From assembly GCA_049967655.1 (NCBI GenBank), contig JBMFSH010000009.1, positions 37,374-101,373 of the forward strand: a stretch of 64,000 bases of DNA, given 5' to 3'. The DNA comes from Acidobacteriota bacterium. Lineage in GTDB: Bacteria; Acidobacteriota; UBA4820; DSQY01. The first letter of the stretch is position 1; every line of letters starts with the position of its first letter. Position numbers and translations under genes: made by a program. Under the pieces are notes generated by a model. That model did no database searches and had not been told where the DNA came from. It worked only from the letters and a program-made list of their open reading frames with translations. Shown one piece after another: positions 1 to 64,000 of this stretch.

Positions 1-2
1 TG

Positions 3-740
3 GGCGCTTTCTGGGGCGCCCTCGTGGCCGTGGGGCTGGGCTGGGAGGGCTACGGATTCCTCCTCCTCTTTTATCTCCTGGCTAACGGCAGCACCTACGT
101 GGGTCTCGGCCGCAAGCGGGCTCTGGGCATCGCCGAGAGCGACGGCGGCCGCAGAGGTGTGCCGTCGGTCTTTTCCAAGGGGCTCTTTCCGGCCCTGTTC
201 GCGCTGGTGTCCCCCGCGGCTTTCGTGGCCAGCCTGGCTGCCTATGCCGCCGACACGGTGGCCTCGGAGGTCGGGAAGCTGAGCCGGGGCAGGACCCTTC
301 TTCTCTGGTCCCGCCGTAGCTCCAAGGCCGGAGAACCGGGCGGTGTGAGCCTGGCCGGCACCGCCTCCGGCCTCGCCGCCGCGGGCCTCTTCTGCGGCGC
401 CTTTCTGGCGGTGCTGATGCTGCAGCACCGGCTCTACGGGACGGCCCTCCCCCGATTTCAGACCGCCTTTCTGAGGGCCGACCTGATCCGCTTCGGCTTT
501 CCCACGGGATGGGCGCAGTTCACCCGCTGGATGCCCCTCGCCGCCCTCCTGCTCTTCGTTTCGGTGGCCATCGTCTTCTTCCTCGAATCGGTGCTGAACG
601 AGACCGTCGCAGCCCGCGGCTGGTTTCCCAAGCCCATCATCCATCTGCTCACGGGCGCGCTGGCCGGCCTCCTGCCCTTTCTACTCGCCACCGTCCTGAG
701 CCGTCCTTCAGACATCCTGGCGCTATGGGCGGCCCGATGA
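3..740 (+). CDS. DUF92 (TMEM19/VTE6-like) membrane protein, 5'-partial
   Basis: Frame is open to the window edge. Hydrophobic protein with DUF92-type motifs AESDGGRRG..V, A..ADTVASEVG and GEPGGVSLAGT. Stop overlaps the next ATG (ATGA). Confidence 0.8.
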   Translation, partial: GAFWGALVAVGLGWEGYGFLLLFYLLANGSTYVGLGRKRALGIAESDGGRRGVPSVFSKGLFPALFALVSPAAFVASLAAYAADTVASEVGKLSRGRTLLLWSRRSSKAGEPGGVSLAGTASGLAAAGLFCGAFLAVLMLQHRLYGTALPRFQTAFLRADLIRFGFPTGWAQFTRWMPLAALLLFVSVAIVFFLESVLNETVAARGWFPKPIIHLLTGALAGLLPFLLATVLSRPSDILALWAAR

Positions 741-1711
741 GGTGGAAGCCCTGGATCGCCCTGATCCGGCCCTTCACCCTCGTGCCGCCGCTGCTCGGCA
801 TCCTGTCCGGCTCGGCCTGCGCCTACGGCTCGGCCCACAATCCGTACGCGTCGTTCACGTGGGAGCTTTTCGCGACCCTGCTCCTGGGCTCCTTCTGCGC
901 CTCCCTCATGAACGCGGCCTCCAACATCATCAACCAGGTCTACGACCTCGACATCGATAGGATCAACAAGCCCTCGCGGCCCCTCTGCACCGGCGAGGTA
1001 ACGCCGAGGAGCGCGCTGGTCGCGTCGTGGTGCATGTACGTGCTCTCGCTCGCGCCCATCTGGTGGGTCGTGCCCCCTCCCTACGACCAGGGGCTGCTGG
1101 CCAGGATGCGGGCACCGTGGCAGGCCCACGCCTGCTTCTGGATCTACCTGGGGGGGCTTCTGTGCACCTTCATCTACTCCTCGCCGCGCCTGGGCCGCAC
1201 CAAGCGGTTCGGCGTCTGGGCCAACGTCACCATCGCCGCGGCGCGCGGGGAGCTGCTCAAGGTCGCGGGGTGGGCCATGGTGGCCACCGTGAGCCTCTGG
1301 GAGCCGTGGTATCTCGGCCTAGTCTTCTTCCTGTTTCTTCTGGGAGCCACGTCCACGAAGGACTTCAGCGACATGGAGGGAGACCGCCTGGGCGGCTGCC
1401 GGACCCTGCCGATCACCTATGGGCCCCGCAAGGCCGCCTGGATGATCGCCCCGTCCTTCGTGCTGCCCTGGCTGCTATTTCCCCTGGGCCTCCTTCTGCC
1501 GGCCCCCTCGGGCGGGCGCCTCCTGACCGGGAACCCCCTCCTGCTCACCCTTCTGGGTGCGGCGCTCGTGCTCTGGGGAAGCCGCACCGTTTGGCCTCTT
1601 CTGCGCAATCCCGAAGAGCTGGCCTACACCGAGAACCACCCCTCCTGGACGGAGATGTACGGCATGATGATGGCCGCGCAGGTGGGGCTCGCCGCGGCCT
1701 ACCTCCTGTAA
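737..1711 (+). CDS. UbiA-family prenyltransferase
   Basis: LIRPFTL N-terminus, Asp-rich motifs NQVYDLDIDRINKPSRPL and KDFSDMEGD, many TM segments. ATGA coupling to the upstream gene. Confidence 0.88.
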   Translation: MRWKPWIALIRPFTLVPPLLGILSGSACAYGSAHNPYASFTWELFATLLLGSFCASLMNAASNIINQVYDLDIDRINKPSRPLCTGEVTPRSALVASWCMYVLSLAPIWWVVPPPYDQGLLARMRAPWQAHACFWIYLGGLLCTFIYSSPRLGRTKRFGVWANVTIAAARGELLKVAGWAMVATVSLWEPWYLGLVFFLFLLGATSTKDFSDMEGDRLGGCRTLPITYGPRKAAWMIAPSFVLPWLLFPLGLLLPAPSGGRLLTGNPLLLTLLGAALVLWGSRTVWPLLRNPEELAYTENHPSWTEMYGMMMAAQVGLAAAYLL

Positions 1712-1773
1712 CGACGATGGATGACCTTTGATAGATGATGGGTGGGGAACGACAGCGGAGAGCGCATTGGTCA

Positions 1774-1794
1774 GTGGAGGGTGGAGGGTGGAGG
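1774..1794. repeat. Heptamer tandem repeat (GTGGAGG)x3
   Basis: Three perfect copies read directly. Two related units at 3974-3987. Confidence 0.75.
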
Positions 1795-1979
1795 GGCGGG
1801 GAAGGACCGTTCCCAAATTTCCCCATCCCCGCTGTGCCTCGGTGCCCTGCTGGTCTTCTTCTCGATCTGCCATTCGCCATCCGGCATCAGCCTGGAAACG
1901 GCGCTCCCGTCGGCCCTCCGGCGGGCTGGCATAGTCCCGGCGGTTTCGGGTTATACTCTTTTGGCGAAGGAGAAACCGC

Positions 1980-2432
1980 ATGCCCGAATCGAACGGCAAA
2001 CCATCGAGAGGCGGCCTCTTCTGGCTCGGAGTCGCGGCGGCCGTGGTGCTGCCCGCCGCCCTGAGCCTGATCTTCTGGGGCACCACGCCGGCGGTGGGAG
2101 GTTGGTCCCAGGTCGGGGTCTCCCCGTCCGAGTCATCCGCGGGACTGGACTATTCGCAGAACGGGCGCCTGCCCGTGGGCGCCGCCGCCACCAACGGCCG
2201 GTCCCTCTACCTCCAGAACTGCTCCTCGTGCCACGGGCCGACCCTCGCCGGCACCGGCACCATCCCCGCCCTGAAGCGGCCCAACTGGCCGTATTCCCAG
2301 GACCGCGATCTCCTGGTCAAGATCATCCACCAGGGGCGCGGCCTCACCATGCCCAGCTTCGACGGCAAGCTCTCCAACCAGCAGATCAGCGCCATCGCCG
2401 ACTACATCCAGAGCGAAAACGGCGCCAAGTAG
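1980..2432 (+). CDS. Membrane-anchored monoheme cytochrome c
   Basis: N-terminal TM segment, CSSCH heme motif, distal Met (LTMPSF), RBS AAGGAG. Confidence 0.9.
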   Translation: MPESNGKPSRGGLFWLGVAAAVVLPAALSLIFWGTTPAVGGWSQVGVSPSESSAGLDYSQNGRLPVGAAATNGRSLYLQNCSSCHGPTLAGTGTIPALKRPNWPYSQDRDLLVKIIHQGRGLTMPSFDGKLSNQQISAIADYIQSENGAK

Positions 2433-2486
2433 CTCCCGCGTCGGGAGGCTAACCCCGGTGGGGTTCGCGACCCGCGCAGCGGGCCC

Positions 2487-3902
2487 CTAACCCTTTGCCG
2501 GCCTGAGTTTCCCGTTCAGCCCCGAGTGGCGAAAGCCATAGCCCCCGTAGATGGCCAGCCCGACCAGGAGCCAGACGAGGAAGCGAAGCCAGGTGATCAG
2601 CGGCAGGCTCAACATCAGGTACCCGCAGAGGAGGATTCCCAGGGCCGGGAGCACCGGGGTCAAGGGAGCCCTGAAGGGCCGGACCATGTCCGGCCTCGTG
2701 AAGCGGAGCACGATGACGCCGGCGCAGACGATGATGAAGGCGAAGAGAGTCCCGATGGAGCAGAGCTCGGCCACCACGTTGATGGGGGTCAGCGCCGCGC
2801 TGACGGCCACGATGCATCCCGTGATCCAGGTGGTGACGTGGGGCGTCTGGAAGCGCGCGTGGACCTTGGAGAGGGCCTCGGGCAAGAGTCCGTCCCTCGA
2901 CATGGCGAAGAGGATGCGGGGCTGCCCCATCAGGAGCACCAGAAGCACGCTGGTGATCCCGGCCAAGGCCCCCACGCTGATGAGCGCGCTGGCCCAGCGC
3001 ATGTGCAGGACGTTCAGGACCAGGGCGATGGGGTCGGCAACGCCCAGCTCCTTGTAGGGCACGATCCCCGTCATGATGGCCGCCACGGCCATGTAGAGGA
3101 GGGTGGCCACTACCAGAGAGGCGATGATGCCGATGGGAAGGTCGCGCTGGGGGTTCCGAGCCTCTTCCGCTGTGGTGGAGACGGCGTCAAAGCCGATGTA
3201 GGCCAGAAACACGATGGCGGCCGCTGTCATGATGCCCTTCCAGCCGAAGGGGGCGAAGGGGATCCAGTTGGCCGGGTGGACGTACCACGCCGTCAGCGCG
3301 ATGAAAACCAGGATCACGGAGACCTTGATGACCACCACCGTGAGGTTCACGCGGCTGCTCTCCTTGATGCCTCGCACGAGGAGGTAGGAGATGGCGAGGA
3401 CAATGAGGGCGGCGGGCAGGTCGAGCAGGCCGGGATGCTCGGCAAAGGGGGGCGCCGTGAGGGCGGCGGGGAGCTCCAGCCCCATGCCCTTGAGGAGGTT
3501 CACGAGGTAGGCCGACCACCCGATGGCCACCAGGCTCGCTCCCACCATGTACTCCAGAACGAGGTCCCAGCCGATGATCCAGGCGAAGATCTCGCCCAGG
3601 CAGGCGTATCCGTAGGTGTAGGCGCTTCCGGACACGGGGAGCATGGCGGCCAGCTCCGCGTAGCAGAGGGCGCTGCACGCGCAGGCCGCGGCGGCCACCG
3701 CGAAGGAGAGGATGATGCCGGGGCCCGCGTGCTTGGCAGCCTCCACGCCGGGCAGCACGAAGATGCCGACCCCGATGATGCAGCCGATGCCGATGGCGGT
3801 CAGGTCCCAGGCGGTGAGGACCTTTCGAAGGCGATGTCCCTCCCTCTCGGTCTCCGACACGAGCAGCGCCAGGGACTTGGTCCGGAAAAGCTTGTGAGCC
3901 AT
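2487..3902 (-). CDS. APC-family amino acid permease
   Basis: GIGCIIGVGIF, ELAAMLPVSGSAY and AYIGFDAV motifs, multi-TM, GGAGG RBS before ATG at 3902. Confidence 0.93.
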   Translation of the reverse strand: MAHKLFRTKSLALLVSETEREGHRLRKVLTAWDLTAIGIGCIIGVGIFVLPGVEAAKHAGPGIILSFAVAAAACACSALCYAELAAMLPVSGSAYTYGYACLGEIFAWIIGWDLVLEYMVGASLVAIGWSAYLVNLLKGMGLELPAALTAPPFAEHPGLLDLPAALIVLAISYLLVRGIKESSRVNLTVVVIKVSVILVFIALTAWYVHPANWIPFAPFGWKGIMTAAAIVFLAYIGFDAVSTTAEEARNPQRDLPIGIIASLVVATLLYMAVAAIMTGIVPYKELGVADPIALVLNVLHMRWASALISVGALAGITSVLLVLLMGQPRILFAMSRDGLLPEALSKVHARFQTPHVTTWITGCIVAVSAALTPINVVAELCSIGTLFAFIIVCAGVIVLRFTRPDMVRPFRAPLTPVLPALGILLCGYLMLSLPLITWLRFLVWLLVGLAIYGGYGFRHSGLNGKLRPAKG

Positions 3903-4026
3903 GATCCTCCCCCTCACCTCATGAATGGACGGCCCTTATGCGGGGCCGAGTCCTGGCAGCATGGATCGAGACGGTGGAGGGTGGAGAAGGCCGCCGGCCG
4001 CGGCGCCGCGCCAGAGCTGCCCGGAG

Positions 4027-4485
4027 TCACTCCTTCTCCCCGTCGAAGTCCACGTCGTTCGGAATCTCGTTGGGATTCTTCTCCCCGGTGTAGGGGAAGT
4101 GGACCTTGAGGCGGCGGCCCACCTCCTCCACGGCCTCCACGAGCCCCTCGGTAAAATCTCCCTTTTTGAAGTTCTCCGAGAGCCTCGCCGCGACCGCCTC
4201 CCAGAACTCCTGCCCCACGTGCTGGTGGATGCCCTCATCGCCGATGATGCTGAAGCGTCGGCGGGACGGAACCACGAAGATCAGGACGCCGTTCCGGTGC
4301 TGAGTGCGATCCATGCCCATCCTGGTGAAGGCCTTCTGGGCGGTCCGGTGCACGCCGCCCCAGAAGAAATGGGCCACCGATACCCGGATCTCGCCCGAGG
4401 TCATGCGCTCGGCCTCCTCGATGGCGGCCTTCACCTTCTCCGCGTCCACGATGCGCCTCAGCCGGCGCCGGCTCATTCCGAACAT
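4027..4485 (-). CDS. TPM-domain (DUF477-like) protein
   Basis: AIEEAERMTSGEIRV, RNGVLIF, IIGDEGI, NPNEIPN. Third gene of a LemA-TPM-TPM cluster. Confidence 0.88.
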   Translation of the reverse strand: MFGMSRRRLRRIVDAEKVKAAIEEAERMTSGEIRVSVAHFFWGGVHRTAQKAFTRMGMDRTQHRNGVLIFVVPSRRRFSIIGDEGIHQHVGQEFWEAVAARLSENFKKGDFTEGLVEAVEEVGRRLKVHFPYTGEKNPNEIPNDVDFDGEKE

Positions 4486-4498
4486 GAAGCGCCTCCCG

Positions 4499-5266
4499 TC
4501 ACCACGAGCCCGAGGCCCCGCCGCCTCCCGAGCGCCCGCCGCCGCCGGAGAATCCTCCGCCGCCGCCCCCGAATCCACCTCCGCCGGCTCCCGAGAGGAT
4601 CTGGAAGAGGAGGAAGATGGCCAGGGTGGGATGCGTGACAAGCAGGAAAAGGAACCCGATGAGAAGGAGCCCGCCCAGGATCATCTGCCAGATGGTCAGG
4701 CCGGCGGGCTGCCCGCTCCCACGGACCGCCCTGGCCGGTTGCGAAACCGTGGCCGCCTGGATGGGCTCCTTCCACTGGGCGCCGCCCAGGGTTCCCAGGA
4801 TGCCCTCCACGCCCGCCGACACCGCGCCGTCGTAATCGTCGGCCTTGAGCTTGGGCAGCATGGCATCGTGGATGATGAGCCAGGCCGTGGCGTCGGGAAG
4901 CCGGCCCTCAAGGCCGTAGCCCACCTCGATGTGGAGCGATTTGTCCTGGGGGAAGACGAAGAGGGCGACGCCGTTGTCCTTGCCCTTCTGGCCGATGCGC
5001 CACGCGGCGAAGGCCTTGACGGCCCAGTCGTCGATGGGCACGCCGCCCGTGGTGGTCCCGATGTAGACGATGACCTGGTCGCCGGTCGCCTGCTGGAAGG
5101 CCTTGAGCCTTGCATTCAGCGCGTCGAGCGTGCCCGGGCTGAGCACTCCGGCCGCATCCGTAACCCACTGCGTGGGGGACGGCGGGATGGGAGTGCCCAC
5201 GGCGCCTGTCCAGACCGTGCAGGCCAGCAAGGCCGGCAACAGGAAGAAGAGTCGCTTCAATCGCAT
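4499..5266 (-). CDS. TPM-domain protein (YgcG-like) with TM segment and Gly-rich tail
   Basis: Signal peptide, VTDAAGVL, IGQKGKDNGVAL, IEVGYGLEG, C-terminal GGGGFSGGGGRSGGGGASGSW. Confidence 0.92.
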   Translation of the reverse strand: MRLKRLFFLLPALLACTVWTGAVGTPIPPSPTQWVTDAAGVLSPGTLDALNARLKAFQQATGDQVIVYIGTTTGGVPIDDWAVKAFAAWRIGQKGKDNGVALFVFPQDKSLHIEVGYGLEGRLPDATAWLIIHDAMLPKLKADDYDGAVSAGVEGILGTLGGAQWKEPIQAATVSQPARAVRGSGQPAGLTIWQMILGGLLLIGFLFLLVTHPTLAIFLLFQILSGAGGGGFGGGGGGFSGGGGRSGGGGASGSW

Positions 5267-5337
5267 GATGAAAGCCCCACTCGAAGGGGAGAGTTCAGGT
5301 CGCTTCCGATGCCACCTTCATCCGCCGCGGTCCTCGT

Positions 5338-5949
5338 TCAGAACTGGACCTTCGGAGCCGTCTCGGCACCGGCCTGGGCCTTGAAGTAGGGCTTGGGGTT
5401 GAACCGGCTCCCGAAGAAGCCGGCGATGATGTTGGTGGGGAAGCTCTGGCGCCTGGTGTTGAAGGCCTGGGCCGCCTCGTTGAAGCGCATGCGCTCCACG
5501 GCGATGCGGTTCTCGGTCCCCTCCAGCTGGGCCTGGAGCTCCTGGAAGTTTTGCGTCGCCTTCAGGTCGGGGTAGCGCTCCACCACGGCCATGAGGTGGG
5601 AAAGCGCGGAGGATAGGCCATCCTGGGCCTGCTGGAAGCGGGCGAAGGCCTGCGGATTGTTGGCTATGCCCTGCAGACCCTGCGCCGAGATCTGGCCCAC
5701 CTTGGAGCGGGCCTCGGCGACCTCGGTGAAGGTGCTCTTCTCAAAGGCCGCGGCGCCCTTGACCGTGGCCACCAGGTTGGGGATGAGGTCGGCCCTCCGC
5801 TGGTAGACGTTTTCCACCTGGGCCCACTGGGACTGGACCGCCTGGTCCAGGCTGACGAGCGAGTTGTAGGTGATGATGGCGTAAAGACCGACCGCGAGGC
5901 CGAACAGGATCAGAATGCCGATGAGTCCTAGGGCCACCCATTTGAACAT
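5338..5949 (-). CDS. lemA: LemA family protein
   Basis: N-terminal TM segment, YQRRADLIPNLV, ERYPDLKA, LEGTENRIAVER. AAGGAG RBS. Confidence 0.93.
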   Translation of the reverse strand: MFKWVALGLIGILILFGLAVGLYAIITYNSLVSLDQAVQSQWAQVENVYQRRADLIPNLVATVKGAAAFEKSTFTEVAEARSKVGQISAQGLQGIANNPQAFARFQQAQDGLSSALSHLMAVVERYPDLKATQNFQELQAQLEGTENRIAVERMRFNEAAQAFNTRRQSFPTNIIAGFFGSRFNPKPYFKAQAGAETAPKVQF

Positions 5950-6023
5950 GCGCGCATCTCCTTTGTATGCCCCGTGGCGGGGGCGCTCTTCTTGAAAGCA
6001 TAGCACAGAGGGGGGAGAGCGGA

Positions 6024-6086
6024 GTGGGAAGTGAGGCGTGAGGAGTAAGGAGTAAGGAGTAAAGAGTGAGGAGTAAGGTGTGAGAG
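6024..6086. repeat. Degenerate heptamer tandem array (consensus GTRAGGA) x9
   Basis: Units: gtgggaa gtgaggc gtgagga gtaagga gtaagga gtaaaga gtgagga gtaaggt gtgagag. Confidence 0.85.
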
Positions 6087-6097
6087 GCGGAGAGGGC

Positions 6098-6168
6098 TGT
6101 AGGAAACCTCTCCAGAGGCCGATGCGCCGTGCCGCCTCCCCGCTCGCGCTCTGGAGGGCGCTCCCCCA
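6098..6168. repeat. Inverted pair of GTAG-type REP sequences (REPIN-like)
   Basis: TGTAGGAAACCTCTCCAGAGGCCGAT faces an inverted copy CGCGCTCTGGAGGGCGCTCC. Better-conserved copies at 31058 and 54228. Confidence 0.65.
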
Positions 6169-6336
6169 TCGGAGGAAATTCCATCGCGCAATTTGGGCCT
6201 TTCGCTTCCCTTGCTTTCTTGGTGTCCTGGTGTCTAGGTGGTGAATCTGTTCTCTCCCTTTTCCGCCCTTCCCCCCGGATTTTGGTTATACTCTCCCTGC
6301 CGCCGTGGATTTGGCGTGCGGTTCGGGGGCAAAACC

Positions 6337-7974
6337 ATGGGCAGGCGTTTCACCGTCCTCTTCGCGGATGACGACCTCGGGGCCTACCGGCGCGAGCTGG
6401 AGCTGTATTTCGCCGTGGCCGAGCCCCAATGGGACCTCCGCTTCGCGACCAGCCTGAAGGAGGCCCTGGCCTACCTCTCCGCCGAGCGCGTGGACGCGGT
6501 GGTGCTGGACGTGGAGCTGACGCCGGGCGGCAAGGAGGGCATCCAGCTCCTGGTCCACCTGCGGCGCTACCAGGCCAATACCCCCATCATCGTGCTCACG
6601 GATGTCTCCGACGCCCGCGTGGTCCGGGATGCCTTCCTCTCCGAAACGCTGACGGAGGACTTCCGGCGCCAGGAGGTGGACCCCGACGGGTTCCTCTTCA
6701 AGGAGGAGATCCTCGCCAACCGGCGCTACGACATCCTTCACTGGGAGCTATCCAGGGGCCTCCACCATTACGGACGGGTGGCCAACCCAAGGGGTATCCT
6801 CGTGACGCACGGCACGGACACCATGGCCTGGGGGCTCTGCTACCTGCGGTACGCGCTGAAAAACCTCACGGCCAACGTGGCGGTGACGGGCTCCCAGGTC
6901 CCGCTGGAGGGCTACTACTCCATCTCCGACGCGCTCGGCAACCTCAAGACATCCATCTACCTTCTGACCCGCCTGCGCCCCGCACACCTCTTCGCGGTCT
7001 TCAACAACGGGCAGAGCATCTTCTCGGGGAGGCTCACCAAGTACCGGAAGTGGCACACCGACGCCTTCGACGGCCGGGTGGCCGCCAGCGCCGGCCCCGA
7101 GGGCGTCCACACGCTCCGCAAGGACTGGGTGATCATCCCCTACGAAGACCAGCGGCTGGAGGAGCTCCACCTGGTACGCACGGGCGGCACCATCGAATCC
7201 CAGCGGGACTCCCAGGCCGAGGGGGCCCTCAAGCCCACCGGCGACTTTGTCTGGAAGTACCTGAACGACGCCCTCTCCGAGTTTTTCGCCACGGCGGTGC
7301 GTCACGATCTGTTCGCGCTCGACTCCTCCAACATGTCTTTCGAGGAGTGGGCCGGCGTGGCCGGGGAGATCGAGCGGATCGGCGTGGCCACCGCCGACAC
7401 GCGATTCGACCTTTCGGTCAAGCCGGTCTACGCCAACCCCCTCTTCACCACCGAGGACTACCGCCGCCAGTTCTCGGCCTGCGGGCGCGGCGCCATCTTC
7501 GCGGGCTACGGGGGAGGCAACGCCAACACCTTTGAGCAGAGCTTCCGCTCCGTCCTTCCGGCCCTTCGGGAAGCCGTTAAGGCAGGCACCTTGGTGGGGA
7601 TCACCTCCCAGGTGCCCCTGGAACCCTACGACGCCGACTACGACGCCGGCCTGAACCTGCTGGAGGCGGGGGGGGTTCCGTGCGGCGACCTTCCCATGGC
7701 AGACGCTCAGGTCAAACTGAGCTACATCCTGGGCCATCCCGAGGAGCTTCGGACTGCGGCTGCGGAGTCGGGGCTGCCGGAGGCTCTTCTCGTGACCGCC
7801 GGGTTCCTCTCCGGCGTGAGCATGCGACGCGCCCTGGGCATGCAGACCTTCATCAAGCTCAAGGAGAGCCAGGGCATGCCGCTGCGCCTTCTTCCCGACG
7901 ACCCCTTCGTCTCCAAGCCCTTCGATGTGGGATTGCGGGCCGTGGTGGAGGCCTGCGCCACCTGCCCGCGCTGA
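6337..7974 (+). CDS. Response-regulator receiver domain fused to a segment-permuted L-asparaginase-like domain
   Basis: REC motifs FADDD, VLDVEL, IIVLT, FLFK. Asparaginase motifs HGTDT, TGSQVP, SDA..NL, TGGTI, DSSNM, GYGGGN, VKLSYILG. Confidence 0.88.
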   Translation: MGRRFTVLFADDDLGAYRRELELYFAVAEPQWDLRFATSLKEALAYLSAERVDAVVLDVELTPGGKEGIQLLVHLRRYQANTPIIVLTDVSDARVVRDAFLSETLTEDFRRQEVDPDGFLFKEEILANRRYDILHWELSRGLHHYGRVANPRGILVTHGTDTMAWGLCYLRYALKNLTANVAVTGSQVPLEGYYSISDALGNLKTSIYLLTRLRPAHLFAVFNNGQSIFSGRLTKYRKWHTDAFDGRVAASAGPEGVHTLRKDWVIIPYEDQRLEELHLVRTGGTIESQRDSQAEGALKPTGDFVWKYLNDALSEFFATAVRHDLFALDSSNMSFEEWAGVAGEIERIGVATADTRFDLSVKPVYANPLFTTEDYRRQFSACGRGAIFAGYGGGNANTFEQSFRSVLPALREAVKAGTLVGITSQVPLEPYDADYDAGLNLLEAGGVPCGDLPMADAQVKLSYILGHPEELRTAAAESGLPEALLVTAGFLSGVSMRRALGMQTFIKLKESQGMPLRLLPDDPFVSKPFDVGLRAVVEACATCPR

Positions 7975-7996
7975 ACACTGGCCCCGCGGGGCTCTT

Positions 7997-9013
7997 CTAT
8001 TCCCCCAGCTCTTCGCGCTCCTGGCTATTGAGCCGGGCGAGGGCGGAGCGGTAGGGCCAGTCCTCCAGGAATCCCTCCTCCTTCAGGATGCCGAGCTTCG
8101 AGCGGTGAAACTCCCAGTAGTCCTCCGTGCTCAGCGCTTCAAGGCGGTCCGCCAGGTGCACCAGGCGGGCGAACCACTGGAGGATGGCCTGGAGCTGCGC
8201 CCTCTGCCACCAGGGCATGAAGGGGGTGCGGATGGGGGTGCCCTGCACGGGCAGCTGGACGGCAATGGCCAGTCTGGCCGCGGCGAAGAGGATGAAGGCG
8301 AGGTTGGCTCCGGCCAGGGCCAGAAGCGCGTGCCAAAGGGTCGGGTCGCGCCAGGCCACCCCCTCGACCAGCAGGCCGAGAAGCAGGAGTCCCGAGGCGG
8401 CCGCTCCGCCGAGGCTCACCCACGGCACCCGCCACACGAGCCGTATGGGTGACTCCAGGGCCATGAGGGAGTAATACTCCCGGCGCACCTGTCCCGCGAT
8501 CCCCTTCCACTCCAGGACCAGCCGGTCGTAGACGAAGGAGCAGCGCCACCTCCTGGCCCGCCCGGTCCACTCGCAATGGCCTAGGTCGAGGGCTTCGAAG
8601 ACGCTCTGCAGCGGATAGCGCTTCTGCTCGACGCGCCGCTGCAGCTCGGCGATGAAGGCGCTGAAATCTCTCCCGGGCAGGCCGTGGAGCGAAAACAGCT
8701 CCTCTCCTTCGTATCCGTAGGCCCAGACCGAGAGGAGTGACGCGCGCCAGAGCAGGAGGAGCCAGGCGGCCGTTATGGCCCCTCCGGCGACCGCCATGGT
8801 GGCGTAGTCCACGGCTATCAGGAGGGCCGCCGCGGCGAACCCGGCGCTTACGGCCGACAGGATCAGGAAGGTCCGCAGCGGGAAGGTCTGGCGGTGGTAG
8901 GTATCCCAGATCTCGTCGTAGTACACCATATCGCTGCGGGTTTGCACACCGGAGGTGTACTCCTCCTCCACCACGCCCTCGGGCATGAGGGTGAAGCAGA
9001 CGCGCGTCCCCAT
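7997..9013 (-). CDS. Hypothetical membrane protein (two TM hairpins)
   Basis: Long ORF co-oriented downstream of lptE with two hydrophobic hairpins. Start codon uncertain. Confidence 0.7.
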   Translation of the reverse strand: MGTRVCFTLMPEGVVEEEYTSGVQTRSDMVYYDEIWDTYHRQTFPLRTFLILSAVSAGFAAAALLIAVDYATMAVAGGAITAAWLLLLWRASLLSVWAYGYEGEELFSLHGLPGRDFSAFIAELQRRVEQKRYPLQSVFEALDLGHCEWTGRARRWRCSFVYDRLVLEWKGIAGQVRREYYSLMALESPIRLVWRVPWVSLGGAAASGLLLLGLLVEGVAWRDPTLWHALLALAGANLAFILFAAARLAIAVQLPVQGTPIRTPFMPWWQRAQLQAILQWFARLVHLADRLEALSTEDYWEFHRSKLGILKEEGFLEDWPYRSALARLNSQEREELGE

Positions 9014-9044
9014 GTGGGGGCGCTCCTCGTGTCGGAACAACGGC

Positions 9045-9560
9045 TCAGGGGCCAGGGGTTCCCTCCAGAATGGAGGCCACGAGGGAGCGCGCGAAGTCCC
9101 TGGCCACCACGTCGTAGGCAACCACCTCCTGGTTGTAGTAGGAGGCTGGATTGGGAGAGGTCTCGTAGATCTCGCTAAAACGGTAACCCGAGGACTCGAA
9201 GAGGATTTTGCCCTCGGCGGTGACCAGGCGGACCCGGGCCGTCATGGTCACCTGGTAGCGGTTCGCCCGCCCGGCGGCGTCGTAAGAAAGTGGCGTCACG
9301 CCGTAACCGGTGATGGCGCCGGTCAGGATGGCGTCGGCACCGGTTTTGGTGGACTGGACACGGACCCTGGCGCGCTGGACCAGCTCCCGGGTGACGGCCT
9401 CGGTGACCCGTTGCTCCAACTGGACCACGGGCACCTGCCGCTCAAAGGGGAGCACCGCCACCGTCTTCACCGTGGGCGGGAGGGCTCCCGAGGCCCCCAG
9501 AAGTTGATAGCCGCAGCCGCCGAGCAGTCCCAGGAAGACGAGACCGAGTGTGAACCTCAT
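9045..9560 (-). CDS. lptE: LPS assembly lipoprotein LptE
   Basis: Lipobox LLGGC followed by GYQL, LptE-like pattern, canonical position downstream of leuS. Alternative start 9593. Confidence 0.82.
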   Translation of the reverse strand: MRFTLGLVFLGLLGGCGYQLLGASGALPPTVKTVAVLPFERQVPVVQLEQRVTEAVTRELVQRARVRVQSTKTGADAILTGAITGYGVTPLSYDAAGRANRYQVTMTARVRLVTAEGKILFESSGYRFSEIYETSPNPASYYNQEVVAYDVVARDFARSLVASILEGTPGP

Positions 9561-9594
9561 CGGACGCCACACCACAACATTCGGTAGAGCCATC

Positions 9595-12051
9595 TCATTT
9601 CACCACAAAATTCACGATCCGCTTGGGCACCACCAGCTCCTTGATCACCCTCTTTCCTTCCAGCTGAGCACAGACTTTGTCGAGGGCCCTTGCCACCCGG
9701 AGGACCTCTTCGTCCGACGCCTCCGCGGGCACCGTGACCTGACCCCGCACCTTGCCGTTGACCTGGACGGCCATGGTCACCTCCTCCTCGCGGGCGATGA
9801 CCGGATCGAAGCAGGGCCAGCCCCTGTCCACCAGAAACTCGCGGTGACCGAGGAGCTCCCACAGGGCGTCGGCGGCGTGCGGGCAGAAGGGCGAGAGCAT
9901 GCGGACCAGGCTCTCCACCGCCTCCTTCACGACGAACCTCTCGGCCGGGGTCCCCCGGTAGGCGGGTAGATAGCCCTGCAGGGCGTTGGTCAGCTCCATG
10001 AGGCTGGCGATGGCGGTGTTGATTTTCAACCGGTCCGAGAGCTCCGCCGTGACCTTCGCGATGGTCCGGTGGGTCTTCCGGCGCAGCGCATCCACCTCGG
10101 GGCCGGCGGGCTCCTCCACGGGACCGGAGAGATCGCCGGCGAGCTCCTCCACGGTGGCGTAGATTCGGTTCAGGAAGCGGTAGGCGCCCTCGGCGCCGGC
10201 CTCCTTCCAGTCCAGCCGGTCCCATGGCGGCGAGAGGAAGAGGATGTTGAGGCGCACCGAGTCGGCGCCGTACTTTTCGATCATCTCGTCCGGCTCCACC
10301 AGGTTCCCCAGGCTCTTGCTCATCTTGGCGCCGTCCTTGATGACCATGCCCTGGCACATGAGGCGCTTCACGGGTTCGCCATAATTCAGCAGGCCAAGAT
10401 CCCTCAGCACCATGGTAAAAAAACGGCAGTAGATGAGGTGCATGGTGGCGTGCTCGATGCCCCCGATGTAGAAGTCGATGGGGTTCCAGTATCGGACGGC
10501 GGAGCCGTCGAAGGGCGCCTCCGCCTCTTTCGGGCTGCAATAGCGCAGGAAGTACCAGGAGGAGTCCACGAAGGTGTCCATCGTGTCCGTCTCCCGCCGC
10601 GCTCTCCCCCCGCACTTCGGGCACGCGGCGCCCAGGAAACCCTCGTGCCCCGCCAGGGGGCTCTCGCCCTTGCCCGTGAAGGTGACGTCCATGGGCAGGA
10701 GGACGGGCAGTTCGGACTCGGGCACCGGCACCGTGCCGCACGTCTCGCAGTGGATCATGGGGATAGGCGTCCCCCAATACCGCTGGCGGGAGATGCCCCA
10801 GTCCTTGAGCCGGTAGGTCACCGTCAGTTCGCCAAACCCTTCCCTCCGGGCCCGTTCGGCCATGGCCTTGAGGGCTTCTCGATTGGGCATACCGTCGTAG
10901 GGGCCACTGTTCTCCATGACGCCGTCCGAGGCCACAGCCTCGGTCAGCTCCTCGCTCTTCAGGGATCCGCTCTGCACCACGACGCGGATCGGCAGCCCGT
11001 ACGCCTTCGCGAATTCGAAGTCCCGCTGGTCGTGCGCCGGTACGCTCATGATGGCTCCCGTGCCGTACTCCATGAGGACGAAATTGGCCAGGTAGATGGG
11101 AATGGCCTCACCGGAGAAGGGATTCAGCGCGTAGGAGCCCGTGAAGACGCCCACCTTGTCCCGGGAGGTCGTTCGGTCGTGGGTGCTCTGGGAGCGGACC
11201 CGCGCTCGGAAAGACGCCACCTCCTGTCGACGCTCGGCGGTGGTCAACGCCTCCACCTCCGGATGTTCGGGGGCAAGAACCAGGTAGGTGGCGCCGTAGA
11301 TGGTGTCCAGGCGCGTGGTGAAAATCCGGATCTTGCGCTCCTGGCCGGCCACGGGGAAATCCACGAGGGCCCCCTCCGACCGGCCGATCCAATTGCGCTG
11401 CATGGTCACCACTTCGGGAGGCCAGTCGGTGAGCTGGTCCAGGCCGTCGAGCAGCTCCTGGGCGTAGTCCGTGATGCGCAGGAACCACTGGTCCATCTCC
11501 CTCATGACCACGGGGTTGTGGCAGCGCCAGCAGGTGCCGCCTTCTACCTGTTCGTTGGCTAGAACGGTGGCGCAGTCGGGGCACCAGTTCACGGCTCGCT
11601 TCGCCTTGTAACAGAGGCCCCTTTCGAACATCTTGAGGAAGAACCACTGGTTCCACCGGTAGTACTCGGGCTCGCAGGTCCGGACCTCCCGCTCCCAGTC
11701 GTAGAGGAACCCCAACCGCTGGAGCTGCCCCTTCATGGTCGCGATGTTGGCGTCGGTCCAGGCCTTCGGGTGCGTCTGGCCCTTGATGGCGGCGTTCTCC
11801 GCCGGCATGCCGAAGGCATCGAACCCCATGGGATGCAGGACGTTCTCGCCCCTCATCCTCCGAAACCGCGCCACCACGTCGCCGATGGTGTAGTTCCGGA
11901 CGTGGCCCATGTGGATCTTGCCGGAGGGATACATGAACATCTCCAGGCAGTAGAACTTGGCGCCTCCCTCCCTCTCCTCCATTCGGGCCACGCCCGCCTC
12001 CTGCCAGAGCTTTTGAAAGCGGGTCTCGATGGCGTGCGGATCGTAGGCCAT
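9595..12051 (-). CDS. leuS: Leucine--tRNA ligase
   Basis: MFMYPSGKIHMGH (HIGH motif), KMSKS, editing domain GTGAIMSVPAHDQRD, SRQRYWGTPIP. Confidence 0.99.
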   Translation of the reverse strand: MAYDPHAIETRFQKLWQEAGVARMEEREGGAKFYCLEMFMYPSGKIHMGHVRNYTIGDVVARFRRMRGENVLHPMGFDAFGMPAENAAIKGQTHPKAWTDANIATMKGQLQRLGFLYDWEREVRTCEPEYYRWNQWFFLKMFERGLCYKAKRAVNWCPDCATVLANEQVEGGTCWRCHNPVVMREMDQWFLRITDYAQELLDGLDQLTDWPPEVVTMQRNWIGRSEGALVDFPVAGQERKIRIFTTRLDTIYGATYLVLAPEHPEVEALTTAERRQEVASFRARVRSQSTHDRTTSRDKVGVFTGSYALNPFSGEAIPIYLANFVLMEYGTGAIMSVPAHDQRDFEFAKAYGLPIRVVVQSGSLKSEELTEAVASDGVMENSGPYDGMPNREALKAMAERARREGFGELTVTYRLKDWGISRQRYWGTPIPMIHCETCGTVPVPESELPVLLPMDVTFTGKGESPLAGHEGFLGAACPKCGGRARRETDTMDTFVDSSWYFLRYCSPKEAEAPFDGSAVRYWNPIDFYIGGIEHATMHLIYCRFFTMVLRDLGLLNYGEPVKRLMCQGMVIKDGAKMSKSLGNLVEPDEMIEKYGADSVRLNILFLSPPWDRLDWKEAGAEGAYRFLNRIYATVEELAGDLSGPVEEPAGPEVDALRRKTHRTIAKVTAELSDRLKINTAIASLMELTNALQGYLPAYRGTPAERFVVKEAVESLVRMLSPFCPHAADALWELLGHREFLVDRGWPCFDPVIAREEEVTMAVQVNGKVRGQVTVPAEASDEEVLRVARALDKVCAQLEGKRVIKELVVPKRIVNFVVK

Positions 12052-12404
12052 GATGAAAGCCTCCTAAAGCCTTCTATGATAGGCCTTTTCCGCGCTTGGT
12101 CGCAAGGGGAGGATCGCGGAGCTAACAAAAGGGCGAATGAGGATTGGGGATTTGAAAAAGGCAAACCACAGAGGCGCGGAGACAGAGAGGAAGCGACGAA
12201 TCGGAAAGAGCAACAAAGGGGGGGGCGGCCGACAGAAATCGGCCTCTACCGCCTTCCCTCGCCCCCTGGATTTCGAGACGAGGAGAAGTCCAAAGAACCT
12301 CTCACCCCGTGCGCTTGCTTCCTCCTGTCCCCTGTCCCCCGATCGTAGGGCGAGAAGGGCACCGCACACGGGGCGGTTATCACCTCTCACTCCGCCGCAG
12401 GCGG

Positions 12405-14375
12405 CTATCGGGTGTAGCTGAAGCAGGCCGACTGGAGACCGCCCGGGTTGGTGACCGTCACGCAGACCGCCACTCCCTTCGGCACCATGGCCTTCAAGGC
12501 CGCTCCCTTTTTCGCAATCAGAACGGTGCCCGACTTGTAGGTCGCCGGCACTGCGACACCATCGATGAGCACCTGGCAACCCGTGATGAAGCCCTGGCCG
12601 ACGATTTTGAGCCGGAACGGGTTGAGCATTTTCTGGACATTGGTCACGATCGGGGCTCCCGGTGCCAGGCCCACGTGGATGATCAGGTGAGAATCGGTGG
12701 CCGTGTGGCCGGCCGAGTCCGAGGCGCTCAGGGACACCCCGTAGTCACCGTCCGAAGTGTAGGTGTGGCTCGGATTCTGGACCGCCGAGGTGGTCCCGTC
12801 GCCAAAACTCCAGGCGTACTGGTAGGGGGCGGAGCCGCCCGTGGCTGTCCCCGTAAAAGCCACTGTCAGAGGAGAGGCGCCTACCGTGGGAACGGCCGAG
12901 GCCACCACCGTGAAGTTGGAGTTGGCGGTGATCTGCAGATGGCCGTCCGTGGCCGTGGCCCCGGCCGAGTCCTGCACCGTCAGAGTCACCGTGTAGGTTC
13001 CCTCCGCCGAGTAGGTGTGCTGAGCGTTCTGCGTCGTCGCGGGGGCGGAACCGTCTCCGAAGTCCCACGACCAGGTGTAGGGCGCCGTACCCCCCGAGGC
13101 CGCGCCAGTGAAGTTAACCGTCAGGGGGATGGGCCCCGAGCTCTTGTCCGCCTGGGCAAAGGCGGCCAGCGCCCCGGGGGCGCTCACCTGTACCACCAGA
13201 TGGGAATCCGTGGCGGTGGCCGAGGCCGAATCGGTGAGCGTCAGGCTCACGTGGAAGGTGCCGGCTTGGGTGTAGGTGTGGCTCACCGTTTGGCCCGATC
13301 CGGTGGCTTGGTCTCCGAAATTCCAGGCGTAGGTATAGGGCGGAGTTCCTCCCGAGCCGGTGGCGGTGAAAGAGACCGCCAGCGGGGCGTCGCCCGTCAA
13401 AGGGGCGCCGGCCGCGGCAACCGACAGCGCGGACGAAACCGTGATGGTCAGACTCTTGTCCTGGCTCTGCGCGCCGGCCGAGTCGGTGACCGTCAGCACT
13501 GGCTGGAAGGTGCCCGCGCTCTGGTAGGTGTGGCTGGGGTTCTGGACCGTCTTGTGGGCCGTCCCGTCACCGAACTTCCAGTCCCAGGTGTAGGGCGGAC
13601 TTCCGCCCGAAGCCTTGCCGGTGAAGGCCACGGCTAAGGGCGCGACCCCGCTGGTGGGATCGGCCTGGGCCGAGGCCGCCAAGGGCACGGGGGGGGTCAC
13701 CTCGTAGTCGAAATCGATCCCCCCCGTGAAGAGGGTGTACACGCCCAGGAGGTTGCTTCCGGGGCCGTTCAGCCCGAACACCGTCTTGGTGGGACTGCAA
13801 CAGGTCGTTCCCGAGCAGGCCGGGACCGACGGCGCGGCAACGGTGCTGCTGCCCGTGGCCAGGTCATAGGGCAGGCTGCCGCTGGCGGTGGCCACCACCG
13901 ACGCAAAGGAGCCGATCTGAACCGAGGTGGCCGAGGCCGACTCCATCTGCAGGCTGTACTTCTGGTCCGTCAGGACGACCACCGGTCCGAACTGGCCGGT
14001 GCCACAGATGGGGCCGCCGGTGGTTCCCACGATGGCGCCACCGTAATAGATCTGAATCCCAGTGGCCTGCGAGTAGAGGTCGAAGGGGCTCCGGGCGGCC
14101 GGCAGGAGGAGCAGGTCGCCCGCGCTGAAGTAGAGCCCCACGCTCGTGTCTCCGTACCCGTCGTGCAGGATGACATTGCCCTGCCCGGAATTGACGAGCA
14201 GGAACAGATACTGCGGGGTCGGGCTGGTGGTGCCCGTCGTGAAGCGGACGTGGTCCCCGCTCACGAGTGTGTAGCTCCCGTCACACCGGCCACCGTTGAA
14301 GACCGCCTGCCCGAAAGCGGCAAGCGACAAGGCGGTCAGGAGGAGGGCGGCCGCAACCATCAGCCAGCGCTTCAT
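12405..14375 (-). CDS. Secreted protein with four PKD domains and a C-terminal IPT/TIG-like domain
   Basis: Signal peptide, four repeats of PL.V.FT..ASGG.PPY.W.W.FGDG...HTY...GT, GGAGG RBS. Confidence 0.9.
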   Translation of the reverse strand: MKRWLMVAAALLLTALSLAAFGQAVFNGGRCDGSYTLVSGDHVRFTTGTTSPTPQYLFLLVNSGQGNVILHDGYGDTSVGLYFSAGDLLLLPAARSPFDLYSQATGIQIYYGGAIVGTTGGPICGTGQFGPVVVLTDQKYSLQMESASATSVQIGSFASVVATASGSLPYDLATGSSTVAAPSVPACSGTTCCSPTKTVFGLNGPGSNLLGVYTLFTGGIDFDYEVTPPVPLAASAQADPTSGVAPLAVAFTGKASGGSPPYTWDWKFGDGTAHKTVQNPSHTYQSAGTFQPVLTVTDSAGAQSQDKSLTITVSSALSVAAAGAPLTGDAPLAVSFTATGSGGTPPYTYAWNFGDQATGSGQTVSHTYTQAGTFHVSLTLTDSASATATDSHLVVQVSAPGALAAFAQADKSSGPIPLTVNFTGAASGGTAPYTWSWDFGDGSAPATTQNAQHTYSAEGTYTVTLTVQDSAGATATDGHLQITANSNFTVVASAVPTVGASPLTVAFTGTATGGSAPYQYAWSFGDGTTSAVQNPSHTYTSDGDYGVSLSASDSAGHTATDSHLIIHVGLAPGAPIVTNVQKMLNPFRLKIVGQGFITGCQVLIDGVAVPATYKSGTVLIAKKGAALKAMVPKGVAVCVTVTNPGGLQSACFSYTR

Positions 14376-14480
14376 CGGATCACCTCCATGCTCCCCACAG
14401 TATAGGCCAATTCCCGGCGATGGTGGAGCGGTCTTGCGACCGCGGTTCCGGAACGCTACACTTCACGCACGGAGGAAGTC

Positions 14481-15083
14481 ATGTCCAAGGCCAGGCTCGG
14501 TGATCTTCTGCTGGAGGCCAATCTCATCGACGAGGTGCAGCTCCGCATCGCCCTGGAGGAACAGAAGCGGAGGGGAACGAAGTTCGGCTCCACCCTCATC
14601 GCCCTCAATTTCATCGACGAAACGGTGCTCAGCGCCTTTCTCTCCAGGCAGCTCGACATGCCGTGCGTATCGCTGAGCAACATGGAGATCTCCCCCAGGG
14701 TTCTCTCCAAGGTCGGGCGGGATCTGGCGTGGGAGCAACAGGCCGTCCCCATCCGGCTGGAGCGGGAGAAACTCTACGTGGCCATGGCGGACCCGCTGGA
14801 CGTGGAGGCCATCGAAGCCATCGAGCGTGCCTCGGGCTTCAGCGTGGTGCCGATGATCGCCCCCCAGTCCAGCATCCGAAGCTGCCTGGCGCGGCACTAC
14901 CCCGACCCCGAGCAGACCCTTTCCGAGGTCCAGAGCGCGGTGGTGGGGGTCTTTCCCGAGCTGGTGCGCGAACTCAACGAGATGGACGTGTTCGAACCCC
15001 ACTTCCAGAAGATCCTCGAACGCCTCGACCATCTGGAGGAGCGCCTCGACCGGATCGAGGCCCTCCTGCTGAAGGGCCGCTGA
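14481..15083 (+). CDS. Stand-alone MshEN / GspE-N-terminal domain protein
   Basis: RLGDLLLEANLIDEVQLRIALEEQ..KFGSTLIALNFI, VAMADPLD, C-terminal coiled coil, no ATPase domain. Confidence 0.87.
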   Translation: MSKARLGDLLLEANLIDEVQLRIALEEQKRRGTKFGSTLIALNFIDETVLSAFLSRQLDMPCVSLSNMEISPRVLSKVGRDLAWEQQAVPIRLEREKLYVAMADPLDVEAIEAIERASGFSVVPMIAPQSSIRSCLARHYPDPEQTLSEVQSAVVGVFPELVRELNEMDVFEPHFQKILERLDHLEERLDRIEALLLKGR

Positions 15084-15119
15084 AAACAAACGCCGTAGGT
15101 GTTCCTCTCCGCTACCATC

Positions 15120-15878
15120 CTATTTCTTGCAGTGCTTTTGCTCTCCCGCGGGCTTCTGCATGAACTGCCCGTTTTCCAGCACGATGTCATCCTCGTAGCA
15201 GTGGGTGAGCACCGGCACATCGGGGACTCGCGTCAGCGAATCGATCCCGTCGGAGCCCGTGCAGATGAGCACGAAGGACTGGTTGTCCTGGCTCACGCCG
15301 TACTGGTACTGGTGTCCCCACGGATCCTTGGGCAAAGCCTTGATGTACTGCGGGACCAGGTCTTTTTCCAGGCTCGAAAGGTCCACGATGCTGTAGTAGC
15401 TGTCGGCGTTGTGGCCCGGAGCCGGGTAGCCACCGCTGGCGTTCTTGTAGCTCTCCAGGGCGCCCGCCACCGCCTGCATGGTCGCCATGGCCTGGGCCTG
15501 GCGCGCCCGATCAGCCGCCTGGCCGAGCTTCGGCTTGAGGTAGAGGTAGCCCGCCACGGCCGCCAGGATGCAGAAGAACAGCAGCGCCACGAGGCCGACG
15601 AGAGATCCGATCAGGCATCCCCGCTTCTTGCCGGCCTTAGCCGCCGGCTCCGGCGGGCCAGCGGCCGCGGGTGCACCGGGCGGCTCCGCCGCGGCGGGCG
15701 GTACGGGGAGCCAGGGCGTTTGAGGCTCGGGAGGCGGAGCCTGGACGGGCGGCGCTACCGTCTCCACTTCGCCGAGCGGCGTCTGTCCGCCCGCAGCCGA
15801 GGGCCTTGGCGCACCACACTGGTTGCAGAATCGGCTCGCCTCCTGGTTCTCGGCGCCGCACTCGCAGGTCCATTCCAT
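15120..15878 (-). CDS. Zinc-ribbon / Pro-rich / TM / GspG-type pseudopilin head domain protein
   Basis: WTCECG..N...RFCNQCG at N-terminus, TM segment, LPKDPWGHQYQY..LICTGSDG. GGAGGT RBS. Confidence 0.8.
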   Translation of the reverse strand: MEWTCECGAENQEASRFCNQCGAPRPSAAGGQTPLGEVETVAPPVQAPPPEPQTPWLPVPPAAAEPPGAPAAAGPPEPAAKAGKKRGCLIGSLVGLVALLFFCILAAVAGYLYLKPKLGQAADRARQAQAMATMQAVAGALESYKNASGGYPAPGHNADSYYSIVDLSSLEKDLVPQYIKALPKDPWGHQYQYGVSQDNQSFVLICTGSDGIDSLTRVPDVPVLTHCYEDDIVLENGQFMQKPAGEQKHCKK

Positions 15879-15961
15879 GCCAACCTCCCGCAAGGTCCTT
15901 GCCCTTGGTTCATGGTCCAACCTTCATGCTCGGCCAGTCTAACCCCCGTCCACGCAAAAGG

Positions 15962-15995
15962 AAAGGCCGCGGGGGCTCGGGCTCCCGCGGCCTTT
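15962..15995 (-). terminator. Intrinsic terminator downstream of the TPR gene
   Basis: AAAGGCCGCGGG...CCCGCGGCCTTT stem with a T-rich run on the minus strand, just after the stop at 16018. Confidence 0.7.
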
Positions 15996-16017
15996 GGATC
16001 TGATTCGGAGGGGCGTG

Positions 16018-16995
16018 CTACTTCTTGCCCTTGATCTCTTTCAAGATCTTTGCCACTTCTTTTTTCTTGGCGTCGTCTTGCGAGACCTTCATGTAGGTTT
16101 CAAGGATCGGCACGGCCTTCGCGTAGTCCTTGAGATCCATGTAGCACTGGGCCTTTCCGAGAAGAGCGCGCTCTTCGTTGGGCCGCAGGGCAAGGATCTG
16201 GTCGTAGGTAGCCACGGCCTCGTCGTATTTCTTCAGCTTCATCTGGCTGACGGCGATGTTGTGCAGGACCGCCGGCTTGTAGAGATCGCTCTTGGTCACC
16301 TTCACGTAATCCTGCAGCATGGGGATCGCCTTGTCGTACTTCTCCTGCTTCAGATACAACTGGGCCAGGGCGAGCTTGGGGGTGTCCTCGTCCGGCTTGG
16401 CGGCCACGGCCTTGAGGAGATAGGGCTCGGCCTTGTCGAGCTCGCCCTTCTGCATGAGCATGACGCCCACGTCGTAGGCCACGTCCTTGAAGCCGGGGTT
16501 GGTGGCCACGAGCTGGTCATACTGCTGCATGGCCTCCGGCATCTTGCCCATCTTCTCGTACAGGTGGCCCAGATTATAGCGGACCTCGTCCTGAGTGGGA
16601 TCGATGGTCAGAATCTTCTGGTAGGTTTCGGCCACCTTGTCCTCCTGGTTCATCTCGTGGTAGCAGGTGGCCTCATACTCGAGGGCCTTGATGCCGAAAG
16701 GATTCAGCTCGGCCGCCTTCTCGAACGCGGCGAGGGCGTCCGGGTAGTGCTTGAGGTCGAAGTGCGCCACACCCAGATCGATGTAGAGCCCCTCGGTGAC
16801 CTGCTTGGCCGCGATGAACTTATTGGCCATATCGATGGCCTTCTGGTATTCGCCCTTCGCGATCAGGTCCTCGATCTTCACGCTCTCCTTGCTCTGCTTC
16901 TCTTTCTCTTTGCCGCCTTTGCCCGTCTGGGCCCAACAGAGTGACGCGGAGAGGGCGAGAGCAACCACCAGAAACACCGAAAGAAAACGACGCAT
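16018..16995 (-). CDS. Exported tetratricopeptide-repeat protein
   Basis: Signal peptide, multiple TPR motifs (YNLGHLY, ALLGKAQCY), AGGAGG RBS. Confidence 0.9.
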   Translation of the reverse strand: MRRFLSVFLVVALALSASLCWAQTGKGGKEKEKQSKESVKIEDLIAKGEYQKAIDMANKFIAAKQVTEGLYIDLGVAHFDLKHYPDALAAFEKAAELNPFGIKALEYEATCYHEMNQEDKVAETYQKILTIDPTQDEVRYNLGHLYEKMGKMPEAMQQYDQLVATNPGFKDVAYDVGVMLMQKGELDKAEPYLLKAVAAKPDEDTPKLALAQLYLKQEKYDKAIPMLQDYVKVTKSDLYKPAVLHNIAVSQMKLKKYDEAVATYDQILALRPNEERALLGKAQCYMDLKDYAKAVPILETYMKVSQDDAKKKEVAKILKEIKGKK

Positions 16996-17315
16996 ACAGA
17001 TTCCTCCTCTTTGCCCCCCTGGGCACAAGGGTCTAAGGTACACCCCCTTGCGACACGCTGTCAAATATAGGCCCAGTGGACCTTAGCCGCCGCCACGCAC
17101 GTCCCTGGCGAGGCCGCGGCCCGCCCGCGGCCCCGAAAGCAGGCCGATCAAGAGAGGGCCGGAATTCATGGCCGTCCAAAACCCATTCGACTCGCACTTG
17201 AGGGCTCTCCCTTCCGAAACGAAACGGAGGAAGGCGCGTCCCCTAGCCGGCACGGTGGCCTGTTTGGGACGGGCATGTGTTGCGATATACTGATCGCGTT
17301 TTGAAGGGGAAGACC

Positions 17316-18959
17316 ATGGCGACGGAGACTACCCGCAGAGAGGAACTCTGGCGCCGCTATATCGAGGAGAGCCGCGCCAGGCTCGACGACGCCGAGAACT
17401 GGATCGCGGAGCTGCGGACCCGGCACGAGGACCCGGCCCCGCTGGAGAAGCTCCACGTGGTCTTTCACGATTTTGCGGGATCGGGAGCCCTCTACGCCGC
17501 CCCTCGCGTCAGCTCCCTCGGGGGCGACGGCGAGTACATGTGCTACAGCATCTCCATGGCAGGACGATCCCCTTCCGAGGATGAGCTCGAGGAGCTTTCC
17601 GGCTTGGTGCGGCGGCTCCGTGTCGAGTTTCAGGACCTAGTCGCGCGGACCGCTGGGTTGTCCTCCCATGTGCCTCACAGCCGCGTAACCCCGCTGATGC
17701 TCGCGGTGGCTCCGCCCTTCGAAGGCGAGGAACCCTTCCAGGCCTACTTCGCCAAGAGGGGCGTGAAGCTGGAGCTCACCCACTCCCTGGAGGAGGCCAG
17801 GCAGAAACTGCGGACCGAGCTCCCCGACATGGCCCTCGTGGCGGGACGCCTCCCCGATGGCAGCGGTTACGAGTTCGTGGGCCACCTGCGCGTGGCGGAG
17901 GGAGGTCGGACCATACCGGTCCTTCTGCTGGGCGACCAGGCGGGATTCACGGACAAACTGGAGGCCATCCGCTCCGGCGTGGACGCCTTCGTTCCCAGCC
18001 CTCCCGAGGCTCCCGAGGTTTACCGGAAGGTCAAGAGCCTGCTCGGGCGCAGGCGAGTGGCCCAGTCTCGAGTCCTCGTGGTGGAGGACGACCCAGCCCA
18101 GGCGCGGCTTATCGAGCAGTGCCTGCACAGCGCCGGCTATTCGGTCCACGTCCTGGCGGATCCCAAACAGTTCGACCGGGTGCTGCGCACCGCGCACCCC
18201 CACCTGATCCTCATGGACGTGCTGCTCCCCGGCGTCAGCGGCTACGACCTGGTGCGGTACCTCCGGCAGGAGGAGGGCTTCACGCTCGTGCCCGTAATCT
18301 TCCTAACCACGGAGGGCCAACGAAAGGCGCAGATCCTCGGCTCCGAGGCGGGCGGCGACGACTACCTGGTGAAACCCGTCTCCCCGGAGGATCTCCTGGT
18401 CGCCATCCGCTCGCGGCTGATCCGCTATCGGAGCCTGCAGGAGATAATGGAGCGGGACGAGCTCACCGCGCTCCTCGCGCCAGGGCCGTTCCTCCAGCAG
18501 GCGAGGCTCTGCCTCAACCGGTACGCGAGGCGACAGGTACCCTACGCCTTGGTGCTGATGCAGGTGGACGGCATGGTCGGGCACGTGACGAACTTCGGCC
18601 CCTCGGCGCGGGACCACCTGCTGCAAACCCTCTCCCGCTTCCTCCAGCAAAGACTGAGGCAGACCGACATTCTGGGGCGCCATGGCGCCGACGTGGTGGG
18701 TGCCGTGCTCGAACACCTCTCGGACGATGACGCCGTGCGGCTCATGCGACGAATCCAGAAGGAGTTCGAGGCCAGGGAGACGCCGGTTGGCCTGGGGCAC
18801 ACGGTGCGGACCTCTTTCTGCGCGGGCATCGCCATGGTGGCCCCCAGCTACAAGACCCTGAAGGAGTGGCTGGGCGCGGCCACGGACGCCCTCACCCAGG
18901 CCAGGAGCTACGGCCCCGGCCGCACCTTCGTGGCTGGCCGCTCCATCCCCGAGGAGTAG
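17316..18959 (+). CDS. Hpt-REC-REC-degenerate GGDEF signalling protein
   Basis: FHDFAGSG (Hpt), first REC lacks the acceptor Asp, second REC intact (VEDD, LMDVLLP), GGDEF-fold tail with RQTD..GRHGADV. Confidence 0.88.
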   Translation: MATETTRREELWRRYIEESRARLDDAENWIAELRTRHEDPAPLEKLHVVFHDFAGSGALYAAPRVSSLGGDGEYMCYSISMAGRSPSEDELEELSGLVRRLRVEFQDLVARTAGLSSHVPHSRVTPLMLAVAPPFEGEEPFQAYFAKRGVKLELTHSLEEARQKLRTELPDMALVAGRLPDGSGYEFVGHLRVAEGGRTIPVLLLGDQAGFTDKLEAIRSGVDAFVPSPPEAPEVYRKVKSLLGRRRVAQSRVLVVEDDPAQARLIEQCLHSAGYSVHVLADPKQFDRVLRTAHPHLILMDVLLPGVSGYDLVRYLRQEEGFTLVPVIFLTTEGQRKAQILGSEAGGDDYLVKPVSPEDLLVAIRSRLIRYRSLQEIMERDELTALLAPGPFLQQARLCLNRYARRQVPYALVLMQVDGMVGHVTNFGPSARDHLLQTLSRFLQQRLRQTDILGRHGADVVGAVLEHLSDDDAVRLMRRIQKEFEARETPVGLGHTVRTSFCAGIAMVAPSYKTLKEWLGAATDALTQARSYGPGRTFVAGRSIPEE

Positions 18960-19131
18960 ATTCGGAGATCGGGAGCGGAGGGCGGACGGGCCGTCGGTCG
19001 GCGGTATTCCCGCCAGGACCTTGCGCGCTTCCGTCGCGGTTCCCAGCTTCTGACCCACGGCTACAAACTGATCGGCTTCCCCCGCGCACTCCCCTCTCGG
19101 CGCTGATTTTCCTTGCGGCCGCAGCGGCGTC

Positions 19132-20124
19132 TCAGATCAGGTGGAGCAGGTGGCGCTCCAGGATGGACCAGGGCTCTCCCGGCTCCCCCTTGAGGGCCAG
19201 GTCCAGCTCGTAGAGGGCCCCGAGGGTCGAGCGGACCCGGGCTTCGGGCCAACGAGGGGCGACCTTCAGGAGCTTCTGCAGGGGCAGCGGGTGCCCCTGG
19301 CCCACCTCCCTGGGCGACAGGTCCGAGGCGCGCCTGCCGCGGGCGAGTTGGCCGTGGAGCAGGAGAAGGCTCCGCATCTGCTTGCCGAGCATACCGGCAA
19401 AGGCGAGCGGTGCCGCGGCGGAATCGCGGCGGATGCCCTCCAGCAGGGCCACGAAGCGGTCCCGCCGTCCCTCCAGAAAGGCGTCCTGCAGGTCCCACTG
19501 GCGGGGCGTGCCCCCCGCGCCCAGGAGGCGGTCCAGATCCTCCGCCTCCACGGTCCGCTCGTCGATCCGGTAGAGGAAGAGCAGATCGAGGGCCGAGGCC
19601 AGGAGGCCGAGATCGCCGCAGGCCCACTCCTCCAGGGCCCTCGCCGCATCCGGAGCCACTCGGTAGCCCTCGGCCCTGGCCCGGTCCTGGATGAAGGCTC
19701 GGGCCCCCTTCGGGTTCAGGTCCCTCCACTCCACGGAGGAGAGCAGGGCCGCCCAGGCCGCCGGCGGACTCTTGAAATCCATCTCCCCCTCGTACTCTAC
19801 GAGCAGGGCGGTGGTGGCCACGGGATGCTCCAGGTAGCCGGCGAGGTCCGCGAGCAGTTCGGGGGCGGCCGCTTCGGCGTGGCGGAGACGCACCACCTGG
19901 CGCTCCTGCCACATGGGCACGGAACGGAGTTCCGCCATGAGCGCCGACGGGGCGAGCCCGGCGGCGTCCAGCGGCGCGGCGCCCTCCGCCCCGCCCCACT
20001 GGGCGCACCACGCCGCGGAGGCGGCCCCGATGAACCGCCCGTCGCGGGCCACCAGCAACAGGTTCTGCGGCCAGGTTCGCGCCGGCCCTCCCGTGCCCCT
20101 CTGAGACGTACTCCGGTCCATCAT
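19132..20124 (-). CDS. holA: DNA polymerase III delta subunit (divergent)
   Basis: Pattern LRSVPMWQERQVV, GDLGLLASALDLLFLY, LYELDLALKG..P..ILE fits the HolA family. Confidence 0.75.
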   Translation of the reverse strand: MMDRSTSQRGTGGPARTWPQNLLLVARDGRFIGAASAAWCAQWGGAEGAAPLDAAGLAPSALMAELRSVPMWQERQVVRLRHAEAAAPELLADLAGYLEHPVATTALLVEYEGEMDFKSPPAAWAALLSSVEWRDLNPKGARAFIQDRARAEGYRVAPDAARALEEWACGDLGLLASALDLLFLYRIDERTVEAEDLDRLLGAGGTPRQWDLQDAFLEGRRDRFVALLEGIRRDSAAAPLAFAGMLGKQMRSLLLLHGQLARGRRASDLSPREVGQGHPLPLQKLLKVAPRWPEARVRSTLGALYELDLALKGEPGEPWSILERHLLHLI

Positions 20125-20125
20125 G

Positions 20126-21241
20126 TCAGCCTGCCGAGTGGGGGTCCAGGGCCTCCCGCAGGCCCTCGCCCACCAGATTGTACGACAGCACCGAGAGGAA
20201 AATGGCAGCCCCCGGGAAGAGGCCGAGCCACCAGGCGGACCAGTAGCGCGTCACGAGGCTGAGGATGTTGCCCCACGAGGGCTCCGGGGGCTGGACCCCC
20301 ACGCCCAGGAAGGAAACCGCCGACTCCAGGAGGATGCTCCCCGCTACGGCGAAGGTGGCGTTCACCAGCAGCGGGGTGAGGGCATTGGGCAGGAGGTGGC
20401 GGAAGGCCACGCGCACCGGGCCGGCACCCGCCGCCAGCGCCGATGCGGCCATGTCCGAATCCTTCAGCCTCATGAATTCCGCCCTGGTATAACGAGCCAG
20501 GCCCGGCCAACTCGTGAGGCCGATCACCAGCATCACGGTCCAGGCGTTGAGGTAGCGGGGGTCCATCACCGCCACCACGGCCAGAAGGAGGAAGAAGGTC
20601 GGGAAGCACATCATCACCTCGATGAGGCGCGAGACCACCACCATGTCCACCCAGCCTCCGGCGTAGCCGCCCAACGCCCCGACGGCCACCCCGATGATAA
20701 GGGCCACCCCCACGGCGAGAAAGCCCACGAGGAGGGAGACCCGCGCGCCGTAGAGCATCCGGGCGCAGACGTCCCGTCCGCTGTCGTCGCACCCGAAGGG
20801 ATGCCGCCGGCTCAGGGAGGGCCCCAGGTTGACGTCCCTCAGGCGCGTCTCGTAGGGCGAATAGGGCACGGGGGGAAGGAGGAAGAACCCCACCCGCGGA
20901 TCCGGCTTCACCGGGAGGTCCAGGAGCCAGTCGGGGTCCGCCGCCAGCCTCAGTTCCACCGCATCCTTCGGGAGCAGGTGGTTGAGCGGCGGAAGCTCTC
21001 GAAAGGCGGGAAAGCTCCAGCGGCCTTCGTACCGGATAAGGAGCGGCTCGTTGTTGGCGATGAGCGGGGCGAAGTAGGCGGCAGCGAGAAGGAATCCCAC
21101 GAAACAGAGACCGGCCATCGCCCCCTTGGAGCGCCGGAACCGCGTCCACAGGGTACCGGCGGAATCTCCGCAAGAGCTGGGAGGCGCGGCGGCCCCTGCC
21201 TCCGCCCTGGGCTTCACCGCGCCCTCCTCGCGCCCGCTCAC
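20126..21241 (-). CDS. Peptide ABC transporter permease (OppC/DppC-like)
   Basis: HPFGCDDSGRDV, LYGARVSL, HLLPN, PSWG. GTG start overlaps the upstream stop; alternative start 21217. Confidence 0.92.
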   Translation of the reverse strand: MSGREEGAVKPRAEAGAAAPPSSCGDSAGTLWTRFRRSKGAMAGLCFVGFLLAAAYFAPLIANNEPLLIRYEGRWSFPAFRELPPLNHLLPKDAVELRLAADPDWLLDLPVKPDPRVGFFLLPPVPYSPYETRLRDVNLGPSLSRRHPFGCDDSGRDVCARMLYGARVSLLVGFLAVGVALIIGVAVGALGGYAGGWVDMVVVSRLIEVMMCFPTFFLLLAVVAVMDPRYLNAWTVMLVIGLTSWPGLARYTRAEFMRLKDSDMAASALAAGAGPVRVAFRHLLPNALTPLLVNATFAVAGSILLESAVSFLGVGVQPPEPSWGNILSLVTRYWSAWWLGLFPGAAIFLSVLSYNLVGEGLREALDPHSAG

Positions 21242-22299
21242 GTCAGCCTCACCCGCGGATCGGCCGCCGCGCAGGCCAGGTCCGCGGCCAGCGTGCTCAG
21301 CAGGACGGCCACGGCGCCCAGCACCGACTCCGCCAGGATCACGGGATAGTCCCGGGCGTAAATAGCCTGCACGAAAAGCCGCCCCAGCCCCGGCCACGCG
21401 AAGATCTCTTCGATGATCACGCTGCCCGAGACCAGGGAGGGCAGCAGGAGCCCAGCCAGCGTCAGCAGAGGAATGAGGGCGTTCCGGACGGCGTGGCGCC
21501 CAAGCACAGCCCGTTCTGTGAGGCCCTTGGCCCTGGCCGTCCGCACGTAGTCCTGGCTCAGGGCCTCCAGGACGGTGCCCCGTGTGAACCGGGCCACAAA
21601 GGCGAGCCCGCCGTAGGCCAGGCAGAACGCCGGCAGCGCGGCGTGCTTGAGAAAATCCCAGGCTTGGGCCAGCGGCCCCATGGCTCCGGAACCGTCCGAG
21701 TGCATACCGATGAAGGGCAGAAGGCGCCAGCGGACTCCCACGAGGACGATCAGCAGCACCGCCACCCAGAAGTTGGGCAGGGAGTAGAGGCCGTAGAGGA
21801 GGACCGAACTGATGCGGTCAAAGGCGCTTCCGCGGCGGGCGGCCGCCCACAGACCGACGGGGAACGCCACCGCCACCATCAGGACGAGGGCCAGGAGGTT
21901 GAGCTGGACGGTGGCCCCGAAGGGGCTCTCCTCGAGCCCCCGGAGAAAGGTCGAGGCCGCCTCGGAGGGCGGCAGCCCCGCGGAGAGGGCCCGCCCCGCC
22001 CCTCCGAACAGCACGTCAGAAACGGGCCGCCTCTGCGAGAAGGACTCGCCGAGCGAACCCGACGCGAGGGTCCGCAGCCACCGCCAGTACTGAACCGGCC
22101 AGGGCCTGTCCAGGCCGTATCGGTGGAGCATGGCCTGGTAGTCCTCGGGGTTCATCTGGCGGCTGGGGCCTTCGCCGGGGACCTGAAGGACGGAGAAGGG
22201 GTTCCCGGGGGCGAGCTTGACCACGGCAAAGACCACCACCGTGATGAGCAAGAGCGTGGGGACCATCAGCAACACGCGCCGGACGGTGTAGGCCAGCAT
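21238..22299 (-). CDS. Peptide ABC transporter permease (OppB/DppB-like)
   Basis: YGLDRP, DYVRTARAKG, HAVRNALIP, IFAWPGLG, RDYPVI. Confidence 0.95.
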   Translation of the reverse strand: MLAYTVRRVLLMVPTLLLITVVVFAVVKLAPGNPFSVLQVPGEGPSRQMNPEDYQAMLHRYGLDRPWPVQYWRWLRTLASGSLGESFSQRRPVSDVLFGGAGRALSAGLPPSEAASTFLRGLEESPFGATVQLNLLALVLMVAVAFPVGLWAAARRGSAFDRISSVLLYGLYSLPNFWVAVLLIVLVGVRWRLLPFIGMHSDGSGAMGPLAQAWDFLKHAALPAFCLAYGGLAFVARFTRGTVLEALSQDYVRTARAKGLTERAVLGRHAVRNALIPLLTLAGLLLPSLVSGSVIIEEIFAWPGLGRLFVQAIYARDYPVILAESVLGAVAVLLSTLAADLACAAADPRVRLT

Positions 22300-22373
22300 G
22301 CCTCAGCCCGCCTGGCTTTGCCCGCGACGATGCGGCCCCAGGGCGGGCCGGCGCCGAGGCCGCGCCCTCCCGG

Positions 22374-24113
22374 TCATGGCTTCTGGAGCTCCTTCGGCAC
22401 CCACCAGTCGAGAAGCGAGGGGTACCAGGTGAACATGCCGTATCCCGCCCGGCTCACCCGCACATCCTGAAAGCGGTTCTTCACGGCCACCATCTGGGTC
22501 GGCCAGAAGAGGAAGGTCATGGGCTGATCCTCGGCCACCAGCCTCTGGATCTGCCAGAAGAGGGCCTGGCGCGCCTTGAGGTCGAAGGTTCTCTCCTCCT
22601 CACCGATGAGGCGGTCCACTTCGGGATTGGCGTAGGAACAGTCGTTCTGGCCGACGGCCATGCCCGAGGGCAGGAGCCTGGCCTGGGCGGAATCCAGCAG
22701 CGGGTAAGGGTCCGGGTCATCGCCCAGGCCCCAGCCCGAGAGGTAGGCCTGGAACTGGTGCCGGTGGGTGCGGTCCAGAAACACGCTCCACTCGACCTTC
22801 CGGATCCGCATGTCCACCCCGACACGCTTCAGCTCCTGCTGAAAGACCTCCACCCACCGAGAGAACATGTCCACCTCGGCGGGTACCAGGCATTCGAAGG
22901 AGAGGGGCTTGCCCTCCTTCTCTCGGATGGTCTTGCCGGGCGGCAGCTTCCAACCGGCCTCGTCGAGCAGCGCCGCGGCTTTGGCGGGGTCGTACGGATA
23001 GGGCTTCACCCGCGGATCGCTCGACCAGCTCATGGGGTAGAAGGGCCCCGAGGCCACGGCGCCATGGCCCCCCAAGATGCCGTCCACGACGCCCTGGCGG
23101 TCGAGCGCATAGGTCATGGCCTGCCGGACACGCCGGTCGGCGAAGAAGGGGTTGGAGCCGTCCATGTTCCACCCCAGGTAGAAGAACTGCCGGGCGTAGT
23201 ACTCGAAGATGGAGGCCCCCGCGGCGAAGGCAGGATCGGTGCGGAGCTGGTCCCACTGCTCCGAGGAGAGGGCCGCCATGTCCAGCTGGCCCGTCTCGTA
23301 GGCCGCGAGCTGCGTCTGCCCCTTGGGGATCACCTTGAGGATCAGGCGGTCCAGGTGCGGCCGTCCGCGCCAGTAGTGGTCGTTGGCCGTGAGGACGAGC
23401 CGGTCCCCGCGCTTCCACTCCTCGAGCCGGAACGGCCCCGTGCCCACGGGGGCCTGGTTCGCCGGGCTCTGGTTGAAGGAGGCCCCCTTCCCCTTGGCGT
23501 AACCGTAGACGTGCTCGGGGATGATGTAGAAGACCCAGGCCGCCAGCCCCGGCGCGTAGGGCTCCTTCCAGGTGACGCGCACGGTGTAGTCGTCCACCTT
23601 CTCCACCCTGGCCACCTGGTCGAAGGCGGGCCGAAGCTGGACGGCGTCCACGGCGGGGTCCATGGCGGCGTGGTAGGAAAAGAGTACGTCGTCGGCGGTG
23701 AAGGGTTTCCCGTCCTGCCACAGCACGCCCTTGCGAAGATGGAAGGTGGTGGTCCGGTTGTCCGGGCTGTTCTCCCAGGACTGGGCCAGGACGCCGACGG
23801 GCTTCATGTCGGCATCCATGTCGATGAGCGGGTCGAAGATCCACTTGTAGGCCATGTAGGAGACGCGGTCGCTGGCCAGGATCGGGTTGAGCGTCACGGG
23901 GTCTACGGGTAGCGCCATGGTGAAGGTGCCGCCGTTCTCGGGGGGCGCGTGCTCGTACCGGGGCAGGAAGGCCACCGTTCGGTCCAGAGGAGAGACGGAG
24001 AGGGGGGCGGCCGGCGCGGCCGGCTTCGGCTGGCCGCCGGAGCACCCGCACAAGCCTCCGGCCAGCAGCAGGACCGTCCCCAACGCCAGACCACGCCACC
24101 ACCGTGCGCCCAT
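22374..24113 (-). CDS. Peptide ABC transporter substrate-binding lipoprotein (family 5)
   Basis: Lipoprotein-type signal (LCGC), LRKGVLWQDGKPFTADDV, PVGTGPF, VRQAMTYALDR. Confidence 0.93.
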   Translation of the reverse strand: MGARWWRGLALGTVLLLAGGLCGCSGGQPKPAAPAAPLSVSPLDRTVAFLPRYEHAPPENGGTFTMALPVDPVTLNPILASDRVSYMAYKWIFDPLIDMDADMKPVGVLAQSWENSPDNRTTTFHLRKGVLWQDGKPFTADDVLFSYHAAMDPAVDAVQLRPAFDQVARVEKVDDYTVRVTWKEPYAPGLAAWVFYIIPEHVYGYAKGKGASFNQSPANQAPVGTGPFRLEEWKRGDRLVLTANDHYWRGRPHLDRLILKVIPKGQTQLAAYETGQLDMAALSSEQWDQLRTDPAFAAGASIFEYYARQFFYLGWNMDGSNPFFADRRVRQAMTYALDRQGVVDGILGGHGAVASGPFYPMSWSSDPRVKPYPYDPAKAAALLDEAGWKLPPGKTIREKEGKPLSFECLVPAEVDMFSRWVEVFQQELKRVGVDMRIRKVEWSVFLDRTHRHQFQAYLSGWGLGDDPDPYPLLDSAQARLLPSGMAVGQNDCSYANPEVDRLIGEEERTFDLKARQALFWQIQRLVAEDQPMTFLFWPTQMVAVKNRFQDVRVSRAGYGMFTWYPSLLDWWVPKELQKP

Positions 24114-24349
24114 GGCCACCTCCCTGTGTGGGGCCAGTGTACGCGATGGGAGCGGAAATGGCGAGCAGATTTCCCTCAACGGGAACGAGCGTCCGGCGCC
24201 TCATGTCTCGCGCCTTGTCCCTCGCCTCGCCTCTGGAGGGATCCGCTGGCTGGCATTCCGGGTGCGGAGATCTTACAATCTCCAGAGTGCAAACTCTAAG
24301 GAGTCGGGCGCTGGCGGCGTGATGAACCAAGGCGGACGAGGAGGGGCCC

Positions 24350-24946
24350 ATGAAGCTGGAGAATGTCTCGGAAGCGGTGACCCTGAAAAACGGATCCCAT
24401 ATCCTGATCCGCTCCCTCAAACAGACCGACGGCCCCGCTCTGCAGGTTTTCTTCAAGAGCCTGCCCGAGGAGGACAGGCTGTTCCTCGACGACGACGTCA
24501 CGGCCCCCAGCTTCATCGACCGCTACCTCGCCTCGGCCGACTTCGAGACCACCATTCCCCTGGTGGCCGAGCACGAGGGCAAGATCGTGGGAGTGGGCAC
24601 CCTGAGGCGCCCGAGATACGGCTGGATGTCCCACGTCGGGACCATTCGCGTGGTAGTGGCCAGGGCCATGCAGCACCGGGGCCTCGCACAGCGGCTGGTC
24701 AAGGTCCTCTCCGGGATCGCCGTGAACCTCGGCCTCGACAAGATGGTGGCCGAGGTGGCCGAGAACCAGGCCGGCGCCCGCCGCGCCTTCGAGCGCCTCG
24801 GCTTCAAGGCCGAAGCCACCCTCAAGGGGCACATCCGCGACCTGTACGGGCGTCCCAGGGACATGGTCATCATGGCCAACGACGTCACCCACCTCTGGGA
24901 GAGCTACCGCGACCTGGCGGAGGAGTTCCTCCCCCCCGTGGAGTGA
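24350..24946 (+). CDS. GNAT-family N-acetyltransferase
   Basis: VTLKNG..ILIR, motif A MQHRGLA, N..ARRAFERLGF. GAGG RBS. Confidence 0.88.
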   Translation: MKLENVSEAVTLKNGSHILIRSLKQTDGPALQVFFKSLPEEDRLFLDDDVTAPSFIDRYLASADFETTIPLVAEHEGKIVGVGTLRRPRYGWMSHVGTIRVVVARAMQHRGLAQRLVKVLSGIAVNLGLDKMVAEVAENQAGARRAFERLGFKAEATLKGHIRDLYGRPRDMVIMANDVTHLWESYRDLAEEFLPPVE

Positions 24947-25060
24947 GCGGGGATCGGGGATTGACGCGACAAGCGGACCCCGCCTCACGTCTCCCGAGAT
25001 TCCGAGATGAGGTGATAAGGAGATGCCACAAGGAGCCGGCAGGCGGTGCGGCGTGTCTTT

Positions 25061-25095
25061 CCTGTCTCCTGTCCCTTGTCCCCTGTCCCCTGTCC
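25061..25095. repeat. Heptamer tandem repeat (CCTGTCC) x5
   Basis: Units: cctgtct cctgtcc cttgtcc cctgtcc cctgtcc. Two more units at 12324-12337. Confidence 0.8.
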
Positions 25096-25105
25096 CCCCG
25101 CCGCA

Positions 25106-25134
25106 TTGACACAACCCCGTGACTGTGAAATACT
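25106..25134 (+). promoter_or_regulatory. Putative sigma70 promoter for sucCD
   Basis: Perfect TTGACA at 25106, then 17 bp, then a weak -10 (AATACT) preceded by TG. Confidence 0.45.
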
Positions 25135-25197
25135 TTTTCGCCTTGATGATGATCCCTGCGACCGCGTCCTACACAAGCTTTTCTCAGGAGAATTGAA

Positions 25198-26376
<1,179 letters not shown>

Positions 26377-26393
26377 AAGGAAGAAGATGATTT

Positions 26394-26473
26394 ACCACAG
26401 AGACACAGAGACAGAGAGAAAACCATCTTGGTCAAGGGGTGATATCTCCTCCGTGTCTCGGTGCCTCTGTGGT
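26394..26473. repeat. Octamer-based inverted repeat (ACCACAGAGACACAGAGA family) between sucC and sucD
   Basis: Left arm 26394-26419 is near-complementary to right arm 26447-26473. A related arm lies at 12165-12190. Confidence 0.8.
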
Positions 26474-26497
26474 TAGTCCTAATGTGATGAGGGTAAG

Positions 26498-27373
26498 ATG
26501 AGCATTCTGGTGAACAAAAATACGCGCGTTGTGGTTCAGGGCATCACGGGCAAGGAGGGCTCTTTCCACGCCAAGCAGTGCCTGGAGTACGGCACGCAGA
26601 TCGTGGCGGGCGTCACCCCCGGCAAGGGGGGCACCCGCTGGGAGGAGAAGGTCCCCATCTACAACACGGTGGCCGACGCGGTAGAGGCCCAGGGGGCTGA
26701 CGCTGCGCTGATCTTCGTTCCGCCGCCCTTCGCGGCGGACGCCATCCTGGAGGCGGCCTTCGCCGGCGTAAAGCTGGTGGTGTGCATCACCGAGGGCATC
26801 CCTGCCAGGGACGAGGCGCGCGTGAAGGCGGGCCTGCGAACCACCGGGGCCAGGCTCATCGGGCCCAACTGCCCCGGCGTCATCACGCCGGGAGAGTGCA
26901 AGATGGGGATCATGCCCGGTTACATCCACAAGCCCGGCAGGGTCGGCGTCATCTCCCGCTCGGGCACCCTCACCTACGAGGCCGTCTGGCAGCTCACCGA
27001 TTGCGGCCTGGGCGAGACGACCTGCATCGGCATCGGAGGCGACCCGGTGCCGGGAACCTCCCACACGGAGACCCTGGAGCTGTTCAACGCCGATCCGGCC
27101 ACCGAGGGGGTGGTGCTCATCGGCGAGATCGGCGGGACTTCGGAAGAGGAGGCAGCGGCGTACATCAAGGCCCACATGAAAAAGCCCGTGGTGGCCTTCA
27201 TCGCTGGCCAGACGGCCCCTCCCGGCCGCAGGATGGGCCACGCGGGAGCCATCATCGCGGGCGGCAAGGGGACGGCGGCGGAGAAGATGGCGGCGTTGGC
27301 CGACGCCGGCGTGGTCGTCGTGAAATCCCCCACCGAGATCGGCGCGGCCATGACCAAGGCCCTCAAGGCCTAG
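26498..27373 (+). CDS. sucD: Succinyl-CoA ligase alpha subunit
   Basis: [31 protein letters not shown] (phospho-His). Confidence 0.98.
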
Positions 27374-27570
27374 CCTTCCGTTGAGAGAGGCCCGAGGCGG
27401 CCGGCGGATGTAGAGAGCACACCCGCCTGCCGCCTCCAAGGGCCATATCACCCAAGCCTGCGTACCGGCGAAGGCCGTGCGTGGACGTGGCCCGCGAGAG
27501 GTCCTATGCTGTTGGGCTTACCGGCCGAGGGGTTTGGCGCCCCCGGGAAACGTACCAGACATAGGGGAGA

Positions 27571-27888
27571 ATGACGATGCCCACCTCATCCCAACCATTG
27601 AGCGGCGTGTTCCACGAGGGCTCGGACGTGGGGTCTCCGCGGCTCAAGGAGGTTCATAAGGATAAGTTCGCCGTCTCGGGTCACGGCCAGAAGGTCAAGA
27701 AGGACGTGCTCATCACGGTGATCCCCGGCCACTGCAAGGGGAACCTGTGCAACATCTGCGTGAACTACTGTCCCGAGAAGGTCCTCTCCATGGGCTTTCG
27801 GCACGTGGAGGTGATCAACGTGGATGCCTGCACCAAGTGCATGCTGTGCGAGATCCGGTGCCCGGATTTCGCCATCTTTGTGGATTGA
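27571..27888 (+). CDS. korD: 2x[4Fe-4S] ferredoxin, delta subunit of 2-oxoacid:ferredoxin oxidoreductase
   Basis: CKGNLCNICVNYCP and CTKCMLCEIRCPDFAI. First gene of the kor operon. Confidence 0.85.
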   Translation: MTMPTSSQPLSGVFHEGSDVGSPRLKEVHKDKFAVSGHGQKVKKDVLITVIPGHCKGNLCNICVNYCPEKVLSMGFRHVEVINVDACTKCMLCEIRCPDFAIFVD

Positions 27889-27898
27889 AGAGGATCCC

Positions 27899-29053
27899 AT
27901 GAGCGATGAAGCGACCAAGCCATCGGGCACCGTGAAGTTCCTCTCCGGAAACGAAGCCTGCATGGAGGGGGCCATCGCCGCGGGCTGCCGGTTCTTCGCC
28001 GGCTACCCCATCTCCCCCTCCTCCGAGATCGCCGAGAAGATGTCGGGGCGCCTGCCCAAGCTGGGCGGCAAGTTCATCCAGATGGAGGACGAGATCGCCT
28101 CCATGGGCGCCATCATCGGCGCGAGCCTGGCGGGCCAGAAGGCCATGACGGCCACCTCGGGGCCGGGCTTCTCCCTCATGCAGGAGAACCTCGGCTTCGC
28201 CATGATGGCCGAAGTCCCCTGCGTCGTCATCAACGTCATGCGCGGCGGCCCCTCCACGGGCAACCCCACGGGGCCCTCGCAGTCCGACGTCATGCAGTGC
28301 CGCTGGGGTACTCACGGCGACCACCCGGCCATCGCCCTGAGCCCCTCCACCATCCGCGAGGTCTTCGACACCACGGTGGCCTGCTTCAACTTCGCCGAGA
28401 TGATGCGCACCCCCGTGGTGCTGGCCATGGACGAGATCACGGCCCACATGCGGGAAAAAATCATCATCCCTCCGGCCGCCGAGATCGCCGTGATCAACCG
28501 GCGCAAGCCCGCCCTCCGGGCCGGCGAGACCTATTACCCCTACGAGGCCGGCGAGGATCTGGTCCCGCCCATGATGAACTTCGGCGAGGGCGCCCGCTAC
28601 CACGTCACGGGGCTCGACCACGACCGGACCGGCTTCCCGTCCGCCGCCGCCGAGGTGCAGGAGTCGCTCCATCGCCGCCTGCTGGACAAGATCGACAAGC
28701 ACCTGGAGAAGCTCCTCCTGTTCGAGCACCACCGCACCGAGGACGCCGAGGTGCTCGTGGTGGCCTACGGCTCCACCGCCCGCTCGGCCAAGCGCGCGGT
28801 GGAAGAGGCCAGGGCCAAGGGCGTCAAGGCCGGGCTCTTCAGGCCCATCACGCTCTACCCCATCCCCGAGAAGCAGATCGAGGCCGCGGCGGCCCACGCC
28901 AGGCGGGTCGTAGTCCCGGAGATGAACCTCGGCCAGTACAAGCTCGAAGTGGAGAGGATCCTGGGCAAGGGCCCGACCATCGCGGGCGTGAACCGGGTGA
29001 ACGGCGAGCCCATCGCCCCCTCCCTCATCCTTTCGGCCATCCTGGGAGACTGA
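27899..29053 (+). CDS. korA: 2-oxoacid:ferredoxin oxidoreductase alpha subunit
   Basis: GNEA, FAGYPISPSSEI, QMEDEIAS, ATSGPGFSLM, RGGPSTG. Confidence 0.95.
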   Translation: MSDEATKPSGTVKFLSGNEACMEGAIAAGCRFFAGYPISPSSEIAEKMSGRLPKLGGKFIQMEDEIASMGAIIGASLAGQKAMTATSGPGFSLMQENLGFAMMAEVPCVVINVMRGGPSTGNPTGPSQSDVMQCRWGTHGDHPAIALSPSTIREVFDTTVACFNFAEMMRTPVVLAMDEITAHMREKIIIPPAAEIAVINRRKPALRAGETYYPYEAGEDLVPPMMNFGEGARYHVTGLDHDRTGFPSAAAEVQESLHRRLLDKIDKHLEKLLLFEHHRTEDAEVLVVAYGSTARSAKRAVEEARAKGVKAGLFRPITLYPIPEKQIEAAAAHARRVVVPEMNLGQYKLEVERILGKGPTIAGVNRVNGEPIAPSLILSAILGD

Positions 29054-29056
29054 GCC

Positions 29057-29878
29057 ATGTCCATGGACTATTTCCAGTACCTGCGCAAGGAAAAGATGCC
29101 CCACATCTGGTGCCCAGGCTGCGGCCACGGCACCATCATGAAGTCCATCCTGAGGGCCCTGGACAAGCTCAAGTGGAGCCAGGACGAGGTGGTCGTTGTC
29201 TCGGGCATCGGCTGCTCCAGCCGCACGCCGGGCTACCTGGACTTCAACACCCTCCATACCACCCACGGCCGGGCCCTGGCCTTCGCCACGGGCATCAAGG
29301 TGGCCAACCCCAAACTGCACGTCATCGTGGTCTCCGGGGACGGCGACGCCATGGCCATCGGCGGTAACCACTTCATCCACGCCTGCCGCCGCAACATCGA
29401 GATCACTCTGATCGTCTTCAACAACAACATCTACGGCATGACCGGCGGCCAGTCCTCTCCCACCACCTTCACCGGGTTCAAGGGGACGACCGCTCCGTAC
29501 GGAGCCATCGAGCAGCCCTTCAACGTCTGCTCCATGGCCCAGGCTGCCGGCGCCACCTTCGTGGCCCGCGCCCTGGACCTGGACGCGGTGGCCATGGACC
29601 GCCTCATCGTACAGGCCTTGCAGAACAAGGGCTTCTCGGTGGTGGACGCCTGGTCCCAGTGCACTACTTACTTCGGCCGGCCCAACAAGTGGGGCGACGC
29701 CTCCGACATGATGGAGCACTACAAGGCCCTGACTTACAACGTGCGCCTCTCGGACAAGATGACCGAGGAGGAGAAGGCCGGCAAGTATCCCGTCGGCGTT
29801 CTCCATCAGGCCACGAGGCCGGAGTTCTGTGCGGAGTACGACAAGCTCATCGAACGCGTCAGACCGATGGAGAAATAA
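29057..29878 (+). CDS. korB: 2-oxoacid:ferredoxin oxidoreductase beta subunit
   Basis: WCPGCG, SGIGCS, HGRA, GDGD..IGGNH, NN.IYGMTGGQ (TPP binding). Confidence 0.96.
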   Translation: MSMDYFQYLRKEKMPHIWCPGCGHGTIMKSILRALDKLKWSQDEVVVVSGIGCSSRTPGYLDFNTLHTTHGRALAFATGIKVANPKLHVIVVSGDGDAMAIGGNHFIHACRRNIEITLIVFNNNIYGMTGGQSSPTTFTGFKGTTAPYGAIEQPFNVCSMAQAAGATFVARALDLDAVAMDRLIVQALQNKGFSVVDAWSQCTTYFGRPNKWGDASDMMEHYKALTYNVRLSDKMTEEEKAGKYPVGVLHQATRPEFCAEYDKLIERVRPMEK

Positions 29879-29879
29879 C

Positions 29880-30443
29880 ATGAGCAAGCGATACGAAGTC
29901 CGCCTGGCGGGGTCGGGGGGCCAGGGCCTCGTGCTCGGCGGGGTGATCCTCGCCGAGGCGGCCTCCATCTTCGACGGCAAGAACGCCACGCAAAGCCAGT
30001 CCTACGGCCCCGAGTCCCGCGGGGGAGCCAGCAAGAGCGAGGTCATCCTCTCCGAAGGGGAGATCGACTACCCCAAGGCCACCCACATCGACCTCCTCCT
30101 CCTCATGACCGAGGCCGCGGCCGAGAAGTACCTCAAGGACGTTCCCGAAACGGCCCTCGTGGTCGCCGACCTGGACCTCGTGCCCACGGCCATTCCGGAT
30201 AAGCTCCGTTCGGTGAAAATTCCCATCACGCGCCTGGCGCGAGAGACGGTGGGCAAGGAGTTCGTGGCCAACATCGTGGCCCTGGGCGCCCTGCAGGAGC
30301 TGACCGGCATCGTGAGCTTCGAGGGGCTCAAGAAGGCCGTGCTGGCTCGCGTGCCCAAGGGCACCGAGGAGCTCAACCTGAAGGCACTCTCCGTGGGTCA
30401 GGAGGCGGCCAGGGAATACGGCGGAAAGCTCATCCCCCATTGA
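29880..30443 (+). CDS. korC: 2-oxoacid:ferredoxin oxidoreductase gamma subunit
   Basis: GSGGQG, QSYGPESRGG, ANIVALG. Confidence 0.94.
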   Translation: MSKRYEVRLAGSGGQGLVLGGVILAEAASIFDGKNATQSQSYGPESRGGASKSEVILSEGEIDYPKATHIDLLLLMTEAAAEKYLKDVPETALVVADLDLVPTAIPDKLRSVKIPITRLARETVGKEFVANIVALGALQELTGIVSFEGLKKAVLARVPKGTEELNLKALSVGQEAAREYGGKLIPH

Positions 30444-30458
30444 GTGAGGGCCCAACCC

Positions 30459-30875
30459 ATGCGGCAACGGACGCTGACCATCATCAAGCCGGACGCCATG
30501 AGAAACGGGGTGGCGGGCCACATCCTCCAGCGCCTGCTCGACGAGGGCTTCGAGTTGAAGGGTCTGAAGATGCTCCACCTCTCCGAGACCCAGGCGGAAG
30601 GCTTCTACGCCGTCCACCGGGAGCGCTCCTTCTACCCGGAGCTCGTCCGGTTCATGACCTCCGGCCCGGTGATCGTGGCCTGTCTGGAGCGCGAGGACGC
30701 CGTGGCGCACCTCCGCAAGGTGATGGGCCCCACCGATTCCACCAAGGCGCCCCAGCAGACCCTGCGCGGCCAGTTCGGCACCAACATCCAGGAGAACGCC
30801 GTCCACGGCTCCGATTCGCCCGAGAACGCCGCCAACGAAATCAAGTTCTTCTTTCCCGGCGCCAAGTTCGACTGA
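30459..30875 (+). CDS. ndk: Nucleoside-diphosphate kinase
   Basis: RTLTIIKPDA, FYAVHRERSF, NAVHGSDS. Confidence 0.97.
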   Translation: MRQRTLTIIKPDAMRNGVAGHILQRLLDEGFELKGLKMLHLSETQAEGFYAVHRERSFYPELVRFMTSGPVIVACLEREDAVAHLRKVMGPTDSTKAPQQTLRGQFGTNIQENAVHGSDSPENAANEIKFFFPGAKFD

Positions 30876-30897
30876 ACGGTTCCTACGTCACCACCAC

Positions 30898-30929
30898 AAG
30901 GGCCGGAGGCGACTCCGGCCCTTTCTTTT
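30898..30929 (+). terminator. Intrinsic terminator after ndk
   Basis: AAGGGCCGGAG-GCGA-CTCCGGCCCTT followed by TCTTTT. Confidence 0.85.
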
Positions 30930-31057
30930 ATCCTCGGACAAATGGGACGGTCTTCATGAACGTCCCGTTGTCGGCCCCCTCCTTCGTGCGCGCGGGTGGC
31001 TCGGGAAGCCCGGGGGGAACGCGCAAGTTCAGGGGTTCCAAGTTTGCCCTCTCCCAT

Positions 31058-31080
31058 CGCGCTCTGGAGAGCGCTCCTAC
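31058..31080 (-). repeat. GTAG-type REP copy
   Basis: Reverse complement reads GTAGGAGCGCTCTCCAGAGCGCG: GTAG followed by the palindrome GCGCTCT-CC-AGAGCGC. Confidence 0.7.
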
Positions 31081-31270
31081 GGCCCTCATGGGGAGGGGGC
31101 CTTTGCTCCTCCCTTCCCCAAATTCCGCGATGGAAACGCGGGGGCCTTCGGCTCGAGGGCGCCCCAATCCCCTGATTGGTGACAAGGGCCGCTTTTTCAA
31201 TAGCTTGCCCCGCCTGCTTTGCATGTTCTTTCCCCCGTTCCATCGCTGGATTGGGGCCCTTCCCCCGTCG

Positions 31271-31299
31271 TTGCCCTCGGCTGCGCGCTCACGTATAAT
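31271..31299 (+). promoter_or_regulatory. Putative sigma70 promoter of the Che-like cluster
   Basis: TTGCCC, 17 bp, TATAAT; followed by GGAGG and a TTG start. Confidence 0.65.
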
Positions 31300-31321
31300 C
31301 GCTCTGTTACGGAGGAAACCC

Positions 31322-31981
31322 TTGGACCTGGCTAAAATCCGCAAGAAGGCGCGCCTCGAGAAGGGCGGTCGGGCCTCCCAGGAACCCGAGGAGCGCCTCG
31401 AAGCGTCGGCGCCGCCTCCTCCCTCTTCCCCTGAAACAGCCACCCTCGAGATACCCCCTCCGCCCGCCGGGCTTTCCGCGGACTCTTCGGGCGCCGGCGA
31501 AACCGACGGCCCGTCCGTCGCCGCAAGGAGCGATACCGCCGCACCCGCTCCCTCCAAGAAGGAGCGGCTCCTGATCTTCTCCATCGAGACTGAAAAATAC
31601 GCCATTCCGATCCACGAGATTTCCCTCATCATTGAGCCGCCGCATATTACCCCCATACCCAACTGCCCCGACTATCTCCTCGGGATCGTCTCCCTTCGGG
31701 GGAAGGTGGTGAGCATCATCGACGTGGCTTCGCGCCTGAGTTTGCAGCGCCTCACCGCGCCGACGGCACCAAAAATCGTCATCCTGGATATGGGCACCGA
31801 CCAGTTCGGCCTTTACGTGGATGGGATCGACCAGCTCGTGGAGGTGGCGCTGACTTCCCTCGAAACACCGCCCGAAGGATTCACCCAGAAGGCCCAGGAC
31901 TTCGTTGAAGGCGTGTTCCATCACAAGGACAGGGCTGTGGCCTATTTGAACCTGCCCGCCTTTCTGTCGTTCCGTCTCTGA
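31322..31981 (+). CDS. cheW: Chemotaxis adaptor CheW with N-terminal low-complexity extension
   Basis: TTG start after GGAGG (MDLAKIRKK), ITPIPNCPDYLLGIVSLRGKVVSIID, FGLYVD. Confidence 0.92.
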   Translation: MDLAKIRKKARLEKGGRASQEPEERLEASAPPPPSSPETATLEIPPPPAGLSADSSGAGETDGPSVAARSDTAAPAPSKKERLLIFSIETEKYAIPIHEISLIIEPPHITPIPNCPDYLLGIVSLRGKVVSIIDVASRLSLQRLTAPTAPKIVILDMGTDQFGLYVDGIDQLVEVALTSLETPPEGFTQKAQDFVEGVFHHKDRAVAYLNLPAFLSFRL

Positions 31982-31998
31982 CCGCAAGGAGTGGCCGG

Positions 31999-32760
31999 AT
32001 GCTCGTCCAGTGTCCCAACTGTCTCAAGCGGTACCGTCTCCAGCAGACCCAGGCGAGGCTCCTGAGGGTCCGGTGCAGAGGGTGCGGCAGCGAGTTTCTG
32101 GTCTCCCCCACGACCGACCAACGCCACGAAATCTTGGGCCGCGACGAGCGGACGACGGCCGTGGTGGCCGACATCCAGCGCGACTTCCGAAACCTGGTCA
32201 TCAACCTCCTGGACGATCAGGGATTCCACCTCTTCATCGTGGAGGAGGGGGATCGAGCACTGGCGACGGTGATAGAACAGAAGCCCCGCCTCCTCCTGGT
32301 CAATCCTTACCTGCCAGGCCTCTTGGGCGTGGACCTCATCGCACGAATCAGGGCCGAGGCCGCCGAGCCTCCGATCATCATCCTGATGGGCGCAATCCAC
32401 AACTCCAGGAGGTACCATCGCAGGCCCCAATCCCTGTACGGGGCCGATGATTACCTGGACGAGGGCAGCAGCGAGGCCGTGATCCTTCGCAAGCTCGCCT
32501 TTCACCTGGAGATCGCCCTGGCGGGGAACCATCTGAGCGAGGGCGTGGACGCGGAGTCCCTGCGGCTGGCGCGCAGCGTCTTCGCGGACCTCCTAGTCTA
32601 CGATCCGGACCGGATGGTGCAGGTTCACGACGTACCGGATTTTTTCCGCCTCTTCGCCGATGAGGCGGCCGAGGGCCGCCGCTATTTGGAGCACCGCCGG
32701 CCCGGAGCCGGCGAGTATCTCAGCCGAGTCGTGCATCACTACCTCCGAAAGAGGGAGTAG
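31999..32760 (+). CDS. Zinc-ribbon (MJ0042-finger-like) plus pseudo-receiver protein
   Basis: CPNC..CRGC, REC-like region with Asn in place of the phospho-Asp (LLLVNPYLP), YGADDYL. Confidence 0.78.
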   Translation: MLVQCPNCLKRYRLQQTQARLLRVRCRGCGSEFLVSPTTDQRHEILGRDERTTAVVADIQRDFRNLVINLLDDQGFHLFIVEEGDRALATVIEQKPRLLLVNPYLPGLLGVDLIARIRAEAAEPPIIILMGAIHNSRRYHRRPQSLYGADDYLDEGSSEAVILRKLAFHLEIALAGNHLSEGVDAESLRLARSVFADLLVYDPDRMVQVHDVPDFFRLFADEAAEGRRYLEHRRPGAGEYLSRVVHHYLRKRE

Positions 32761-32856
32761 GGGCAGGGCCGGGTGGAAGCGACCCTCGCCGAAGAAAACA
32801 GGAGAGCCGCCTGGCCCTCCTGAATCCTCCGGCAGGAATCGAGAAGGAGGCCAATC

Positions 32857-35067
32857 ATGGCCCAAGACCTGGCCAGCCAAGCTGCTTCGCCCGACGTGGA
32901 GACCCGGCGCAAGGCCGCCCTGGCCCTCCCCGACCTGCCTGCCGATCAGGCGCTGCCCCTCCTGGATTCGCTCCTGGGCGACGCCAACTGGCGGGTCCGC
33001 AAGGCCTCCGTCGAGTCCCTCCTGGCGCTGCCGGCAGAACGGGTCCTGCCCATCCTCTTCGACGCCCTCTACGACCCCGAGAACGCCGGGAAGAGGAACT
33101 CGGCCATCGAGACCCTCATCAAGCTGGGCAAGCCGGTCCTTCCTCACGTCTACGACCACCTCGTGGAGGGAGACCTGGACGTCAAGCTTGCCCTCATCAC
33201 CCTTCTGGGGGAAATCCCGGACAAGAGCTCCACCCCACACCTGATCTACTACCTGAGCCACGAGAACAAGAACATCAGCTCCGCGGCCATCACGAGCCTG
33301 GGTCGGCTGAGGGATACGGGCAACCTGCCCGTGCTCTTCGACCTCTTCCGGCGCCAGGACGACTGGCTCTGCTTCCATCTTATCGACGCCCTCAGCAGCA
33401 TCGGCGGCCCAGTGGCCACCGCCAAGCTCACGGAACTGTACGAGACCTCCAAGTACCGCAAGGCGGTGCTGAAGGCCTTCGGCGCCATGGGCAACCCGCA
33501 GGTCCTCCCCTTCCTCCTGGAGAGGGCTTCCGCTCCCGGAACGCCCCTACGGGACATCCTGGACGCGGTGGCCCGCATCTACCACGCCAACATACCGGCG
33601 GCGCTGCTCCCGCGGCACCAGCGGGAGGTGGCGCGGCTCATCCGTCAGCACTTTCCCATGGAGCTCCTCGGCGAGTTGGAGGAGGCCTGGGAGGAGATGA
33701 AGGTCTCGGAGCGCCGCGGATTCATCGTGCTGGCCGGAGCGCTGGCGGACCTCTCCCTGCTGGACAGGGTTCTCGATGAGCTGGAGAACCCCTACCTTCA
33801 GCGGGACGCGTTCGACGCGGCATTGGGGTACGGCCCCATCGCCAGCCGGGCCGTGGTCGCGAGGCTCCACAAGGGCCCCCAGCTCGAGCAGAAGGTCCTC
33901 CTGATCCGCCTGCTCGGCGCTCTGGGCGGCCCCGAGGCGGTGGTGCCTCTGCTCAACCAGGCGAAGGAGGACGACCTCCAGATCCGGATGGAGGCCCTCG
34001 CCGCGCTGGGGGAGGTGGAGGACCTCCGCTGCATCGACGAACTCGCCAACGTGCTTCGGGAGAGCGACCCCACCTTTCACGAGACGGCGCTGCGGGCCAT
34101 TCAGACCTTCGCAGGCCGATTCCCGGCCCACCGGGAGAAGATCTCGGAGCTGGGCAAGCGGATGGCCGGGGACGAGGAGGAGGGGGTCCGCCGATCCGGC
34201 TACGTCCTCATGGCGGAGGGCCCATCCCAGGAGCTCTCGCCCCTGCTACCCGGCCTTGGGGACCCCTCCGCGCAGGTCCGCCAGATCGTGGTCAGGATCA
34301 TCGCGGAGCGCATGGGAGCCTCGGCCTTCCAGACCCTCCTGCCCATGCTGGGGGACGCAAGCCCGAAGGTGCGGCGCTCGGTGGTCTCGGCCCTGGGCCG
34401 GGAGCTGCTCTCCCGCCAGCCCGAGACCCTGATGACGGCCCTGGCCGACCCGGACCTCTGGGTTCGATCGGAGGCCGCCGCCTTTCTGGCCCAGAGCACC
34501 GATCCGGCCGTGGGGCAGGCGCTCCTGAAGCTCCTGGAGGAGGACGAACTGCCGGTTCGGCTCGGGGCGCTGAGGGGCCTGGCGGAAGTGGGCTGCGGGA
34601 CCCTGTTCCCGACGGTCCTCGGGCTTGCGCGCTCGCAGGACGCGCCCATCGAGATCCGCCAGGCGTCCTTGGCCGCCCTGGCCCGCTCCGGCCGTCCCGA
34701 CGCCCTCCGGGTGTTCACCGAGGCGCTGTCCGACCCGCACTGGGAGGTCCGATCCAGGACCATCGAGCTCATGGGCGCCTCCAACGACCGGCGGTACATT
34801 CCGGTGCTCCTGCGCGAGCTCGAAAAGGATCCCGACCCCCTGGTGAAGCAGACGGTGGTGCAGGCGCTCCTCTCGCTCAAGGCGATCGAGGCCGTGCCGC
34901 GCATGCTCAACTACCTCACCGATCCGAACTTGAAGGACGCGGCCTTCTCCTTCTTTACCTCCCTGGGCAAGGAGCACATCCGGCTGATCGAGAACGAGGC
35001 CCAATCGGTAGACTTCCAGACCAAGCTGATCTTGATTGAAATCCTCAAGCACCTCGAGAGCCTCTGA
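32857..35067 (+). CDS. HEAT-repeat (PBS lyase-like) protein
   Basis: Repeated L.D.D..VR..A..AL units across 736 aa. Confidence 0.92.
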   Translation: MAQDLASQAASPDVETRRKAALALPDLPADQALPLLDSLLGDANWRVRKASVESLLALPAERVLPILFDALYDPENAGKRNSAIETLIKLGKPVLPHVYDHLVEGDLDVKLALITLLGEIPDKSSTPHLIYYLSHENKNISSAAITSLGRLRDTGNLPVLFDLFRRQDDWLCFHLIDALSSIGGPVATAKLTELYETSKYRKAVLKAFGAMGNPQVLPFLLERASAPGTPLRDILDAVARIYHANIPAALLPRHQREVARLIRQHFPMELLGELEEAWEEMKVSERRGFIVLAGALADLSLLDRVLDELENPYLQRDAFDAALGYGPIASRAVVARLHKGPQLEQKVLLIRLLGALGGPEAVVPLLNQAKEDDLQIRMEALAALGEVEDLRCIDELANVLRESDPTFHETALRAIQTFAGRFPAHREKISELGKRMAGDEEEGVRRSGYVLMAEGPSQELSPLLPGLGDPSAQVRQIVVRIIAERMGASAFQTLLPMLGDASPKVRRSVVSALGRELLSRQPETLMTALADPDLWVRSEAAAFLAQSTDPAVGQALLKLLEEDELPVRLGALRGLAEVGCGTLFPTVLGLARSQDAPIEIRQASLAALARSGRPDALRVFTEALSDPHWEVRSRTIELMGASNDRRYIPVLLRELEKDPDPLVKQTVVQALLSLKAIEAVPRMLNYLTDPNLKDAAFSFFTSLGKEHIRLIENEAQSVDFQTKLILIEILKHLESL

Positions 35068-35075
35068 GGCCCGCC

Positions 35076-35933
35076 ATGCTGGATATCCTGAAGGGCCCCC
35101 AGACGTGGCTGATGGAAGACGAGCTCTACAGGCGCTTTTGCGCCCTCGTCCACGAGACCACGGGGCTCTCCTTCAGCGAGAACTCGCGCTTCTTTTTCGA
35201 GAAGCGGGTGGAGATGCGGATGGCCGCCATCGGGGTAACCACCGCGCGGGACTATTACCAGTTCCTGCTCTACGACTCCGAGAGGGCCGCGGAGTGGGAC
35301 CAGCTCATCACCCACATCACCACCAACGAGACCTACTTCATGCGGGAGGAGCGCCAGCTTCGGTGCTTTCAGAAGGAGGTCATGCCCCTGGTGTGGGAGC
35401 GGAGCGCCGGGAAGCGGGTGCGCATCTGGAGCGCGGGCTGCTCCACGGGCGAGGAGGCATACTCCATCGCCATCCTCTTGAAGGAGGCTGGCCTCTACCC
35501 GGAGGACCGGGTGGAGATCATCGCCACCGACATCAACACCCGCGTCCTGGCCAAGGCCAAGTCCGCCCTCTACACCGAGGGGGCTTTCCGCGCCGTGGAC
35601 GCCTCCTTCCGACAGCAGTGGTTCACGCCCGAGGGGGCGGGACAGTTCCGCCTCCGCGAGGAGATCCGCCGGAGGGTCTCCTTTTCCCGGTTCAATCTCT
35701 TCGATATGGACAAGTACAGCCTCCTTCTGCCCTTCGACGTGATCTTCTGCCGCAACGTGATCATCTACTTCGACCTGGAGGCCAAGGTCAAGGTCATGGA
35801 GCGCTTCCACGACAAGATGCGACCGGGCGGCTTCCTGCTCCTCGGCCATTCCGAGAGCCTCATCTCCGTGACCGACCGGTTCAAGCTGATCCACCTTCCG
35901 ACGGATCTCGTCTACACGAAGGAGGCCCCATGA
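35076..35933 (+). CDS. cheR: Protein-glutamate O-methyltransferase CheR
   Basis: TTNETYFMRE, IWSAGCSTGEEAYSIA, FCRNVIIYFD, LLGHSES. Confidence 0.97.
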   Translation: MLDILKGPQTWLMEDELYRRFCALVHETTGLSFSENSRFFFEKRVEMRMAAIGVTTARDYYQFLLYDSERAAEWDQLITHITTNETYFMREERQLRCFQKEVMPLVWERSAGKRVRIWSAGCSTGEEAYSIAILLKEAGLYPEDRVEIIATDINTRVLAKAKSALYTEGAFRAVDASFRQQWFTPEGAGQFRLREEIRRRVSFSRFNLFDMDKYSLLLPFDVIFCRNVIIYFDLEAKVKVMERFHDKMRPGGFLLLGHSESLISVTDRFKLIHLPTDLVYTKEAP

Positions 35934-36997
35934 GAAAGATCCGGGTCCTCGTGGTGGACGACTCCTCCTTCAACCGCAAGATCATCTCCGAAATCCTGGA
36001 ATCCTCCGACAAGATCGAGGTGGTGGGCAAGGCCTTCGACGGCGAGGACGCCATCTCGAAAATCCTGAAGTTCCAGCCGGAGGCCATCACCCTCGACCTC
36101 GAGATGCCTCACATGGACGGCTTCGCCGTGCTCCGGTGGGTGATGGTCAATCACCCCGTCCCCGTCATCGTGGTGTCGGCCAGGGAGTCGGACCGGTCCG
36201 TCTTCAAAGCCCTCGACCTGGGCGCCGTGGACTTCGTGGTCAAGCCTTCGCGCCACGCTTCTCCGCAGCTGAAGGAGATCGACCGGGAACTGCTGTCCAA
36301 GATCCTCTCCATCCCCTCTCTCCAGTTCGACCTAGTCCGGCAACGGCTGGCCCAGACGGCGGCGCCGCCGGCCCCCGTGGCCCTCCCCGCGGCGCAGGGG
36401 GGCCGGACGGCGGAGGTGGTGGCCATCGCCGCCTCCACGGGAGGCCCTCCGGCCATCCAGCAGATCCTCCAGGGGCTGCACCCGGCGCTGGCTTCGCCGA
36501 TCTTAGTGTGCCAGCACATGCCCCCCATCTTCACCCGGCTCTTCGCCGAGCGCCTGGGCGCGCTCACGGGAAGGGCCGTGAAGGAGGCCGAGGACGGCGA
36601 GGCCTTGCGGCCCGCCCACGTCTACATCGCCCCGGGCGGCAAACAGCTCCGCCTGAGGGTGAAGGAGGGCGTCAAGCGCCTGTCGGTGGAGGAGCGGAAG
36701 CCGGAGGACCGGTTCGCCCCCTGCGCCAACCACCTCCTGACCAGCGTTGCCGAAGCCTGCGGCAAGCACTGCCTGGTGGCCGTCTTGACCGGCATGGGCG
36801 ACGACGGCAAGGAGGGCAGCCTGGCCGTCCACGCCGCAGGCGGTACGGTGGTCGCCGAATCGGAGGCCTCGGCGGTGATCTTCGGCATGCCGAGGGAGGT
36901 CATCAAGGCGGGAGCGGCGGACCACGTCACCGACATCCCCGGGGTAGTGGGTCTGATCAATCGGTACGCGCTCATGCGTCCCGGGGCTGGGCCCTAG
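35930..36997 (+). CDS. cheB: Protein-glutamate methylesterase CheB (REC + esterase)
   Basis: VVDDS, TLDLEMP, ASTGGP, QHMP, LTGMGDDG. ATGA overlap with cheR. Confidence 0.97.
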   Translation: MRKIRVLVVDDSSFNRKIISEILESSDKIEVVGKAFDGEDAISKILKFQPEAITLDLEMPHMDGFAVLRWVMVNHPVPVIVVSARESDRSVFKALDLGAVDFVVKPSRHASPQLKEIDRELLSKILSIPSLQFDLVRQRLAQTAAPPAPVALPAAQGGRTAEVVAIAASTGGPPAIQQILQGLHPALASPILVCQHMPPIFTRLFAERLGALTGRAVKEAEDGEALRPAHVYIAPGGKQLRLRVKEGVKRLSVEERKPEDRFAPCANHLLTSVAEACGKHCLVAVLTGMGDDGKEGSLAVHAAGGTVVAESEASAVIFGMPREVIKAGAADHVTDIPGVVGLINRYALMRPGAGP

Positions 36998-37059
36998 ACG
37001 GGAGTTACGCGTCAATACTCTTTAGAAATGTTCCCTTCCACGTCTAGGCGGGAGTTACG
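36994..37059. repeat. 16-bp direct repeat pair CTAGRCGGGAGTTACG, 50 bp apart
   Basis: Copies at 36994-37009 and 37044-37059, 15/16 identical. Confidence 0.7.
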
Positions 37060-37104
37060 TTGCATTCCCCATGCGGGTATGGTAAGTAGCTAGTGGGAGA
37101 AGAC

Positions 37105-37938
37105 ATGGCCGAAGACCACAACGACCTGTTCAAGAAGAGCCAAGAATTTCTGCAGATGCTCTCCCAGCAGAAGGACTTCATCCACGACCTTCTGCGGGAA
37201 AACGAGCGCCTTCGCTTCCAGGTCGCCTCCCTCCAGAACAGCTCCGCCGACCAGACCCAACTGGCCAGGGAACTGGAGCACCTCCGCCAGCGGCTGGAGC
37301 AGATCGAACGCGAAAAGAAGGAGTTGCGTGAGGCCTACCAGCGGGTGGAGGAGGAAAACAAGGACTTCGCCCAGCGCTACGTGGAGATCGAGGACCAGAA
37401 CAACAACCTGGCCAATCTCTACGTGGCCTCCTACCAGCTCCACTCGACCCTGGACTTCCAGGAGGTGGTCCACATCGTGATGGAGATCATCATCAACCTC
37501 ATCGGGGCCGAGGTCTTCTCCATCATGCTCCTGGATGAAAAGACGAACGAGCTCGGCGTCATCGCCCACGAAGGCTACGACGAGGGGATGACCTTTCCGG
37601 CCATCCGCATCGCCGAAGGGGTCATCGGCGAGGTGTCCAAGACGGGCGAGCCCTATTACATCAACCAAGCCTCCGAGGATTACCGAGTGGACTTCCTCCA
37701 TCCCATCGCCTGCATCCCGCTGAAAATAAAAGAGAACGTCATAGGCGTCATCAACATCCATAAACTGCTCGTGCAGAAGGACGCCTTCACCGCCGTGGAC
37801 TACGAACTCTTCTCGCTGCTGGCGGCCCATGCCGCGACTGCGATCTTTTCGAGCAAGCTCTATTCGCAGTCCGAGCGTAAGCTCACCACGATCCAGGGTT
37901 TCCTGGACCTTCTGACCACGCCGGCCTCGAAGGGCTGA
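37105..37938 (+). CDS. Coiled-coil plus GAF domain protein
   Basis: N-terminal heptads, then LHSTLDF.EV, EGVIGEV..TGE, ACIPLK...VIGVINI. Confidence 0.88.
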   Translation: MAEDHNDLFKKSQEFLQMLSQQKDFIHDLLRENERLRFQVASLQNSSADQTQLARELEHLRQRLEQIEREKKELREAYQRVEEENKDFAQRYVEIEDQNNNLANLYVASYQLHSTLDFQEVVHIVMEIIINLIGAEVFSIMLLDEKTNELGVIAHEGYDEGMTFPAIRIAEGVIGEVSKTGEPYYINQASEDYRVDFLHPIACIPLKIKENVIGVINIHKLLVQKDAFTAVDYELFSLLAAHAATAIFSSKLYSQSERKLTTIQGFLDLLTTPASKG

Positions 37939-37954
37939 GAGAGGGGGACGTTCG

Positions 37955-38335
37955 ATGGATGGGCTGCGCTTTCTGGTGGTCGAGGATTCCCCCACGATGC
38001 GGCAGTTGATCTCCTTCTCTCTGAAGCGTTTTAAGGGCTGCAAGATCGTCGAGGCGGTGGACGGCGTGGACGCCCTCAAGAAGCTCCAGACCGAGGAGGT
38101 GGACATGGTCCTCACGGACATCAACATGCCCGTGATGGACGGCCTCAAGCTCGTCTCCCTGGTCCGCCAGAACGTCAAGACCAAGGACCTGCCCATCGTC
38201 ATCATCACCACCGAGGGGGCCCAGGAGGACCGCGACCGGGGCCTCGCCCTGGGCGCCAACGCTTATATCAGCAAGCCCATCCAGTCTTCCCATCTCCTGA
38301 AGGTGATCGGGGAGATCCTGGAAAAGAACGGCTGA
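37955..38335 (+). CDS. cheY: CheY-like single-domain response regulator
   Basis: VVEDS, LTDINMPVMDG, IITTE, YISKP. Confidence 0.9.
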   Translation: MDGLRFLVVEDSPTMRQLISFSLKRFKGCKIVEAVDGVDALKKLQTEEVDMVLTDINMPVMDGLKLVSLVRQNVKTKDLPIVIITTEGAQEDRDRGLALGANAYISKPIQSSHLLKVIGEILEKNG

Positions 38336-38350
38336 TCCTCCCTTCGAGGG

Positions 38351-39226
38351 ATGAGCACCCCCCGCTCCCGCCCCCAGCGCCTCCCTTCGACTTGCCGCCC
38401 TCGGACACGACCAGCCTCTTCTGCCTCCCGGTTGCGGCTCGACATGGCGTTCGTCGGCACCGACCTGGCCGGATGGCAGGCACAGGCCCGCGGAACGACG
38501 GTCCAGGGCTTGGTGGACAAGGCGCTGAAGGCCATCGGCCACCGCGGTTCGCGGGTGGTCGGCTGCTCCAGGACCGATGCCGGGGTGCACGCCCGCCTCT
38601 TCACGGCCCACGTGGACGCGGCCATGGACCGGCCCCTCGAATCCGTGCTCAAGGGGCTCAACGCCAACCTCCCGCCGCAGGTGAGGATCTACCGCGTCCA
38701 TCGCGTCCCCGGCGATTTCCACGCGCGTTATTCCTGCTCCGGCAAGAGCTACCGGTACCACCTGTTCACGGCGGGGGTGGTCCCGCCCCACCTGGCGCCC
38801 TACGTCTGGGTGTGGCAAGGTCCGCTGGATGAGGCGGCCATGGAACGGGCGGCCCAGGCCTTCGTGGGTGAGCACGATTTCTCCGCCCTCACCACGCGGG
38901 AGGGGCGAGAGCGCAACACCCGCCGCAGTGTGACGCAGTGCGGATGGGAGCGGCGAGGTTCGCTGCTGGTCCTCCACGTGGCGGGACCCTCTTTCCTCCA
39001 CCGCATGGTTCGCTGCATGGGCGGGGCCATGGTGGCCGCGGGCACGGGACGACTGGTCATGGAGGAGATCCAACGGGCCTTGGCCGGCGATCTTTCGGGT
39101 CCTCAGATTCCGGCGCTGCCAGCGCGGGGGCTGGCCCTCTGGGAGGTCCGTTTCGAGGGGGCCCCGGCGCCCACCGAGAGGGCCGGGGCCTTGCCCGACA
39201 CTCCCCTCTTCCCGCTGGAAGCGTGA
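38351..39226 (+). CDS. truA: tRNA pseudouridine(38-40) synthase
   Basis: GWQAQ, SRTDAGVHA, FHARY, GEHDFSA, FLHRMVR. Confidence 0.94.
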   Translation: MSTPRSRPQRLPSTCRPRTRPASSASRLRLDMAFVGTDLAGWQAQARGTTVQGLVDKALKAIGHRGSRVVGCSRTDAGVHARLFTAHVDAAMDRPLESVLKGLNANLPPQVRIYRVHRVPGDFHARYSCSGKSYRYHLFTAGVVPPHLAPYVWVWQGPLDEAAMERAAQAFVGEHDFSALTTREGRERNTRRSVTQCGWERRGSLLVLHVAGPSFLHRMVRCMGGAMVAAGTGRLVMEEIQRALAGDLSGPQIPALPARGLALWEVRFEGAPAPTERAGALPDTPLFPLEA

Positions 39227-39315
39227 AGGTACAGCTCGCCCGGGGCCAGGCGAAGCCTACGTTTGACGGGGCGCCCACATCAGAGTCGCCAGGGACCAAC
39301 CGTCCCCGCCGCTCC

Positions 39316-40518
39316 TCACACCTCGTGGAGGGTGTGGCCCATCTTTTCCTTTTTGGTTTTTAGGTATCGGCGGTTGTTCTCGTTGGGCTTCACTTCCAGG
39401 GGGATCTGGTCCACGATCTCGATGCCGAAGCCGGAGAGGGCGGCGAGCTTTTTGGGGTTGTTCGTCAGGAGCTTGACCTTGCTGAGGCCCAGATCGTGCA
39501 GGATCTGCGCGCCGATTCCGTAGTCCCGCTGGTCGGCCGAAAACCCGAGGGCCTCGTTGGCCTCCACCGTATCCATGCCCGAGTCCTGGAGCTCGTAAGC
39601 CTTGAGCTTGTTGAGGAGGCCGATGCCCCGGCCCTCCTGCCGCAGGTAGACGACCACCCCACTCCCCTCTTTGGCGATGGCGGCCATGGCGGCCTCGAGC
39701 TGAGGTCCGCAGTCGCAGCGCTGGGAGAAGAGGGCGTCCCCCGTCAGGCACTCGGAGTGCATTCGGACCAGAACCCCATCGGCACGGCGGATGTCTCCCA
39801 TGACCAGGGCCAGGTGAGTTCGCTCGGTCAGGATGCTCTCGTAGGCCATGACGCGGAACTCACCGAATTTCGTAGGCAGTTTGGGCTGGGCCACCCGCTT
39901 CACCAACGACTCCCTGCTGAGGCGGTATTTGATGAGATCGGCGATGGTCATGATGTTGACGCCGAACTTTTCCGAGAACTTCAGTAGGTCCGGCATGCGG
40001 GCCATGGTGCCGTCGTCCTTCATGACCTCGCAGATGACCCCCGCCGGGTAGAGCCCCGCCATCCGGGACAGATCCACCGATGCCTCCGTCTGGCCGGGTC
40101 GCCGTAGCACCCCGCCCTCCTTCGCCCTCAGAGGGAAGACGTGGCCGGGCCGCGCCAGATCGTTGGGGCGCGTCGCCGGATCCAGGGCCGTCAGGATCGT
40201 GGCCGCACGGTCGTGGGCCGAGATCCCCGTGGTGGTCTTGCCCTTGGCTTCGATGGAGACGCAGAAAGCGGTCTGGAAGCTGCTGGTGTTCTCCTGGACC
40301 ATCATGGGGATCTGGAGTTCGTCCAGCCGCGCCCCGGTCATGGAGAGGCAGATGAGTCCCCTTCCGTGGGTGGCCATGAAGGTGATGATCTCAGGCGTCA
40401 CCTTTTCGGCGGGGACGTACAGATCCCCCTCGTTTTCCCGGTCCTCGTCGTCGCAGATGATGAGCATCTTGCCCTGCTGAATCTCCTCCAGGGCCTGGGG
40501 GATGGAAATGAGCGGCAT
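39316..40518 (-). CDS. ribBA: Bifunctional DHBP synthase / GTP cyclohydrolase II
   Basis: [47 protein letters not shown]. Confidence 0.98.
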
Positions 40519-40574
40519 GTCGTTCTCCAGTCTGGTTCCGGCGGCGGCTTCGGCCCTTACGGGGCCGCCCCGCG

Positions 40575-41213
40575 CTAGAACCCCTGTTCGATGAGTTCGT
40601 CCACGGAAAGGCCGCGCTCCCCGCGCAGCCCCCTCAAATAGGCCACAATATAGCGCCCCACCACGTCCGTTTCCACGTTGAGTCGACGCCCGGGAATGGC
40701 GCTTCCCAGGGTGGTGGCCTTCAGACTGGCGGGGATGACGGCCACCTCGACCTCCCGTCCCCTGAGCGCCGCCACCGTAAGACTGACGCCAGCCAGCGCG
40801 ATGGAGCCCTTGGAGACCACGAAGGGCGCGAGCTCCTCGGGGAGCTCCACGCGGAGCGTGGCCCCTTCGCCTACCCTCTCCAGCGCCAGGACCGTCCCCA
40901 CCCCCTCCACGTGTCCCTGGACCACGTGCCCCCCCAACCGGTCCGTCGGCCGGAGGGCCGCTTCAAGGTTTACGGCGGCGCCCGGACGGAGGTCGCCCAG
41001 CGTGGTCTTCTGAAGGGTCTCTCGGCTCAGGAAGGCCGTGAAACCCTCCTTCGTCGGCCGCTCCACGGTGACGCAGGCGCCGTCCACAGCGATGCTGTCT
41101 CCTGGCTTGGCTCCCTCGATGACCTGCCCGCAGGAGACGAACAGCTCCGCCTCAGAGCCCTTCTGAACCAGCCGCAGCGCCGTTCCCACTTCCGCGATCA
41201 GACCGGTAAACAT
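40575..41213 (-). CDS. ribE: Riboflavin synthase (alpha chain)
   Basis: MFTGLI, GDSIAVDGACVT, LGGHVVQGHV, NVETD. Confidence 0.96.
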   Translation of the reverse strand: MFTGLIAEVGTALRLVQKGSEAELFVSCGQVIEGAKPGDSIAVDGACVTVERPTKEGFTAFLSRETLQKTTLGDLRPGAAVNLEAALRPTDRLGGHVVQGHVEGVGTVLALERVGEGATLRVELPEELAPFVVSKGSIALAGVSLTVAALRGREVEVAVIPASLKATTLGSAIPGRRLNVETDVVGRYIVAYLRGLRGERGLSVDELIEQGF

Positions 41214-42298
41214 CGCCCCTCCAGATCGGCCGTCAGGATCCAGTCCCTGCCGGCCTTTTCACAGACGGCCCCATCCAACCGCAGCTCCCCGGCCGCGGAA
41301 GGGTTGCCCTCCAGCGGCCCCGGGCGCCGGGGGCCGCCCAACAGCGAGGGCGACAGGTGGATGGAGAGCCGGTCCACGTAGCCCTCCCGCAGGAAGGCCG
41401 CGGCCAGCCTGCCGACGGCCTCCACGTACAGGTAGACCACGTGGCGCTCCCTCAGAAATCGGAGCACCGAGGCCAGCGAGAAGCCTCCACCCGGCTCCCG
41501 CTCCATGGGTATGACCTCCACCCCTTCCCGTTCGCCGCCCTCCGGCAGGGGCGCCGAGGGAGGCCGAAGGACCCAGAGGGGACCGCTTTCGGGGCTGGCG
41601 GCGAAGACCCGCTCGCGGCCTTCGAGCCGGGCGGGGCTGTCGAGCAGTACCCGGATCAGGCTCTTTTTCCGGTCTGCCAGCCTCACGGTCAGCCTCGGAT
41701 CGTCGGACGCCACCGTGCCGGAGGAGACCAGGATGGCGTCGGCGAGGAATCGGTCCTCGTGAACCCTGCGGCGGGCCTCCTCGCCCGTGATGGCGCCGCC
41801 TGCCGGCGGGACTACCGTCCCATCCAGGCTCTGGGCCCACTTCAGATGGACGAAGGGCCTCGCCTTACGATGAAAGACGTGGTAGGCGGGATCCACCGCC
41901 CTTCCCTCCCCTTCGAGGAACCCCACGATCACTCCAATTCCGGCCTCCCGGAGCCTCTGGGCCCCGCGCCCGCAAACCTTGGGGTTGGGGTCCTCCACCG
42001 CGGCCACCACGTTCGCCACGCCGGCCCGGAGGATCGCCTCCGTGCAAGGAGGCGTCCGTCCATAGATGCAGCATGGCTCCAGCGTCACGTACAGATCCGC
42101 CCCCCTCGCCCGTTCGCCGGCCTCCCGGAGGGCGACCACCTCGGCGTGGGGATTGCCAGGTCCCTCGTGGTACCCCCTGCCCACCACCAGGCCGTCGCGG
42201 ACCACCACCGCCCCCACGCAGGGGTTGGGGTGCGTCCTTCCCCTGGCCTGCACCGCGAGGCGCATGGCCTCTTCCATAAAGCGGGCTTCAGGCTCCAT
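41198..42298 (-). CDS. ribD: Riboflavin biosynthesis deaminase/reductase RibD
   Basis: PNPCVG, HAE, LYVTLEPC..GRTPPC, KWAQSLDG, DDPRLTVR. Confidence 0.96.
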   Translation of the reverse strand: MEPEARFMEEAMRLAVQARGRTHPNPCVGAVVVRDGLVVGRGYHEGPGNPHAEVVALREAGERARGADLYVTLEPCCIYGRTPPCTEAILRAGVANVVAAVEDPNPKVCGRGAQRLREAGIGVIVGFLEGEGRAVDPAYHVFHRKARPFVHLKWAQSLDGTVVPPAGGAITGEEARRRVHEDRFLADAILVSSGTVASDDPRLTVRLADRKKSLIRVLLDSPARLEGRERVFAASPESGPLWVLRPPSAPLPEGGEREGVEVIPMEREPGGGFSLASVLRFLRERHVVYLYVEAVGRLAAAFLREGYVDRLSIHLSPSLLGGPRRPGPLEGNPSAAGELRLDGAVCEKAGRDWILTADLEGRCLPV

Positions 42299-42313
42299 GC
42301 CCCCCCCCGACCG

Positions 42314-43204
42314 TCAGGCCAGCAGGCCCGCCACGTATTCCTGGGCGTCGAAAGGCACCAGGTCGTCCACCTTCTCCCCGACGCCCACATAACGGATGGG
42401 GAGCCCCAATTCAGCGGCGATCGAGAGGGCGATGCCTCCCTTGGCGGTACCGTCCAGCTTGGTGAGGACGAGGTCGCTGACGGGCACCTTGGCCGTGAAC
42501 TGGCGGGCCTGGCTCAGCCCGTTCTGCCCCGTGGTGGCATCCAGGACCAGGCTGACCTGGTGGGGGCAGCCAGGAAGGGCACGGCCCACCACTCGATGGA
42601 TCTTGGCCAGCTCCTCCATGAGGTTGTGCTTCACGTGGAGGCGTCCGGCCGTGTCGATGAGAACGAAGTCCAACCCTTTGGCCACGGCCGTTTGCACGGC
42701 GTCGAAGGCCACGGCCGCGGGATCGGCCCCCTCCTTCTGCCGCACCAACTCGCTGCCGGAGCGTTTCGACCAGATCTCCAGCTGCTCGACCGCGGCGGCG
42801 CGGAAGGTGTCGGCCGCCGCCAGGACTCCCCGCTGACCCGAGGAGACGCGCTGGGCGGCCAGCTTTCCGATGGTCGTCGTCTTGCCCACACCGTTCACGC
42901 CGACGAAGAGCTGAACCCAGGGCCTGGGCGGGGGGCCCTCCTTGGGCGGAGGCGGCGGATAGAGGCCCAGCATGCGCTGGCGAAGCGCCTCCTTCAACCC
43001 GGAACCGCCGGACCGGGACTCCTTGGCCAGGCGGTCCAGAAGCCGATGGATCGTCTCGATCCCGACATCGGCCGTCAGGAGAACCTCCTCCAGCTCCTCC
43101 AGCGTGGCCTCGTCCTGCTCGGAGGGACGGCTGAAAAGGCCGGCAAGCTTGTCGGTGAGGGCCTCGCGGGTCTTTTTGAGCCCTAGGCGGATCTTCCCGA
43201 TCAT
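42314..43204 (-). CDS. ftsY: Signal recognition particle receptor FtsY (NG domain only)
   Basis: GVNGVGKTTTIGKLA, DTFRAAA, DTAGR, TKLDGTAKGG. Confidence 0.97.
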   Translation of the reverse strand: MIGKIRLGLKKTREALTDKLAGLFSRPSEQDEATLEELEEVLLTADVGIETIHRLLDRLAKESRSGGSGLKEALRQRMLGLYPPPPPKEGPPPRPWVQLFVGVNGVGKTTTIGKLAAQRVSSGQRGVLAAADTFRAAAVEQLEIWSKRSGSELVRQKEGADPAAVAFDAVQTAVAKGLDFVLIDTAGRLHVKHNLMEELAKIHRVVGRALPGCPHQVSLVLDATTGQNGLSQARQFTAKVPVSDLVLTKLDGTAKGGIALSIAAELGLPIRYVGVGEKVDDLVPFDAQEYVAGLLA

Positions 43205-44064
43205 CCGGTGAACCCCATCTGGGCCAGGAGGCTCTTGGCCTTCTGCCCCCAGAACCCTTCCGGGGCTATACCCAGGACCTTGAGCAGCGCGTCCTTGGCC
43301 TGCGGATATAGCTTTTCGTGCAACAGGGCCTCGCCGTAGTTGCAGTAGATCTCAGCCCCGTCCGTCTGCTGGGCGCTGTAGTCCAAAGCGATGAGATCCA
43401 GCGCCTTCTTGAAACTGATGGCCGCATCCGACCAGCGCCCCTTCATGCCCTGCAGGATGCCCAGCTTGTTGTAGGCCCTGTAGAAGTTGGGGTTCTCCTC
43501 GATCACCTTGTTGAAGACCGCTTCGGCATCCAGGTATTTCTTCTCGCGGAGGTAGATGACTCCCATGTTGTAGTAGGACTCGAACCGGCTGAAAGCACCC
43601 GGCGAGTTCACCACCTGCCGGAAGAGATCGAGCGCCTTCTCATCCTGCTCCAGCTCCATGTAGCAGACCCCCTCCGCGTTCAGGATGGCGAGCCGGTTGT
43701 CCTGGGTGCCGGGCCCCTGCTTGAGGGCTTGGTCAAACATTCCGATGGCCTCTTTGAAATGCTTCTCCGAGAGGTAGAAAAGCCCCTTGGCGTAGGTGTA
43801 TTTGGCCTCCGGCCGGAGCTTCATGGCGAGATCGATGTAGTGGTGCGCCGCCTCCATGTTCCGCTGCCCGGCAAACTCGAGGGCCAGGTTGTAGGCCACC
43901 TCCGGGTTCTTGATGGTCTTGTCCCCGGGCAGCTCCCCCGGATTCAGCTTTCTTCCGCTCGCATCGGGCGCGCCCGCAATGGTATCCTTTCGGTGAGAAG
44001 CGCAACCCGTCAGCATCAGCAGGAGACTGGCCAGCAACAGGCAGGACACCAGCAATCTTCTCAT
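43201..44064 (-). CDS. TPR lipoprotein (PilF/PilW-like)
   Basis: Lipobox LTGC and multiple TPRs. PilW assignment is tentative. Confidence 0.8.
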   Translation of the reverse strand: MRRLLVSCLLLASLLLMLTGCASHRKDTIAGAPDASGRKLNPGELPGDKTIKNPEVAYNLALEFAGQRNMEAAHHYIDLAMKLRPEAKYTYAKGLFYLSEKHFKEAIGMFDQALKQGPGTQDNRLAILNAEGVCYMELEQDEKALDLFRQVVNSPGAFSRFESYYNMGVIYLREKKYLDAEAVFNKVIEENPNFYRAYNKLGILQGMKGRWSDAAISFKKALDLIALDYSAQQTDGAEIYCNYGEALLHEKLYPQAKDALLKVLGIAPEGFWGQKAKSLLAQMGFTG

Positions 44065-44435
44065 CGTCAGCGCTCCCTAGGCATGACCGGGGCCCTTGGA
44101 AGAGGCGGAAGGTCATGCTCTCCGCCGGAGCAGCCCCCAAAGTCCCGTTCGTCGGCTATCATACCATGATGGGGGAGGATGGATGGTGGGTCATGCCTCC
44201 TACGCGGATTTGGAGCCCCCAAATTCCGCGATGCAATTTCCGTCGATGTGGGGGCCGCCGCCTGACGGCGGCTTCCCGATGACGATTAAGCGAGTAAGCA
44301 CTTAAGCGGAACGGGATAAAACGGCCCCTTTCAGATAAGCTGCCCCAGCTCGCAATCCATGGCTGGATAAGCCTTGCCGCACCTTTTCCTCGCTTCATCG
44401 CGGAATTGGGGGTGCCCCGGGGGCCCCCCGGGCCC

Positions 44436-44464
44436 TTGACCGCGTCCGTCCTTTGCGTTAATCT
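44436..44464 (+). promoter_or_regulatory. Putative sigma70 promoter for secG-tRNA
   Basis: TTGACC, 17 bp, TAATCT. Confidence 0.55.
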
Positions 44465-44513
44465 AGTCCAGCGCTTTTTCGGGGGCGCAATTACGAAAGG
44501 GCGAGGATTTCTA

Positions 44514-44963
44514 ATGGTGACTCTGCTATGGATCGTTTACATCCTGGACTGCCTGCTTCTGATCGGCATCATCCTGTTGCAACCCGGCGAGGGTGGTGAT
44601 TTGGCGGCAGCCTTCGGCGGGGCCTCTTCACAGACCGCCTTTGGCGCCAGAGGGTCGGCCACCTTCCTGCAGAAGCTCACGTCCGCCCTGGCGATCCTCT
44701 TCATGCTCCTCTCCATCGTTCTGGTGGTGGTGACGAACCTGAAGCAGCGGAACATCATGGAGACTTCACTTCCCGTGACCAAGCAGACGGCTCCGGCAAA
44801 GCCGGTCCCCGTGGAAGCGCCCCCCGCCGCGCCCGAGGCTAAGAAGTCACAGGCCGCAGGCGCCACGGAGGCCAAGCCTGCGGCTGCTCCCCAAAGCAAG
44901 GCCGGTTCGACGGTTCCTGCGGGAACCCCGGCGCCCAAGGCGCCTGAGAAGTCAGCGAAATGA
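44514..44963 (+). CDS. secG: Preprotein translocase subunit SecG
   Basis: ILLQPGEGGDLAAAFGG, FGARGSATFLQKLT, Ala/Pro-rich tail, followed by tRNA-Leu. Confidence 0.95.
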   Translation: MVTLLWIVYILDCLLLIGIILLQPGEGGDLAAAFGGASSQTAFGARGSATFLQKLTSALAILFMLLSIVLVVVTNLKQRNIMETSLPVTKQTAPAKPVPVEAPPAAPEAKKSQAAGATEAKPAAAPQSKAGSTVPAGTPAPKAPEKSAK

Positions 44964-44971
44964 CCCCCAGT

Positions 44972-45058
44972 GCCGAAGTGGTGGAACTGGCAGACACGCC
45001 ATCTTGAGGGGGTGGTACCCGAAAGGGTGTGGGGGTTCGAGTCCCCCCTTCGGCACCA
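44972..45058 (+). tRNA. tRNA-Leu (GAG)
   Basis: Acceptor stem GCCGAAG/CTTCGGC, anticodon GAG at 45006-45008, long variable arm, GTTCGAGTC T-loop, encoded CCA. Confidence 0.97.
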
Positions 45059-45071
45059 TGTTTTGACCCGA

Positions 45072-45845
45072 ATGCAGATCAAACGCATCACCTCCCCGCA
45101 GAACCCGATCGCCAAGAAGGTTCGTTCGGCGGCGCAGGGCGAGGAGGCGGGGCACTTCCTGCTCGAAGGCCGGCACCTGCTTCGGGAGGCGCTGGCCGTT
45201 GAATGGCCGCTGGAGTGCGTCCTCGTGGACGAGGACCATTGGCAGCGCTGGCAGACCACCCTGGGAACCTTGGAGGAGCGCGTTTTCCTCTGCCCCGCGG
45301 CCCTTCTCCGGCGCCTGGGGACTGCTCCCTCTCCGGAGGGAGTTCTGGCCCTGGGAATCCGGCGTGATCCGTCTTGGCCAAGGCCCAGGCCGGGTGATCG
45401 GTTCCTCTACCTGGACGCGGTCCAAGATCCCGTCAACGTGGGCATTCTGGTCCGCTCCGCCCGGGCCTTCGGGGTGGCGGGCGCCTTCGTCGGGCCCGGC
45501 ACGGCAGATCCCTTCCGCCCCACAGCGCTCTCCCGAAGCGCCGGGGCCGCCTTGCACATCCCGTTGGTGGCCACCGACGCGAAGGATTTCCTGAGGTGGA
45601 AATCCAGCCACGGCGTGGCTCTCCTCGCCGCTGAGGCGGGAGGCCTTGCCGCCTGGGACAGGGAGCCGGTCCTAGGCCCGTGGGCCCTCGCCGTCGGCAA
45701 CGAGGGCAGGGGCCTTTCCGAGCCCATCCGGACCGCGGCGGATGCCCTCGTCGGGATTCCCATGGAAGCGGGGTGGGATTCCCTGAACGTGGCCGCGGCG
45801 GGCAGCATTCTCCTGTATTCTCTAGCCCAAGGCATTAACAGGTGA
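45072..45845 (+). CDS. TrmH/SpoU-family RNA methyltransferase
   Basis: ITSPQNP, LDAVQDPVNVGILVRSA, VGNEGRGLS, IPM...SLNVAAA. Confidence 0.93.
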   Translation: MQIKRITSPQNPIAKKVRSAAQGEEAGHFLLEGRHLLREALAVEWPLECVLVDEDHWQRWQTTLGTLEERVFLCPAALLRRLGTAPSPEGVLALGIRRDPSWPRPRPGDRFLYLDAVQDPVNVGILVRSARAFGVAGAFVGPGTADPFRPTALSRSAGAALHIPLVATDAKDFLRWKSSHGVALLAAEAGGLAAWDREPVLGPWALAVGNEGRGLSEPIRTAADALVGIPMEAGWDSLNVAAAGSILLYSLAQGINR

Positions 45846-45885
45846 GGCTCGAAGGATTATACTCGTTGGCGTGGAGGGAGCTCTT

Positions 45886-47034
45886 ATGAGACGACTATCA
45901 GCCATTTTGATGGTGTTCGGCCTTCTCCTGACCCTGTCTTGCGGCAAGAAGGAATCGAAAGAGGTCTCCAGCCAGATGGAGACGGCGCAGAAGATCGCCA
46001 AGCTCGAGCAGGACGTGGACAAGAAACAGGAGCAGATGAACCAGCTCCTGCAGAAGTACGTGCAAGAGGGCGGCAAGGACGTGGGGACAGTCATGGGCCA
46101 GAGCCTCACGCCGGAACAGAAAGCCCTTCTTGAGCAGAAGCTCCAGAAGGAGGAGGGCATCGGCTACAAGGACCTGATCACCGACATCCTCGGCAAGCAG
46201 AAGGAGGTGGAGGACCTCCGCGTTCAGATCCAGGACCTCGAAAAGAAGCTGCCCTCCGCCGTGGTCGTGAAACCGGGCGAGCGCCATTACGACATCGCCA
46301 TGAACTTCCTCACGAAGGAGAAGGGACTCGACCCTGCCACGGCCAAGAAGCTCGTGGAGAGGGTCAACCTCATGGACGAGCTGGTGCCCGGTTTCAAGGT
46401 ATGGAACTTCTACGACAACGGCGTCTACGGAACCTTCGTGACCCAGGGCGACGCCTCCATCAGTCCCTACCGCGTCATCCAGAGGGCCAAGCAGCAGCTC
46501 GTCTCGGCCAAGAACGAGGCCATCTCGCAGCGTGACCGCCTGGCCAAGGACAAGGCCACGCTCACGGAGCAGGTGGCGGACCTGGAGAAGAAGCGCGACC
46601 AGCTCAACCAGGACGTGGCCATGCTCCAGGCCGAGCGGGAAGACCTGCTCAAGAAAATGAACGACCTTCAGAGCCTCTCGGACGACTTGAAGGCCCGTCT
46701 CAACTCGATCTTCTACAAGGTGGGCGACCGGCAGACCATGGTGAAGGAGGGGCTGGTTCAGGACCCGTGGTATGGGCAGCCGCGCCTGGCCAAGTTCGAC
46801 GAAGCCAACTTCCCGGACCACCTGGACCTGCGCAGCGGGGACACGATCACCTTCACGGCCCAGCAGGCGGGGGTGAAGGCGATCAAGAAGGTCAAGATCG
46901 CCCCGGGCGTCACCTTCAAGATCAACGTGGATTATACCTACACCATCTCGCCCGACGGCCTGGCGGGCGAAGTCAAGATCCTGAACAAGGACAAGTTCAA
47001 GGCCGAGAGGACCATGGTGATCCTGATCAACTGA
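45886..47034 (+). CDS. Hypothetical coiled-coil lipoprotein with a possible LysM-like segment
   Basis: Lipobox LTLSC, two long coiled coils, strong codon bias, own RBS and terminator. Confidence 0.85.
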   Translation: MRRLSAILMVFGLLLTLSCGKKESKEVSSQMETAQKIAKLEQDVDKKQEQMNQLLQKYVQEGGKDVGTVMGQSLTPEQKALLEQKLQKEEGIGYKDLITDILGKQKEVEDLRVQIQDLEKKLPSAVVVKPGERHYDIAMNFLTKEKGLDPATAKKLVERVNLMDELVPGFKVWNFYDNGVYGTFVTQGDASISPYRVIQRAKQQLVSAKNEAISQRDRLAKDKATLTEQVADLEKKRDQLNQDVAMLQAEREDLLKKMNDLQSLSDDLKARLNSIFYKVGDRQTMVKEGLVQDPWYGQPRLAKFDEANFPDHLDLRSGDTITFTAQQAGVKAIKKVKIAPGVTFKINVDYTYTISPDGLAGEVKILNKDKFKAERTMVILIN

Positions 47035-47061
47035 GGTTCACCCGGCAAGTGGAGATGCAGG

Positions 47062-47096
47062 AAGGGCCGCCCGCGGGGGGCGGCCCTTTGGTTTTT
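47062..47096 (+). terminator. Intrinsic terminator between convergent genes
   Basis: AAGGGCCGCCC...GGGCGGCCCTT followed by TGGTTTTT. Confidence 0.78.
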
Positions 47097-47135
47097 CCCT
47101 GCCCGTTGGCGCTGGGTGGCGCCGACTCCCCGGCT

Positions 47136-49796
47136 CTACTTTTTCAGGATCTCCTCCAGCTTCTCCCTGGCGGAGTGCAGGGCCTCGTCTAGCTTTTCGA
47201 CGAGCTTGCCCCCCGCCTCGGCTAGGTCGGGCTTTCCTCCGCCTCCGCCGCCGATGATTTTGCCCAGCGGACGGGCCAGGTCCACGGCCTTCATGCGGTC
47301 GAGCATGTCCTTGGTGGTGGCCACGGTGAGACTGGCCTTGTCCCCGAGCCGGTTGCCGATGACCACGACGCCGGTCTTGATGCGGTCGCGCAGGGTGTCG
47401 GCGAGGTTCTTGACCTCCGACGGGCTGAGGCCCTCGACTCGGCGCACCAGGAGCTTGATCCCCTGTACCTCCTGAACCTCCTCGTCGGGGGCCGAGCCGC
47501 TGGCGAGCTGGAGGCGGAGCTTGGACACCTCCCTCTCCAGCCGCTTGTTGTCGGCCAGCAGCTGTTCGACCTGAATGGGCACGCGGTCGAAGGGCATGTT
47601 GAGCTGGGCGCTGGCGGCGTGCAGGATGCCCTCCTGGGCCTTCAGGAAGCGGTAGGCCGGCATGTGAACCACCGCCTCGATGCGGCGGATGCCCGCGGAG
47701 ACCGAGTGCTCGGAGGTGATCTTGAAGAGGCCGATGCGCCCCGTACTCGCCACGTGAGTCCCGCCGCACAGCTCCCTGGAGAAGCCCGGCACGGATACCA
47801 CGCGGACCTCCTCCCCGTACTTCTCGCCAAAGAGCGCCATGGCGCCGGAATTTACCGCCTCCTCGAGGGGCATGACCTCGGTGCGGACCACCGCGTCCTC
47901 CAGGATGGCTTCGTTGACCCACTCCTCGATGCCCCCCAGCAGCTCCCTCTCCACGGGGGCGAAGTGGTGGAAGTCGAAGCGCAGGTGCGTCGGAGCCACG
48001 AGGGAACCGGCCTGCTTCACGTGGAGGCCCAGCTTCTGGCGCAGCGCCGCGTGCAGGAGGTGCGTGGCCGTGTGGTGGGCCATGGTGGCGGCGCGAGCGT
48101 GGGCATCCACCTCCAGGGTGGCTGTATCGCCCTCCCTGATCTCGCCCGTGAGCACCTCACCCCGGTGAAAGATGAGCCAGGGGGTGGGCTTCTGCGTGTC
48201 CCTCACGCGAAAGACGCCGTTCTCGGCGCGGATGTGGCCCACGTCGCCCACCTGTCCGCCGCTCTCCCCGTAGAAGGGCGTGCGGTCAAAGACCAGCTCC
48301 ACGCTCTCCCCCGCGACGGCGGAGGGAACCCGCTCCCCCGCCTTCAGAATGAGCAGGCACCGAGCCCCCTCCGTTCTCGTGGTGACGTAGCCCTCGAAGT
48401 GGCTGGTAATGCCCTGCTCCGAGAGGCCTCGGTAGTCCTGGGTGTCCATCTCACCCTTCCAGGACTGCCGGGCCAGCTCGCGCTGGCGCTCCATGCAGGC
48501 CTCGAAGCCAGCCATGTCCAGGCTTAGGCCCTGTTCGCGCGCGATGTCCTCCGCCAGGTCCATGGGGAAGCCGAAGGTGTCGTAGAGCTTGAAGAGCGCC
48601 TCGCCCGGGATCGCCTTGTTTTTGGGAGGGGTGAGGGCCGCCGTCACCTCCAGGAGCTTTTTGAGCCCCACCGACAGGGTGGAGGCAAAGGACTCCTCCT
48701 CCATGAGGATGACGGTCTCGACGGTCTTGCGCCCCTCCACGATCTCGGGATAGGCGGCACCCAACTCGTCGCAGACGACACCCACCAGATCTTTCAGAAA
48801 GGGCTTCTCAATGCCGAGCTTCTTGCCGTGGCGAAGGGCCCGCCGCAGGATCTTGCGCAGCACGTAGCCACGCCCCTCGTTGGAGGGGATCACCCCGTCG
48901 GCAATGAGGAAGGTGGCGGCCCTGGCGTGGTCCGCGATGACGCGCAGAGAGACGTCGCTCTCATCCGCTTTCCCATAGGGAACTCCGCACATGGCCGCGG
49001 CCGACTGGATGAGGGGCTGGAGGAGGTCCGTGTCGTAGTTGGACAGCTTACCCTGCATGACGGCGGTCAGGCGCTCCAATCCCATCCCCGTGTCCACGCA
49101 GGGGGCGGGCAGGGGTTCGAAGGCCCCCCTCTCGTCGCGGTTGTACTGCATGAAGACGAGGTTCCAGATCTCGATCCAGCGGTCGCACTCGCAGGCCACC
49201 CCCAGGCAGCGCCGCCCCGACGCCTCCTCGACGCACGGGAGCTGGTCTCCCTGGAAGTAGTGGACCTCCGAGCACGGCCCGCACGGTCCCGTATCACCCA
49301 TAGACCAGAAGTTGTCGTGCGCTCCCAGTTCGAGGATTCGCTCCTGAGGTAGGTGTTTGGACCAGTACCGGCGGGCATCCTCGTCGCGGGGAATCCCGTT
49401 CTCGCCATTAAAGATGGTGGCCACCATGCGCTCCGCACTCAGGCCGCACACCTCAGTGAGGAACTCCCACGCGAAGTCGATGGCGCCCTCCTTGAAGTAG
49501 TCCCCGAAGGAGAAATTGCCGAGCATCTCAAAGAAGGTGTGGTGCCGGGCCGTACGCCCCACGTTCTCCAGGTCGTTGTGCTTGCCCCCAGCCCGGACGC
49601 ACTTCTGGCTGGAGGTGGCCCGTCGGTAGTCCCGTTTCTCCTTGCCGAGGAAGACGTCCTTGAACTGGTTCATCCCCGCGTTGGAAAAGAGCAGGGTGGG
49701 GTCTCCTGCGGGAATCAGCGAGGAGGAGCGCACCACGCGGTGTCCCCTTTCCTCGAAGTACGCCAGGAATGCCGATCGGATCTCATTGCCGGTCAT
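47136..49796 (-). CDS. alaS: Alanine--tRNA ligase
   Basis: NAGMNQFK, HHTFFEMLGNFSFGDYFK, HTATHLL, ELCGGTH, GGGGGK. Confidence 0.99.
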   Translation of the reverse strand: MTGNEIRSAFLAYFEERGHRVVRSSSLIPAGDPTLLFSNAGMNQFKDVFLGKEKRDYRRATSSQKCVRAGGKHNDLENVGRTARHHTFFEMLGNFSFGDYFKEGAIDFAWEFLTEVCGLSAERMVATIFNGENGIPRDEDARRYWSKHLPQERILELGAHDNFWSMGDTGPCGPCSEVHYFQGDQLPCVEEASGRRCLGVACECDRWIEIWNLVFMQYNRDERGAFEPLPAPCVDTGMGLERLTAVMQGKLSNYDTDLLQPLIQSAAAMCGVPYGKADESDVSLRVIADHARAATFLIADGVIPSNEGRGYVLRKILRRALRHGKKLGIEKPFLKDLVGVVCDELGAAYPEIVEGRKTVETVILMEEESFASTLSVGLKKLLEVTAALTPPKNKAIPGEALFKLYDTFGFPMDLAEDIAREQGLSLDMAGFEACMERQRELARQSWKGEMDTQDYRGLSEQGITSHFEGYVTTRTEGARCLLILKAGERVPSAVAGESVELVFDRTPFYGESGGQVGDVGHIRAENGVFRVRDTQKPTPWLIFHRGEVLTGEIREGDTATLEVDAHARAATMAHHTATHLLHAALRQKLGLHVKQAGSLVAPTHLRFDFHHFAPVERELLGGIEEWVNEAILEDAVVRTEVMPLEEAVNSGAMALFGEKYGEEVRVVSVPGFSRELCGGTHVASTGRIGLFKITSEHSVSAGIRRIEAVVHMPAYRFLKAQEGILHAASAQLNMPFDRVPIQVEQLLADNKRLEREVSKLRLQLASGSAPDEEVQEVQGIKLLVRRVEGLSPSEVKNLADTLRDRIKTGVVVIGNRLGDKASLTVATTKDMLDRMKAVDLARPLGKIIGGGGGGKPDLAEAGGKLVEKLDEALHSAREKLEEILKK

Positions 49797-49844
49797 GACT
49801 TGCCCTCTTCCTCGGTCTGGTCTTGCGATGGCGCGCCTTCGCGC

Positions 49845-50306
49845 TCACTCCTCTTCCGGGAGGGAACCGAGCACCGCGGCCAGGGCCGCGCCGCTGTAGC
49901 CCCTTCCCCTCAGGAAGCGAACGATTTTGGCTCGTTCCTTGGGTTCTGTCAACGATTTGCGGTTGATTCCCCGCCGCCTCAGCAGGGCGCTCAAGGAGGC
50001 CGCCTCCGCCTCGGGCCCCGGCAATCCCTCCTCCCCGGAGAGCCCTCGCTGGCGCAGCTTGGCGCGGATGTACGCCAGTCCGTGCCCGCGCTCCAGCTCG
50101 AAACGTGCCAACGCCTCCGCGCACCGGGGATCGTCCAGGAGCCCCCTAGCCTGAAGCTCATCCAGGGCCAGCCGGACCTCCTCGTGGGGGAATCCACGCC
50201 TCAACAGCTTGCGTTTGAGCTCTTCCCGACCGTGCTCCCGTCTCCCCAGGAGCCGTTCGGCGGCCCGCCGGGCCGCCGACGGTTGCGGTCCGCCTGTGCC
50301 CATCAA
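49845..50306 (-). CDS. recX: Regulatory protein RecX
   Basis: LLGRREH..ELKRKL..RG, GLLDD, IRAKLRQRG, FLRGRGY. Located upstream of alaS. Confidence 0.88.
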   Translation of the reverse strand: MMGTGGPQPSAARRAAERLLGRREHGREELKRKLLRRGFPHEEVRLALDELQARGLLDDPRCAEALARFELERGHGLAYIRAKLRQRGLSGEEGLPGPEAEAASLSALLRRRGINRKSLTEPKERAKIVRFLRGRGYSGAALAAVLGSLPEEE

Positions 50307-51457
50307 TACTTGACAAAAGAGGGGGGCATGCCTGCCTGTCCCGGCGTCTCGACGGCTTCCATCTGCTCCCTGGCCATGTCCGCCGTGGAGTGGACGCCGG
50401 CGATCTTCAGCCGGAAGTCGTCGGGGTTCGTGGCCCTTCGCAGCGCCTCCTCCAGGGTGATGTGGCCGTTCTTGAAAAGGAAGAGGAGGGACTGGTCGAA
50501 GGTCTGCATGCCGTACTGGCTGAAGCCCTGCTCGATGTAATCCCGGATGAGCTTGGTCTTCTCCTTGTTTTCGACGCAGTCCCGGATGGTGGCCGTGGCG
50601 ATCATCACCTCCACCGCCGGCACGCGTCCCTTGCCGTCGGCCTTCGGCAGCAGGCGGAGAGAAACCACGGCCCTCAGGACCGCCGCGAGCTGGAGCCGGA
50701 CCTGCTTCTGCTGGTGCGGAGGGAAGACGGAGATGATGCGGGTGATGGTCTCGGTGGCGTCCAGCGTGTGGAGGGTGGAGAGGACCAGGTGGCCCGTCTC
50801 GGCGGCCAGGAGGGCCGTTTCGATGGTCTCGTAGTCCCGCATTTCCCCCACGAGGATGACGTCGGGGTCCTCGCGGAGGGCCGAACGTAGGGCCGCCGCA
50901 AAGTTGCGCGTGTCGATCCCCACCTCCCGCTGGTTCACGATGGATTTCTTGTCGCGGTGCAGGAACTCGATGGGGTCTTCAACCGTGATGATGTGCTCGG
51001 TCCGCGTGGCGTTGATCTGGTCGATCATGGCCGCGAGGGTGGTGGACTTACCCGAGCCCGTGGTCCCGGTGCAGAGCACCAGGCCCCGGGGCTCGGATGC
51101 GATCTTTTCGAGGACGGGCGGCAGCATCAGGTCCCGGATCGTCTTGATGCCGATGGGGATGACGCGGCAGACGATGCCCACCGTGCCGCGCTGCTGGAAG
51201 ATGTTCACGCGGAAGCGCCCGAGGCCCGGCACCGAATAGGCTATATCCAGGTCCAGGTTGGTCTTGAACTTCTCCTTCTGCTTCGCGTCCATGATGGAGA
51301 AGGCCATGGCGATGGTGTCTTCCTGCATGAGGCGCTTCTGTTCCGGCAGGGAGCGGAGCTGGCCGTCCACTCGGATCACCGGGTGCGAGCCGACCTTGAG
51401 GTGCAGGTCGCTCGCCCCCTGGTCGATGGCCACCTTCAAAAGGTCGTTGATGTGCAT
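50303..51457 (-). CDS. pilT: Type IV pilus retraction ATPase
   Basis: ASDLHL, GTTGSGKSTT, TVEDPIE, ALREDPDVILVGEMRD, GMQTFDQ. Confidence 0.95.
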   Translation of the reverse strand: MHINDLLKVAIDQGASDLHLKVGSHPVIRVDGQLRSLPEQKRLMQEDTIAMAFSIMDAKQKEKFKTNLDLDIAYSVPGLGRFRVNIFQQRGTVGIVCRVIPIGIKTIRDLMLPPVLEKIASEPRGLVLCTGTTGSGKSTTLAAMIDQINATRTEHIITVEDPIEFLHRDKKSIVNQREVGIDTRNFAAALRSALREDPDVILVGEMRDYETIETALLAAETGHLVLSTLHTLDATETITRIISVFPPHQQKQVRLQLAAVLRAVVSLRLLPKADGKGRVPAVEVMIATATIRDCVENKEKTKLIRDYIEQGFSQYGMQTFDQSLLFLFKNGHITLEEALRRATNPDDFRLKIAGVHSTADMAREQMEAVETPGQAGMPPSFVKY

Positions 51458-51565
51458 GACGCGCCCTCCTCCCTGACTCCCCGGCCAGGGCCATGCCGCA
51501 GGCTCCCGTCGGCCGACTCTCGGAGTGCCGCCCCTATCCTGCCGGCTCCGCCGCCGGCCCGGGCC

Positions 51566-52495
51566 TCAGCTCCTTACAGGCGTAAGCCAGTTGTAGATAT
51601 CTTCGGCCTGTCCCGTCACGATTTCAAGGTAGCGCTTCTGGACGGCCTCGGTGACCGGCCCCCGGCGGCCGGAGCCCACGGGGAGGCGGTCCACGGTGGC
51701 CACCGGCGTGATCTCGGCGGCCGTGCCGGCGAAGAAGATCTCGTCGGCGATGTAGAGCATCTCCCTCGGGATGGCCTGGTGGCGGATCTCCTTGTGCAGC
51801 TCCTTTTGAAGCAGGGTCAGGACGCCGTCCCTGGTGATTCCCGGTAGCACGGAGTGGTTGAGGGAGGGGGTGTACACCGTGCCATTGCGGATCACGAAGA
51901 TGTTTTCTCCCGACCCCTCGCTCACCGAGCCATTCACGTCCAGGGCGATGCCCTCCACGTAGCCCCCCATCAACGCCTCCATCTTGATGAGCTGGCTGTT
52001 CATGTAGTTGGCGGCGCACTTGGCCATGGCCGGGAGCGTGTTGGGCGCCATCCTCGACCAGGTGGAGACGCACACGTCCACCCCCTTGGCCAGGGCCTCG
52101 GGCCCCAGGTAGGCCCCCCAGTCCCAGACCGCCACCGCTGTCTCCACCGGGCAACCGAAGGGGTTCACCCCCACGTCGCCGTACCCGCGGTACACGACGG
52201 GACGGATGTAGCAGGCCTCCATCTTGTTCCGCCGGATCACCTCAAGGCAGATCTCGCAGTAGTCGTCGATGCTGTAGGGAATCTCCATCCGATAGATCTT
52301 GGCCGAATCAAAGAGCCGCCGGATGTGGTCCCTCAGCCTCAGCACCTGCGAGCCCTTCGGGGTCTTGTAGCAGCGGATCCCCTCGAACACGCTGGTTCCG
52401 TAATGAATCACGTGGGAGAGCACGTGAATCTTGGCCTCTTTCCAGGGAACGAATTCCCCGTTCATCCAAATCCATTCAGTCGGTTGAACCGGCAT
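51566..52495 (-). CDS. ilvE: Branched-chain amino acid aminotransferase
   Basis: HYGTSVFEGIRCY, AKCAANY (PLP Lys), EGSGENIF, LPGITR, GTAAEI. Confidence 0.96.
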   Translation of the reverse strand: MPVQPTEWIWMNGEFVPWKEAKIHVLSHVIHYGTSVFEGIRCYKTPKGSQVLRLRDHIRRLFDSAKIYRMEIPYSIDDYCEICLEVIRRNKMEACYIRPVVYRGYGDVGVNPFGCPVETAVAVWDWGAYLGPEALAKGVDVCVSTWSRMAPNTLPAMAKCAANYMNSQLIKMEALMGGYVEGIALDVNGSVSEGSGENIFVIRNGTVYTPSLNHSVLPGITRDGVLTLLQKELHKEIRHQAIPREMLYIADEIFFAGTAAEITPVATVDRLPVGSGRRGPVTEAVQKRYLEIVTGQAEDIYNWLTPVRS

Positions 52496-52795
52496 CAGTA
52501 CCCCCTCTGCTAAGTGAGCAGTATACCGACCGCAAAAGTTGGGGTCAATTCCAGGCTAAGCAAGCACTTGCGCGAAAGCAGGCGGGTCGGCAGGCCTCCG
52601 TGAGAGCGCCTGCTCGTCCCCGGCGAAGAGGCCCGGCCGGCCTGCGTCGCGCGGGGGCGCGCTCCCTGACGGGGGCGTCAGCTCGCCCCCTTCAGCGGCC
52701 GCTTCGCGGCCTGCTTCCCCCTGCCCTTTCGCGGGACGTCCTTCGCCGTGGGGGAACCTCCCCGTTCCCCCACACCCCTTCGACACGCCACCGCC

Positions 52796-54157
52796 TCACG
52801 GCGATAGGTAGGAGTGGACGCGCTCGGCGACGGCGGTGGCGTTTTGGATGCAGTTGCCGACGGAGACGCCGTGGAGCAGATTGCCCGAGAGGTAGAGCCC
52901 GGGGACGGCCTGCTCGAACCGCGCCGCTGCCTCCTTGAGGGCGCCGTGGCCCAGGTTGTACTGGGGGATGGCGGGGCGCCAGGCCTCCACGCGGGTCACC
53001 ACGGGCCGGCCCCCGAGGCCGAGGAGGGGCGTGAGGTCTGCGAGGACCTTCTCTAGAAGCGGTCCCTCGCCCTCGGAGGCGCGCTCCGGGTGAACGGCTC
53101 CGCCCACGAAGGCGGAGAGGGCCACGTGGCCTTCGGGAGCGCGTCCCGGGAAGAGGCTCGAAGAGAACAGGCAACCGAGGACGAAGCGGCGCTCCACCTC
53201 CGGGGCGAGGAAGCCGAACCCATCGAGGGGATGGTCCACGTCCTCCCTGCGAAAGCCCATGCAGACGAGGGCCACGTCGGCGTAAGGCAGATCCAGGACA
53301 AGGCGCGGGAACTCCCTGTCCAGCGGATTGAGCGCGAGGGCCGCGGCCTTGGCGGGCAGGGCGCACACCACGGCGCGGGCCTCCACGGTAAGGCTGGAGC
53401 CGTTCCTCTCCGCGGCGGTCACGAGGAAGGTGTCCCCCTTCCTCTCCACGGCGGCCACGGCGGTGTTCGTGAGGAAGCTTTCGCCCAGTCCCTGGGCCAG
53501 GCTTTCGGGCAGGAAGGCCAGCCCTCTGGGGAAGGAGAACAGGCCGCCCGCGGGCGCCGGCCCCTTCCGCTTGCGCACGGCCCCCTTGATGAGGCTCCCG
53601 TAGTCCCTCTCCAGGGCGTAGATCTTGCCCGTCGCGTGTCGGATGGAGAGGCGTTCGGGATCGCCCGCGTAGACGCCCGAGACGAACGGGCCCACGGCGT
53701 AGTCCAGCATCTCCTGCCCCAGCCGTCGCCTCACGAAACGGGCGATGGACTCCTCGTCCTCGGGCGGGGCGGGGGGGATGAAGGGCTCCCTGAGCAGTCG
53801 CAGCTTGGCCCGCCACGAGAAGAGGCTCGTGCCGAGGAAGCCGAGGGGTCCCCCGGGGAGGGCCACCAGCTTCCCCCCTCTGACGATGAACCGCCGCTTG
53901 GCCGCCGGCGCGGCCGTCAGCCGCTGTCCGAGGATGCCCGCGGCCTCGCAGAGCCCGTCGATTTCGAAGGCGTTGTTCAGGACGGTGTTGGGACCCAGCT
54001 CGAAAAGGAAGCCGTCCCTGGCCCACGTGGTGATGCACCCCCCGGCCCGCTCCGAACGCTCCAGCACCGCGACCCGGTACCCCTTCCGATGGAGCAGAAA
54101 ACCGGCGCTGAGACCGCTGATGCCGCCACCCAACACCGCCACGTCAACGACGCCCAC
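52796..54157 (-). CDS. hemY: HemY-type FAD-dependent protoporphyrinogen oxidase
   Basis: GGGISGL, FELGPN, SGVYAGD, GFGFL, AIPQY. Last gene of the hem operon. Confidence 0.93.
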   Translation of the reverse strand: MGVVDVAVLGGGISGLSAGFLLHRKGYRVAVLERSERAGGCITTWARDGFLFELGPNTVLNNAFEIDGLCEAAGILGQRLTAAPAAKRRFIVRGGKLVALPGGPLGFLGTSLFSWRAKLRLLREPFIPPAPPEDEESIARFVRRRLGQEMLDYAVGPFVSGVYAGDPERLSIRHATGKIYALERDYGSLIKGAVRKRKGPAPAGGLFSFPRGLAFLPESLAQGLGESFLTNTAVAAVERKGDTFLVTAAERNGSSLTVEARAVVCALPAKAAALALNPLDREFPRLVLDLPYADVALVCMGFRREDVDHPLDGFGFLAPEVERRFVLGCLFSSSLFPGRAPEGHVALSAFVGGAVHPERASEGEGPLLEKVLADLTPLLGLGGRPVVTRVEAWRPAIPQYNLGHGALKEAAARFEQAVPGLYLSGNLLHGVSVGNCIQNATAVAERVHSYLSP

Positions 54158-54227
54158 GAGACCACCACCTTTCCGTCAGAAAAGACTGATCCTCCCGCCT
54201 CCGGACCATCTCTTTCTCGGTCCGCAG

Positions 54228-54250
54228 CGCGCTCTAGAAAGCGCTCCTAC
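54228..54250 (-). repeat. GTAG-type REP copy
   Basis: CGCGCTCTAGAAAGCGCTCCTAC, 21/23 identical to the copy at 31058. Confidence 0.7.
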
Positions 54251-54256
54251 CGGGGC

Positions 54257-55363
54257 TCACGGCGATGACCCGGGCGACTGGGCCGCCCTGCGGACCCGCC
54301 CGGCCAGCCCCTCCATGAAGGCGGGGTCCGTGCCGAGGGTCGGCAGCCGGTCCACGGTCATACCCAGCTTTCTGGCCATGCCCCCGTAGAGAACGTCCAA
54401 TTCGTAAAGCGTTTCGCTGTGCTCGTTGACGAAGGCCACGGGCACGAGCACGATGTGGCGGACCTTCTCCTCCGCCCAGTGCTCCAGAACCTTCTCCACG
54501 GAGGGCTCCAGCCACTTCATGGGGCCCACCTTGCTCTGCCAGGCCAGGGCAGCGGACAGTTGAGCGCCCCTCCTCGGAGGAAAGCTCCGCGGAGTCACGC
54601 CAGGCAGGTCGATGGGCTCCAGCGCGAGGCCCACCCTCTGGCTCACGGCAAGCACCGTATCGAGTACTTGGCCCGGGTAGGGATCCCTCGCCGCCACGGA
54701 GACGGGAAGGCCGTGCGAGGAGAAGAGGACGCGGGTGCCGTCGGGCGAGCGCGAGAGGGCCTCCCGCACCCGGTCCGAGAGGCTCCCCAGGTAGCCCTCC
54801 TCCTCCCAGAAGGAGCGCACATCCAGGATCTCCCCGCCGTAATGGAGCCTCTTCAAGGCTCGCCGGGCCTCATGGATGGAGGAAATGGTGGTGGTGACGG
54901 ACTCGTGGGGGTAGATGGGAAGGAGCACGATCCTCGCAAACCCTGACGCCTTGATCTCCCGGCAGACCTCCGCGATGTAGGGCTTCCAGTAACGCATCCC
55001 GACGAAACAGCAAAATCCTTCGCCGAGGGCGCCCTCCAGAGCCTTCGCCTGAGCCGTCGTCTCCTCCAGAGTGGGGCTGAACTGGCCCATGGCCTCGTAG
55101 TTCCTGGCGAGGACGGGGGCTCTGCGGCGGGAGACGAGGGAGGCCACGAGCGGTCTGACCAGCCCGGGAATGGGGATGAGATCCGGGTCCATGAAGATGT
55201 TGCGCAGGTAGGGCCGGCAGTCCTCAGCCCGCGTGGGCCCGCCGTAGTTCATCAGCAGGACCGCGGTGGGGAAGGCTTTCGAAGGATCGGGATGAGGAGA
55301 TGGGGAGATGGGGAGATGGGGGGAATCGGCCTCGGCCACACGAGGTTTCTCGTCACGCTTCAT
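54257..55363 (-). CDS. hemH: Ferrochelatase
   Basis: LLMNYGGP, GMRYWKP, LFSSHGLP, DPY, WQSKVGP..WLEP, EHSETLYE. Start uncertain (55423, 55363 or 55339). Confidence 0.93.
   Translation of the reverse strand: MKRDEKPRVAEADSPHLPISPSPHPDPSKAFPTAVLLMNYGGPTRAEDCRPYLRNIFMDPDLIPIPGLVRPLVASLVSRRRAPVLARNYEAMGQFSPTLEETTAQAKALEGALGEGFCCFVGMRYWKPYIAEVCREIKASGFARIVLLPIYPHESVTTTISSIHEARRALKRLHYGGEILDVRSFWEEEGYLGSLSDRVREALSRSPDGTRVLFSSHGLPVSVAARDPYPGQVLDTVLAVSQRVGLALEPIDLPGVTPRSFPPRRGAQLSAALAWQSKVGPMKWLEPSVEKVLEHWAEEKVRHIVLVPVAFVNEHSETLYELDVLYGGMARKLGMTVDRLPTLGTDPAFMEGLAGRVRRAAQSPGSSP
55291..55322. repeat. Octamer tandem repeat (GATGGGGA) x4 within the hemH 5' region
   Basis: Units: gatgagga gatgggga gatgggga gatggggg. 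Two more units at 55387-55402. Confidence 0.8.
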
Positions 55364-55436
55364 CCCGGCGCTCCCGGAAGGTTCGAGATGGGGAGATGAG
55401 GGCAAATTCCCCGCGTGCGCCATCCCGGCATCCCGC

Positions 55437-56831
55437 TCACACCGTCCTCGAAAACCGTTTGGCCTCGCCCGCCCTGCGCAGGTAGGCGTCGAAGGGCATG
55501 GCGATGTTGCGCACGAGGAGACGGCCCAGGGGGCAGACCTCGATCCGATCCGGGTAGAGGGAGACGAGGCCGTCCGCCTCCATGGGCTTGAGCTCCTCGA
55601 GGGCATCGGCAAAGGTTTCGTCGAAGCGGATTCCATAGAGCTCTTCGATCTCGGCCTTGTAGAGCACGAAGTGGCACATGAGCCGGGTGATGACATCGCG
55701 CCGCATGACGTCGTCGTCCGTCAGGAGCACTCCCCGAAAGACGGCGAGCCCCCGCTCCCGGATGCGCCGCTGGTAGTCGCCCAGCTCCTTGGCGTTCTGG
55801 GCGTAGCAGCGGCCCACCTGGCCGATGGAGGTCACGCCGATCCCGTAGAGGTCGCAGCCGGCCTTCGTGGTGTAGCCCTGGAAGTTCCGGTAGAGCGTAC
55901 GATTTCGAAGCGCTACGCAGAGCTCGTCGGTAGGCCGGGCGAAGTGGTCCATCCCGATGTAGGCGTAGCCGCCGGTGGTAAACCGTTCCACCACCATCTC
56001 CAGGATGGAGAGCTTCTCCGATGGGGAGGGGAGGGCCTCCTTCGGGATCGCCTTCTGGTGGCCGATCATCTCCGGCAGGTAGGCGAAGTTGAAGACGGCG
56101 ATGCGGTCCGGTCCCATGGCGGTGATCTTCTCCACCGTGTCCCTGAAGCGCTCCCGGCTCTGGTAGGGAAGGCCGTAGATGAGGTCCACGTTGATGGACT
56201 CCATGCCCAGGGCCCTGCACCGGTCGAAGACGCGGCGCGTGAGCTCCTCGGGCTGGATGCGATGGACCGCCCTTTGAACCTGAGGGTCGAAGTCCTGGAT
56301 CCCCATCGAAATGCGGTTGAAGCCGGCCTGGGCGAACAGGGCGAGATGCTCCTCGCTCACCTCTCGGGGATCGATCTCCACACCGATCTCCGCGTCCGGC
56401 GCCAGCTCAAAGCGGGCCTTGATGCCAGCCCACAATCGCTCGAGCACTTTCGCCGGGATGAACGTGGGCGTCCCACCTCCCCAATGGAGCTGGACGACCC
56501 TCCGGCCCGGTTTCATACGGCTGGCCAGGGTGTCCATCTCCCTCAGCACGTGGTCCACGTAGAGGTCGCCGAGGGTGCGGTCCTTCGTGAAGGTGACGTT
56601 GCAGCCGCAGAAGTAGCAGACGGACTGGCAGAAGGGAAGGTGGAAGTAGAGCGAGAGCGGCGGGGGAGCGGCCTCGCGGTTGGTCTCCTCGATGACGCGC
56701 TCGTAGGCCTGCCCGTCGAACCCCTCGTGGAAATAGGGCGCCGTGGGGTAGGAGGTATACCGGGGCCCAGGCTTGTCATACTTGAGGATGATCTCCTTGT
56801 GGAAGACGGGCGGATCCCAGCGCTCGGACAT
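55437..56831 (-). CDS. hemN: Oxygen-independent coproporphyrinogen III oxidase
   Basis: GPRYTSYPTA, HLPFCQSVCYFCGC, WGGGTPT, RNFQGY, RFSRTV. Confidence 0.97.
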   Translation of the reverse strand: MSERWDPPVFHKEIILKYDKPGPRYTSYPTAPYFHEGFDGQAYERVIEETNREAAPPPLSLYFHLPFCQSVCYFCGCNVTFTKDRTLGDLYVDHVLREMDTLASRMKPGRRVVQLHWGGGTPTFIPAKVLERLWAGIKARFELAPDAEIGVEIDPREVSEEHLALFAQAGFNRISMGIQDFDPQVQRAVHRIQPEELTRRVFDRCRALGMESINVDLIYGLPYQSRERFRDTVEKITAMGPDRIAVFNFAYLPEMIGHQKAIPKEALPSPSEKLSILEMVVERFTTGGYAYIGMDHFARPTDELCVALRNRTLYRNFQGYTTKAGCDLYGIGVTSIGQVGRCYAQNAKELGDYQRRIRERGLAVFRGVLLTDDDVMRRDVITRLMCHFVLYKAEIEELYGIRFDETFADALEELKPMEADGLVSLYPDRIEVCPLGRLLVRNIAMPFDAYLRRAGEAKRFSRTV

Positions 56832-56963
56832 CTCGAACTCCTCAGGCAAACGATCCAAAAACACGGCACGAAGAAGCGTCTGCGGGAAGAAAAACCCGGG
56901 CTTTTTCTCCATAGGGAGGTTCCCTGCCCCATCTCGCTGTCGTCGCGCCGCCGTGGTGACTCT

Positions 56964-57995
56964 TCAAATTTCTCTTCTCCCGAGCCTGTGGACCACCTCC
57001 ACCAGCCCTACGGCCGACTCCACCGGCGTATCGGGCTGGATGCCGTGACCCAGGTTGAAGACGTGTCCCACCGCCGGAGCCTCGGCGAGGACCCGGGCCG
57101 CTTCGCGCTCCAAGATCTTCGGCGGGGCGTAGAGGGCCATGGGATCGAGGTTGCCCTGGAGGGCCGTCGCTCCGCGCGTTCGCTGGGCCGCCTCGCCGAG
57201 GGAGACGCGCCAGTCCACCGAGATCACATCAACGCCCGTGCCGGCCATCTCTTCCAGAAAGGGCGCCGAGCCGTTCACGTACAGGATCAGCGGGACGCCC
57301 AGCCCCTTGAGGGCCGCCGCGATGCGCGCCGCAGCCGGAGCGGCCACCTCGCGATACTGCCGCCGCGAGAGGACCCCGGCCCAGGTGTCGAAGAGCTGGA
57401 GCGCCTGGGCGCCGGCCTCCACCTGCGCCTTGAGGTAGAGAATCACCGTCTCCGTGAGCAGGTCCAGCAGGCGGCCCAGCCCCGCCGGGTCCTCGTAGAG
57501 CCAGCCGAGCACGTGCCGGAAATTGCGCGAAGTCCCCCCCTCTACCATATAGCTCGCCAGCGTGAAGGGCGCGCCCGAAAAGCCGATGAGGGGTATTCCC
57601 GGTGGCAGCGCCCGCCGGATGGCCCGCACGGCGTCCATGACGAAGCCCGTCTCGGCCACCGGGTCGGGCACGTGCAGACGGGCCAGGTCGGCCTGGCTGC
57701 GCACCGGTTCGAGCTGGGGGCCCTCGCCTTCGGTGAAGCGCAGCCCCATCCCCATGGCCTCGACGGGGATGAGGATGTCCGAAAAGAGGATGGCCGCGTC
57801 CACGCCGAGTCGCTGCACGGGCTGGAGCGCCACCTCGCAGGCCAGGTCGGGGGTTTTGCAGAGGGTGAGGAAATCCCCTGCCTTCGCCCTGGTTGAGCGG
57901 TACTCGGGCAAATAGCGTCCCGCCTGGCGCATGATCCAGATGGGGGTGGTGTCCACCGGCTGCTGCCGGCATGCGTTCAGAAATCGGCTGTTCAC
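56964..57995 (-). CDS. hemE: Uroporphyrinogen decarboxylase
   Basis: PIWIMRQAGRYLPEY, DAAILFSDIL, QGNLDP, FNLGHGI. GTG start after AGGAGG. Confidence 0.97.
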   Translation of the reverse strand: MNSRFLNACRQQPVDTTPIWIMRQAGRYLPEYRSTRAKAGDFLTLCKTPDLACEVALQPVQRLGVDAAILFSDILIPVEAMGMGLRFTEGEGPQLEPVRSQADLARLHVPDPVAETGFVMDAVRAIRRALPPGIPLIGFSGAPFTLASYMVEGGTSRNFRHVLGWLYEDPAGLGRLLDLLTETVILYLKAQVEAGAQALQLFDTWAGVLSRRQYREVAAPAAARIAAALKGLGVPLILYVNGSAPFLEEMAGTGVDVISVDWRVSLGEAAQRTRGATALQGNLDPMALYAPPKILEREAARVLAEAPAVGHVFNLGHGIQPDTPVESAVGLVEVVHRLGRREI

Positions 57996-58086
57996 GATGG
58001 CACCTGCCTCCCTCCTGGGGCCCGCGGCCCTCCGCGTGGTCCGAACGTCGCTTCCGGTGCTATATTCTATCAAAAGGGAGGCTCAC

Positions 58087-58548
58087 ATGTTCCAGTGGAA
58101 GAAGATACTGTGCCCCGTCGATTTCTCCGAGGTGTCCCGGGGAGCCCTTCGCCTGGCATGCGACCTGACCAAGGCCTGCGGCGGGAGGCTCGTGCTCCTG
58201 TATGTCGTGGAGCCCATCATCGCCCCCGCCGACTTCACCCTGGGCCCCGTGAATGCGGGCGAGCTGGAGGACCAGCTCGTGGAGCGTTCCCGGAAGGCTC
58301 TAACCGAGCTGGCCGGCACCCTCGACCTGCCGGCCGACGCCGTCGAGGTGAAGGTGGAGCGTGGCCGCGCCTCGCTGGAGGTGTGCAGGGTCGCCGAGGA
58401 GACCAGGGCGGACGCCATCGTCATCGGCACGCACGGCTACACGGGTATGGCGCACGTCCTGCTGGGCTCCACCGCCGAGCGGGTGATCCGCAAGGCCCCC
58501 TGCCCCGTGGTGACGGTACGCGCCCAGGAGGCCGTGAGGGAAAAGTGA
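58087..58548 (+). CDS. Universal stress protein
   Basis: KKILCPVDFS, IVIGTHG, LLGSTAERVIRKAPCPV. Confidence 0.95.
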   Translation: MFQWKKILCPVDFSEVSRGALRLACDLTKACGGRLVLLYVVEPIIAPADFTLGPVNAGELEDQLVERSRKALTELAGTLDLPADAVEVKVERGRASLEVCRVAEETRADAIVIGTHGYTGMAHVLLGSTAERVIRKAPCPVVTVRAQEAVREK

Positions 58549-58734
58549 GGGGCGCCGCGGCGAATGAAACCCATCCTCAAGGGCCACGGAGAGCGCCGGG
58601 AGCCTATCTCGTGAGCCCCTCCCCGCGATCCGGCAACCTGCGGGTTCCCTGCTGATCCAGCCGCCCTTCTGGCCGTCCAGAACGGGGGGTGAGCGCAAGG
58701 GGTGATTTTTTAAGTAAAAAGTGCTATATTTAGG

Positions 58735-58820
58735 GTGCTCGGCGGCTCTCTCAACGTACTGCCGAGTATTCGTTGGACGGCCCGGAATACCCCCCCATTC
58801 CGGCCGTCCATCTCTTTTTA
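58735..58820 (+). ncRNA. Candidate small RNA with two hairpins
   Basis: Extended -10 TGCTATATT at 58722-58730, hairpins at 58736-58768 and 58774-58810, then TCTCTTTTT. Confidence 0.4.
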
Positions 58821-58833
58821 TGGGGCCTATTGT

Positions 58834-59685
58834 TCAAGGTCTCCCCGGGAGCCGGGTACCGGCGAGCGGTCCGATCCCCTTCTTTCGCTCTTCACCATTC
58901 AGCGATCCCCAACCAAACAGGCGGGCGGCATTGTCCGAGGTGAGGCGGGCGAACTCCCATAGGTCCCGTCCCAGGTGTCCCGCCAAGTGGCGCCCCACGT
59001 CAGCCACGTGGGCCGGCTCGCAGCGCTTGCCCCGGTATGGAACGGGCGCCAGGTAGGGGGCATCGGTTTCCACGAGCATCCTGTCGGAGGGGGTCAGAGC
59101 GGCCGCCTCCCGAATTTCGGGGGCCTTGGGGAAGGTGGCGATGCCCGAGAAGGAGAGGTGCAGGCCTATATCCAGAAGGATCTCCGCCTCCCTCGGGCCG
59201 TACGTAAAGCAGTGGATGACCCCGGCCAGGGCGGCGCCCGCTCCCCTGAGGACAGCCACCGTGTCCTCGAAGGCCTTGCGGGAGTGGACCACCACCGGCA
59301 GACCTCTCTCCATCGCCCGGGCCACCTGAGCCTCGAAGGCCGCGCGCTGGACGGCCCGGGGCGAAAGGTCGTAATGGTAATCCAGCCCGATCTCCCCCAC
59401 CGCCACCACCCACTGCCCGTTCAGAGCCTCGCCGAGAGCCCTCGCCACCGGTTCGCTCCATCGCGAAGCCTCGTGGGGATGGAGGCCGGCCGTGGCCCGG
59501 AGCCGCTTCCCGTCGGCCAGGGCCGCGCAGCCCGGCCAGTCCTCGGGCTTGGTGCCCACCGCCAGCATGCGCCCGACGCGGGCCCCCTCGGCGCGCTCCA
59601 GGACGGCGCTCCGGTCGGCGTCGAACTCCTCCATGGCGAGGTGGCAGTGGGAGTCGGTCCAGAAGGCAAGCCCTTGGTCCCTCAT
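58834..59685 (-). CDS. tatD: TatD-family hydrolase
   Basis: DSHCHL, GLHPH, VGEIGLDY, VVHSR, IHCF, ETDAPYLAP. Confidence 0.95.
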   Translation of the reverse strand: MRDQGLAFWTDSHCHLAMEEFDADRSAVLERAEGARVGRMLAVGTKPEDWPGCAALADGKRLRATAGLHPHEASRWSEPVARALGEALNGQWVVAVGEIGLDYHYDLSPRAVQRAAFEAQVARAMERGLPVVVHSRKAFEDTVAVLRGAGAALAGVIHCFTYGPREAEILLDIGLHLSFSGIATFPKAPEIREAAALTPSDRMLVETDAPYLAPVPYRGKRCEPAHVADVGRHLAGHLGRDLWEFARLTSDNAARLFGWGSLNGEERKKGIGPLAGTRLPGRP

Positions 59686-59701
59686 GCTTGTCTCCCTAAG
59701 G

Positions 59702-60784
59702 TCAACGGCCCGAATCGACGACGGATTGGCCCTCCGGCGCCAGGACCTCCTTCAAGCTATCGAAAACCTCTTGGGCCCCGATGGCCCCCATGCAGGAGCG
59801 ATGATCGCAGCCCGGCCCCGAGCAGGGCGTATGGATTCCGGGACGGTAGACGACCTTCGCCCTCCGGCCCCATGGCTCGTTGAGCACCGGATCCGTGGGC
59901 CCCAGCAGAGCCACCGTGGGCACCCCCATGAGCGCCGCCAGGTGCATGGCGCCCGTGTCCGCCCCCACGAATGCGGCCGAGCTCCTGATGCACTCCAGCA
60001 GCTGGGGGAGAGACCAGGTGGGGACGACGTGCAGGTACTCCCGCGAAGGCAGCGCGGCCACCTGCTGCGCCTCATCCGGACCCCATCCCACCACGGTCGG
60101 AAGGTGCATGCCCTCCCAAACCAGGGAGGCCAGCTCCAGAAACCGCTCCAGCGGCCAGCGCTTGTAAGCCTGGGCTCGGCTCGTCCCTATAAAGGCGAAT
60201 AGAAAGCTCCGGGGCGCCAGTCCTCGTCCTTCCAGAAACCGCCCCACCTCCGCCCGGTCGCCCTCCCGCACCAGGGGCGAGAGATAACCCCCCGCCGGCC
60301 CCGGAAGGCCCAGTGCCGCCATGGCCCCAGCGTAGCGCGCATAGCGGGAGATGCGGGGCGTCGCGCCGCAGGTCAGGGGCACATCGTAGAGGAGATGGCT
60401 GCCCTCTTTTCCGAAGCCGCGGGCGTAGCCGGCCGTGCGGGCAGCCCCCGAGACCTGTCCCAGGAGGGCGGACCGCAGGATGCCGTGCAGGTCCACGGAC
60501 CAGTCGTAGCCGGCCGCCCTGAGGTCCGTGAGGTAGGAGCCCATGGCGCGGGCCCACGCCAGGGGCCCATAGCCCAGTCCCCCATTGCGCCGCGGGTAGG
60601 CTGCCACCCGGTCCACCACGGGAAAGAGCTCCAGCAGCGGCGCGAAGCGATCCTCCACGGCGAGGTCCAGCCGCGCCAGGTGTCCGCTAACCCTCAGCGA
60701 ATGGAGGCACGGCAAGAGCCTGGCCACATCGCCCAGGGAGGAGAGCCGGATCACGAGCAGGCGGGATCCCCGTTCCACCACCAT
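59702..60784 (-). CDS. Glycosyltransferase family 9 (LPS heptosyltransferase-like)
   Basis: IRLSSLGDV, KRWP, VGADTGAMHLAA..GVPTVALLGPT. Confidence 0.92.
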   Translation of the reverse strand: MVVERGSRLLVIRLSSLGDVARLLPCLHSLRVSGHLARLDLAVEDRFAPLLELFPVVDRVAAYPRRNGGLGYGPLAWARAMGSYLTDLRAAGYDWSVDLHGILRSALLGQVSGAARTAGYARGFGKEGSHLLYDVPLTCGATPRISRYARYAGAMAALGLPGPAGGYLSPLVREGDRAEVGRFLEGRGLAPRSFLFAFIGTSRAQAYKRWPLERFLELASLVWEGMHLPTVVGWGPDEAQQVAALPSREYLHVVPTWSLPQLLECIRSSAAFVGADTGAMHLAALMGVPTVALLGPTDPVLNEPWGRRAKVVYRPGIHTPCSGPGCDHRSCMGAIGAQEVFDSLKEVLAPEGQSVVDSGR

Positions 60785-60814
60785 AGCCGTAAAGGATAGC
60801 ACGGCCCCTTTTCC

Positions 60815-60844
60815 TTGACAGCAGAGAGCCTCCGCCAAAATAAT
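60815..60844 (+). promoter_or_regulatory. Putative sigma70 promoter
   Basis: TTGACA, 18 bp, AATAAT; upstream of the GGAGGT RBS. Confidence 0.45.
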
Positions 60845-60864
60845 AGCCGGTGCGGGAGGTCCGA

Positions 60865-62682
60865 ATGGTCCAGGCTGCGAGATCGCTCAAGGTCGGCGAA
60901 CTGCTGACGATTCTGGGGGAGATTTATCAGGGCAAGGAGACGGGGACCCTCGTGCTTCAGAGGGATGCGATCAGCAAATTCCTGTACGCCCAGGACGGGC
61001 AGATCATCTTCGCCGCCTCCAATGCCCCGGAGGACAAGTTCACGCAGATCCTCATCGACAAGGGCAAGCTCTCCGAGGAGCAGCTCGAGCTCGCCACCGA
61101 AAAGAAGGAGGGCCGAACCATCGGCAGGACGCTGGTGGAGCTCGGGTTCCTGGCCTCCGAAGACCTCCTGGACGCTCTCGTCGAGCAGATGCGTCGCGTG
61201 GCCTCCTCCGCGGCCGCCTGGGAGAGCGGCACGTCGGTCTTCAAGCCGGGGGTGCTCCCACCGAATCTCGCCAGGCTCCCGGTTTCGACCCCGCGTTTCA
61301 TCGTGGACACGGCCCTGTCGATTCCGAGCCGCGAATGGGTCTCGCAGGGACTCGGGCAGCTGTCGGCCACGCTCCAGATGAGCCCGGCGGAGAGGGAGGC
61401 CGCGGCGGGGATCCTTCCCACACCCGCCGAGCTCCACATCCTGGAGCAGGTGGACGGCAGGCGCAGCGCCCGCGAGGTGTGCGACGCGGCCAACGTGGAC
61501 CTCTTCACCGGCGCCCGTTTCCTCATGGGCCTCGCCTGCCTGGGTCTCCTGCACATCCAGCAAGCCATAGCGCCCACGCCGAAGGGCAAAGCACCGGTGG
61601 AAACGATGGACCTCTCCTTCCTGGAGTCCATGGACGAAGGGGCCGCGGCAGAGCCGCCAGGGGCTCCCGACGGACAGCCCGTCCAGCCGCCCGCTCCGCC
61701 CGATGAAGAGAGGGCAGCGCTTTTCCAGCCTCTCCCCTTTGAATCTTCGCCCCCCCCTGCCGGACCGGGCCGCCCGCGGGAGGAGGCCTTCGCCGTGCCG
61801 GCGCCCCCGGCGGAAATAGAACCCCAGACGGCCGCGAATTGGGCCGTTCCCCCGCTCCAGTCCGCGGGGACCGCCCCGACCCCGCCAGCCATGGACTCCC
61901 TGATCTTCAACGCCGCCCCCAGACGGCGGAAAAATAGGCGCTGGCTCTGGATCGCGGCGGCCGTGGTGGTGGTCCTCCTGGCCGGCGCGTCCGTTTGGTA
62001 CGCCTTCTTCTTTTCAGCTGGCGGCGAATACGTGGCCATGCAGCCCGAGGTGTCCCCCACCAAGACGCGGCGCCCCCGGCCTGCGACTCCCCAGCCTCCA
62101 CCCCTCAGCCAGCCGGCGGCTCCGTCGCCCGCGAAGGGCTCCGGGGCCGCCAGCGCGGAGAGTCCGGCTGCGGCGCCCGTCACGAAGCCCGCCCCAGCCC
62201 CCGTCACCTCAGGGACAAAGGGCGAGGCCTCGCGGGCCGAAGCGCCGAAGCCGGCGCCCGTGGCCCCAGCGGCTCGGCCGGCGATCCCCAAGCCGAGTCC
62301 CCCGGCCGAAAAAACGGCCCCGCCGATCTCCTCTCCAGCCAGCCTGCAACAAGCCCGGAAACTGCTGAAGGAGGGGCGGTTCCCCGAGGCGGCCCAGGCC
62401 TTCCAAAGGGCGCTGGCCCCCGTTCGGGGCGGCTACACGATCCAGGTCGAGGTGGCCTGTCAGCCCGAGACGATCCAGAAGGGGTTGGCGGCGGCCGGTT
62501 CCAGCGACGACTATCGCATCCTGCCCTACGACTTGCACGGACGCTCTTGCTTTGAGGTGATTTGGGGCCATTACCCCGACCGCGAGTCGGCGGATGCGGC
62601 CCTGAAAGCCATGCCCTCCTTTTTCCTCCAGGCCTCCTCTCCACGGGTGGCCCCGTGGGACCAGGCCAAGGGCTCGCGGTAA
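60865..62682 (+). CDS. DUF4388/MshEN-like, TM, Pro-rich, SPOR-like multidomain protein
   Basis: ETGTLVL...DGQIIFAASN, ILIDKGKLSEEQL..IGRTLVELGFL, single TM segment, YTIQV..EVIWGHYPDRESA. Confidence 0.78.
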   Translation: MVQAARSLKVGELLTILGEIYQGKETGTLVLQRDAISKFLYAQDGQIIFAASNAPEDKFTQILIDKGKLSEEQLELATEKKEGRTIGRTLVELGFLASEDLLDALVEQMRRVASSAAAWESGTSVFKPGVLPPNLARLPVSTPRFIVDTALSIPSREWVSQGLGQLSATLQMSPAEREAAAGILPTPAELHILEQVDGRRSAREVCDAANVDLFTGARFLMGLACLGLLHIQQAIAPTPKGKAPVETMDLSFLESMDEGAAAEPPGAPDGQPVQPPAPPDEERAALFQPLPFESSPPPAGPGRPREEAFAVPAPPAEIEPQTAANWAVPPLQSAGTAPTPPAMDSLIFNAAPRRRKNRRWLWIAAAVVVVLLAGASVWYAFFFSAGGEYVAMQPEVSPTKTRRPRPATPQPPPLSQPAAPSPAKGSGAASAESPAAAPVTKPAPAPVTSGTKGEASRAEAPKPAPVAPAARPAIPKPSPPAEKTAPPISSPASLQQARKLLKEGRFPEAAQAFQRALAPVRGGYTIQVEVACQPETIQKGLAAAGSSDDYRILPYDLHGRSCFEVIWGHYPDRESADAALKAMPSFFLQASSPRVAPWDQAKGSR

Positions 62683-62688
62683 GCCGCC

Positions 62689-63123
62689 GTGACCTGGTTC
62701 CTCGACGGCAACAACCTCATGGGATTCCTCCGGCGCGACGCGGAAAAGGGCAGCCGGGAGTCGTTCCTGGAATGGTTGCTGGAGAGAGGAGTCCCCTCCC
62801 CTTCGGTCGTGGTCTTTGACGGCCCTCCCCCGCCCGAGGCCGCCGCGCACACACTCCGGCGCGGCAAGGTGTGGGTCCTCTACGCGGGAAAGGCCACGGC
62901 GGATTCCGCCATCCTGGCGAGGGTGCTCCCTGGCGACCGGGTGGTGACGGCCGATCGAGAGCTGGCTCTCCGCTGCCGCGACCGGCGGGCTCAGATCGTC
63001 GCTCCCGGCCGGTTCTTCGCCTCCATGAGGCCTGGCCGTGTGGAGGGCGGCGAGAAGCCCTCGGCGACGGCCGTGGACGTGGACGCCTGGCTACAATTCT
63101 TCCGGCGTGATGCCGAGGAGTAG
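62689..63123 (+). CDS. NYN/PIN-domain protein (YacP-like)
   Basis: LDGNNL, VVFDG, TAD..I, VVTADRELA. Confidence 0.82.
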   Translation: MTWFLDGNNLMGFLRRDAEKGSRESFLEWLLERGVPSPSVVVFDGPPPPEAAAHTLRRGKVWVLYAGKATADSAILARVLPGDRVVTADRELALRCRDRRAQIVAPGRFFASMRPGRVEGGEKPSATAVDVDAWLQFFRRDAEE

Positions 63124-63246
63124 CGGCGCCCTGGCCCCCATGTCCCCGCCCGGCCACCGCCCCATCTCGGCCCTCCACTCTCCACCAGTTCGCCTTGTCC
63201 GGCCTCGGCCGCGCGTTCTATACTGCCCCTCCCTGGAGGTGAAGCG

Positions 63247-63840
63247 GTGCAGGTCCCCGAGGAGCTCATCGATCGGCTGAAGAGGAAGGACCCCGCAGCC
63301 TACGAGGAGTTCCTGTCCCTCTACGGCAAGCAGCTGCTCAGCTTCGGCTTCCGCATGTGCGGCGACACCGAGGACGCCCGGGAGGTCGTGCAGGAGACGC
63401 TCCTGAAGACCTTCGAATCCATCGGCGACCTCAAGCAGAGCGGGGCCTTCAAGGGATGGCTCTACCGCATCGCCACCAACGCCTGTCTCATGCGCCGCCG
63501 GCAATCCAAGTTCCTCAAGGAGGAGATCACCCTGGACGAGGCCCTGCCCGGCCCCGCCCGTGCCGACACCCCCTGGCAGAGGCTTCCCGACGAGGTGGTG
63601 CTGGGCGGGGAGGTGAAGGAGAAGATCCGGGAGGCGATTCTTAGCCTGCCGGACGCCTACCGGTCGGTACTGGTCCTTCGGGATCTGGAGGGGCTGGATA
63701 CCCAGGAGGCGGCGGCAGCGCTTTCGCTCAGCAAGGACGTGGTGAAGATGCGCCTGCACAGGGCCAGGGCCAAGATCCGCAACGACCTGGAGGCCTACTT
63801 CCAAAATGGGTCCGCCAGGTTGGATGATGGATCAATATAA
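63247..63840 (+). CDS. ECF RNA polymerase sigma factor
   Basis: DAREVVQETL, FKGWLYRIATN, LP..YR.VLVLRDLEGL, VKMRLHRAR. GGAGG RBS. Confidence 0.94.
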   Translation: MQVPEELIDRLKRKDPAAYEEFLSLYGKQLLSFGFRMCGDTEDAREVVQETLLKTFESIGDLKQSGAFKGWLYRIATNACLMRRRQSKFLKEEITLDEALPGPARADTPWQRLPDEVVLGGEVKEKIREAILSLPDAYRSVLVLRDLEGLDTQEAAAALSLSKDVVKMRLHRARAKIRNDLEAYFQNGSARLDDGSI

Positions 63841-64000
63841 TTTCAGCTTACGATTGAGCAGTTCGCTTCTCGCTTTTCGCTGCAAGCGAAAAGCGGCGTC
63901 CCGGCGCCGATGGGCCTCATGCGAGATGGCAGCACCCTCTCCTCATCGCACCCCATACTGCACGGCCCCCCCTCAGCGGGGCCACCCGAAGTGCGGATAG

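Follow-up and report, generated by a model that had tools for sequence, protein, structure and literature searches.

The window analysed here comprises 64,000 nucleotides of an Acidobacteriota bacterium (assembly GCA_049967655.1, contig JBMFSH010000009.1, positions 37,374-101,373 of the forward strand), and all coordinates below refer to this stretch. Its gene at 6337..7974 encodes a protein of 545 residues, P0001, in which a receiver (REC) domain is followed by the two domains of an L-asparaginase, the first of which has its halves in exchanged order. The gene lies within a longer open reading frame; the ATG at 6337 is most likely the start codon, because M1 and the N-terminal pattern 'MxRxFxIL' are conserved across an alignment of 85 rows. 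This alignment, which is used throughout, consists of the query and 84 homologues, 27 fragments and 800-residue forms having been excluded. The locus has the following features.

6238..7974, + strand: open reading frame, from the frame list
6337..7974, + strand: whole gene, 545 codons and stop (P0001, 545 aa), from the reading frame and its translation
6337..6780, + strand: REC domain, residues 1-148 (PF00072, fold match, acceptor residues)
6367-6375, + strand: acidic pocket of REC, D11-D13
6508-6510, + strand: phosphoacceptor position of REC, D58
6598-6600, + strand: T88 of REC
6700-6702, + strand: K122 of REC
6781..7152, + strand: canonically second half of the asparaginase N-domain, here in first position, residues 149-272 (PF00710 positions 78-171)
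6808-6822, + strand: HGTDT, residues 158-162, in the first-placed half
6886-6897, + strand: TGSQ, in the first-placed half
6925-6930, + strand: SD, in the first-placed half
7039-7041, + strand: K235, in the first-placed half
7153..7386, + strand: canonically first half of the asparaginase N-domain, here in second position, residues 273-350 (PF00710 positions 2-71)
7180-7194, + strand: nucleophile motif TGGTI, residues 282-286, in the second-placed half
residues 284-303: lid loop, in the second-placed half
7321-7329, + strand: DSS, in the second-placed half (DSSNM, residues 329-333, at 7321-7335)
7387..7761, + strand: asparaginase C-terminal domain, residues 351-475 (PF17763, alignments to GatD and to the P. 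furiosus enzyme), with GYGGGN at residues 390-395 and SQVPLEPYD at residues 424-432
7762..7971, + strand: family-specific helical C-terminal extension, residues 476-545 (model helices, conserved columns)

The enzyme part of P0001 belongs to the class-1 L-asparaginases, since both the N-terminal family PF00710 (E 9.6e-21, 74.6 bits, cut-off 22.5) and the C-terminal family PF17763 (residues 364-471, E 1.2e-12, 48.2 bits, cut-off 34.6) score above their gathering scores. The PF00710 match is divided into two stretches, the better of which places residues 152-246 on positions 78-171 of the 193-position profile in the protein scan. When the same profile was searched against the genome DNA, positions 78-171 were found at 6790-7074 and positions 2-71 downstream of them, at 7165-7377 (23.8 bits, cut-off 22.5). 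The phmmer alignment to the archaeal GatD structure 1zq1 is similarly out of order: query residues 274-347 correspond to chain residues 91-163, residues 151-246 to 169-264, and residues 404-472 to 344-413; the C-terminal domain was also aligned to residues 191-310 of the P. furiosus asparaginase. Among ten longer canonical asparaginases taken as controls, nine match PF00710 in one stretch from positions 1-2 to 187-191, and the match of the tenth, P0188, is restricted to positions 46-190. Since the PF00710 and 1zq1 alignments of P0001 are out of order and those of the canonical controls are continuous, the permuted motif order is real, and in place of the canonical series TGGT - DSS - HGTDT - K the protein carries HGTDT - K - TGGT - DSS. 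A preliminary description of this DNA, made from the letters alone, had proposed this order and foreseen a split, out-of-order hmmscan match; the Pfam, phmmer-versus-PDB and DNA profile searches bear out both, and its coordinates for HGTDT, TGGTI and DSSNM are exact.

The N-domain of P0001 is best described as a circular permutation, in which the B half (residues 149-272) precedes the A half (residues 273-350) and the C-domain (residues 351-475) follows in its usual position. The preliminary description had further held that the N-terminal segment was moved between the two domains and that REC had taken its place. The first part of this view stands; the second does not, because 21 of the 85 aligned family members carry no REC and have the strand leading to HGTDT as their first element, and therefore REC does not replace the moved segment. 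As the family alignment shows, the rearrangement is a circular permutation within the N-domain and does not depend on REC.

The AlphaFold2 model built on the 85-row alignment (mean pLDDT 92.7, pTM 0.92) has the two-domain alpha/beta fold of class-1 asparaginases, and its secondary-structure elements follow one another in the order expected for re-threaded elements of a canonical N-domain. The best Foldseek matches are asparaginases and GatD (E ~1e-13, target TM ~0.6). With VIA-align, the model was superposed on 1zq1 with a Z-score of 21.2 and an rmsd of 3.3 A over 247 residues, and on some 40 further asparaginase entries with Z-scores of 17-21; the aligner is sequential and skips the moved half. 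Both programs cover residues 148-498 of the model against chain residues ~72-328, and residues 273-350, which lie outside the alignment, cannot be placed by them because they align sequentially and pass over the moved half. The type I asparaginases of T. kodakarensis (5ot0), P. furiosus (4q0m), P. horikoshii (1wls), guinea pig (4r8k/5dnc) and E. coli (AnsA, 2p2d/2him) are matched by the P0001 fold with Z-scores of 20-21 and rmsd values of 3.3-3.5 over ~245 residues, and have the TGGT, DSS, HGTDT and K motifs in common with it. P0001 differs from them by the swapped halves of its N-domain, by the N-terminal REC and by a C-terminal helical extension of ~70 residues, and it does not reach the cut-off of the type I family TIGR00519 (89.2 versus 260.5 bits, in three stretches). 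The extension consists of helices at residues 482-491, 499-511 and 529-541 in the model, includes the nearly invariant residues F490, G493, D522 and F529 in the 85-row alignment, and gave no match to any Pfam family. On these comparisons, the closest kin of the enzyme appear to be the archaeal and cytosolic type I enzymes and GatD.

Residues 148-545 are predicted to form a homodimer, with an ipSAE of 0.86 in three of three runs as compared with 0.00 for the best control; among solved same-chain pairs, 20 of 30 attain the corresponding mark, and among single chains 1 of 23. The runs have at least 96% of their contacts in common, and the pLDDT of the partner is at least 88. The predicted interface involves residues 160-162 and 235-240 of the first-placed half, residues 285, 288, 298-299 and 328-335 of the second-placed half, and, on the partner side, residues 359-370, 390-399 and 424-432 of the C-terminal domain; residue 368 of the partner contacts both residue 162 and residue 334. 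The predicted dimer is thus an intimate one, a result that may reflect likeness to solved asparaginase dimers. In the type I enzymes the catalytic loops face the C-domain of the partner, and they do likewise in this model, which suggests indirectly that, in keeping with known asparaginases, the two halves would rebuild one pocket at the intimate dimer interface. The dimer score may in part be due to solved asparaginase dimers that the model remembers.

The catalytic residues T282, S330, T160-D161 and K235 are present in 84-85 of the 85 rows: THGTDT, Q187, D198 and S330 are kept in every row, and K235, T282 and D329 in 84 of them. The YDAG and VKLSYILG motifs are found in P0001 as well. Profiles, alignments and this residue table accordingly agree with the initial impression that the recognisable catalytic motifs were retained. 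At position 299 of the lid, P0001 has a lysine, which is aligned with the tyrosine of the GatD motif 'GAVYP'; this position is variable across the family. Comparison with three orthologues from the same genus, which are 95-96% identical and not independent of each other, gave dN/dS values of 0.09-0.12 in the enzyme part and of 0.25-0.29 in REC, indicating purifying selection on the gene. Overall, P0001 is real and conserved, probably an active enzyme, and unusual in its topology.

A word-index search identified 111 homologues of P0001, which occur as proteins of ~540 residues with REC, as stand-alone enzymes of ~390-420 residues, and, in Asgard archaea, as proteins of ~800 residues with an additional amidotransferase-like domain (PF00117 on P0101). 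Other architectures combine REC with extra N-terminal sequence, or have N-terminal regions of unknown type (150-390 residues) or long C-terminal extensions. The motif order is permuted in all 85 aligned rows. A search of 1.84 billion representative sequences with a profile made from 17 stand-alone members retrieved 80 proteins at E <= 1e-30. The best 61 of them (E <= 4e-39) mostly show a single long match; directly below comes P0155, a canonical asparaginase, and the canonical enzymes of ~330 residues after it match in three stretches. A tree in which the rows were labelled solely by their motif order separates 48 permuted from 74 canonical rows on one branch with a support of 100; rows below 300 residues and 17 rows whose motif order was unclear had been left out. 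This separation fits a single origin of the permutation. Misalignment of the moved half may itself add to the split. Species-representative genomes contain at least nine loci with the permuted module, which span Acidobacteriota, Aminicenantes, WOR-3, Rikenellaceae, Bacteroidaceae, Delongbacteria and Heimdallarchaeota. We suggest that an ancient permutation may have created a new N-terminus at the HGTDT strand, where regulatory or partner domains would later have been fused, namely REC in bacteria and other extensions elsewhere.

The claim that this architecture is new holds in part. The openly accessible literature searched here yielded no report of a permuted class-1 asparaginase and no description of a receiver-asparaginase fusion; however, the proteins themselves are already present in databases under generic, automatically assigned names such as 'L-asparaginase/Glu-tRNA(Gln) amidotransferase subunit D/CheY-like chemotaxis protein'. 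Papers on circular permutation of asparaginases deal, as far as their accessible parts go, with unrelated Ntn-type enzymes or are off topic.

The best explanation of the locus, to which we assign a probability of about 0.6, is a REC-fused, permuted cytoplasmic class-1 amidohydrolase whose activity on asparagine or glutamine would be tuned through phosphorylation of D58. P0001 would be a cytoplasmic, dimer-forming amidohydrolase of the class-1 asparaginase superfamily with a threonine nucleophile. The chain enters the enzyme at the strand leading to HGTDT (T160-D161, K235), runs through the rest of the N-domain and only then forms strand 1, which brings in T282 of TGGTI as the nucleophile; the lid loop and S330 of DSS follow, and the chain continues into the C-domain. 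In the fold, the two halves may rebuild the usual active site at the dimer interface, facing the C-domain of the partner. The most likely reaction would be the hydrolysis of L-asparagine and/or L-glutamine to aspartate or glutamate and ammonia. We favour a cytoplasmic L-asparaginase/glutaminase because a GatD-type role is unsupported (see below) and because neither another class-1 asparaginase (PF00710 search of the genome DNA) nor a PF06089-type enzyme was found in the genome; one Ntn-type PF01112 gene is present. An unlinked histidine kinase would phosphorylate D58, which may tune activity allosterically or through the oligomeric state, the signal passing from helix 5 of REC to the HGTDT strand via a short link of ~7 residues. 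The analyses show the anatomy, the fold, the conservation, the selection and the predicted dimer, whereas we infer the substrate, the catalysis and any effect of phosphorylation.

Control by phosphorylation is plausible by analogy with other enzymatic response regulators, which include CheB, where REC is joined to a methylesterase/glutamine deamidase, and fusions of REC to GGDEF, HD-GYP and PorX-type outputs. CheB removes amide groups, and its REC restrains it until phosphorylated. P0001 likewise has an N-terminal REC placed directly on a hydrolytic enzyme, whereas its output fold is unrelated to that of CheB; the PorX and FixJ receivers are weak NCBIfam matches on P0001. A cytosolic asparaginase would need restraint, and the receiver could provide control of this kind. 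E. coli AnsA is allosterically controlled according to the titles of entries 2p2d and 2him. Tentatively, P0001 could also stand for a novel class of enzymatic response regulators, with phosphorylation directly switching a Thr-nucleophile asparaginase/glutaminase on or off; an environmental signal would then be converted into asparagine or glutamine breakdown and ammonia release with no transcription step.

L-asparaginases are heavily studied drug and food enzymes. The natural permutation shows that their fold can accommodate new termini next to the active site, a point of interest to protein engineering. A receiver-controlled asparaginase, if true, would bring a metabolic amidase into the small group of enzymatic two-component outputs, and the family supplies natural versions with live and with dead receivers for comparison. 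This value is tempered, as we infer the function. What the window itself contributes is a gene copy whose receiver looks live, together with the tally of decayed receivers, the evidence on the dimer interface and the absence of GatB and GatE.

The most serious alternative, which we nevertheless regard as unlikely, is that the enzyme acts as described above and REC serves as a structural or oligomerisation pseudo-receiver, with the activity being constitutive or controlled by substrate. The REC of P0001 was described at the outset as intact, and this is upheld by a PF00072 match (residues 9-99, E 1.9e-9, 38.1 bits, cut-off 30.2), by the superposition of model residues 1-148 on 9of8, the receiver of PmrA (125 aligned residues, Z 17.4, rmsd 2.0), and by a complete acceptor set (D11/D12/D13, D58, T88, K122). 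In the three same-genus orthologues D, D, T and K are all kept, and the dN/dS values of REC given above likewise speak against a mere pseudo-receiver. The relatives present a different picture, which can be summarised for the 64 REC-bearing rows of the alignment as follows.

19 of 64: acceptor set fully kept
3 of 64: D and K kept, no T/S
14 of 64: D58 kept, other residues missing
28 of 64: D58 missing

The acceptor set is therefore degenerate in 42 of the 64 REC-bearing relatives, a count to which alignment error in the REC region may contribute, and yet a domain of ~150 residues is retained in all 64. The REC-bearing rows lie on one side of a branch with a support of 99. On the tree (FastTree, enzyme part only) at least nine changes between intact and degenerate states point to repeated decay; the full set, however, is present in all seven rows of the basal clade and in seven of the eight rows of the subclade to which the window belongs. 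Since 42 receivers are degenerate while the enzyme is kept, the enzyme does not generally depend on a live receiver, and on sequence grounds the enzyme module evidently works without one in many lineages. The REC of P0001 is itself divergent (41.4 bits, 54th among the 62 REC matches of the genome), which is in line with a pseudo-receiver, as is the lack of a kinase nearby: as had been noted earlier, no cognate kinase is adjacent, with none of the 31 HisKA matches of the genome on the contig of the window and no kinase among the 19 neighbouring ORFs scanned. These ORFs include an amino-acid permease, two TPM proteins, LemA, LptE and leucyl-tRNA synthetase (LeuRS), and no chemotaxis genes were found beside the P0001 gene. 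With 31 HisKA and 62 REC matches in the genome, unpaired kinases could exist.

According to another possibility, which we consider improbable, P0001 is a GatD-like ammonia donor that hydrolyses glutamine or asparagine only within a complex and delivers the ammonia to a partner amidotransferase. GatD of the archaeal GatDE complex (1zq1, 2d6f) offers some reason for this view: 1zq1 is the best PDB match of P0001 by sequence (E 9.9e-17), the lid of P0001 resembles the G-x-hydrophobic-x-P lid of GatD, and the Asgard relatives contain the amidotransferase-like second domain mentioned above. The order of P0001 is, however, permuted with respect to GatD, the Pfam scan found no GatD_N domain (PF18195), and the GatD families NF003217 and TIGR02153 score far below their cut-offs (76.5 versus 310 and 70.9 versus 324 bits, respectively). 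Neither GatE nor GatB was matched in the genome, which is 99.3% complete, by a search that was positive in 12 of 14 control genomes, and no conserved neighbour is shared among the 37 neighbouring ORFs of eight related loci, which thus point to no pathway. Aminoacyl-tRNA synthetase genes lie near the gene in the window and at locus L005 (LeuRS in both) and at locus L011 (Trp/Tyr-type); they are too few to mean anything.

There is also little to recommend the view that the fold has been kept for another job, either as an amidase or esterase for a different substrate or as a non-catalytic binding protein. In its favour one may cite the NCBIfam scores below the family cut-offs, the variable lid position, the additional conserved C-terminal helical extension of no known family, and the presence of the lysophospholipase relative 9s7z among the PDB matches. 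The near-invariant T, S, T-D and K favour catalysis instead, and the sequence around DSSNM and HGTDT closely resembles that of type I asparaginases whose substrates are free amino acids. Candidates for another substrate would be an amide bound in a peptide or protein, or a lipid, as in relatives of the 60-kDa lysophospholipase.

Finally, an assembly or annotation artefact is so improbable that it can be set aside: although the genome is a draft of 147 contigs, the gene has 111 homologues with the permuted order in every aligned row, a 2,978-base contig from an unrelated public run is colinear with it over 6361-8300 with 100 differing letters, further contigs from unrelated public runs span each domain junction, and orthologues with intact reading frames are found in 24 of 28 sampled genomes of the order. 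The misassembly that had been named as a possible objection is thus excluded. Among the 19 sequencing runs listed as containing the gene, none was an RNA run, which has no bearing on whether it is expressed. Within the taxonomic family, orthologues are present in 20 of the 24 genomes sampled, and the sister family has them in all four; the four genomes of the order that have none are 94, 86, 64 and 67% complete, and no orthologue was found in 32 genomes sampled from other families of the phylum. Read mapping also produced joints (for example, 6833 to 7165), which were rejected as variants of the gene: they occur in contigs of low identity with short sides of 27-49 letters, match conserved motifs alone, and are read as homologues from other organisms.

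Three Asgard archaeal homologues of the permuted asparaginase P0001 are about 800 aa long (P0077, P0101, and P0110), and their C-terminal regions contain 'CLGHQ'-like and 'FHPE' motifs, which correspond to the nucleophile elbow and the His-Glu pair, respectively, of class I glutamine amidotransferases. In the precomputed Pfam annotation, PF00117 is assigned among these three proteins to P0101 only. Thus, judging from these sequence motifs, two ammonia-releasing domains may share one chain in these proteins. Two further loci, one from a Heimdallarchaeota representative (L013) and one from an acidobacterial relative (L006), show the following features:

L013, 7998-9166 and 9527-10396: Heimdallarchaeota copy of the permuted asparaginase
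L006, 3955-7112: Cas6/reverse-transcriptase/Cas1 fusion protein (959 aa) and Cas2

In L013, a frame change inside the TGGTI nucleophile motif yields ORFs of 142 and 248 aa, and the amidotransferase-like portion has an ORF of its own; either pseudogenization or faulty assembly may explain the broken copy. In L006, the cas genes lie immediately upstream of the P0001 orthologue, an arrangement observed in this one acidobacterial relative.

In the whole genome that holds the window, which is 99.3% complete, no match was found to GatB or GatE (PF02934, TIGR00134); the organism probably charges its Asn and Gln tRNAs directly. Several further features of the window accompany the gene:

17739-18410, 32164-32460, 35945-36253, and 37973-38308 (approximate): four more receiver-domain proteins, 10-30 kb downstream of the gene
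7997-9121, minus strand: predicted 374-aa protein, convergent with the gene and 22 bases from its stop codon
6030-6078: intergenic array of seven copies of AGTAAGG, upstream of the gene

The downstream receiver proteins include a 570-aa ORF with two REC matches and a 139-aa single-domain receiver, and the histidine kinase domain HisKA has no match anywhere on the contig. The convergent 374-aa protein has no Pfam family; in a 95%-identical relative (locus L005), the corresponding place is taken by an ORF of 347 aa. The AGTAAGG array is followed by a GC-rich palindromic piece within the intergenic region 6021-6160. Positions 6077-6153 are covered by a large number of short contigs from metagenomes, whose depths in run X5 add up to 2,684; this suggests a dispersed intergenic repeat.
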